Positions 1 to 35,471 of a stretch of 35,471 nt of DNA are shown here, one piece after another. The notes beneath the pieces were generated by a model that searched no databases, was not told the DNA's origin, and saw only the letters and a program-made list of their open reading frames with translations. The stretch is from IMG/VR virus record IMGVR_UViG_3300035562_000014, positions 1-35,471 of that record. The stretch is one strand, 5' to 3'. The first letter of the stretch is position 1, and each line of letters begins with the position of its first letter. This stretch comes from a virus (lineage: Duplodnaviria > Caudoviricetes). Made by a program: the position numbers and the translations under genes.

Positions 1-41
1 GTGCTAACTGACCAGACTTTGAGCACTCAACCGCTTCTGAC

Positions 42-70
42 TTAACCTGAGTCCTTAAAAACGTTATAAT
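42..70 (+). promoter_or_regulatory. Probable original host promoter of the tRNA gene
   Basis: Perfect TATAAT at 65-70, 11 bp before the tRNA 5' fragment; weak -35 (TTAACC 42-47) at 17-bp spacing. Confidence 0.55.
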
Positions 71-81
71 CTTTCGGCTTC

Positions 82-101
82 GTCCCCTTAGTTAAATGGA
101 T
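82..101 (+). repeat. Left att core (tRNA-Arg 5' fragment)
   Basis: GTCCCCTTAGTTAAATGGAT identical to 35285-35304; flanks diverge on both sides. Confidence 0.95.
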
Positions 102-166
102 TCAGGAATCAATAAAAACAATCCATTGTTTTTATTAAAATTTAATCTGAATAAACCAACATAAAA

Positions 167-185
167 GTACACAAAAATGTACACA
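167..185 (+). promoter_or_regulatory. Putative integrase arm-type sites (left end)
   Basis: GTACACA at 167-173 and 179-185; matching GTACNCA copies at 35103, 35127 and 35138. Confidence 0.6.
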
Positions 186-425
186 TCATTCAGTCGCATT
201 ATACCACGACTGCCAGCGGTAAATATTAGTCCGCAATTCCCTTACGCAGTCTGATGTTTGGGTATCGGCCTGCAGGTCTTCGTCGCTATCCCGACCAGCA
301 TCACTTGCTTTGCACGGCGGGTTCATCAAATCCGGGGATATGGTTGGCCGCGTCGATTGCACGCTGCCGCAGCTGCACAGCGCGCTCATCAAAATTGCAC
401 TTAGTATGATCCGGGTCGTTAACAT
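186..425 (-). CDS. o-spanin (Rz1-like outer-membrane lipoprotein)
   Basis: Signal peptide with lipobox-like LCSC, Pro-rich segment, overlaps the i-spanin in another frame, last gene of the lysis cassette. Confidence 0.8.
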   Translation of the reverse strand: MLTTRIILSAILMSALCSCGSVQSTRPTISPDLMNPPCKASDAGRDSDEDLQADTQTSDCVRELRTNIYRWQSWYNATE

Positions 426-660
426 ATTTCACCACGTCGCGGTAAATGGTTCGGTAAATTACTTTGCTTTCGGCGTTTGCCGCTGCGGCTTTCTGTTCAC
501 CTCTGGCGACAGCTTTCTCAGCTTTTTTGCCCTTCGCCGCTGCCTCGCTGTTAATTTTCTCGCTATGTGCGTACCAGCCTTTGAGGTAGGCAACATAATG
601 CGAAGCACCCAGCAGCGCCAGAACGACGCCCCCCACAAGTAGTTTTGATTTAATCGCCAT
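301..660 (-). CDS. i-spanin (Rz-like)
   Basis: N-terminal TM helix, Ala/Lys helical region, C-terminal Cys; directly after the endolysin. Confidence 0.8.
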   Translation of the reverse strand: MAIKSKLLVGGVVLALLGASHYVAYLKGWYAHSEKINSEAAAKGKKAEKAVARGEQKAAAANAESKVIYRTIYRDVVKYVNDPDHTKCNFDERAVQLRQRAIDAANHIPGFDEPAVQSK

Positions 661-1180
661 CGATCCCCCAGCACGTCAATGCACTTTCCTGGTCACGCCG
701 TGACACCTGCCCGTAACAGTTATTGGAACGAATGCGGCAATCTTTCCCACCGTCTTTTATCCACCAGCGGATCGCCTCACATGCGCCTTTTGTATCACCG
801 GCGTTCATGCGCTTGTAGAACGTTGACGGGAAGCATTTACCCGGGCCGATGTTGTAGGGGCAAAACGATGCGATCCCCGCTTTTTGTGGTTCGGTCAGCG
901 GTACCTTGATATTGCGGTCTACCCACGCCAGCGCCTTATTGCGCTCAATGGCGTTCACTTGATCGCATTTTGCCTGCGTCAGCTTCATGCCCTGCATCAC
1001 GGGTTTGCCGTCTACCTGCGTGGCGCCACGGCAAATAGTCCAAATTCCTCCAGCGTCACGGTACGCGGTGAGACTGTTACCCTCTTTCTCATCGAGGAAC
1101 TGATCCAGAATTACCGAAGCAGGCGCACCGGCCAGCACCAGACCGAGAACCGCAGCACTGAGTTTTGTAGCGCGTTTCAT
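650..1180 (-). CDS. SAR endolysin, T4-lysozyme (GH24) family
   Basis: Gly/Ala-rich N-terminal anchor; E-x8-D-x5-T triad (EGNSLTAYRDAGGIWT); YNIG motif. Confidence 0.93.
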   Translation of the reverse strand: MKRATKLSAAVLGLVLAGAPASVILDQFLDEKEGNSLTAYRDAGGIWTICRGATQVDGKPVMQGMKLTQAKCDQVNAIERNKALAWVDRNIKVPLTEPQKAGIASFCPYNIGPGKCFPSTFYKRMNAGDTKGACEAIRWWIKDGGKDCRIRSNNCYGQVSRRDQESALTCWGIDGD

Positions 1181-1506
1181 GGCTGTATCTCCGTTTCAGT
1201 CATCACGCGCTGAACCTTAGCGACGACGTCATCAGCCTGGTCAAGGTTGTGCAATTCCGATCGGCTAAGATAGTCAACCACGGCGCGCGTACGCTGCCTG
1301 TCGAGAGCAAGGCGCTCTGCGCTGGCGTGACGGTCGGCTTTAATTTTTGCGCGGCGGTCAAGCCACCCGAGAAGGGATAACAGAAAGCCGAGAACGGCCA
1401 GAACGAGATAGGTTAAATCAAGGGTGGTAATACCGAGATAAGCGGCAACGGTTGTGACGCCGTTACCAATCCAGGAAAGCCAGTTGTTTTGTGGGTGCAT
1501 CCTCAT
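1177..1506 (-). CDS. Holin (probable)
   Basis: Hydrophobic N-terminal half, charged C-terminal tail, immediately upstream of the endolysin, Met-Arg-Met start. Confidence 0.75.
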   Translation of the reverse strand: MRMHPQNNWLSWIGNGVTTVAAYLGITTLDLTYLVLAVLGFLLSLLGWLDRRAKIKADRHASAERLALDRQRTRAVVDYLSRSELHNLDQADDVVAKVQRVMTETEIQP

Positions 1507-1542
1507 ACCTTACCCCCGGAGGGAACACTATTGAGTGCCCCG

Positions 1543-1576
1543 AGGGTAAGGCTATTTTTCGGTCGGAATCCCGACC
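1543..1576 (-). promoter_or_regulatory. Late promoter copy 1 (lysis operon)
   Basis: GGTCGGAATCCCGACC at 1561-1576; minus-strand hexamer TACCCT 12 bp downstream. Confidence 0.75.
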
Positions 1577-1582
1577 TCTTTG

Positions 1583-4231
1583 CTATACAACTCCTTTAAA
1601 CGAAATTCCGCTAAGAGATAGCCACGCCCCACTTGTCATACCATACACTTTAATATTTCCGTCAGGTTCAATAAGAACTCGAGCGTTTACAGCATCTGCC
1701 CACACAACCTGTCGGGTCACAAAGCGAGGGCTTACGTTAGGTGGTAATGTGTAAATTATACTGCCGTTACCGGGATTACCACCGGCGGTATAGTTAAGCA
1801 ATCCATCTAATGTTAACGTCCCGGCGGGATCACGCGACCAGCGTGGGGTATCGTCTCCACTACCTAAAGACCAGCCAGCGCCAACCATTCCTGTGAGAGG
1901 TTTTTGGGGAGTATTCATATCTCCGCCCGGGGCAAGCAACCCACAAATTGCGTTATAGAACGCCCTCGCAAACAAATATCCCGTGTTAGGCGTGGGGTGT
2001 ATGTTGTCGTTAACCGTTGAATCTTTATCGCTGAGATTTGGATCTATAACATATTCAGGAAATACAGGCCCGATAACCTGATTCATTTCAATAAATTTAA
2101 CTTTAAGTTCGGCGCATAGATAGCGCAGGCCCGAGCGATGATATTTTCCAAGCCCGCTTCGCGTGGTTGGTTGCCCTTTACCACCGGTCTGCTCCCTTCC
2201 GTAATAAATGGTCGGACAAGCCACTATAACCTGATTTCCATTATTGATAGCGTTATTTATCATATAACGCATATTTGCAAGATACGATGCACCAGTAACA
2301 CCACCCTGAATATCATTAACCCCAACCATGATTAAACACAGGTTATAATTACCTAAATTAACATTATCCATTACCGTTCTTTGCGCTGCGGAATCATCAC
2401 CTGGTCGTGCAAAGTTATCTACAGTGGCAAATCGGTAGCCGTTCATAGCATCTAAAGAATATTTCAATACAGAGGGCCATGACGCCCCTAGAGCATCTGA
2501 AGAAATGCTATCACCAAAGCAGCAGACATGTAGGTATCTACCTGTTTCTCGTGTCGCATTCAGGCGACGCGTGAGGCTCGTTACAGTAAGATTTCCTATA
2601 CCTCCAACACCAAATCCAATATCTCTGATTTCACCCAGAGACGAATCAGTTACGGTGTCTATAGCAAACCCATTAAGCATCAACGTAAAACTTGTCGCAG
2701 AGTTTCTCCTTACAGTGATATCACTCATAAAGAATTTATACGCCGGTGATGAATTCATTCCCTGATAGATTAAATCACCAGTTATAACACTACCTCCAGT
2801 CCTTATATTACGAACTGGATTAGACGTATCATTAGCATTACAGTTATACCAGATCCTACCAGCGGAAAAGTTAACCATTACAACCGCTATTGTCGTAGCC
2901 GATGAAGACGGCGCATCAAAATGACAGGATAACTCTTCACCATCTGATATGTGCGCGAACCCAATGGACTGTTTGTTGACATCTGACGAGGTAAGAATAT
3001 AACCGGATTCACTGGTAGCAGTAGGCGCAATTACGCTGGAAGTATCCAGACCCTGATCAAACTGCCTGTAATACATACCAACTGCAAGATCGCTTTGGTT
3101 AGGGTAAACCGGCTCAACTTTTGAAAAATCACGGTCTGCCGGACTTATCCAGACAGGCCTGTCAGCAGCACCAACGCCCAGGCTCTGAGGATAGGTGAAG
3201 TAAACATCCTGATTTGTATAATGCAGTTTAACCTCGGAAGCAAAGCGCGCTGTTGAGCTGATATAACCGCCATCAACTGTAGACAGAATAACGCCTTTAT
3301 CGGTTTTCAATATTCGGTTATTAGTCCATGCTGCGCTTGTTCCGATTCCGAGTTTGTAGTTACGCCCACCGATAGCAGGAAAATATATAGTCCCCCATTC
3401 GCCTACGGCTGCAGCAGCTTTCTGTAGTGCAACGGCGTTATCAGTGACACCATCACCAGATGCGGGAACGTTTGGAGCAACCTCAAAATCGAGGATATTA
3501 ACCAGACGCTTATTAACTTCATGCTGCGTAGTCGCCGCACTACCATCATACGGCTGTTTCACGCCGATTAGAGCATCGCCTTTTCCATCTGCGGTACTTG
3601 CCAGGTCTATCAGTACATCTGCGGCAGAGCCGGATTCAGGAAGAACCGATATCGGATTTCCTTCATTGTTAAATGCCAGCAAATGATTTGCCCGTGCAAC
3701 AGCAGGTGGCAACGACGCAACAAAGGTTTCTGGAACACGCAGAGTTTTATTGAGGTTAATCTGCCCCTGGCTCTGTACCCACCGCTTAGTTGCCGCATCG
3801 GTATCGTTAACCGGGTCAGCAAGATTAGCGATGCGATAACCCTCTGCGTTATACGGGCCGCCAAATAACGAACGCCGCAATGCCAGCCCGAGATAAATAA
3901 ACGAGCGCTGTATCGCCATCCAGATGCGGTCAAAATCTTTGTTAACCGTATCAGCGAGTAAATCGCCGTTATCCTGATAATCAGTTAACCGGAATGTTGG
4001 CACAACGCGTTCAAGCATCACCGTCGCACCATTGGCGGGCGGAGTGAGGAACGTTACATCACCGCCGCTGACATTCCCCACACCGGCGATGGTGTAACCG
4101 GTGGTCACGATATTACCGTTGATGGTGACCTGCAGATCGTTCGCCGTGATGAGATAAAACTCGTAAGTAAAAACGGTACTCAGACCGTTTGCGGTATAAA
4201 TATTGTATGGGGTCTGATTGGGCACCGACAT
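1583..4231 (-). CDS. Tailspike/tail fibre with SGNH (GDSL) esterase domain
   Basis: Podovirus tail-attachment N-terminus; GDGVTDN motif; SGNH blocks FGDSIS, GVND, DNIHP; AT-richer central part. Confidence 0.85.
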   Translation of the reverse strand: MSVPNQTPYNIYTANGLSTVFTYEFYLITANDLQVTINGNIVTTGYTIAGVGNVSGGDVTFLTPPANGATVMLERVVPTFRLTDYQDNGDLLADTVNKDFDRIWMAIQRSFIYLGLALRRSLFGGPYNAEGYRIANLADPVNDTDAATKRWVQSQGQINLNKTLRVPETFVASLPPAVARANHLLAFNNEGNPISVLPESGSAADVLIDLASTADGKGDALIGVKQPYDGSAATTQHEVNKRLVNILDFEVAPNVPASGDGVTDNAVALQKAAAAVGEWGTIYFPAIGGRNYKLGIGTSAAWTNNRILKTDKGVILSTVDGGYISSTARFASEVKLHYTNQDVYFTYPQSLGVGAADRPVWISPADRDFSKVEPVYPNQSDLAVGMYYRQFDQGLDTSSVIAPTATSESGYILTSSDVNKQSIGFAHISDGEELSCHFDAPSSSATTIAVVMVNFSAGRIWYNCNANDTSNPVRNIRTGGSVITGDLIYQGMNSSPAYKFFMSDITVRRNSATSFTLMLNGFAIDTVTDSSLGEIRDIGFGVGGIGNLTVTSLTRRLNATRETGRYLHVCCFGDSISSDALGASWPSVLKYSLDAMNGYRFATVDNFARPGDDSAAQRTVMDNVNLGNYNLCLIMVGVNDIQGGVTGASYLANMRYMINNAINNGNQVIVACPTIYYGREQTGGKGQPTTRSGLGKYHRSGLRYLCAELKVKFIEMNQVIGPVFPEYVIDPNLSDKDSTVNDNIHPTPNTGYLFARAFYNAICGLLAPGGDMNTPQKPLTGMVGAGWSLGSGDDTPRWSRDPAGTLTLDGLLNYTAGGNPGNGSIIYTLPPNVSPRFVTRQVVWADAVNARVLIEPDGNIKVYGMTSGAWLSLSGISFKGVV

Positions 4232-4252
4232 AGCGCGTAACCTCTGACAGTG

Positions 4253-5863
4253 TTAGTAATCGACTTCGACCTCGTGGTCTCCGTCACTTAACTGCCAATG
4301 TTCGCGCGCCTGTCCGGTCGGAATCCCGACTACTTTACCAATTCGCACAGGGGTAGCGCTTATCGCACCAGCGCCAGAGTCAATAAAATCGTCGGGCTGG
4401 GTGGTCAGTGCAGGGTTAAAGTCCCGCATCTGGTCGTACATTTGGCCGTCCAGCACGTCACTGTGGGCCCACAGGAAACGGGAGGATAGCGGGGCCTCGA
4501 ATGCATCCAGTATGCGCTTCTGCTTGTTGGTCACGCTGAATTCTTCGCGTACGCCGCACCCGGTGCCTTTGAGCGCCTGACGCAGTAATTTACCCGCAAA
4601 GCTTCCCGGGCCGTTAACCTCGACGCACACAACCGGGATCTGATATCGGGTTACCAGCTCTTTAATCTGCATCACCTGACCGCCAATGATTTTGTCGTTG
4701 TCGTCAAACTCCGCCAGCTCGCCGGTAAGCTCCTGGCAAACATGCCAGTACAGATGACCTCTGGCGTCGGTTAGACACAGGGAGAACGCCGACGCATCGG
4801 CTTTTACTTTGCCTGTGGCCACGTCCCACCAGGCAACAGCGCCGACAATTTGCGTATGGCCGAGCCACATTGAAGCGGTGCGGTTGGCGTAGCGGATCTC
4901 CGGCTGTATGTTGTATTCCCGAATACGATCAGGGTCGAGGCGAACCTCACCAACTGGTTTACTGTGCAGCTGATACTGGCTATCCCATTCGTTTATCGTG
5001 CGCGTCTCTTTGCGGCGGTTTTCCATTTCCTCGCTGGTAAAACGCTCCGGCCACGCGCAACCGGCATAAAAATCGATGACAGTATCAGGAGCTGCGGCAA
5101 ACTCTACGCCGTCGTCGGTCAACTTGTAGTCGACATCTTCCACCAGCAGGCGAGCACTTTTGTGGATACCCGCGAAAACATATTCCGGCCGAAACGGAAC
5201 GACGTAACGCAGCTGCGTGGCGTCTTTCGCCTCAATGCGCTTTTCTTTATCAAACAGCCGGATAGTAAGACAGTCTGCGCCCATAGACTCTACCTCGTCA
5301 TAAAGGCTGTCATGCGTGTGCGGCGTACCGATGTAGAGTTTACGACCGCCGGGGATCAGGATGTGAGTTTGTTCACCCAGGCGATAGCGCAGCTTTTCAC
5401 GCGCTTCCGGTGTCTGGATGTTTTTCGGCACTTCTACGTCGTCGTTCTGGCATTCGTTGGCACGTGCCGAAGTTACGTTCGATAAAATGCCTTTGGCATA
5501 CATGCTACTGTTTCGCATATCCAGCGCGCCATTTACCCACCACTGCTCAACGGTTCCCTGCCCGTCAGGCAACATCCCTTTTGTCAGAGGATGGTTTCGG
5601 ATGACGTTCTGCGTATCACGGCTGGTTTTGTATGCTGTGGTATCTGATTCAGACTGGTGCAAAATACGATACTGGCGATCACAATAATATCGCCAGGCAT
5701 TGTACACGGCCAGAATAGTAGATTTCCCGAAGCCACGAAAACAGCGGAGCACCGCAATGTTTCCCCGATGCTCCAGCCAGTGACAGGCTTTATAGTGGCA
5801 GTCCGGAACGTCCCAGTTCATTCGTTCCGCCCACATCAGAAAGAAGGCGAGAAACGAAATCAT
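4253..5863 (-). CDS. terL: Terminase large subunit
   Basis: Walker A RGFGKS, NDDVE, IGTPH, WPERF, nuclease acidic residues (WDVA, DASA, PDDFID). Confidence 0.92.
   Translation of the reverse strand: MISFLAFFLMWAERMNWDVPDCHYKACHWLEHRGNIAVLRCFRGFGKSTILAVYNAWRYYCDRQYRILHQSESDTTAYKTSRDTQNVIRNHPLTKGMLPDGQGTVEQWWVNGALDMRNSSMYAKGILSNVTSARANECQNDDVEVPKNIQTPEAREKLRYRLGEQTHILIPGGRKLYIGTPHTHDSLYDEVESMGADCLTIRLFDKEKRIEAKDATQLRYVVPFRPEYVFAGIHKSARLLVEDVDYKLTDDGVEFAAAPDTVIDFYAGCAWPERFTSEEMENRRKETRTINEWDSQYQLHSKPVGEVRLDPDRIREYNIQPEIRYANRTASMWLGHTQIVGAVAWWDVATGKVKADASAFSLCLTDARGHLYWHVCQELTGELAEFDDNDKIIGGQVMQIKELVTRYQIPVVCVEVNGPGSFAGKLLRQALKGTGCGVREEFSVTNKQKRILDAFEAPLSSRFLWAHSDVLDGQMYDQMRDFNPALTTQPDDFIDSGAGAISATPVRIGKVVGIPTGQAREHWQLSDGDHEVEVDY
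4298..4331 (-). promoter_or_regulatory. Late promoter copy 2 (tailspike), inside the terL 3' end
   Basis: 15/16 match at 4316-4331; hexamer GAACAT at the same spacing. Confidence 0.65.
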
Positions 5864-6201
5864 TTTTTCCCTTTCTGCAGACGCTCGATAATGGCGGCAG
5901 CTTCACGTTCTGCCTTTGATACCCGCTGCCCGAGCGCGAATTCCTCATCGTTGGTGTCAGGGTTGTCGGACGGCGTTCCGCCACGCGTCTGCATGCCTAT
6001 AAGTGAATGCACCTTAATCAGCAGGGTCAGCGATGCCGCTGCGTTCTTCTTGTCCCAGTACCTGTCGCCGCGTTCGTCTTTGGTCAGTTCGCTGGGCTTC
6101 TTGCCCGCCCCCGGCCAGTTATCGGGGTCAGCCTCTTCGAGCACAACGTCGGTGAGTTTATCGCTCAGTGTGGCAAGACGCGTTTTGTAATCTGCATGCA
6201 T
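5860..6201 (-). CDS. Probable terminase small subunit
   Basis: 113 aa, helical, overlaps the terL start (ATGA); function from position only. Confidence 0.65.
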   Translation of the reverse strand: MHADYKTRLATLSDKLTDVVLEEADPDNWPGAGKKPSELTKDERGDRYWDKKNAAASLTLLIKVHSLIGMQTRGGTPSDNPDTNDEEFALGQRVSKAEREAAAIIERLQKGKK

Positions 6202-6231
6202 AAAAAAAAAGCCCCGTAGTTGATACAGGGC
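6202..6231 (-). terminator. Intrinsic terminator-like hairpin directly before the terS start codon
   Basis: Minus strand GCCCTGTA-TCAAC-TACGGGGC followed by T9. Confidence 0.75.
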
Positions 6232-6232
6232 T

Positions 6233-6266
6233 ATGATGGTCTATGCTCGAGGTCGGAATCCCGACC
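6233..6266 (-). promoter_or_regulatory. Late promoter copy 3 (terminase)
   Basis: Exact 16-mer at 6251-6266; hexamer CATCAT at the same spacing. Confidence 0.75.
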
Positions 6267-6268
6267 GA

Positions 6269-6595
6269 TTAACGCGAAGGAAGATCCGTTTTTAAGTAGT
6301 TTTTTTCAGCCTCAAGCCTTGCTCTCTGAATAGCGTCAAATCTGTCGGCTTGGATTCTTTTAATGTCACTATCAGCATTTTCCACATATGCTTCTGCTTT
6401 TCTAAGATATTCAGCGACTTTTTTCCTGTGCTCGTTAACAGACTCTCTATCCTCATAGGCTGGGTCCAGTGGTGGGTTTTCCAATCGCGGATATGCATTA
6501 TCTTTAAAATTGCTTCCGCTAAACACAAGTGCACTCGCGTACATTGGTGCAACGATTAAAAAAATAGAAATAATCTTGAATGATAAAACTTTCAT
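6269..6595 (-). CDS. AT-rich exported protein of unknown function (moron-like)
   Basis: AAGGA RBS before ATG at 6595; signal peptide ending ASA; helical body; AT-richer than its neighbours. Confidence 0.7.
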   Translation of the reverse strand: MKVLSFKIISIFLIVAPMYASALVFSGSNFKDNAYPRLENPPLDPAYEDRESVNEHRKKVAEYLRKAEAYVENADSDIKRIQADRFDAIQRARLEAEKNYLKTDLPSR

Positions 6596-6638
6596 ATCCT
6601 TCACCTTTACAATTTTTCCTCAGCCAAGAGCGTAACCC

Positions 6639-9539
6639 CTAACGCATCCCCGGATCTACCTGGTTAATCAGCGGTGCAATCCAGAACAGGTTATTCCCCG
6701 GTAAAAGTGTACGCACGTTGTGCATCACGCGATCCCCTACATCACCGTTAAGCACCCCCGATGTGACGTCGGTAATCGTATCAAGCAGACCGAACGTCGG
6801 GCCAAGTGCTGAACCAATGAAACCGCGGCTGGCATAACGTGACTGTGTACCGGTACCGAGCAGCGCCCCGAGTCCCACCATACCGCCGGAAGCCTTCTCG
6901 GCCATGTTGTTATATTCCATCAACGGACCAAGAATACCTGAACGGTCGACACCTTCCAGCACCAGTTTCTGCGGTGACCAGTCTATCTCCCTGCCATTAG
7001 CCGCCTCTTTAAGTGCGTACGTCAGCGCCCCCAAACCAATCTGAAAAGCGGTACCGTAATAAAATTGTGCGGTACCTTCCTGCAGGCCGCCCAGCGTGGC
7101 GCGGTTATAGGACGCAGTAGCAAAGGATTTAAACTGGAATACCGTTTTGCCAAGCGGGGTGCTGGCCCATAATGGCGTATCGCCGATCCCCGGAGTAATA
7201 ACCGTATTATTAACATCTTTCAACACTGCTGACTGGAAGACGCTGGCGACGTGCTGATCGTCCCACTTATCAAAATTGCCAATATGCCAGCCCTCGATCA
7301 CTTCGCCGTGCTTCTGAAACTCAGCCCGGATACGCCCGGCCATGTTGTCGTTGATACCCAGTTTCGCCAGACGTGGGGCAGCGAACGAACCGCCGAGGAT
7401 CCCGTCTGAGGTAATCATCCCGTTAACCGATTTGTTCATATCGTCAAAATGCCCCATCAGGGTAAGCTTGCCGAACACTTCGGTAACGCGCTCCATACCA
7501 GCTTCTGCCGCCGTTGTCCGTGCAGAGCTATCCACCAGATCGCCCATTGTCCTTGCTCTGGTATGCAGGATGGTTTCCAGACCGACCGCCATCTTTTTCT
7601 GCTCTGCCCGGCTGGCAAGGTACGCCGGTGACTTAGTGATTAACGCCCCGTATCCACGGGTTATTTTCTGGAAGCCGTTCACCATGACACCACGCGCCAG
7701 ATCGGGAATTGCCGATACTGTCATTCCTCCGAGTTTGGTCACAAAGTTGGCGCTACGCAGGAAAGCACCAGCACGGACAAAGAACGATGACGGGTCGTCG
7801 GGCATACCGTAGGTGCCGACAAGGCGATCGCGCAGGGCCATGACGTCACGAATATCGTTATCGCGGGCTTTAGCCAGTTTGCCCTGTTCTGCTGGTGTAT
7901 TGCGCATTAGTGCGTCGTATTCGTCCTGAATATCCTTTAGCTGCTTGTCCAGGGTGCGGTTGCCAAAAGTGCGGGTAAGTTCAACCTCCGACGCAGCTTC
8001 GCGAATATGGCGCTGTAGCACGTAGTTGGCGTCGCTTTCCAGATAGTCTTTCATCAGGCGGTCAGGAACACTGAGCGTACGCGACCGGGTACTGCCTGCC
8101 GCCTTCACCGTGAACACGTTCGAGAAATCCTGCGGGATTTTTGCCCCGACGATTTTGTTGATTGTCGCATCGGCGGTAATTTCTGCCTCTTCGCGTGACA
8201 TGGTTTTCTCACCTCGTGACCACCAGTCAACCAACATGTCGCGAAATTTATCCCGCTCGTTAACGATCTTCCCGACTTTGTACACGCGAGGGAAATAGCT
8301 TTCCTGCCCTATGGCTTTAAGTTCGTCGTCCGGCGGGAGCAGTCCCAGCTTTTGCTGCTCTGTCTTCACCCGGTTGACGACCTGCCGCATGGCCTGTGCC
8401 GTCTCCTGCACCACGGGGTTACTGTGCACATCGTTACTACGCATGGCGTTGCCAACTTCCTCACGGAATGATGCAAAACTCAAATCACCGCCACCGCCAT
8501 CGGCCTTGTATTTTGCGTACGCCTGTTTATTCGCAACAACGACCGCCGCCTCTTCGCGTCGCCAGCCCCTCACGCGAGTTTCTGCCGCAACGGGGGTTTC
8601 AATACCCCGCAGGTTGCCTTCCAGCGTAAAGTTATTCTCCGCCAGCTCCAGCGCTGTGCGGCGGGCTGTTTTTGATGGTGACGCCATCAGGCGAGTAATA
8701 GGCGTCAGGTAGCTGCCAGCCTTACGAGCTAGCTTACCAACTGGGCCGCCAGACACCGGGGTTAAATCCTCGAGCGTCGCCTCGCCAATCCTCGCAGCAC
8801 CCACGCTGCCACCCTCCGGAAGCGCAGAGGAAGCAGCTACGTCTACCGGGTTAGTGACGCGCATATTATCAAGAGCGTCTGCGACTTCACGCGTGGCCGC
8901 CGTTCTGAGGGCCGGAGTCAGCATTTCGCCAGCGCTGGCGAATACGCCGCCCAGCAGCGCGCCAGCCGTGACGTGTGCCGCGCTTTCGCCAAAGGTGCGA
9001 GTAATCTGCTGGTTATTAAGCGCAACCTCACTGAGCGCGGTACCAGCGGCACCAATGGCTATCTGAGAACCTATTCGCGTTAGCGTCCCGGCCTGCGCTC
9101 CGGGGATGAACATAGAAGCAACGGTAACCGGGTCGATCAGCCCCGCCGCAATGCTCGCCAGCGTACCTTCGGCTCCGGCGTCAGCCAGCGCGCGCCGATC
9201 TTCGTTCTCGTCGTCAATCTGCTGTTTTAGCCAGGCGGTTTCTTCCGGTGAACGAGAATCAGCAAAAGCAGATCCCCACTGCTCGTACCCATGCAGCTCG
9301 TTTTTGTCACTATACGGGTTATACCCTTCGGCGGGTTCAAACTGTTTCGACGGACGGAACATCCCCGCCAGCAGGTTATTCTGGCGAAATGCAGCCCCCC
9401 ATACAGAGGGCTCCTGCTGCTGTGGATCCGGATTAGTTCCCGCAGGCAAGGAAACGTCAAAGCCCGTCGGCTCAGGCAGCGCACTACCAGCGGGGGTGAA
9501 TCCGTTGCTTAATTCGTCAGGTGTCGCATATACCGGCAT
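6639..9539 (-). CDS. Large internal virion (ejection) protein
   Basis: 966 aa, Ala/Gly-rich helical protein, last of three genes after tail tubular B. Confidence 0.75.
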   Translation of the reverse strand: MPVYATPDELSNGFTPAGSALPEPTGFDVSLPAGTNPDPQQQEPSVWGAAFRQNNLLAGMFRPSKQFEPAEGYNPYSDKNELHGYEQWGSAFADSRSPEETAWLKQQIDDENEDRRALADAGAEGTLASIAAGLIDPVTVASMFIPGAQAGTLTRIGSQIAIGAAGTALSEVALNNQQITRTFGESAAHVTAGALLGGVFASAGEMLTPALRTAATREVADALDNMRVTNPVDVAASSALPEGGSVGAARIGEATLEDLTPVSGGPVGKLARKAGSYLTPITRLMASPSKTARRTALELAENNFTLEGNLRGIETPVAAETRVRGWRREEAAVVVANKQAYAKYKADGGGGDLSFASFREEVGNAMRSNDVHSNPVVQETAQAMRQVVNRVKTEQQKLGLLPPDDELKAIGQESYFPRVYKVGKIVNERDKFRDMLVDWWSRGEKTMSREEAEITADATINKIVGAKIPQDFSNVFTVKAAGSTRSRTLSVPDRLMKDYLESDANYVLQRHIREAASEVELTRTFGNRTLDKQLKDIQDEYDALMRNTPAEQGKLAKARDNDIRDVMALRDRLVGTYGMPDDPSSFFVRAGAFLRSANFVTKLGGMTVSAIPDLARGVMVNGFQKITRGYGALITKSPAYLASRAEQKKMAVGLETILHTRARTMGDLVDSSARTTAAEAGMERVTEVFGKLTLMGHFDDMNKSVNGMITSDGILGGSFAAPRLAKLGINDNMAGRIRAEFQKHGEVIEGWHIGNFDKWDDQHVASVFQSAVLKDVNNTVITPGIGDTPLWASTPLGKTVFQFKSFATASYNRATLGGLQEGTAQFYYGTAFQIGLGALTYALKEAANGREIDWSPQKLVLEGVDRSGILGPLMEYNNMAEKASGGMVGLGALLGTGTQSRYASRGFIGSALGPTFGLLDTITDVTSGVLNGDVGDRVMHNVRTLLPGNNLFWIAPLINQVDPGMR

Positions 9540-12256
9540 TAGTCAGTGCTCCATGAAAAATAGCTTTTAACCCGATCCATGCGCTCGTTGTGTAACTGCT
9601 TATACTGCTCATCAAGCGCACGGTGTTTATCTTTAAACCCGCGAATATCCTGACCTCGTAGCAATTCGTTCTGTTCGCTCTGCTCGCGCTCCTGCTGTAT
9701 TTTCTTATACGGCTCCCACTCTTCCAGCGACGGTTTCCAGCGCATCGGGCGCCCGTATTTATCGTAGAACGGTTGTACCCCCTCAATCCCGTCCTTATCC
9801 TTTGTCCGCACCATAATGGCGTAATCCCCGCTGCGGGACGTCAACAGATCAGGTGTTATTTCCAGCTCACCGCCGATACGGGATTCTGGCGTTTTCGATT
9901 CGATAGCTGGCGCACCGCCAGGGATCCCGAGCTGTGTCGGGCTGGTGGTGATGGTATCTTTACGGTCACCATACTTAAGGCGTTCTTTTTCTTCCTTCCA
10001 CTGTGCCGCCTGCCACCCCTCCGGACCGTAGTTATAAAGTGCTTCTGGCGCATACTTCATGAATTTTGCATCGCCGTTTACCTCGCTGATACTCCAGGTG
10101 CGGGCTATCTGCTGGTTCGTCATCTTTTTCGCCACGTCGGCATTTCCACCAGCGTTGCGGTAATTGATATCGTAGAGCGACTGGTAATCGTTGCGAAAAC
10201 GTACCGCGTCAGGGGTTTCATCACTCGCTGACGGGTCCCAGCGAAATATCTGCGACATGCTGCTGACGGCAGAATCCATCGCGCTGCTGCGGTCTTTTTT
10301 GTACTCTTTAGTGCTCTGCGTCGACGCCAGCTGGGCTTTAAAGGCATCGGTCTGGTTATATGTCACGTTCTGCGCCTGTGCTACAGCGGCGTCAGACGAC
10401 ATACCCGCGTCCGTCAACTGTTTCACCGTCAGATAAAAACCCTGCATATCCTTCGGCATATCCCCCACCGATGCGGGGTCGGTATCGTACAGGCGGTTAA
10501 ACAACTCAGCACCCTGCCTGACCACTTCCGGGCTGCTGGCGCGGGAAATAGCGGCCAGTTGGGTATTCACCTGCGAAGGGATAATGCCGGTCTGTGCGAC
10601 CTGTTGCACAATACTGTCGTGCGTGGTGGCATCATTAATACGGAAATTTTGCGCAACGGAGGTTGAGTCTGCTGCTTTCTGCATGGCTTTATCGCTCGGA
10701 TCGAGTTTCTCCCCCATCGAAAGCGCCTCGGTAAAACGACGGGAATCACGCTGCGCCTGAACGGCGGCATTGCTTCTTTGGACCAGCGCCCCAAGTTTTC
10801 CATAGCCATCGAGCTTAAGCGCGTAATCAGGGTCATTAGCCTGCGGTTTTGCCTTTGCCAGCTCTTCCTGCTGCTGCGCCGGTGATGCGTACTGGATAGC
10901 CTGAAACATCCTGGCATTATCGATAGCGATATCGAGCTGCTTAACGGCTTTTTCCCCCTGCTCGCCGTAGGCAAACATGACAGACTGCTTGTCCGGCATC
11001 GCGTCGGGCACTTCACCGTTATACAGCTGCGCCATCGTATTGTTGAGGATGGGATCAATCTGCTGGCGCAGGGCAGAGCGCTGCTCACGCAGTTGCGCTT
11101 CCGCAATGTTATCAATTTTGTTGACTGACACAGGATCCAGCCCGGTTTTATTTTTCCGGTATCGCGACAGCCAGCCGCGCGTTTCTGCTGGCAAGTTACG
11201 AATAAATTCCTGCTCCGATACCTCGCCTTTTCGTGGATCGCCTATTTTGGCGATGAGCTTGTCTACGTTACCCTGCCCCCAGTTGTACGCCGCGCCCGTC
11301 AACGTTTCTGATCCATATTTAGAATACAGTTCACCAACGTAAGATTTTGCCAGTTGGGCATGTTGCTCCGGGTCTTCCGGGTTATATTCCACGCCTTGTT
11401 TTGCAGCCATTTCCCGACCAGTGCCGGGCATTAACTGGAATTGCCCCTGAGCACGTTCTCCCGAACGGGTTACCGGTCCCTGAATAACACTACCGTCAGA
11501 GCTGAAATGTTTCCCTCCGGATTCAACGATACCGATAGCGCGCATATCCATGCCGCCACTTTCTTTTATCGGAAAATCACCACCTAACCACCCCTGCGGG
11601 TTGGTTACTGCGTAATTCTGCGCACGTTGTTCCATAGCGCGCATATCGGCCTCAGATACTGCCCCGGATATTTCCTCAGTACTCCAGCCCTGTGACTGAC
11701 CGTAAAGCTCTATCGAATGCTTACGTGCCCCGCGAATTAGCGCCGCCTGCTCGGGGTTATCGAACGCACCGGACTCCTGCTGTACTGAGGTTTTTACCGT
11801 GGTATCAAACTGCGATCGCTGAGCCTGTGCCGTTTGGGTACGTTCAAAACTGTTGTAGGTGCTCATGCGTTGGAGCTGTCTGGCTCTCCACTGTGCTTCA
11901 AAATAAGCTTGTTGGCTGACCGGAACTTTTTTTAGCGCTTCATCATAATCCGACGCATCAAGTTTATTCATGTCCGTACCAACACCAGCGGAGTTAAACC
12001 CTTGGCGGGTAACCAGTGCGCCCGTTTCCGGGTTTTCCCATCGGTCGTTTGATTTGGCCTCCAAGTCTGTTAGCGCCGCCTGTGTGGCTGCCAGATCGGC
12101 TTTATGCTGTTCGCGCTGTGCAGCGTCAGCCACATTACCCAATGCAGCACCAACACCGGATAGCGCGGAGCCGACTGCACCAACGTTACCAAGGCTGACA
12201 CGCCCGGTCGTTGCCTGCGGTGTGATATTTCCAAAATTGCCGGTTGGTATACGCAT
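9539..12256 (-). CDS. Internal virion (ejection) protein with lytic transglycosylase (SLT) domain
   Basis: SLT motifs IVESGG, AQGQFQLMPGT, AAYNWGQG; start placed at MRIPTG, which overlaps the upstream stop (TAATG). Confidence 0.85.
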   Translation of the reverse strand: MRIPTGNFGNITPQATTGRVSLGNVGAVGSALSGVGAALGNVADAAQREQHKADLAATQAALTDLEAKSNDRWENPETGALVTRQGFNSAGVGTDMNKLDASDYDEALKKVPVSQQAYFEAQWRARQLQRMSTYNSFERTQTAQAQRSQFDTTVKTSVQQESGAFDNPEQAALIRGARKHSIELYGQSQGWSTEEISGAVSEADMRAMEQRAQNYAVTNPQGWLGGDFPIKESGGMDMRAIGIVESGGKHFSSDGSVIQGPVTRSGERAQGQFQLMPGTGREMAAKQGVEYNPEDPEQHAQLAKSYVGELYSKYGSETLTGAAYNWGQGNVDKLIAKIGDPRKGEVSEQEFIRNLPAETRGWLSRYRKNKTGLDPVSVNKIDNIAEAQLREQRSALRQQIDPILNNTMAQLYNGEVPDAMPDKQSVMFAYGEQGEKAVKQLDIAIDNARMFQAIQYASPAQQQEELAKAKPQANDPDYALKLDGYGKLGALVQRSNAAVQAQRDSRRFTEALSMGEKLDPSDKAMQKAADSTSVAQNFRINDATTHDSIVQQVAQTGIIPSQVNTQLAAISRASSPEVVRQGAELFNRLYDTDPASVGDMPKDMQGFYLTVKQLTDAGMSSDAAVAQAQNVTYNQTDAFKAQLASTQSTKEYKKDRSSAMDSAVSSMSQIFRWDPSASDETPDAVRFRNDYQSLYDINYRNAGGNADVAKKMTNQQIARTWSISEVNGDAKFMKYAPEALYNYGPEGWQAAQWKEEKERLKYGDRKDTITTSPTQLGIPGGAPAIESKTPESRIGGELEITPDLLTSRSGDYAIMVRTKDKDGIEGVQPFYDKYGRPMRWKPSLEEWEPYKKIQQEREQSEQNELLRGQDIRGFKDKHRALDEQYKQLHNERMDRVKSYFSWSTD

Positions 12257-12699
12257 TATTTTTTCCACCCGTTATACATCTGCGATCCAGAAGAAAGCAG
12301 CGAACTCCCCGCGCCCATCATTCCAGCCTGCTGCGCTTTTTTTCCGCTGAGCACATCGGCCTGTGCCTGTGCCCGCATCCGGTTAGAGCTGTTCACACCG
12401 TTAAGGATGGTCTGATAAGCATCCTGCTCTGCATCGCCTGTGATATCCGACGTAACCCGCAATGCGGTACCGGCGCCAGTTTCTACACCAGACGCGCCAA
12501 AGGCTGCGTTTGCCTGCGATGCCTGCTGCGCGCCCTGCTGGCGGATGCGCTGCGCCTGTACTTTTGCTGCAGCGGTATTTGCCTCTGCGTCAGCCCTCGT
12601 CTGAGCAGCGTTGTAGTTTGCGGCGGTCTTCGCATCGTTTCCCTGCTTCATCGCCCCGAGCGCAGATACTGCGGCGGCGGCTAGTGCTACCCATGCCAT
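12256..12699 (-). CDS. Small internal virion protein
   Basis: Ala/Gln/Gly-rich, hydrophobic N-terminus, AFGASGV motif; T7 gp14-like position. Confidence 0.7.
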   Translation of the reverse strand: MAWVALAAAAVSALGAMKQGNDAKTAANYNAAQTRADAEANTAAAKVQAQRIRQQGAQQASQANAAFGASGVETGAGTALRVTSDITGDAEQDAYQTILNGVNSSNRMRAQAQADVLSGKKAQQAGMMGAGSSLLSSGSQMYNGWKK

Positions 12700-13145
12700 T
12701 ATTTACCCCCTGAAAACACAATGCCGACGTGCTTAAGGCCGAGACGCTCATACATTCGCCCGGTGCGCTCCTCGTCGATTCCGGTTGTGATTCCCATGTC
12801 GATCTGGTCGACCCCTTTCGACCTAGCCCACCCGATATACTCTTTCGCCAGGCGATAGCCCGCCAGCGTCCCCCTGTGCGCTTTTTCCACGTAGAGCCCC
12901 AGCTCATAGGAAATATGCGCATCAGCGAAATAATGCTCGGTGATGACAGCAGCAATCGTGCCGACAATCTGACCGTCTTTCTCCGCAACCGCTACCATGC
13001 CGTCGGGGGAGTCGATAAGGCGACGCAACAGCGCCGCAAATTTATCGCTGCTGTAAGGCAGCGTGCGGTAACGCGATTCGAGATGCATTTCAGCCGACAG
13101 ACGGAGAATGTCAGGAATATCGCTATAACCTGCTGGTCTGATCAT
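12699..13145 (-). CDS. GNAT-family acetyltransferase-like protein
   Basis: MIRPA start, LYVEKAHRG acetyl-CoA loop, YERLGL motif. Confidence 0.8.
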   Translation of the reverse strand: MIRPAGYSDIPDILRLSAEMHLESRYRTLPYSSDKFAALLRRLIDSPDGMVAVAEKDGQIVGTIAAVITEHYFADAHISYELGLYVEKAHRGTLAGYRLAKEYIGWARSKGVDQIDMGITTGIDEERTGRMYERLGLKHVGIVFSGGK

Positions 13146-13147
13146 GG

Positions 13148-15136
13148 TTAGCCTCCGTTACTGGTAAATGTGAACATGATGGCAAGAAGGTGAAACGGCA
13201 GCGGCTGGCGCTGCTGAATGAGTAACGTATCTTCCCCGCGCTCCCAGCCGAGTTTTCCCCAATAGTGATCGCCGGTGAAAAGCGGCGCCGGCTGGTTCAG
13301 AATTTGCGGACCGAACCTGCGGAACGGGATCACCTGACCGTTGCACTCCGCGCCGGTGGTATCAAGAAAACGCATCGTGACTTCGCTGGTGCGTTTTTTC
13401 GCGTTTTGCGTGGTACCTTCTGACGTTGCCACTTCTGGCGTCAGCGTTTCGATAGTCGTCTCGTAATGCAGGCCCACCTCGATTGCATTAGCTTTGCGTG
13501 TCAGGGTGATTTGTCCATCTGATACCGTGGCCTGCGGCATGACCGAGCCATCAGCAACCACATCAACGGTCTTACCTTCGAGGTGGGAGAGTCCCGCCCA
13601 CGTTGTTGCACCTTCCTCGCTGGTGCCGGTTACCGCCGCATCTGTTCTCAAAGTACTGTCCAGCACTTCCACATAACGCACGGTTTGCCCGTTAACCTCG
13701 CGGCTGGCCAGCACATAGACAACGTCTTCCACCTCAGACGGGATGCAGGCCACCGACTCGAACGCGCCATCGGAAGAATGCCGCGTCCACGCAATAACAT
13801 CCTGTACGCGGTCGATAGCCATCGAAATCATCGCGCCGTCATTGCGGGTCATCCAGACAAAGGGATCCGGCTGCTGCTGGTATGCCATATCGTTGACGCC
13901 GCTTGCTGTAATATGCTCGGCAAGAATGGTGGTATCGGTCGCGGTATATGCCACGAATGAATCGGGGTCATAGGCCGCAGAGTAGAGTTTTCGCCCGGCG
14001 CGCTGCACAAACATAATTTCGGTACCAACGCGCAACGGCCGCATATTGTTGCAACCGTACGGGCTGGGGTTTTTAACCGAAATGTTTGTCGGTGTGATGG
14101 CGGATTCGTTGCCAGCCGTGATGGTAAATTCCCCGCCGTAGGTCAGCGCGATCAGGGTATTCATCTGCGCCAGATGCACGATCGGGTTGAGCTGATCAGA
14201 CGACAGCGTGAAGCTGATAGCTTTATCGTCTTCCGTACCCAACTCAAAGGACAGGTAAACGCCCGTTTCACTGAACCATATCCCCTGGGGAAATCGTGGC
14301 GAACCGGCCAGCACCAGACGCTGCTGATATAGCGTGACCGCACCGGGGTACCCCATATCGCCGCCCCATACGGAATCTTCACGTGTCCACGCCCCCGGTG
14401 ATGCCGCCTGCGTTGCCGAGAGGATCGTGCGAATAATACCGTCGGCTTTTTGCGGGCTGCTAACGCTACTGATAAGCACCAGGCCATCGTTGATGCGCAC
14501 ATAAGAACCCACATCCTCCGCCACCCAGCCATCACCGGTAAGCGTACCGTCGCTGTTCTCTGGAGGCTCTGAATCACTGAGGGTCAGCGTGATATCGCTC
14601 CCCACGTACTGTTTTGCGGATGGCTTACACCATTTCTGCGGGGTGTCGCGAATTTCGTCGAAAGGCTCAACTTCGAACGGTGCGGGCTCGAGTACCCAGT
14701 CAGTTTGACCACGTCGCTGCAGGCGCTGCGGTGCCACCTGCTCATGTACAAGGAACATGGTGTCAGCACCCTGGACGTAATTCACATAAGGAAGCATACC
14801 GACGGTATACGGGCTGGCGATCTCGTAGGGGGTATTGTCAGGATTTACGACCTGTTTCCCGTTCTGGAAAATGCGCATATACCCTTCGCCAAATTCCAGC
14901 ACATAGGCCTGTGAGCGATTAAATATATACGGGATAAGGCGCGATTTTTTGTCACCATATTTCGCCGCAGCCGCAAAGCGGGTGCCTGGTCGACGCATCA
15001 CGCCGCCCTGCACCACCACCACGCCGTTTTCTATGACCTTTGCCCCGTTGGCGTAACGCGCAATATCAACGCGCCCCATAAGGCGCGGAGATATTTCCCC
15101 GGCGGTAAAATTTGTTTTTATCAGATTAGCGCGCAT
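13148..15136 (-). CDS. Tail tubular protein B (nozzle)
   Basis: NFTAGEISP, GGVMRRPG, QQRLVLAG beta-propeller-type motifs; size and position. Confidence 0.85.
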   Translation of the reverse strand: MRANLIKTNFTAGEISPRLMGRVDIARYANGAKVIENGVVVVQGGVMRRPGTRFAAAAKYGDKKSRLIPYIFNRSQAYVLEFGEGYMRIFQNGKQVVNPDNTPYEIASPYTVGMLPYVNYVQGADTMFLVHEQVAPQRLQRRGQTDWVLEPAPFEVEPFDEIRDTPQKWCKPSAKQYVGSDITLTLSDSEPPENSDGTLTGDGWVAEDVGSYVRINDGLVLISSVSSPQKADGIIRTILSATQAASPGAWTREDSVWGGDMGYPGAVTLYQQRLVLAGSPRFPQGIWFSETGVYLSFELGTEDDKAISFTLSSDQLNPIVHLAQMNTLIALTYGGEFTITAGNESAITPTNISVKNPSPYGCNNMRPLRVGTEIMFVQRAGRKLYSAAYDPDSFVAYTATDTTILAEHITASGVNDMAYQQQPDPFVWMTRNDGAMISMAIDRVQDVIAWTRHSSDGAFESVACIPSEVEDVVYVLASREVNGQTVRYVEVLDSTLRTDAAVTGTSEEGATTWAGLSHLEGKTVDVVADGSVMPQATVSDGQITLTRKANAIEVGLHYETTIETLTPEVATSEGTTQNAKKRTSEVTMRFLDTTGAECNGQVIPFRRFGPQILNQPAPLFTGDHYWGKLGWERGEDTLLIQQRQPLPFHLLAIMFTFTSNGG

Positions 15137-15137
15137 G

Positions 15138-15701
15138 TCAGAACCTCGACTCGTACGTTGGGTATCCGCCCAGCTCTTCCGGCGGCTCTTCCTGACCGTC
15201 GACGGCTTTAGCCTGTTTCAACAGAAAGTTAGCCTCTTGTGTCAGCGTGTCGCGCAGACTGGTGGAGGCGGTGACGGCATAGGCCAGCTTTGCCTGCATC
15301 ATCACTTCAGCCACGTCGACGAGCGCCGCATCCCACGTGGATTCATCCTCATTGCGGAAGACATAGCGCAGTCGCACCACCTGAACATCGGTCAGCAGCC
15401 GGTTGCCCTCGATGCGGTACGGAATATCGTCGTGTGGCTCACCAACGGAAAGAACGCGGAGCAAGTCGCCCGGCAGCGCAAACTGAAAGGAAAAACCAAA
15501 CGCAGGCGTAGTACTCACGGGAGAGAGAACCAGACGCTTAATCGCGCAGTTCCACGGGTGGGAGCGCAGGATTTTATTGCGAACGGTGGGATAAAGATTT
15601 GAGCAGAGCCGGGCGTGATCGGTATCCTCGTCGAAACTGTTAATGGGGTGCGCCCCCAGCGCCAGCAGTGCGTTTGAACAGATTGCTACACTCGAAGTCA
15701 T
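15138..15701 (-). CDS. Tail tubular protein A (adaptor)
   Basis: ICSNALLALG, HPWNCA, LPGDLLRV motifs; follows the capsid gene. Confidence 0.88.
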   Translation of the reverse strand: MTSSVAICSNALLALGAHPINSFDEDTDHARLCSNLYPTVRNKILRSHPWNCAIKRLVLSPVSTTPAFGFSFQFALPGDLLRVLSVGEPHDDIPYRIEGNRLLTDVQVVRLRYVFRNEDESTWDAALVDVAEVMMQAKLAYAVTASTSLRDTLTQEANFLLKQAKAVDGQEEPPEELGGYPTYESRF

Positions 15702-15717
15702 GGCGGAACCTCAGATG

Positions 15718-15744
15718 AAAAAAGGCCGGGGATGATCCCCCGGC
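15718..15744 (-). terminator. Intrinsic terminator after the capsid gene
   Basis: GCCGGGG stem with T6 tail on the minus strand. Confidence 0.8.
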
Positions 15745-15761
15745 AAAAAGACACCAGCGGC

Positions 15762-16673
15762 TTAGGCTACAAAATCGATGGCGACAACCTTGTTTTCTGC
15801 TGCGCGACCAGCACCGTAGGACGCATCAACAGAAATCTGGATGGTGTTGTTTTTGTCACGGCGCGGACCGATATCGACGTTGTACTCTTCGCCGGTACCG
15901 AAATGCACGGCAGACTTACACCAGGCGGCAGCCGTTTTAGTGACAACCGCAGGGTCGCCAGCAGAAACAGAATCCAGCTTCTCGTATGCCAGCCAGTTAA
16001 AGCCGAGCCACTTCGAGTTAACCGCACCTTCCTGCAGCATTTTTACCGCCATAAAGTCGGCGCTGGTCAGGGTGGTGTCGCTCAGGATCTGCGTCAGCAT
16101 GTCGGCGTTGTAGGTGAAATACAGCTCTTCACCGTTCTGCTCGTCACACTCGTTGCGGCGGAACATCGCCTTTGCCGCAATGATTTTTGCTTTAGTCATG
16201 CCGGTGCCGCCCGCGACAATCTTCTGAGATGCCGGGAGGGCTACGGGTGCAAACGCGCCATTGTTTGAGGTCTTACGCAAGACAGGATCGAGCAGACTAC
16301 GATAAATCACGTCGTCTTTTTTGCGGTTAGACGCTGACAGGGTGAGCTGCAAATACGGCCCCTGTGGATCCGCGATGAGCTTGCGCAGGTCGCGCTTTTC
16401 CACCGGGACAAAGACAGCGTAATCAGCCATCAGCGCATTACGGGTACCGGCTTCCGGAACATCCCACACGGTATCGCCAAAGCGGGTGGTAATTTCCTGC
16501 ATTTCAATGGTGCCCATGTCGTTAATCGTGAACGACGCACCGGTGATTTTGCCGCGGTCATGGACAGCCGCCTGCAGGCGGGAATCCTTCTGCTGCGACG
16601 CAATATCGTATGAATCATGGAACTGCGTAACAAATGCCGCAGTAATCATGTTCTTGTTGGCATCAAATGACAT
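15762..16673 (-). CDS. Major capsid protein
   Basis: 303 aa from ATG 16673 with GGAG RBS; QQKDSRL and WLGFNW motifs; own promoter and terminator; lies between scaffold and tail genes. Confidence 0.88.
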   Translation of the reverse strand: MSFDANKNMITAAFVTQFHDSYDIASQQKDSRLQAAVHDRGKITGASFTINDMGTIEMQEITTRFGDTVWDVPEAGTRNALMADYAVFVPVEKRDLRKLIADPQGPYLQLTLSASNRKKDDVIYRSLLDPVLRKTSNNGAFAPVALPASQKIVAGGTGMTKAKIIAAKAMFRRNECDEQNGEELYFTYNADMLTQILSDTTLTSADFMAVKMLQEGAVNSKWLGFNWLAYEKLDSVSAGDPAVVTKTAAAWCKSAVHFGTGEEYNVDIGPRRDKNNTIQISVDASYGAGRAAENKVVAIDFVA

Positions 16674-16803
16674 AACAATCACTCCAGATTTTATCGCCTG
16701 CGGGGTATCGGTTTCCCGGCCCAAATATCACACTGCGTTTGGCGCTTACGCACTGCGGGAAATTTCAGGTATCCGGCGTCCCCGCCGGGCTGATAATGTG
16801 GTG

Positions 16804-16837
16804 ATTGTTAGCGAGGTGCGCGGTCGGAATCCCGACC
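16804..16837 (-). promoter_or_regulatory. Late promoter copy 4 (capsid)
   Basis: Exact 16-mer at 16822-16837; hexamer AACAAT at the same spacing. Confidence 0.75.
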
Positions 16838-16842
16838 AAATG

Positions 16843-16869
16843 AAAAAGCCAGCGGGTTAGGCTGGCTTT
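16843..16869 (-). terminator. Intrinsic terminator ending the portal-scaffold unit
   Basis: AAAGCCAGC-N7-GCTGGCTTT inverted repeat with T5 on the minus strand. Confidence 0.75.
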
Positions 16870-16889
16870 AGTTGTGGTATGTCGCAGAG

Positions 16890-17060
16890 TTATGCCGTTA
16901 GTTTTGCAAATGCTGCATTAACCGTTTCGGCAAGTTCTTCCGCCTCTGACCGGGTTGGTTTTTGCTGTAATATCAGTTCACCCAGCAAATTAGCCTTAGC
17001 CCTGAATACATAATCCAGTTGCTCCTGCATTAACACGGTTCCAGTTTGTTTGTCGCTCAT
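16890..17060 (-). CDS. 56-aa hypothetical protein (below the ORF-track cutoff)
   Basis: Hand translation MSDKQTGTVLMQEQLDYVFRAKANLLGELILQQKPTRSEAEELAETVNAAFAKLTA; AGAGG RBS; terminator follows. Confidence 0.7.
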   Translation of the reverse strand: MSDKQTGTVLMQEQLDYVFRAKANLLGELILQQKPTRSEAEELAETVNAAFAKLTA

Positions 17061-17093
17061 AGGTCTTTCCTCTTTTTAAGTTATCGTGACATG

Positions 17094-17927
17094 TCACGCA
17101 ACTGTCTGGTCGCCGTAGGTCTTCTGGTAATACGCTTTCACCTGGGCGGATACGCGCTCATGGTCTGCGTGTTTTGGATCCATGTACGCCGGGGATTTCA
17201 TCAGGTCGCGGATAGTTTGCTGTTCCGCAAGGTTGATATCGCCGCCGACCGGCCCGTCTTCCTGCATTTCGGCACCAACTTTTGCCAGCATGCGGATAAC
17301 CATCGGGTTATTGCCGATAACGTTGATATCGTCGCCCTTCTCTGCCAGAGCGTTAAACGCGCGATATGCCAGGCCAATATTCTGGTTAAATTCGGCGTCG
17401 GTCTTCCAGACTTCGCGCAGGTTGGTCGTCGCCGCCTCGGCGTCCAGCTCCGCCGAGCCAGTGGCGATCTGCTGGGCGTTCTTGACGTATTCACCCAGGA
17501 TGAAACCCATCTGATCGTTAGTAATGCCTTTTGCATGCGCGGCTTTCAGGAAGCTTTGCGTTTCCGGCGCGGCCTTAAATTCGTCCCACTTAAAGCCGTC
17601 AACATCTACCGCTGGTGAATACTCATCCGCAGTTTTCGGCGCTGTGCCAACGCCCCCCATGCGCTTCTCAAGTGCGACATGAGCCTCGGCCAGCTTACGG
17701 GCTGATTGCTCAACGTTAAGCGCGCCATCTTCGCCGCTGACACGGTATTTTTCCGGTAGCCAATCATTCGCGCCCGGTTGTGCTCCGGTGCTGAGCAAAG
17801 AATTGCCAGAAGGTTCACCAGTACCCGGATTATTGCCGCCATCGTTACCCCCTCCATTGCCGCTACCCAGCTGCTCTGCACCCTGCTCGGCGTTCATGAA
17901 TAAATTTTTAAGCTTCCACATCGTCAT
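17094..17927 (-). CDS. Capsid scaffolding protein
   Basis: Low-complexity N-terminus, LPEKY, acidic helical body, C-terminal PAYMDPKHADH; between portal and capsid. Confidence 0.8.
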   Translation of the reverse strand: MTMWKLKNLFMNAEQGAEQLGSGNGGGNDGGNNPGTGEPSGNSLLSTGAQPGANDWLPEKYRVSGEDGALNVEQSARKLAEAHVALEKRMGGVGTAPKTADEYSPAVDVDGFKWDEFKAAPETQSFLKAAHAKGITNDQMGFILGEYVKNAQQIATGSAELDAEAATTNLREVWKTDAEFNQNIGLAYRAFNALAEKGDDINVIGNNPMVIRMLAKVGAEMQEDGPVGGDINLAEQQTIRDLMKSPAYMDPKHADHERVSAQVKAYYQKTYGDQTVA

Positions 17928-18144
17928 CTACTCCGTCTGCTCTGTTGATTTGCGCGAGAATAAAATCGAGCACGGAACGCTGCCCGGCCCGGTAACAGGT
18001 TTCACGGTCGCCCTCGGTACCACCGGGGACATACGCGGCCCGGCCAAAGCGCCGGGTTAATTCTTCAAGCACCGGCTGACCACCCGGCATTTCCTCAAAA
18101 ATGCGTCTGTAGTCAGCTGGCGTGGCCTCTTTCGTTCGCATCAT
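17908..18144 (-). CDS. Small head-module protein
   Basis: YRRIF-GGQPVLEEL-GQRSVLDFI pattern typical of the small gene after podovirus portals. Confidence 0.7.
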   Translation of the reverse strand: MMRTKEATPADYRRIFEEMPGGQPVLEELTRRFGRAAYVPGGTEGDRETCYRAGQRSVLDFILAQINRADGVDDDVEA

Positions 18145-19763
18145 CCACCCGCCAGTTGTTTGCCTAGCGCCGCGCCTGCGGCCTGTCCTGCTGCCCCGGC
18201 AGCCTCACCGCCTGCCTGCATCATCAGCGCCTGCTGCTGGGCCTGCGCCTGCGATTTCTGGCGCCGCTCCCTGATATCCGCCACGGCCTTATCGGTGCGG
18301 ATGACTTTCGCCGGTACGCCCAGGGCGTCGGCAACAACGCGGGTTGCCTCATCGGTATCCACCAGGTCAACAACGTCCTGGTTGATATTCGCCATATTTG
18401 CGACGTTAGCCCCCAGCCGCTCAATCGCCGTGACGTCCTCCAGCTGCTGCGCACGTGCCAGCGGGGAGATATAGCGCACGTTGAAATTGGCGTTCTGGAG
18501 GCTTTCAGGTGGTTCGGGAAAAATGCCTGCACGGAATGCCAGCCCAAAGCAGCGCACAACCAGCGGTTGCAGGTATTCCGCCTGGAATCGACCGTATACG
18601 GGGCCGAGTAGCTGCCGAATAAGCGCAACGCGCACGTGTACTTCGGTCGCTGTCATGGCCGGACCGTCCTGCGGCTGGAGCTGGTCAGCCATCATGATCT
18701 TGCGAATTGCTGCCTGCAGGCGCTCTTCTGCGGTAAAAGCGACGTTGAAATCTGCGCCGGTAAGCAACGGTTTCATGCTGTCGGTGCTGTTCGCTACGAT
18801 GATGCGACGCGGGCCAACCTTCACCGTTCGCGGATTGAGTACGCCGTCATCCTCAGCAATCCACATGCCGGAGATAGCCAAATCCTGCGCGGCTTTCTCC
18901 ATGCGCTTTGTTTCGTTCAGCTCTTTGCAGTCGGGAAGCGCGTCGTATACCGGGCCTATACCGTAGGAGCCACCGGGAATTTTCATCCAGCGCGGAACGC
19001 AGCACGGGAATTCGTGGTACCCGGATTCACGTACCACCTGCTTGTTGCTGATATCAACGTTGTACGACGCAAAGCGCATATTGCGCGCCAGACGTGCATT
19101 CGTGACGTAGTTGTCGCGAGGGAAAATGCAGTGCAGAAAATCAAACTTGTTATCAGGTTTGTTTTTCGACGCGTCCTGGATCTTCGCGCTGACCTTATCG
19201 AAACCAAACTCTTTTACCGCCTGCTCTGCGGTGAGCTGGTAGCGACGATAAATCGTGTCCACAATGCCATCCTTGCGGGTGGACGTGACGAAGCACTGCG
19301 CCAGCGGCCATTGCTGGAAGGAGTAGCCTCCCTCATCCTTGTCCTCATCGACGTACAGCACGAACCAGCCCGCGCACACCACATCGAGATTTGACTCGTA
19401 GCCTTCTGCGTCGAAATTGGCGGCGTGGATGTTTTCCCACACCAGCGTTGCGCAGGTAGACAGCCACGCTTTGGCATCGTCCGGTAGCGATTCGCTGTCG
19501 AGATTCAGCCATTGCGCGTTTGCCGGGGTCATGCCGGACATGAGCGCAGATGCCAGCATGCGGGCGCTGTCGGTGGCCGTGCCGTCAAGTAGCTTAGCCA
19601 CCTTGTTTTTTGCGCTCTGAGCGTTGAGCACCTCTTCGGAGAATCCCGCGCCGCGCAGCGGATAGGTGTAGTCATAGCACTCGCGCCAGACGCTTTCGTG
19701 CATCTGGCGATTTGCTTTCAGCGTATCCAGTCGCTTAATCAGCTTTGCGGCCACGTTATCCAT
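18141..19763 (-). CDS. Portal (head-tail connector, T7 gp8-like)
   Basis: 540 aa; VPRW-YGIGP, MTATEV, LLGPVYGR, YISPLARAQ motifs. Confidence 0.93.
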   Translation of the reverse strand: MDNVAAKLIKRLDTLKANRQMHESVWRECYDYTYPLRGAGFSEEVLNAQSAKNKVAKLLDGTATDSARMLASALMSGMTPANAQWLNLDSESLPDDAKAWLSTCATLVWENIHAANFDAEGYESNLDVVCAGWFVLYVDEDKDEGGYSFQQWPLAQCFVTSTRKDGIVDTIYRRYQLTAEQAVKEFGFDKVSAKIQDASKNKPDNKFDFLHCIFPRDNYVTNARLARNMRFASYNVDISNKQVVRESGYHEFPCCVPRWMKIPGGSYGIGPVYDALPDCKELNETKRMEKAAQDLAISGMWIAEDDGVLNPRTVKVGPRRIIVANSTDSMKPLLTGADFNVAFTAEERLQAAIRKIMMADQLQPQDGPAMTATEVHVRVALIRQLLGPVYGRFQAEYLQPLVVRCFGLAFRAGIFPEPPESLQNANFNVRYISPLARAQQLEDVTAIERLGANVANMANINQDVVDLVDTDEATRVVADALGVPAKVIRTDKAVADIRERRQKSQAQAQQQALMMQAGGEAAGAAGQAAGAALGKQLAGG

Positions 19764-19765
19764 CG

Positions 19766-20044
19766 TTACGCCCCCAGTGAACGCTTAGTGCCTGCGGCAG
19801 CTGCGCCGGACCCCAGCAGGGATGAGCCGGAGTCATCTGCGCCGCCTGCGCCGGTTGCCAGCAGGGACGAGCCCTGTTTGCGTTTCTTGCGCGCTGCGGC
19901 GTCAGCATTGGCAGCTTTGGCTGCGGCGTTCGCCGCTGCATCGGCTTCGGCCTGCGGGTCGGTCGTCTGCACGTCAGGCATTTTGTCTTTCGTGAACAAT
20001 CCCGCAGGATCCAGCGCCTTGTTGATATCGAATCCACCACACAT
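19766..20044 (-). CDS. Small virion assembly protein (T7 gp7.3-like)
   Basis: MCGG start, Ala-rich, RKKRKQGSSLL, directly before the portal. Confidence 0.65.
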   Translation of the reverse strand: MCGGFDINKALDPAGLFTKDKMPDVQTTDPQAEADAAANAAAKAANADAAARKKRKQGSSLLATGAGGADDSGSSLLGSGAAAAGTKRSLGA

Positions 20045-20055
20045 AACGAATCTCC

Positions 20056-20448
20056 TTAGCCTGGTACGTGCCAGCCGTGCTCGGTTAGAACGGGTTTACC
20101 AGCTACCGGCTGGGGTTTGCCCTCTTCGTTCGTCACGTGGCCGCCAGTGGCAGCGGGTGCTGCGGAGGTGGCTTTTTTAACGAGCTGGAGGAATTCGAGG
20201 TTGTCGGTAAGATGCTGGTCTGCCAGATCGGTAAAGCCAAGCTCTTCAAAACGGGTGACGATAGCAGCGCCCTGCGCGTTGATGGAGGAAAGCAGCGTAT
20301 TGCGTTCGGTGAGCGTCGCGTCGTCGAGCAAGTCAGAAACGCGTTGTTTAACGGTCTGCTCGTCGGCCCGCGAGTCGCCTGTAACACCCTCTGCAAGCTG
20401 CGCTGGCTCCTGCCCCGGTACTTCCACGGTTTTCTTCGGTCGTGCCAT
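20056..20448 (-). CDS. Hypothetical protein, first late gene
   Basis: AGGAG RBS, MARPKK start, downstream of late promoter copy 5. Confidence 0.75.
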   Translation of the reverse strand: MARPKKTVEVPGQEPAQLAEGVTGDSRADEQTVKQRVSDLLDDATLTERNTLLSSINAQGAAIVTRFEELGFTDLADQHLTDNLEFLQLVKKATSAAPAATGGHVTNEEGKPQPVAGKPVLTEHGWHVPG

Positions 20449-20479
20449 TGTTGCGGCTCCTGTCGATGGTAGAGTCGCA

Positions 20480-20513
20480 AGTGTGAAACGGGGAAGCGGT
20501 CGGAATCCCGACC
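20480..20513 (-). promoter_or_regulatory. Late promoter copy 5 (head operon)
   Basis: Exact 16-mer at 20498-20513; hexamer CACACT at the same spacing. Confidence 0.75.
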
Positions 20514-20542
20514 AAATAGATAATTTGTTAAAAAACGGCCTG

Positions 20543-20570
20543 ATTTAACATAATGTACGTTATAGGAACC
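20543..20570 (-). other. dif-like XerC/XerD recombination site
   Basis: Minus strand GGTTCCTATAA-CGTACA-TTATGTTAAAT; XerD arm identical to recalled E. coli dif, XerC arm 8/11, 6-bp spacer. Confidence 0.8.
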
Positions 20571-20726
20571 ACGCGATCGGCACTCATTACCGATTTAGCG
20601 TGAAGGGCTTACTTGATGCGGTTTGCGGGCGGGAAGTGGTTAAAAATCACTGCATAAATCATGCATAAAACAGGGCGGTTTTTGCATAGCGTTTTTTATC
20701 GGTGAACGCCCTGTTTTTGCAAGTTT

Positions 20727-21002
20727 TCATTGTGGGAGGCGCTTTGTGCGCCAGGCGTAAACGAATCGGCGTGATGTAACCTGCGCCGGTAGTTCAGAAC
20801 GCGGGCGCTGTGTGACGTAACACCAGAAATCTATCAGCGCTTCGCCCGTGTGGTGGTTGGGTGCTGCGCCCTGTTTCCAGCCGATGATAGCAGACTTAGA
20901 TACATCCAGCTCGCGGGCTATCTCCTGCAGCGGGATCCCCGTTCTGGTTATGTCGCTGATAACGCGGAACCAGTCTGTTTTAAACGTTGCGACAACTGGC
21001 AT
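20727..21002 (-). CDS. HTH DNA-binding protein, candidate late-gene activator
   Basis: 91 aa from ATG 21002; LQEIARELDVSKSAIIGWKQG helix-turn-helix; last gene of the cro operon. Confidence 0.75.
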   Translation of the reverse strand: MPVVATFKTDWFRVISDITRTGIPLQEIARELDVSKSAIIGWKQGAAPNHHTGEALIDFWCYVTQRPRSELPAQVTSRRFVYAWRTKRLPQ

Positions 21003-21138
21003 AGGCCGCCCCCCAAAACGCGCGCACGCGCGAGCATAGAGAGCGATTTTGTTGAGCTGCTGGCGCTCGTTCTTCACCGTGGCGGAATACTTTTGTGTTT
21101 TGCATATCGTTACCTGCAATAAATTACATGTTCGGCCC

Positions 21139-21306
21139 GTACCAGCCTGTACCAGCCTGTACCAGCTCTTTTCAAACCTTTCCCCCAAACGACTTATATA
21201 TATATATGGGGTTCTTAGTAATTAGGTTGGTACAGTTGGTACAGTTGGTACTGGCTTTTAAATTCAATTAGTTAAAATGTACCAACCTCTACTTTGAGGC
21301 TGGTAC
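21139..21306. repeat. Iteron-like cluster around a (TA)n tract, probable replication origin
   Basis: Eight GTACCA(A/G)C copies in both orientations flanking TATATATATATAT (21195-21207), at the primase gene 3' end. Confidence 0.65.
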
Positions 21307-23481
21307 AGGTTGGGTCACTGCCTCAAATATGCGAGTCATTTTCCCGTCAACACGACGCTGAACGCGCTTATAACCGCAATTTTGCAAAACATTACTAATT
21401 CGCATTTCTTCGCGCTTTCCAATGTTTCGCGGGTCGAGGCCAATTGCATCACACAGAACGTCACTGGCGCGTAAAAATTCGCAGTTTCGTGGTATGTCCT
21501 GGGTCATAAGGTCAGGCGTATCGAGCCACTTCTCGACCGTCTCGAGCCACGCGTCCTTAATGGTGTACTGCTCGTGGACACTCGCGCCGAGGCGTTCAGC
21601 ATCGCGGAACTGGATACCGCCGAGGCGCTTAAACGTCTCTCGGGCCTCCGCCCACAGCAAAAGCTGGTCGCTTTTTATCGCTTTCACGTCGACTTTCGAC
21701 ACCTCCACGGGCAGCCAACGACGGTTACCGGTCTTATCCGCGAGGAATTCGTCCTCGTTGGTAGTACCGACGAACACCAGGCGGCGCGGGAACTGGGTAG
21801 CGAACTCACGATATTTAGGGATCCAGTTCTCATGCGTGCGCGTCACGAATGCCTTAATGCTTTCGAGCTCTTTGGTATTGAGGCCGCGCAGCTCGCCAAT
21901 CTCCGCCACCAGGCGACCGCGCATCTTGCGCGCGAGGTCGTCGTCTTTTTCAGCGAAGGATATCTCGGTGAAGAACGCCGGGTCGGGGCTGAGCGCTTCA
22001 ACGCCGGAGGACTTACCGCAGCCCTGAGGACCGACGAGAATAGGTACCATGTCGGCTTTGATACCAGGCTCCAGCACCCTGCCCGCCAGCGCCGTCCACA
22101 TATACATGGACACCGCCCGGGTGTACGGCGTATCGGCGGTACCGAAGTGCGTGTGGTAGAAAGATTCGATGCGCGGCACGCCGTCCCACTCCAGCCCGTT
22201 CAGCCAGGTGACCGCCGAATCGAACGGCTGTTCGTCAGCAGCCAGCAGCACCACGTCGCGGATGAGCTCGCGCCCTACCGGTTTAAACCCGCGCTTTTCC
22301 ATCGTGATGCGCAGGCGCGCGTAGTCTGCGTCGGTGAACGCCTGCCACTGGCCGGAGCCTGCCTGTGCGAACATGATTTCGTCGCGGAACTGGTCAAAGC
22401 GAATATCGATATCCACAAAGTCAGCGCGTACGACCGCTTTGGCCGCATTGCTGATTGTCGACTCGATGCGGCCCCACTTATCGCGCTCGAACGCGGGCAG
22501 CGGTAACGGCTCCGCAACGTCGGTGCTGGTCAGGTCTTCGAAATCGTCGTTGCGGATCCCGATGGCATTAAGGAAATCACCGTCGTTGCGGTGAGCGCAG
22601 CTGGCGTGCAGGCATTTGAAGTGCCCGAGGTCAAAGCCCGCGGTACCGGCGGGGAAGTAAACCGTACTGGTCGGGTCGCCGCCGGTGCTGTGGCCATCCT
22701 CAAACGGGCAGCGGATATAGCGTTCGCCGTTGGCGCCATCCAGCAGCGTCCAGCCGTTAGCATCCAGATAATCCGCTGTCTCATCCGTGGCGCCGGGCGT
22801 GAACGTCGAGCGGTCGCGCATCTTCGTGCTGCCCGCTTCGGTGGTGACCGACACAGGGAGCTGATCCGCCAGGCGCTGCCACAGCGTTTCAAGCTGTTCG
22901 GCAGTAACGACCGGCGGCTCATCCGGCAGTCCGCCGTCCCACTCAATACGTGCGCCACTGCTGTGTGTGCCGCAGGCAACGAACTGCTGCCCGTTAGCCA
23001 GCAGCTCAATAATGCCGAGCTCGCCTTCCAGCCGGTGGATACGCTTACGGAAATCGCCATCCACGGCCAGCAGGTACAGGCATTTATTGCTGTTGGCGCG
23101 CCAACGTCGCGGCGGGAGCTCGCCCAGCAGCTGCACCAGCGTTTTGCGAATATCGGCCTGGATGTCTTCATCTTCGCTGTCGCAGTCCAGCGCCAGCCAG
23201 CCAAAGCCCGTGCGCACGCAAATGCCGTAGTCGGGTTCTTTCGACCAGCGGGCAAAGTCATGCTCAGTGACGACGTGCTCCGTCCAGTCCTTGATGCCCG
23301 CAGCCAGACGGTCACGGTTGTAGAGGCTCGGCGTTTTGCCCAGCGCTTTCAGTTTGCTGTTAGGGGAAATAACCGCGCCCGGGTTGCACACGACCGGCAG
23401 CAGCTGGTCGGTACGCCCCAGCACCAGGTCGAAGTGGAACCATTCATCAGGCGTCGCCCCCCAGTTCTTAATCTCTGGCAT
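21289..23481 (-). CDS. Primase-polymerase / VirE (VapE)-like helicase fusion
   Basis: N-terminal LALDCD prim-pol motif, CPF-H/CLHASC Zn motif, Walker A GPQGCGKS, FVGTTN, TGNRRW. Confidence 0.9.
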   Translation of the reverse strand: MPEIKNWGATPDEWFHFDLVLGRTDQLLPVVCNPGAVISPNSKLKALGKTPSLYNRDRLAAGIKDWTEHVVTEHDFARWSKEPDYGICVRTGFGWLALDCDSEDEDIQADIRKTLVQLLGELPPRRWRANSNKCLYLLAVDGDFRKRIHRLEGELGIIELLANGQQFVACGTHSSGARIEWDGGLPDEPPVVTAEQLETLWQRLADQLPVSVTTEAGSTKMRDRSTFTPGATDETADYLDANGWTLLDGANGERYIRCPFEDGHSTGGDPTSTVYFPAGTAGFDLGHFKCLHASCAHRNDGDFLNAIGIRNDDFEDLTSTDVAEPLPLPAFERDKWGRIESTISNAAKAVVRADFVDIDIRFDQFRDEIMFAQAGSGQWQAFTDADYARLRITMEKRGFKPVGRELIRDVVLLAADEQPFDSAVTWLNGLEWDGVPRIESFYHTHFGTADTPYTRAVSMYMWTALAGRVLEPGIKADMVPILVGPQGCGKSSGVEALSPDPAFFTEISFAEKDDDLARKMRGRLVAEIGELRGLNTKELESIKAFVTRTHENWIPKYREFATQFPRRLVFVGTTNEDEFLADKTGNRRWLPVEVSKVDVKAIKSDQLLLWAEARETFKRLGGIQFRDAERLGASVHEQYTIKDAWLETVEKWLDTPDLMTQDIPRNCEFLRASDVLCDAIGLDPRNIGKREEMRISNVLQNCGYKRVQRRVDGKMTRIFEAVTQPVPASK

Positions 23482-23484
23482 GGG

Positions 23485-23658
23485 TTACGCCTTATGTCTG
23501 GCTTGTGATTTTTTAGAGGCTAATAGCTTCTCCAGTTGTAACGCGCGTAACTCTGGGATCTCATCACCCCACTGGGAAACCGCGCCTTTGGATACCTTTA
23601 GCATTCTGGCGAGCTTTGCTTTACCACCCGCAAGTTCAATAGCCTTTGTCTTTTTCAT
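23485..23658 (-). CDS. cro: Cro-like repressor
   Basis: LARMLKVSKGAVSQW HTH, IPELRA; divergent from cI; start moved to the ATG with an RBS. Confidence 0.88.
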   Translation of the reverse strand: MKKTKAIELAGGKAKLARMLKVSKGAVSQWGDEIPELRALQLEKLLASKKSQARHKA

Positions 23659-23690
23659 ATCCGTTTTCCTGGACATATGGGGATTAACTG

Positions 23691-23755
23691 AGGTTAAGAA
23701 AACTAAACATATAAGTCAAGAAAACGATACCCTAAATAAGTTAAGCTAACTAAAC
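23691..23755 (-). promoter_or_regulatory. PR-like promoter with three operators
   Basis: TTGACT(23719-23714)-17 bp-TAACCT; GTTWAG-N4-CTWAAC-like sites at 23693, 23715 and 23740. Confidence 0.8.
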
Positions 23756-23773
23756 CATATGAGGGGTAACACC

Positions 23774-24466
23774 ATGATTAACGAACGTATTCGCGAAGCA
23801 CGCCGCAATGTAAAAATGACGCAGGAAGCGCTAGCAAAACGTATAGGTTTGACCAAAGCGACCATTTCACAGTGGGAGTCTGGCACCACAACGCCAAACG
23901 GTAAGAACCTGATAAACTTGGCGGAAACGCTGAATGTTTCCCCTGAATGGTTGCTTACTGGCAAAGGTGCAGAGCAAAAACCGATTTCCTCCAACGCACG
24001 TGTAGAGGGCAGCTTTTCAGTATGGGATTCAGCCACACCGTTAGAGGATGATGAAGTGGAAATACCTTTCTATCAGGAGATAGAGTTATCTGCCGGAAAT
24101 GGTACGTATGTAGATCTTAACCGCTCAGGCTGCAAACTTCGTTTTGCGAAGTCTACCCTGCGCAAAGCCGGTGTTGATGTAGCCTGTGCCGCCTGCGTAA
24201 GCGTACACGGTAACAGTATGGAACCGGTGTTACCTGATGGCGCGGTTGTAGGTGTCGACACGTCTAAAACAGGCATTAAAGACGGTCAAATGTATGCGGT
24301 AGACCACGACGGTTTGTTACGTGTAAAACTGCTTTATCGGCTGCCTGGCGGGATTCGCGTTCGTTCTTTCAACCGTGATGAATACGCTGACGAGGAATAT
24401 TTCGACCATGATGCTAACAAGATAAAAATTATTGGTCAGGTTTTCTGGTATTCAGTTCTTCTTTAA
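23774..24466 (+). CDS. cI: CI-like repressor (HTH plus S24 peptidase domain)
   Basis: N-terminal HTH, LSAGNG cleavage site, GNSMEP Ser, VKLL Lys; GAGGGG RBS before ATG 23774. Confidence 0.95.
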   Translation: MINERIREARRNVKMTQEALAKRIGLTKATISQWESGTTTPNGKNLINLAETLNVSPEWLLTGKGAEQKPISSNARVEGSFSVWDSATPLEDDEVEIPFYQEIELSAGNGTYVDLNRSGCKLRFAKSTLRKAGVDVACAACVSVHGNSMEPVLPDGAVVGVDTSKTGIKDGQMYAVDHDGLLRVKLLYRLPGGIRVRSFNRDEYADEEYFDHDANKIKIIGQVFWYSVLL

Positions 24467-24492
24467 CTCTCGACAAATAACACCTCACCAGT

Positions 24493-24519
24493 AGCCCGCT
24501 ATTCAGCGGGCTTTTCTTT
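24493..24519 (+). terminator. Terminator after cI
   Basis: AGCCCGCT-ATTC-AGCGGGCT followed by TTTCTTT. Confidence 0.8.
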
Positions 24520-24535
24520 ACCTGCTCGTAAAAAA

Positions 24536-24615
24536 GTACAACTTTCTTAACCTCCACTCTTGACTTTAAGGGTTTAGAGGTCTTAACTATGCATCAAAGG
24601 TTAAGTTATCTATAC
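24536..24615 (+). promoter_or_regulatory. PL-like promoter with three operators
   Basis: TTGACT(24560-24565)-17 bp-TTAACT; operator-like 16-mers at 24536, 24572 and 24600. Confidence 0.8.
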
Positions 24616-24635
24616 CAAACACAAAACGTAATATT

Positions 24636-24647
24636 TGCTCTTTAACA
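24636..24647 (+). promoter_or_regulatory. boxA antitermination element
   Basis: TGCTCTTTAACA, the rrn-type consensus, about 40 nt after the predicted PL start. Confidence 0.8.
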
Positions 24648-24841
24648 ACTTGAACCGCGTGACAGGTAAGCCGCTATGCTCCTGGCAACAAAATGGCACC
24701 CGATAGGATCGAGGTAAGCGCCGAGTCCGTATGCGTACGGTAAGCGTAGAGGACCACACCGCGACGAGCTGATAAGTCACGCAAGTTGAACGCCCCGACG
24801 ATGGGGCGCGCAGTGAATTAATCAAAGGCTTCGGGCCTTTT
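24646..24841 (+). ncRNA. Putative structured leader RNA
   Basis: Long-range pairing of 24646-24663 with 24776-24788, internal hairpins, two further hairpins, no credible sense ORF. Confidence 0.5.
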
Positions 24842-24867
24842 ACTAATCCACAGAAAGGACAAACACA

Positions 24868-25038
24868 ATGAGCAAATTTCCGCAGGTTCGCTACTTCGCA
24901 TCCCGCAAGAACAAGTTTATTGAAATCACTCATGCGCCAGTGAATGGCGTCAGCACCAAAGCTACCAAGCCCGTTAACGGCAAAGCCGAAGCGCGCCAGA
25001 TTACCAAAGAATTGAACGGCGTCGCCTGGAACTTCTAA
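24868..25038 (+). CDS. 56-aa basic hypothetical protein, first early gene
   Basis: Hand translation MSKFPQVRYFASRKNKFIEITHAPVNGVSTKATKPVNGKAEARQITKELNGVAWNF; AAGGA RBS. Confidence 0.75.
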   Translation: MSKFPQVRYFASRKNKFIEITHAPVNGVSTKATKPVNGKAEARQITKELNGVAWNF

Positions 25039-25042
25039 CCCC

Positions 25043-25104
25043 ATCCCCTGAATCATCCATTGCTGTGTGTAGTCTTTGCCCGTCTCCCTGGCGGGCTTTT
25101 TTTT
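25043..25104 (+). ncRNA. RprA-like small RNA (3' seed plus terminator)
   Basis: ATTGCTGTGTGTAGTCTTTGCCC matches the recalled RprA 3' region; upstream ATCCCCTGA also matches; terminator stem with compensatory changes and T8. Confidence 0.75.
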
Positions 25105-25162
25105 CATGCCTGAAAGCGCATTCAGTGCAGTGCGCTCCCCGACATGAAAAGGAGCACCACCG

Positions 25163-25312
25163 ATGAAACCTGAAAACATCCACCGGTTGACGGGGCGCGA
25201 CGTGCTCCGCTACCGCCGTAAGCACTTCGATTTAATCACCGGTCTGGCCCTCGCTACCGCGTTCGGCCTGGCTATTACCTTCATTCTCCTTGTAGCGAGG
25301 ACCGCAGTATGA
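25163..25312 (+). CDS. 49-aa single-pass membrane protein
   Basis: [49 protein letters not shown]; AAGGAG RBS; ATGA-coupled to the next gene. Confidence 0.75.
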   Translation: MKPENIHRLTGRDVLRYRRKHFDLITGLALATAFGLAITFILLVARTAV

Positions 25313-26208
25313 GCTTAGAAGCTAATCTCGAACTTAATAACCAGCTGCTGACGCAGCAAAACGAACTGCAGACGCGCAATATCGCACTGCTTGAACGTCT
25401 TGTCAGTACGCTGGCCTCTGGTGTAGCACTCCGCCCGGATACCGTCGCACAGGTGCAGGAATACCGCGAAACAGTAGCCGATACGGGCGGTGCAGCGCCG
25501 ACGCTGGACGACCTGAAATTCAGCGACGTTATCGCGCTGGCTGCGTTCTACCCCGAGCCGCAAGTTATCAGCCTGACCATGCTGCAGCGCGCCATTGATT
25601 ACCGTGACGCAGAAGGCGAAAAGCGCGTGGTTCAAATCGATGCGCTGGACAGCGCGCTGCAAGGCGTTAAACGAGCGAAAGAGCTGAACAAACCGGCGCT
25701 GCTCGACCTGTCTCGTTACATCCTGCGTCACTGGGACGAGCTGCCAACCATCGCAGACCGCCGTAGCTTTGCCGAGCGTCTGCTCGACGCTAAAGCAGGC
25801 GAACGCGACACCGTTACGCCGAAGAAGCCCACCGGCAAAGGCAACCAGCAGGAACGTAAAGGGCCATTCTACTGGAAGGACGTGAAAGAGGGTCTACAGG
25901 GTTGTGAAGACACTCTGGAAGAGCTTCAGCACTACATCGAGTGTGGCGCAGAAGAAATCAATAAGGTCGAGTACCTGCAACTGAAAGAAGCCGTGGATAA
26001 AACCAGCACTAAGCCGGATACCGACCAACCTGATTTTGTTGCCCTGCGCGAAGAGGCTAAAGACCTGATCCTTAAGCTGGCTAAAGGCGGCTACCGGGAA
26101 GAGGCGAAAACAATCCTGGGCAATTTTGGCGGGACTAAGCTCGGTGAAGTAGCGGACGAGAACCTAGCGGACGTCATCGCCCAGGCTGAAAAGGCGCTGG
26201 AGGGTTAA
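25309..26208 (+). CDS. Hypothetical early protein
   Basis: 299-aa ORF with RBS, N-terminal coiled coil, in the usual position before DUF2800 genes. Confidence 0.8.
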
Positions 26209-26210
26209 AT

Positions 26211-27449
26211 ATGCCGGACGTTCATGCACGACTTTCTCCATCCGCGGCGCATCGGTGGATGCGCTGCCCCGGCAGCCTGGCTCTGGAAGCCACGCAGCCG
26301 GATAAAAGTAGCGCCTTTGCAGAAGAAGGCACCCGCGCCCACGCACTGGCGGAGCAACTGCTTAACTCGCGTCTTTCTGGTAATGCCATGTTTATGGAAG
26401 TTCCTGACCCAGAAATGATGGATTACGTGCAGCGTTATGTCGATACCGTCTGGTCACTTGCCGACGGCAACGAGCTAATGGTCGAGCAGCGCGTCGACTT
26501 CTCGCACATCGTCGGCGTGGAAAACTCCTTCGGTACCGCCGATGCCGTCATCATCGTCGGCAACGAGCTGCAGATCCACGATCTGAAATACGGTCGCGGT
26601 GTGCAGGTTGATGCTGAGCAGAACGAGCAGCTGCAGCTGTATGCCCTCGGCGCGCTGGAGCAGTTCGGGATGCTATACGACTTCGATACGGTACGCCTGT
26701 TTATCCATCAACCGCGCCTTAACCACGTTTCAGAGTGGGCGCTGACAGTCAAAGAGCTCGAGGAATTCGGCGAGCGAGCGCAGGAAGCTGCGGCCAATGT
26801 GATTGTGATGTTCAACATTGCCGAGTGCGACGGCGTTAATACGCTGCCGCTGGAGAACTTCACACCGGGCGAGAAGCAATGCCGGTTCTGTAAGGCAAAG
26901 GGCGGTCTGTGTACCGCTGAGGCTCAGGCGAGGCTTGACGCTGTGAAAGACGATTTTGTCGACCTGACGCAGCCGGTGGGCGAGCAGCTGGCAGAGGCCG
27001 TTAAACGTGTACCGCTGCTGACTGCCGAACAGCTGGCTGATATTTACGGTCAGGTGGGGTTAATCGAATCTTTTTGCAAAGCGGTGTGCGACCGGGTGAG
27101 CAGTGAACTGAACGCCGGGCACCCGGTCCCCGGCTTTAAGCTGGTTACCGGCAAGCAGGGTAATCGTGCATGGGGCGATGAAGAAGCCGCCCGCGCGCTG
27201 CTGAAAGACCAGTTCCGCTATAAAACCGAGGAGGTTTTCGACCTCAAGCTGATTAGCCCGACGAAGGCCGAAAAGCTCATTAAAAAGGCCAGTCCGCGAC
27301 GCTGGACGAAAGTCGAAGCGCTGATAACCCGCGCCGACGGCAAACCCGCCGTAGCCCCTGAATCCGACCCGCGCCCCGCGCTCAATATCAACCCTGTTAA
27401 CGATTTCGACGACGTGTCCGACGACGCGTTCGCCGAAGACCTCATTTAA
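26211..27449 (+). CDS. DUF2800 PD-(D/E)XK exonuclease
   Basis: [47 protein letters not shown]. Confidence 0.9.
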
Positions 27450-27463
27450 TTAAGGAAACATCC

Positions 27464-28012
27464 ATGAAACTTAAGCTGACCGCTGTACGTCATGCATTCT
27501 GCAATTTATTCGAAGCCACCGACTTTGAAGGGGATGGAAATTTCAAATTCCGTGACACCTTCCTGATCCCCAAAAACAGCGAGCTCGATAAACAAATATG
27601 GGCAGCTGTCCGTAAGGTTGCAAAAGATGCATGGGGCGACAAGTACGAAAAAATCCTGGAATCTATCAAACATATCCCGAACCGTGCCGGGTACCGCGAT
27701 GGGGATACTAAGTCCGAATACGAGGGCTTTGAAGGCCACATGTTCTTAGCTGCGTCAAATAAGGCCAGACCTTTGGTTATTGACCGTGACCGTTCGCCTC
27801 TTGTTGCTGCTGATGGACGACCTTATTCCGGCTGTTTCGTCAACGCGACGGTGACCGTGTACGCGTATGACAACAAAGGGAAAGGCATTGGCTTCTCTCT
27901 CGGTGGTGTCCAGTTCTTCAAAGATGGTGATGCATTCACTGGCGGCGGTGTGGCAAGCACTGACGATTTCGACGATATCAGCGAAGGCGCAGACGCTTCC
28001 GATTTGGTTTAA
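27464..28012 (+). CDS. DUF2815 ssDNA-binding protein
   Basis: [22 protein letters not shown], acidic C-terminal tail. Confidence 0.9.
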
Positions 28013-28020
28013 CCCCCTCC

Positions 28021-28046
28021 ACACCCGGCTACGCGCCGGGTGTTTT
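28021..28046 (+). terminator. Terminator-like hairpin after the SSB gene
   Basis: ACACCCGGC-TACGC-GCCGGGTGT followed by TTT. Confidence 0.6.
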
Positions 28047-28089
28047 GCAAAGAGCGCCCCTTTTTGCAAAGCACCTGCGAGGATTGAGT

Positions 28090-30150
28090 ATGGAAAAATT
28101 ATGGATTGACCTCGAAACCTTCAGCGAAGTGCCTATTAACAACGGCACCCATGCCTATGCTGAAAAGGTTGAGGTAATGTTGATGGCCTGGGCCATTGAC
28201 GACGGTCCTGTCAGTGTATGGGATTTAACAGCGGGCACTGTAATGCCGACGATGCTGTATCAGACTCTGGCCGATCCTGAGATAGAGGTATGGGCGCATA
28301 ACTCACATTTCGACCGTACGGTTATGCGGCACGACCATCCCGAGCTGGCGCCCGATGTTACCCGCTGGCGCGACACAATGGTGCAGGCGCTGGCGCATGG
28401 CCTCCCCGGTGCGCTGGGGGCGCTTTGCGAAGTGCTCGGCGTCCCGCAGGACAAGGCGAAGGATAAAGAGGGTAAAGCGCTGATCCAGCTGTTCTGTAAG
28501 CCCCGCCCAAAGAACAGCAAGCTACGCCGGGCCACCAGCAAAACCCACCCGGTAGAGTGGGCGCGGTTCGTTGCATACGCCGGGCTGGATATCGAGGCGA
28601 TGCGAGAAGTGTATAAGCGGCTGCCGAAGTGGAATTACAAGGGCGCAGAGCTGGCGCTGTGGCACCGCGATCAGCAGATTAACGACCGCGGCGTCTGCAT
28701 GGATGTGCAACTCGCGAAAGCAGCAATTGAAGCCGTTGACCAGGAGCAAAAACGCCTGGCGAAGCGTACGCAGGTGATGACCGACGGCGAAGTGCAGGCG
28801 GCGACCCAGCGCGATGCGCTGATTAAGCATATCGTCGAATCGTACGGCGTGGAGCTGCCGGACATGCAGCGCAGCACGCTGGAACGGCGCATCGCGGATC
28901 CTGATTTACCGTCGGCGGTGAAAGAGCTGCTGGCTATCCGCCTGCAGGCCAGCACCACCAGTACCAGCAAATATAAATCGCTGATGAAGGGCGTAAGCCG
29001 CGACGGTCGTCTGCGCGGAACGCTGCAGTTCTGCGGCGCATCGCGGACCGGGCGCTGGGCCGGGCGGTTGTTCCAGCCGCAAAACCTCCCCCGCCCTTCC
29101 CTTGAGCAGGATCAGATAGACGAGGGCATCGAGGCGCTGAAAGCCGGATGCGCCGATTTGCTGTTCGATAACATCATGGAGCTGACCAGCTCGGCGCTGC
29201 GCGGCTGCATCATGGCACCGGAAGGCAAAAAGCTGGTTGTCTCTGACCTGTCGAATATCGAAGGCCGTAAGCTGGCCTGGCTCGCCGGTGAAGAGTGGAA
29301 GCTCCAGGCGTTCCGTGAGTACGACGAAGGGGTCGGCCCTGACCTCTACAAACTGGCCTACGCCCGCGCCTTCAATATCTCACATGAGGATGTTGATAAA
29401 TACCAGCGCCAGATCGGCAAGGTGATGGAGCTCGGCCTCGGCTTCGGCGGTGGCGTTGCGGCGTTCCTGACTTTTGCCCTCGTTTACGGCCTCGACCTCG
29501 ACGAACTGGCAGACGCAGCGCTGCCCAACATCCCCCGCGATGTGATGCGCGAGGCAAAGAGCTGGTATGACGAATCGGTTAAACGTAAGTCGACCTACGG
29601 CCTGTCAGAGCGCGTATTTATCGCCTGCGATTCCCTTAAACGGCTGTGGCGCCGGGCGCATCCGGAAACCTGTGATTTCTGGTATCAGCTCGAGCGCACC
29701 GTCCGCGCCGCCATCGCTACCCCGAAAAAAACGCTGTACTGCGGCTATCTGAAAGTCCGCCGTGATGGCGCGTGGCTGCGCATACAGCTGCCATCCGGAC
29801 GCGCGCTGTGCTACCCGTCGCCCGCTATCGAAAAGGGGAACATCACCTATATGGGGGTGAACTCCTATTCGCGCAAATGGCAACGGCTCAAAACCTACGG
29901 CGGAAAGCTGGTGGAAAACGTCACACAGGCGGCCGCCCGCGACGTACTGGCAGGGAACATGCCGCTGATCGAGAACGCCGGTTACGGCATTGTGCTGACG
30001 GTACACGATGAGGTGATTTGCGAATCACCGGACACCGACGAATTCAACGACACGGCGCTTTCTGCGCTGCTCTCCACTAACCCCGAATGGGCGCCAGATC
30101 TGCCGCTGAACGCTGGCGGCTTCGAGGCGTATCACTATCGTAAGGATTGA
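28090..30150 (+). CDS. Family A DNA polymerase with 3'-5' exonuclease
   Basis: DLET, HNSHFD, TGRWAG, motif A DLSNIEGR, motif [10 protein letters not shown], motif C VHDE; start placed at MEKLW. Confidence 0.95.
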
Positions 30151-30152
30151 TT

Positions 30153-30353
30153 ATGGCTCTTGACCAAAACCAACAAGTACAGCGTCTGGTAATCCTCGGC
30201 GCTGTAGCAACGCTGAGCGACGAAGACCAAGCGGCTATTCGCCATTTGAAACAAGAAATACTGGCGTTAGCAGAAGCGGCTGGGGAACCCGAATACGCGA
30301 TTTTTGCCCTTTCACTCGCGAGTCTGGATTACACAGACAAGTACGAGGGTTGA
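30153..30353 (+). CDS. Hypothetical protein
   Basis: AAGGA RBS, tightly packed in the operon. Confidence 0.65.
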   Translation: MALDQNQQVQRLVILGAVATLSDEDQAAIRHLKQEILALAEAAGEPEYAIFALSLASLDYTDKYEG

Positions 30354-30357
30354 CCCT

Positions 30358-30570
30358 ATGAAATATCTCTACATGGTGATGGATAGTCGCGCGCAGTTCG
30401 ATATAGACAGCGCAGCCATTTTCGAATGTTGCGGCGACAAACAACCGTCCTGGCGATCCCTTCGCAGAGACTGGGGCGAACAAGGCGCAGTCCTGGTCCG
30501 CTACCGTCAGGTACCAAATACTAACGGCGAAGTCGCTACCGACCCCGAAATTATCGGCGTTATCAACTGA
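30358..30570 (+). CDS. Hypothetical protein
   Basis: GAGGG RBS before ATG 30358, operon packing. Confidence 0.65.
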   Translation: MKYLYMVMDSRAQFDIDSAAIFECCGDKQPSWRSLRRDWGEQGAVLVRYRQVPNTNGEVATDPEIIGVIN

Positions 30571-30581
30571 GGTAATCCCCT

Positions 30582-30803
30582 ATGCCATTTAAACATCGGG
30601 ACAGTCCGCTTTATTACCGGACTGCGCGGGAGGCTGTGCGTATCGAAAAAGAAGGCGATTACCGCCGCGCAGCCAAAGTATGGGCTAAAGCTAACCGCGA
30701 ATCGCACAATCTCACTAACCAGGAATGGAGCGAACGCCGCTCTGATTTTTGTCTGATGCAAATCGGGCGTGAAAAACTGAAAGAGGTAGACGATGCGCGA
30801 TAA
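30582..30803 (+). CDS. PerC/ANR-like small helical protein
   Basis: EKEGDYRRAAKVWAKA pattern; GAGGT RBS. Confidence 0.6.
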   Translation: MPFKHRDSPLYYRTAREAVRIEKEGDYRRAAKVWAKANRESHNLTNQEWSERRSDFCLMQIGREKLKEVDDAR

Positions 30804-31035
30804 AAATCTCACTGATGATGTGATTGACGAGATCATAGCAGCGCCAAAAACATCATTAGAACAATTGCTGGCTCTGGAGTTAAAGCACGAGAGAAAACAG
30901 ACAGGAGTCCCCTTAACCATCGTACTGCCAACTACACGGTTTTGGGCGGGGGTTATTGATTGTTATGCCAAAGATGAAGTGATCGCAGCAATCGAAGCTG
31001 CTGGTGGAGCGGTGATTGATGGCCTACGAACGTGA
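30793..31035 (+). CDS. Hypothetical protein
   Basis: GAGGT RBS; overlaps both neighbours. Confidence 0.65.
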   Translation: MRDKNLTDDVIDEIIAAPKTSLEQLLALELKHERKQTGVPLTIVLPTTRFWAGVIDCYAKDEVIAAIEAAGGAVIDGLRT

Positions 31036-31288
31036 AAGCCTCATAGAAAAGCACCTCATCGCCGAAGTGAAAAAGGCTGGCGGGGTCGCCTTTAAGTTCG
31101 TTTCACCCGGTCGCCGCTCGGTACCTGATCGCATTGTGCTGTTACCCGGCGGCCGTCTCGTTTTCGTTGAATGCAAAGCACCCGGCAAACCACCACGCGC
31201 CGACCAGCTGCGCGAGCACGAACGGCTGCGCGCGCTGGGCTTTACCGTGGTGGTGCTGGATAGCAAAAATCTGGAGGGGATATTGTGA
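31019..31288 (+). CDS. VRR-NUC domain nuclease
   Basis: ESLIE, VPDRIV, FVECK, Q-H-LRALG. Confidence 0.9.
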   Translation: MAYERESLIEKHLIAEVKKAGGVAFKFVSPGRRSVPDRIVLLPGGRLVFVECKAPGKPPRADQLREHERLRALGFTVVVLDSKNLEGIL

Positions 31289-31518
31289 TTAAACACCCTA
31301 AACGCCTTTATGAATGGAATGGCGCAACTGTGGCGCTTAAGAGCGAAACGGCTAATGGCTGGGCAAAGCTTCCCGCTGGCACTACTGGTAAGACCCGTAC
31401 AGTTAAAGGAAGTCGCAGTGGCCTCGAATTCGTCAGTAACCCTTGCAAGTGCTGCGGCATGCAGGTCAGCATTAGCCACATGCGGCCGGAGCATTTCGAT
31501 CTATTGGTTCTGCCATAA
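31285..31518 (+). CDS. Hypothetical protein with CKCC motif
   Basis: GGAGG RBS, GTG start overlapping the upstream stop. Confidence 0.65.
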   Translation: MIKHPKRLYEWNGATVALKSETANGWAKLPAGTTGKTRTVKGSRSGLEFVSNPCKCCGMQVSISHMRPEHFDLLVLP

Positions 31519-31527
31519 GGTTGAAAT

Positions 31528-32370
31528 ATGGTCGTATCCAGAAAAATTAAATCTCCCGCGCTTCGCTATCACGGTTCTAAATTCCGATTAGCCAACTGGA
31601 TAATTAATTTTTTCCCTGACCACCACACGTATGTAGAACCATTTGGCGGCGGCGCTGGTGTTCTATTAAGAAAACAGCGTAGCTATGCCGAAATTTATAA
31701 TGATATCGACGAGGATATTGTTAATTTCTTCCAAGTGGTCAGGGATCCGGAATTAAATAGCCGGTTGCGAAATCTATGCGCGCTAACCCCTTACGCCCGT
31801 GCCGAATTTAGAGCTGCATTAACTGAGTCAGCGGATCCGGTAGAAAGAGCCCGCAGAACAGCAGTACGCGCGATGATGGGTTTTGGCTCAGCTGGAGCAA
31901 CCCAAAAAGACAACGGTTTTAGTATCGATGCAAAGCGCAAATATAAAACGGTCATGGACGTTTGGGCACGATATCCGGATCGACTGGCGGCCATCGGTGA
32001 ACGCTTCACTGGTGTTCTGATTGAGAACCGCCCCGCAACTCAGGTAATGCGCCAACATGACGCCGAAAGCACATTGCACAACGTAGACCCACCCTATCTA
32101 CCGGCGACACGAGATAAGGGAGGAAATCGCAGATACCGGCACGAAATGAGCGAAGAAGATCATATATTTTTGCTGCAAGAACTTCGGTCATTACAAGGCT
32201 ATGTAGTGTTATCTGGCTATGAATCAGACCTCTATAACGATCTGCTTCCTGAGTGGCATAAATCACAAACTAAATCGCGGATATCTGCCGGGCGCGGCAC
32301 AAAGGTAAATACCGAATGCGTCTGGTTGAATCCGCAATGCGTGGAGCAACTCGCACGTGACCTCATCTAA
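31528..32370 (+). CDS. Orphan DNA adenine methyltransferase (Dam/D12 class)
   Basis: YHGSK, EPFGGGAGV SAM motif, YNDID, DPPY. Confidence 0.9.
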   Translation: MVVSRKIKSPALRYHGSKFRLANWIINFFPDHHTYVEPFGGGAGVLLRKQRSYAEIYNDIDEDIVNFFQVVRDPELNSRLRNLCALTPYARAEFRAALTESADPVERARRTAVRAMMGFGSAGATQKDNGFSIDAKRKYKTVMDVWARYPDRLAAIGERFTGVLIENRPATQVMRQHDAESTLHNVDPPYLPATRDKGGNRRYRHEMSEEDHIFLLQELRSLQGYVVLSGYESDLYNDLLPEWHKSQTKSRISAGRGTKVNTECVWLNPQCVEQLARDLI

Positions 32371-33757
32371 AGTATTTACGCCTCGCCCTTACCAAGATCT
32401 CATCATCAACCACGAAATTGACACTCTGCGCTGCAACATCTGGGCGGGCATGGGCATGGGTAAAACCGTGGCGACGCTTACCACGCTGGAAGATCTCTTC
32501 ATGGCGGGTGCGGAGACACAGCCTGCATTGGTCCTCGCGCCGCTGCGTGTGGCTGCCAGTACCTGGCCGGATGAAGCTGTGAAGTGGGGGCATCTGCGTA
32601 ATATCGAGGTGCAGCCTATTGTCGGTAATGCCAAAGCGCGCGCCGCGGCGCTGGCGAACAGCAACGCAAGCGTGTTCACCATCAACTACGACAATCTGGT
32701 CTGGCTGGTGGAAGAGCTGGGCGGCCGCTGGCCGTTCGGTACCGTCATCCCCGATGAAAGCACCCGGCTAAAGTCGTTCCGGTTGCGCGGAGGTGGTAAG
32801 CGCGCGGCTGCGCTGGGGAAAGTGGCGCATAAGCACATCCGGCGATGGATGAATCTCACCGGTACGCCAGCGCCAAACGGCCTGGTGGATTTGTGGGGAC
32901 AAGCGTGGTTTGTCGATCAGGGGCAGCGCCTCGGACGCACCTACGGCGCGTTTACCTCCCGCTGGTTTAACTCAATACAGTTTCCGGGGCAGAGCTGGAC
33001 GAAGCTGGAGCCGTTCGCCCATTCACAGGACGAGATACAGCGGGCGCTGGCCGACGTGACTATCTCCCTTGATGCCGCCGACTGGTTCGACATCAAAGAG
33101 CCCATCCATAACGTGATCCGCGTGGACATGCCGCCGAAGGCCCGCCAGCAGTATCGCGAAATGGAAAAAGAAATGTTTCTCGAGCTGAACGGCGAGGGTA
33201 TCGAAGCGCCGAACGCTGCGGCAAAGACGGTGAAATGTCTGCAAATTGCCAGCGGCGCGGTGTACACCGACGACGCAGGAAGCTGGTCAGAACTGCACGA
33301 CGCGAAGCTGCAGGCGCTGGACAGCATACTGACCGAAGCAGCTGGCGCACCGGTGCTGGTGGCCTACCACTGGAAGCACGACCTGGAGCGTCTGCTTAAA
33401 GCGTTTCCTAAAGGTCGCCATCTTGACCAGGATCCGCAGACGCTGCGCGACTGGAACGCGGGAAAGATACCGATCCTGTTCGCGCACCCGGCCAGCGCGG
33501 GCCACGGCCTGAACATGCAGGACGGCGGCAACATACTGGTGTTTTTCTCGCACTGGTGGGACCTGGAGCAGTACCAGCAAATTATCGAACGCATCGGACC
33601 AACCCGGCAGATTCAGGCCGGACACAACCGCCCGGTGTTCATCCACCACATTATCGCTGCCGGCACTATGGATGAAATGGTGATGGAGCGGCGTAACTCA
33701 AAACGAACGGTGCAGGACATCCTGCTCGATGCCATGAAAAAGAGAGGTATAGCATGA
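32357..33757 (+). CDS. SNF2-family helicase
   Basis: GMGKT, DEST, LTGTP, GHGLNMQ, QIIERI. Confidence 0.92.
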   Translation: MTSSKVFTPRPYQDLIINHEIDTLRCNIWAGMGMGKTVATLTTLEDLFMAGAETQPALVLAPLRVAASTWPDEAVKWGHLRNIEVQPIVGNAKARAAALANSNASVFTINYDNLVWLVEELGGRWPFGTVIPDESTRLKSFRLRGGGKRAAALGKVAHKHIRRWMNLTGTPAPNGLVDLWGQAWFVDQGQRLGRTYGAFTSRWFNSIQFPGQSWTKLEPFAHSQDEIQRALADVTISLDAADWFDIKEPIHNVIRVDMPPKARQQYREMEKEMFLELNGEGIEAPNAAAKTVKCLQIASGAVYTDDAGSWSELHDAKLQALDSILTEAAGAPVLVAYHWKHDLERLLKAFPKGRHLDQDPQTLRDWNAGKIPILFAHPASAGHGLNMQDGGNILVFFSHWWDLEQYQQIIERIGPTRQIQAGHNRPVFIHHIIAAGTMDEMVMERRNSKRTVQDILLDAMKKRGIA

Positions 33758-33936
33758 GTAATGATTTTATGACTGAAAAAGAGGTGTCGGAGCTGATTGG
33801 CAAGAAACGAACCGCACTCTGGCGACTGAGAACAAAACACGGCTTCCCCTCACCTGTTCTTACCCACCCTTCAAAATACAGCCGTACGGCAGTTGAAAAG
33901 TGGATCGCGGATGGCGGCGTTAACCGAGTTGTTTAA
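33754..33936 (+). CDS. Excisionase / AlpA-like protein
   Basis: Winged-HTH pattern MTEKEV-RTALWR-GFPSP; last early gene, convergent with int. Confidence 0.75.
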   Translation: MSNDFMTEKEVSELIGKKRTALWRLRTKHGFPSPVLTHPSKYSRTAVEKWIADGGVNRVV

Positions 33937-35089
33937 CGTGCCAGAAAATCTTATCAGCATACAGTTCATACGCCTCTTTCTGCTCAACCAGCCACTCGTG
34001 TTTATTGTACACGGCCATAACTCCCCCAAGTTCATGCCCCAGCATCTTTTCGGTGACATGGGGCATAATCCCCTCCCCCGAAAGATTCGTCACCAGCGAA
34101 CGCCGGAAGTCATGCGTTCGCCATTCCGGAATATCAATTTTATCCCGTAGCTTTTTCATGTAGAGATTCGCCGACGATCGGTCTATCGCTTTATCCATTT
34201 CCTGGCCGGGGAACAGCACATTGTTACCGGCATTCAGTAGTCTCTCGACGTATGGTTTAACCTGCTCGAACACCGGCCGGCGGATAACATTTCCCATTTT
34301 GGAATGCTCCCCCGGTGTGGTCCATATAAGGTCATCCATATTGAACTCGCTGGCAGTTGCTAGGCGCAATTCAGACAAGCGGGCTCCCCATAGCAGCAGT
34401 AACTGGTGCAGCACTTTATTGGATGAAACAATCTTACTGTTTTCCAGCGCCAGCCACACCTTTGCCAGCTCGGTGTAAGTAAGCACCCGGCTACCAATAT
34501 CCGGCTTTTTACCAATGTTTTTTACGCTGAGTTTGAGCAGTTCGCATGAGGGGATTAACTGCCGACTGATGCACCAATTGATCACAGAACGCAGTTGCAG
34601 AAGGAGCACCCGCGCTTTTTTCTTGTTGAGGCTTTCTTGCTTATCAAAAAAGCGTACCCAGGCCGAAATGGGAATATTGGCTACGGGTGCATCCTCGAAT
34701 TGTGTGTACATGGTGTTGTACACAACGGATTTATACAGCGTCTGAGTATTAGGCTTCAGGTCGGTGACATACTTATCCCACCATTGATCCAGGCATTCTT
34801 TTAGCGTCAGTTCGCCGTCTTCGCGGGCAAAATAATTTTTGGGGTTAACGCCCTTCATGTACAATGCGCGCATCTCACCGACAATAACCCTAGCGTCTTT
34901 GAGAGAAGTAGAAGGATAGCGCCCCACAGTCAGGCGTACAGGCTTGCCATTCCATCGATAGCGGTACTGAAAAGTAATCGTGCCTGTTGGAGTTATACGG
35001 GCACTGAGGCTATCACCGTCTGTGACTTCTGCCGCGCCGGAATATGGCTTACCGCTGATGTTTCGCAGCTTGGTGTCGCTGAGTGCCAA
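33920..35089 (-). CDS. int: Tyrosine integrase with arm-binding domain
   Basis: ALSDTKLR N-terminus, GRYP, catalytic R (ARLSE), HDFRR, LGH, Y (VYN); TTG start inferred from AGGA RBS. Confidence 0.95.
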   Translation of the reverse strand: MALSDTKLRNISGKPYSGAAEVTDGDSLSARITPTGTITFQYRYRWNGKPVRLTVGRYPSTSLKDARVIVGEMRALYMKGVNPKNYFAREDGELTLKECLDQWWDKYVTDLKPNTQTLYKSVVYNTMYTQFEDAPVANIPISAWVRFFDKQESLNKKKARVLLLQLRSVINWCISRQLIPSCELLKLSVKNIGKKPDIGSRVLTYTELAKVWLALENSKIVSSNKVLHQLLLLWGARLSELRLATASEFNMDDLIWTTPGEHSKMGNVIRRPVFEQVKPYVERLLNAGNNVLFPGQEMDKAIDRSSANLYMKKLRDKIDIPEWRTHDFRRSLVTNLSGEGIMPHVTEKMLGHELGGVMAVYNKHEWLVEQKEAYELYADKIFWHVKQLG

Positions 35090-35101
35090 TGCTTTATATC
35101 C

Positions 35102-35145
35102 TGTACACAAAGTTTTCAGGCATTCTGTACTCAAGGTGTACGCAA
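35102..35145 (+). promoter_or_regulatory. Putative integrase arm-type sites (right end)
   Basis: TGTACACAA, TGTACTCAA, TGTACGCAA direct repeats. Confidence 0.6.
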
Positions 35146-35284
35146 TGGCAAGTGAACAAAGCGAGATTTATCAAAAATCAGTAGAAGCAAATAGGGACGA
35201 AAAGAAACAAAAACCTTGTAGCACAGCAAGCGGTTACGGTAGCATAGGAAACACAGCGAACAATTAAAAACTACAGCGTTCAAA

Positions 35285-35359
35285 GTCCCCTTAGTTAAAT
35301 GGATATAACGAGCCCCTCCTAAGGGCTAGTTGCAGGTTCGATTCCTGCAGGGGACACCA
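35285..35359 (+). tRNA. argW: tRNA-Arg(CCT); first 20 bp are the right att core
   Basis: Acceptor stem GTCCCCT/GGGGAC, anticodon arm AGCCC-CTCCTAA-GGGCT, GTTCGATT T-loop, encoded CCA. Confidence 0.95.
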
Positions 35360-35471
35360 TTGGCACCCGTGCCAGCCTTCGGTAAAGCCCCTCTCAGTAC
35401 TAATTGCGGTATAATCTCGTATACGATTTAACAGGCGTTTGAAACGAAAATGACAAAACTCACACTCCAAG

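Follow-up and report, generated by a model that had tools for sequence, protein, structure and literature searches.

Why would a temperate phage carry, within its early operon, a short stretch of DNA that reads like the 3' end of the host small RNA RprA, and would an RNA made from it act on the host? We addressed this question in an IMG/VR virus record of 35.5 kb, the whole of which was analyzed and is referred to here as the window. An initial annotation had proposed that the phage encodes a mimic of RprA. Its interpretation was supported in part, and our analyses lead us to consider that the cassette is likely a functional phage mimic of the processed form of that RNA. The argument is built on the match to rprA, the conservation of the matching segment among phages, its predicted pairing with host mRNAs, and two prophage RNAs of Escherichia coli K-12 that were found to share it.

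The cassette and its place in the early operon

The window represents a temperate phage. An integrase and an attachment tRNA lie at its right end, and its other genes encode a podovirus-type head, internal virion proteins and a replication block comprising an exonuclease, a single-stranded DNA-binding protein, a DNA polymerase and a helicase. The tRNA (35285-35356; Rfam, 66.4 bits) lies just past the integrase and is the likely attachment site; no exact match to it was found in the loci compared. A DNA methyltransferase is encoded within the replication block (31528-32370). Among E. coli prophages, the top matches reach 73% identity to the phage, and its relatives point to a probable host in the Enterobacteriaceae.

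Behind the gene for a CI-like repressor are two operator-like repeats (Table 1) matching a 16-nt palindrome-like repeat that occurs twice in the cI-cro gap (23693-23708 and 23740-23755). A scan for this repeat gave nine matches compared with 1.9 expected, and none of 100 shuffles did as well. The boxA-like site that follows, called with what we take to be the boxA consensus, is also found upstream of the cassette in 46 of 71 relatives. On the strength of the operator repeats and the boxA-like site, the stretch from around position 24600 is probably the equivalent of the lambda PL leader. The leader between boxA and the 56-aa ORF (24650-24860) is long and structured and contains several hairpins. 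We found no N-like gene in the window, and no sigma-70 promoter passed a consensus scan. The cassette seed starts 20 nt past the 56-aa ORF, and the 49-aa ORF on the far side is followed by genes for a 299-aa protein, the exonuclease, the single-stranded DNA-binding protein and the DNA polymerase; the cassette terminator is the first terminator of this early replication operon. The position of the cassette, which flanks a gene on its 3' side and has operators of the repressor type upstream, supports the proposed origin of the RNA in a 3' untranslated region.

Table 1. Features of the early region and of the RprA-like cassette, with positions in the window
Feature	Position	Strand	Remark
CI-like repressor (HTH + S24 peptidase)	23759..24466	+	own terminator at 24493-24512, behind the gene
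Two operator-like repeats (24572-24587, 24600-24615)	24572..24615	.	match the repeats of the cI-cro gap
boxA-like site	24636..24647	+	suggests read-through of the cassette terminator by antitermination
56-aa ORF, phrog_20574, function unassigned	24868..25038	+	swappable cargo; cassette in its 3' flank
9-nt match to RprA nt 39-47	25043..25051	+	likely left over from the captured gene
7-nt spacer	25052..25058	+	replaces the 12 nt between the first two blocks of RprA
RprA 3' seed	25059..25077	+	identical to RprA nt 60-78; first base corresponds to the 5' end of processed RprA
RprA-type terminator stem, 7 pairs, 5-nt loop	25078..25096	+	pairing kept through changes
U8 tail	25097..25104	+	intrinsic terminator; predicted Hfq-binding end
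49-aa ORF, phrog_11981	25163..25312	+	first gene past the cassette terminator

The cassette was compared to rprA as annotated in E. coli MG1655 (L241:573-678). Besides the 9-nt block, window positions 25059-25081 are identical to RprA nt 60-82 over 23 nt and the last 12 bases, 25093-25104, to nt 95-106; by chance, a given 23-mer is expected in the window about 1e-9 times. In the stem an A-U pair has become G-C and a U-A pair U-G, and the loop has 5 nt compared with 6 in RprA. Both identical blocks and these pairing-preserving changes, all of which the initial annotation had reported, were confirmed against the MG1655 gene. The predicted fold resembles that of RprA60-106 (-15.5 compared with -14.3 kcal/mol; z -4.2). 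Because contigs from three other studies (X2, X4 and X5) span the cassette, with 25059-25081 unchanged among the differences listed, it is not an assembly artefact.

The Rfam RprA model (RF00034), suggested as a check, recognized the copy in part: a match was found at 24995-25106 (48.7 bits, E 0.0026), but its score lies below the gathering score of 70. The 3' part of the family, that is, the seed and intrinsic terminator of nt 60-106, is present as the 23-nt identity, the 7-pair stem and the U8 tail, whereas the 5' hairpin and the segment responsible for rpoS and csgD site II pairing (nt 28-62) are absent apart from nt 39-47. The phage copy also differs from rprA in lying away from the chromosomal ydiK-ydiL locus. 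We regard the cassette as one that would work like processed RprA, yet not as a full member of RF00034.

RNase E cuts RprA at GA/AUU in a reaction requiring Hfq and U+2 (Chao et al., PMC5222698, as given in the available part), and RprA60-105 alone, when overproduced, lowers csgD mRNA and protein (Mika et al., PMC3465796, likewise in part). In the window, the 23-nt identity with RprA begins exactly at this cut; AUU with its U+2 is kept, but CC stands immediately 5' of the seed, so that the window lacks the purine found at -2 in the RNase E consensus. That purine is present in 14 of 37 distinct viral upstream contexts compared with 50 of 54 from genomes. GA/AUC at 25050-25054 may offer an alternative cut. 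When the complete transcript 24600-25104 is folded, most of the seed is predicted to be paired. Both the lost purine and the paired seed count against the function proposed below.

Conservation and spread of the seed

Relatives were chosen by their exonuclease and not by the seed. The best 80 of 348 IMG/VR matches were taken, and four with <2 kb upstream were dropped, leaving 76. Across these, the 22-mer was exact in 56, carried one change in 15 and was absent from five, so that 71 of 76 had it with at most one change. Substitutions were counted in the 66 distinct seed-bearing relatives, the five without the seed being left out. Over 1254 sites of seed nt 1-19 there were 14 differences from the window, compared with 5348 over 11322 fourfold sites (47%) and 2582 over 27110 second codon positions (9.5%) of the exonuclease, and silent divergence among the relatives keeping the cassette was 33-67%. 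Forty distinct stems, drawn from all viral loci, keep their pairing, with pair 5 being G-C in 17, A-U in 13, C-G in nine and unpaired in one; conservation of the single-stranded seed far exceeds that of the adjoining stem and loop. Taken at the level of sequence, these comparisons support purifying selection on the seed.

The upstream neighbour, by comparison, belongs to seven ORF families in 38 loci, and in 33 there is no ORF of at least 45 aa. Because the seed and the stem pairing are kept while upstream ORFs swap, the conserved unit is the seed with its terminator, whatever lies upstream. The 9-nt block is complete in 11 of 71 relatives and CTGA is found in 50 of 71; the block is likely a leftover of capture from an Enterobacteriaceae rprA and not a maintained second seed. 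In one relative (L267), an RprA-like terminator about 2070 bases upstream of the exonuclease carries a different, partly similar seed region, apparently a decayed or retargeted version.

The exact 22-mer is present in an estimated 210 or so IMG/VR stretches, in many unrelated upstream contexts, and is followed by a hairpin and a U run in all the IMG/VR copies listed; the seed on a long, DicF-like stem is found in about 840. Carriers include lambdoid, N4-like and jumbo phages as well as Klebsiella plasmids. The copy lies before kil in Cronobacter phiES15 and after the repressor in Escherichia phage LLS, and it stands immediately past a stop codon both in the jumbo phage pEa_SNUABM_1 and in the N4-like Erwinia phage Ea9-2, in the latter behind thymidylate synthase. 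HNH genes of T1-like phages were also considered as carriers, and their BLAST matches were weak and treated as chance. Plasmid matches came from 812 records, 740 of them Klebsiella. In the Klebsiella plasmid NZ_FO834905.1 (L410:4001-4059) the cassette, with one seed change, marks the end of a small ORF that has toxin-antitoxin genes around it, and its lead-in, TGAATCATCC, is the same as in the phage copy. Seed and terminator are also found in phages recorded from Stenotrophomonas and Aeromonas (L539:1201-1244 and L540:1201-1244), the genes of which are partly enterobacterial-looking. Searching 5426 E. coli genomes with the window cassette gave 6103 places in 5424 of them, several hundred beyond one rprA each. 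The 14-mer is not a general terminator motif, because only 21 of 301 genomes of a broad GTDB order have it (more than one copy in four; the reversed control was found once). As judged from these matches, the RprA-seed module is not a one-off and is widespread in phages and plasmids.

Two prophage RNAs of K-12 and the targets of the seed

The 14-mer has three copies in MG1655, in rprA, in kilS of the Rac prophage and in ymfH of e14. KilS (b4833; L244:12406-12503) has 16 nt identical to the RprA seed and a DicF-like terminator, and the bases 5' of its seed are AACGAC, where RprA has AACGA. It is Hfq-dependent, with an RNase E cut mapped next to the edge base of the seed; the RNA starts at a site of its own and builds up in stationary phase (Bar et al., 2021; PMC8175672), and it is produced in the lysogen. 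RprA is unmentioned in the main text of that paper (0 occurrences). The e14 RNA (L249:1696-1760, minus strand, inside annotated ymfH) is unannotated and likewise combines 16 nt of the RprA seed with a DicF-like terminator. Its seed was predicted from two partners that it shares with KilS and RprA, and was then found on reading the sequence.

Partners were taken from the RIL-seq data of Melamed et al. (PMC5145812), as the rows of supplement mmc3 returned for each query term, and all chimera counts given here refer to those rows. KilS formed chimeras with yncL (18, 211 and 12 in three conditions), ariR-ymgC (12) and uspF-ynaE (12). All three (3/3) are also partners of RprA, for which the counts were 64/1227/72, 161/2226/97 and 45, respectively. 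The e14 RNA is Hfq-enriched, with around 3000-3900 chimeric fragments per condition, and its partners were flhD, ybcM, ariR-ymgC, osmB, yncL and mepS, all but mepS (5/6) being among the 68 summary rows of RprA. Six of the seven distinct partners of KilS and the e14 RNA are thus shared with RprA out of about 2790 rows in total, a rough binomial probability of 1e-6 to 1e-9, uncorrected for hub targets. Mis-mapping is unlikely, since the prophage-side chimera coordinates lie in the prophage RNAs' own terminators, unlike those of RprA. The mRNAs of csgD and rpoS were absent from the seven partners at what is a low depth (772 fragments in stationary phase for KilS), and the rows for KilS and the e14 RNA held no hsdR chimeras. 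Both RNAs have a DicF-like stem, unlike the window, which carries the RprA seed on a 7-pair stem and has no match to the Rfam DicF model at E up to 1; their evidence consequently transfers to the phage cassette by analogy. The Hfq dependence and shared targets that had been foreseen for the phage RNA are therefore found for KilS and the e14 RNA, which have the same seed, and extend by analogy to the cassette.

We then computed the pairing of the window seed with candidate targets. Pairing with csgD site Ib (-99..-83) reached -24.2 kcal/mol, a value attained by 0 of 200 shuffles, and with ydaM +2..+14 it reached -15.8 kcal/mol (p ~0.03), both in agreement with the published sites. The three KilS partner fragments yncL, ymgC leader and uspF-ynaE paired at -18.7, -24.9 and -19.0 kcal/mol (2, 0 and 1 of 300 shuffles, respectively), as they do with RprA, and osmB paired at a level reached by 3 of 300 shuffles; pairing was not significant for rpoS or for the flhD, ybcM and yjiV fragments (28, 48 and 19 of 300 for these three). 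The window copy keeps the same 16-nt csgD pairing as RprA, and pairing at site Ia is nearly the same, whereas pairing with rpoS falls from -22.2 in RprA to -11.2 kcal/mol and with csgD site II from -19.9 to -10.4. That part of the rpoS-pairing segment had been lost was a claim of the initial annotation, and it is correct: most of RprA nt 28-59 is gone and the pairing is halved. With rpoS and csgD site II both weakened, the narrower target set that it had suggested also holds. Its proposal of an effect on ricI or on DNA entry found no support, the seed showing no significant pairing with E. coli ygaC, which we take to be the counterpart of that gene.

Two further leaders deserve mention. In MG1655 the leader of hsdR, the restriction subunit of the type I enzyme EcoKI, has an 11-base seed pairing beside the ribosome-binding site (L542 ~15262-15300, minus strand; -19.7 kcal/mol, 0/300 shuffles). 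Of 15 close hsdR homologues drawn from 401 genomes, which fall into three sequence types, 7 retain the site, and chimeras of RprA with this leader number 13 and 24, in the unified libraries only (PMC5145812, rows queried). About 40 bases before ymgC, the ymgC leader (L247 ~895-912) contains a 15-pair match to the RprA seed. This leader is among the strongest partners of RprA, and in the rows queried its sRNA-side partners are the three seed-bearing RNAs only (PMC5145812).

Function of the cassette and related phage RNAs

The course of events that we propose, and consider reasonably probable as a whole, starts from an early-operon first terminator fused to the exact RprA 3' seed. Transcripts would stop at 25104 and would be trimmed by RNase E, with a cut at or just before 25059, to an RNA of 46-53 nt that would bind Hfq and regulate host mRNAs in trans as processed RprA does, while antitermination would carry the remaining transcripts into the replication genes. 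Expression may come from the repressor-controlled promoter once the phage has infected or been induced, or through leak or a further promoter in the lysogen. If the CI-repressed promoter is the sole one, synthesis of the RNA would mostly be confined to infection or induction; KilS, by contrast, is a product of the lysogen. The phage would presumably benefit from lowered CsgD, with curli and cellulose, and from lowering of other envelope-related RprA targets, without an Rcs signal and largely without activation of rpoS.

An alternative that we consider unlikely is that the cassette is no more than a terminator taken over from the host, carrying a site for RNase E or Hfq and adjusting early-operon expression in cis while the seed hitch-hikes. 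Its position suits such a role, since it separates the leader from the replication genes and is preceded by boxA, as do the RNA data: six of 20 sequencing-run rows are RNA, with shares of up to 0.16, and the four of these runs examined are contigs of relatives, three of them with the cassette, that show neither ends, strand or level nor transcription for the phage. However, a terminator acting in cis would not lead one to expect a seed far more conserved than stem, loop and silent sites, the same seed on two unrelated stem types, or the pairing in trans of KilS and the e14 RNA with partners of RprA.

Rather improbable, too, is a decoy, in which the RNA would occupy Hfq, the sites of RprA or an RprA sponge (the ymgC-leader or yncL RNA) and so alter the activity of host RprA instead of repeating it. 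Of the shared partners, the two strongest, ariR-ymgC and yncL, show high enrichment on Hfq, and some chimeras carry ariR-ymgC in the sRNA position (PMC5145812, rows queried), which would fit a sponge, as would the missing csgD and rpoS chimeras of the two prophage RNAs. That absence rests, however, on the low depth noted above for KilS, and the ability of RprA60-105 by itself to repress csgD, together with the unchanged 16-nt csgD pairing of the window copy, argues for repetition of RprA activity.

We give very little weight to an antisense role of the C4/CI type on the phage's own transcripts. A 12-pair site is present in the primase-helicase gene (22956-22969, -22.3 kcal/mol), but 3 of 25 shuffled seeds find an equally good site in the phage genome, and in most relatives the pairing is lost through silent changes; we rejected it as a cis target, and the window has no second near-copy of the seed. 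Least probable of all is neutral, recent capture of a piece of host rprA: the 9-nt upstream match does point to an Enterobacteriaceae rprA as the source, but this reading is largely refuted by the conservation counts, the cassette being kept across the observed silent divergence and repeated upstream gene swaps and having copies in unrelated phage groups and plasmids.

A functional mimic of processed RprA can be set beside several known RNAs. It resembles RprA and RprA60-105 in the 23 nt from the RNase E cut site, the fold, the terminator, the U tail and the computed pairing with csgD site Ib and ydaM, and differs in having neither the 5' hairpin nor most of nt 28-59, no ydiK neighbour and no promoter found by scan. 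KilS and the e14 RNA are, like it, early-region RNAs of (pro)phages with the same seed, and are Hfq-bound with RprA partners; they differ in their long DicF-like stem and, for KilS, its own start site. DicF of the Qin prophage (PMC5069750, available part) is similarly a prophage early-operon Hfq sRNA with a terminator resembling, by eye, those of KilS and the e14 RNA; however, it targets ftsZ and has no RprA seed, the best match in the Qin locus having 4-5 mismatches in 14. AgvB mimics an mRNA target and not an sRNA (PMC4104026, available part). The nearest concept is StxS of Shiga toxin phages, a phage sRNA that arises as a by-product of an antiterminated promoter, is processed by RNase E and uses the rpoS site of the host sRNAs RprA, ArcZ and DsrA (PMC7547250). 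StxS is made from a late promoter, activates rpoS and is described, in the available part of that paper, as sharing a site and not as a copy of RprA sequence, whereas the phage cassette is itself a copy of the host sRNA, with much of its rpoS pairing gone.

The initial annotation knew of no earlier description of such a mimic, and the non-subscription literature searched, with the available part of a 2026 review (PMC13501541), likewise contained no description of RprA copies carried by phages. Convergence of phage sRNAs on the sites of host sRNAs is known; of a copied host seed spread over many groups of phages and over plasmids, the same literature offered no example. New here is that KilS and the e14 RNA carry the RprA seed and share RIL-seq partners of RprA. 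A much broader proposal, which we offer as speculative and would ourselves doubt, is that a portable RprA-seed sRNA module of enterobacterial temperate and lytic phages and plasmids, transferred from operon to operon and onto different terminators, seizes the 3'-seed arm of the RprA regulon and, in addition to acting on curli and envelope genes, blocks hsdR translation, making it an RNA anti-restriction device, and that K-12 has two overlooked RprA siblings that possibly mask rprA phenotypes.

If the mimic is real, mobile elements could activate a portion of the Rcs/RprA programme on demand. KilS gains a likely function, and the two prophage siblings, by sharing partners with RprA, provide a testable reason for the weak phenotypes of rprA knockouts in K-12. 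What a phage would gain from lowering curli, envelope or restriction genes likewise becomes directly testable.
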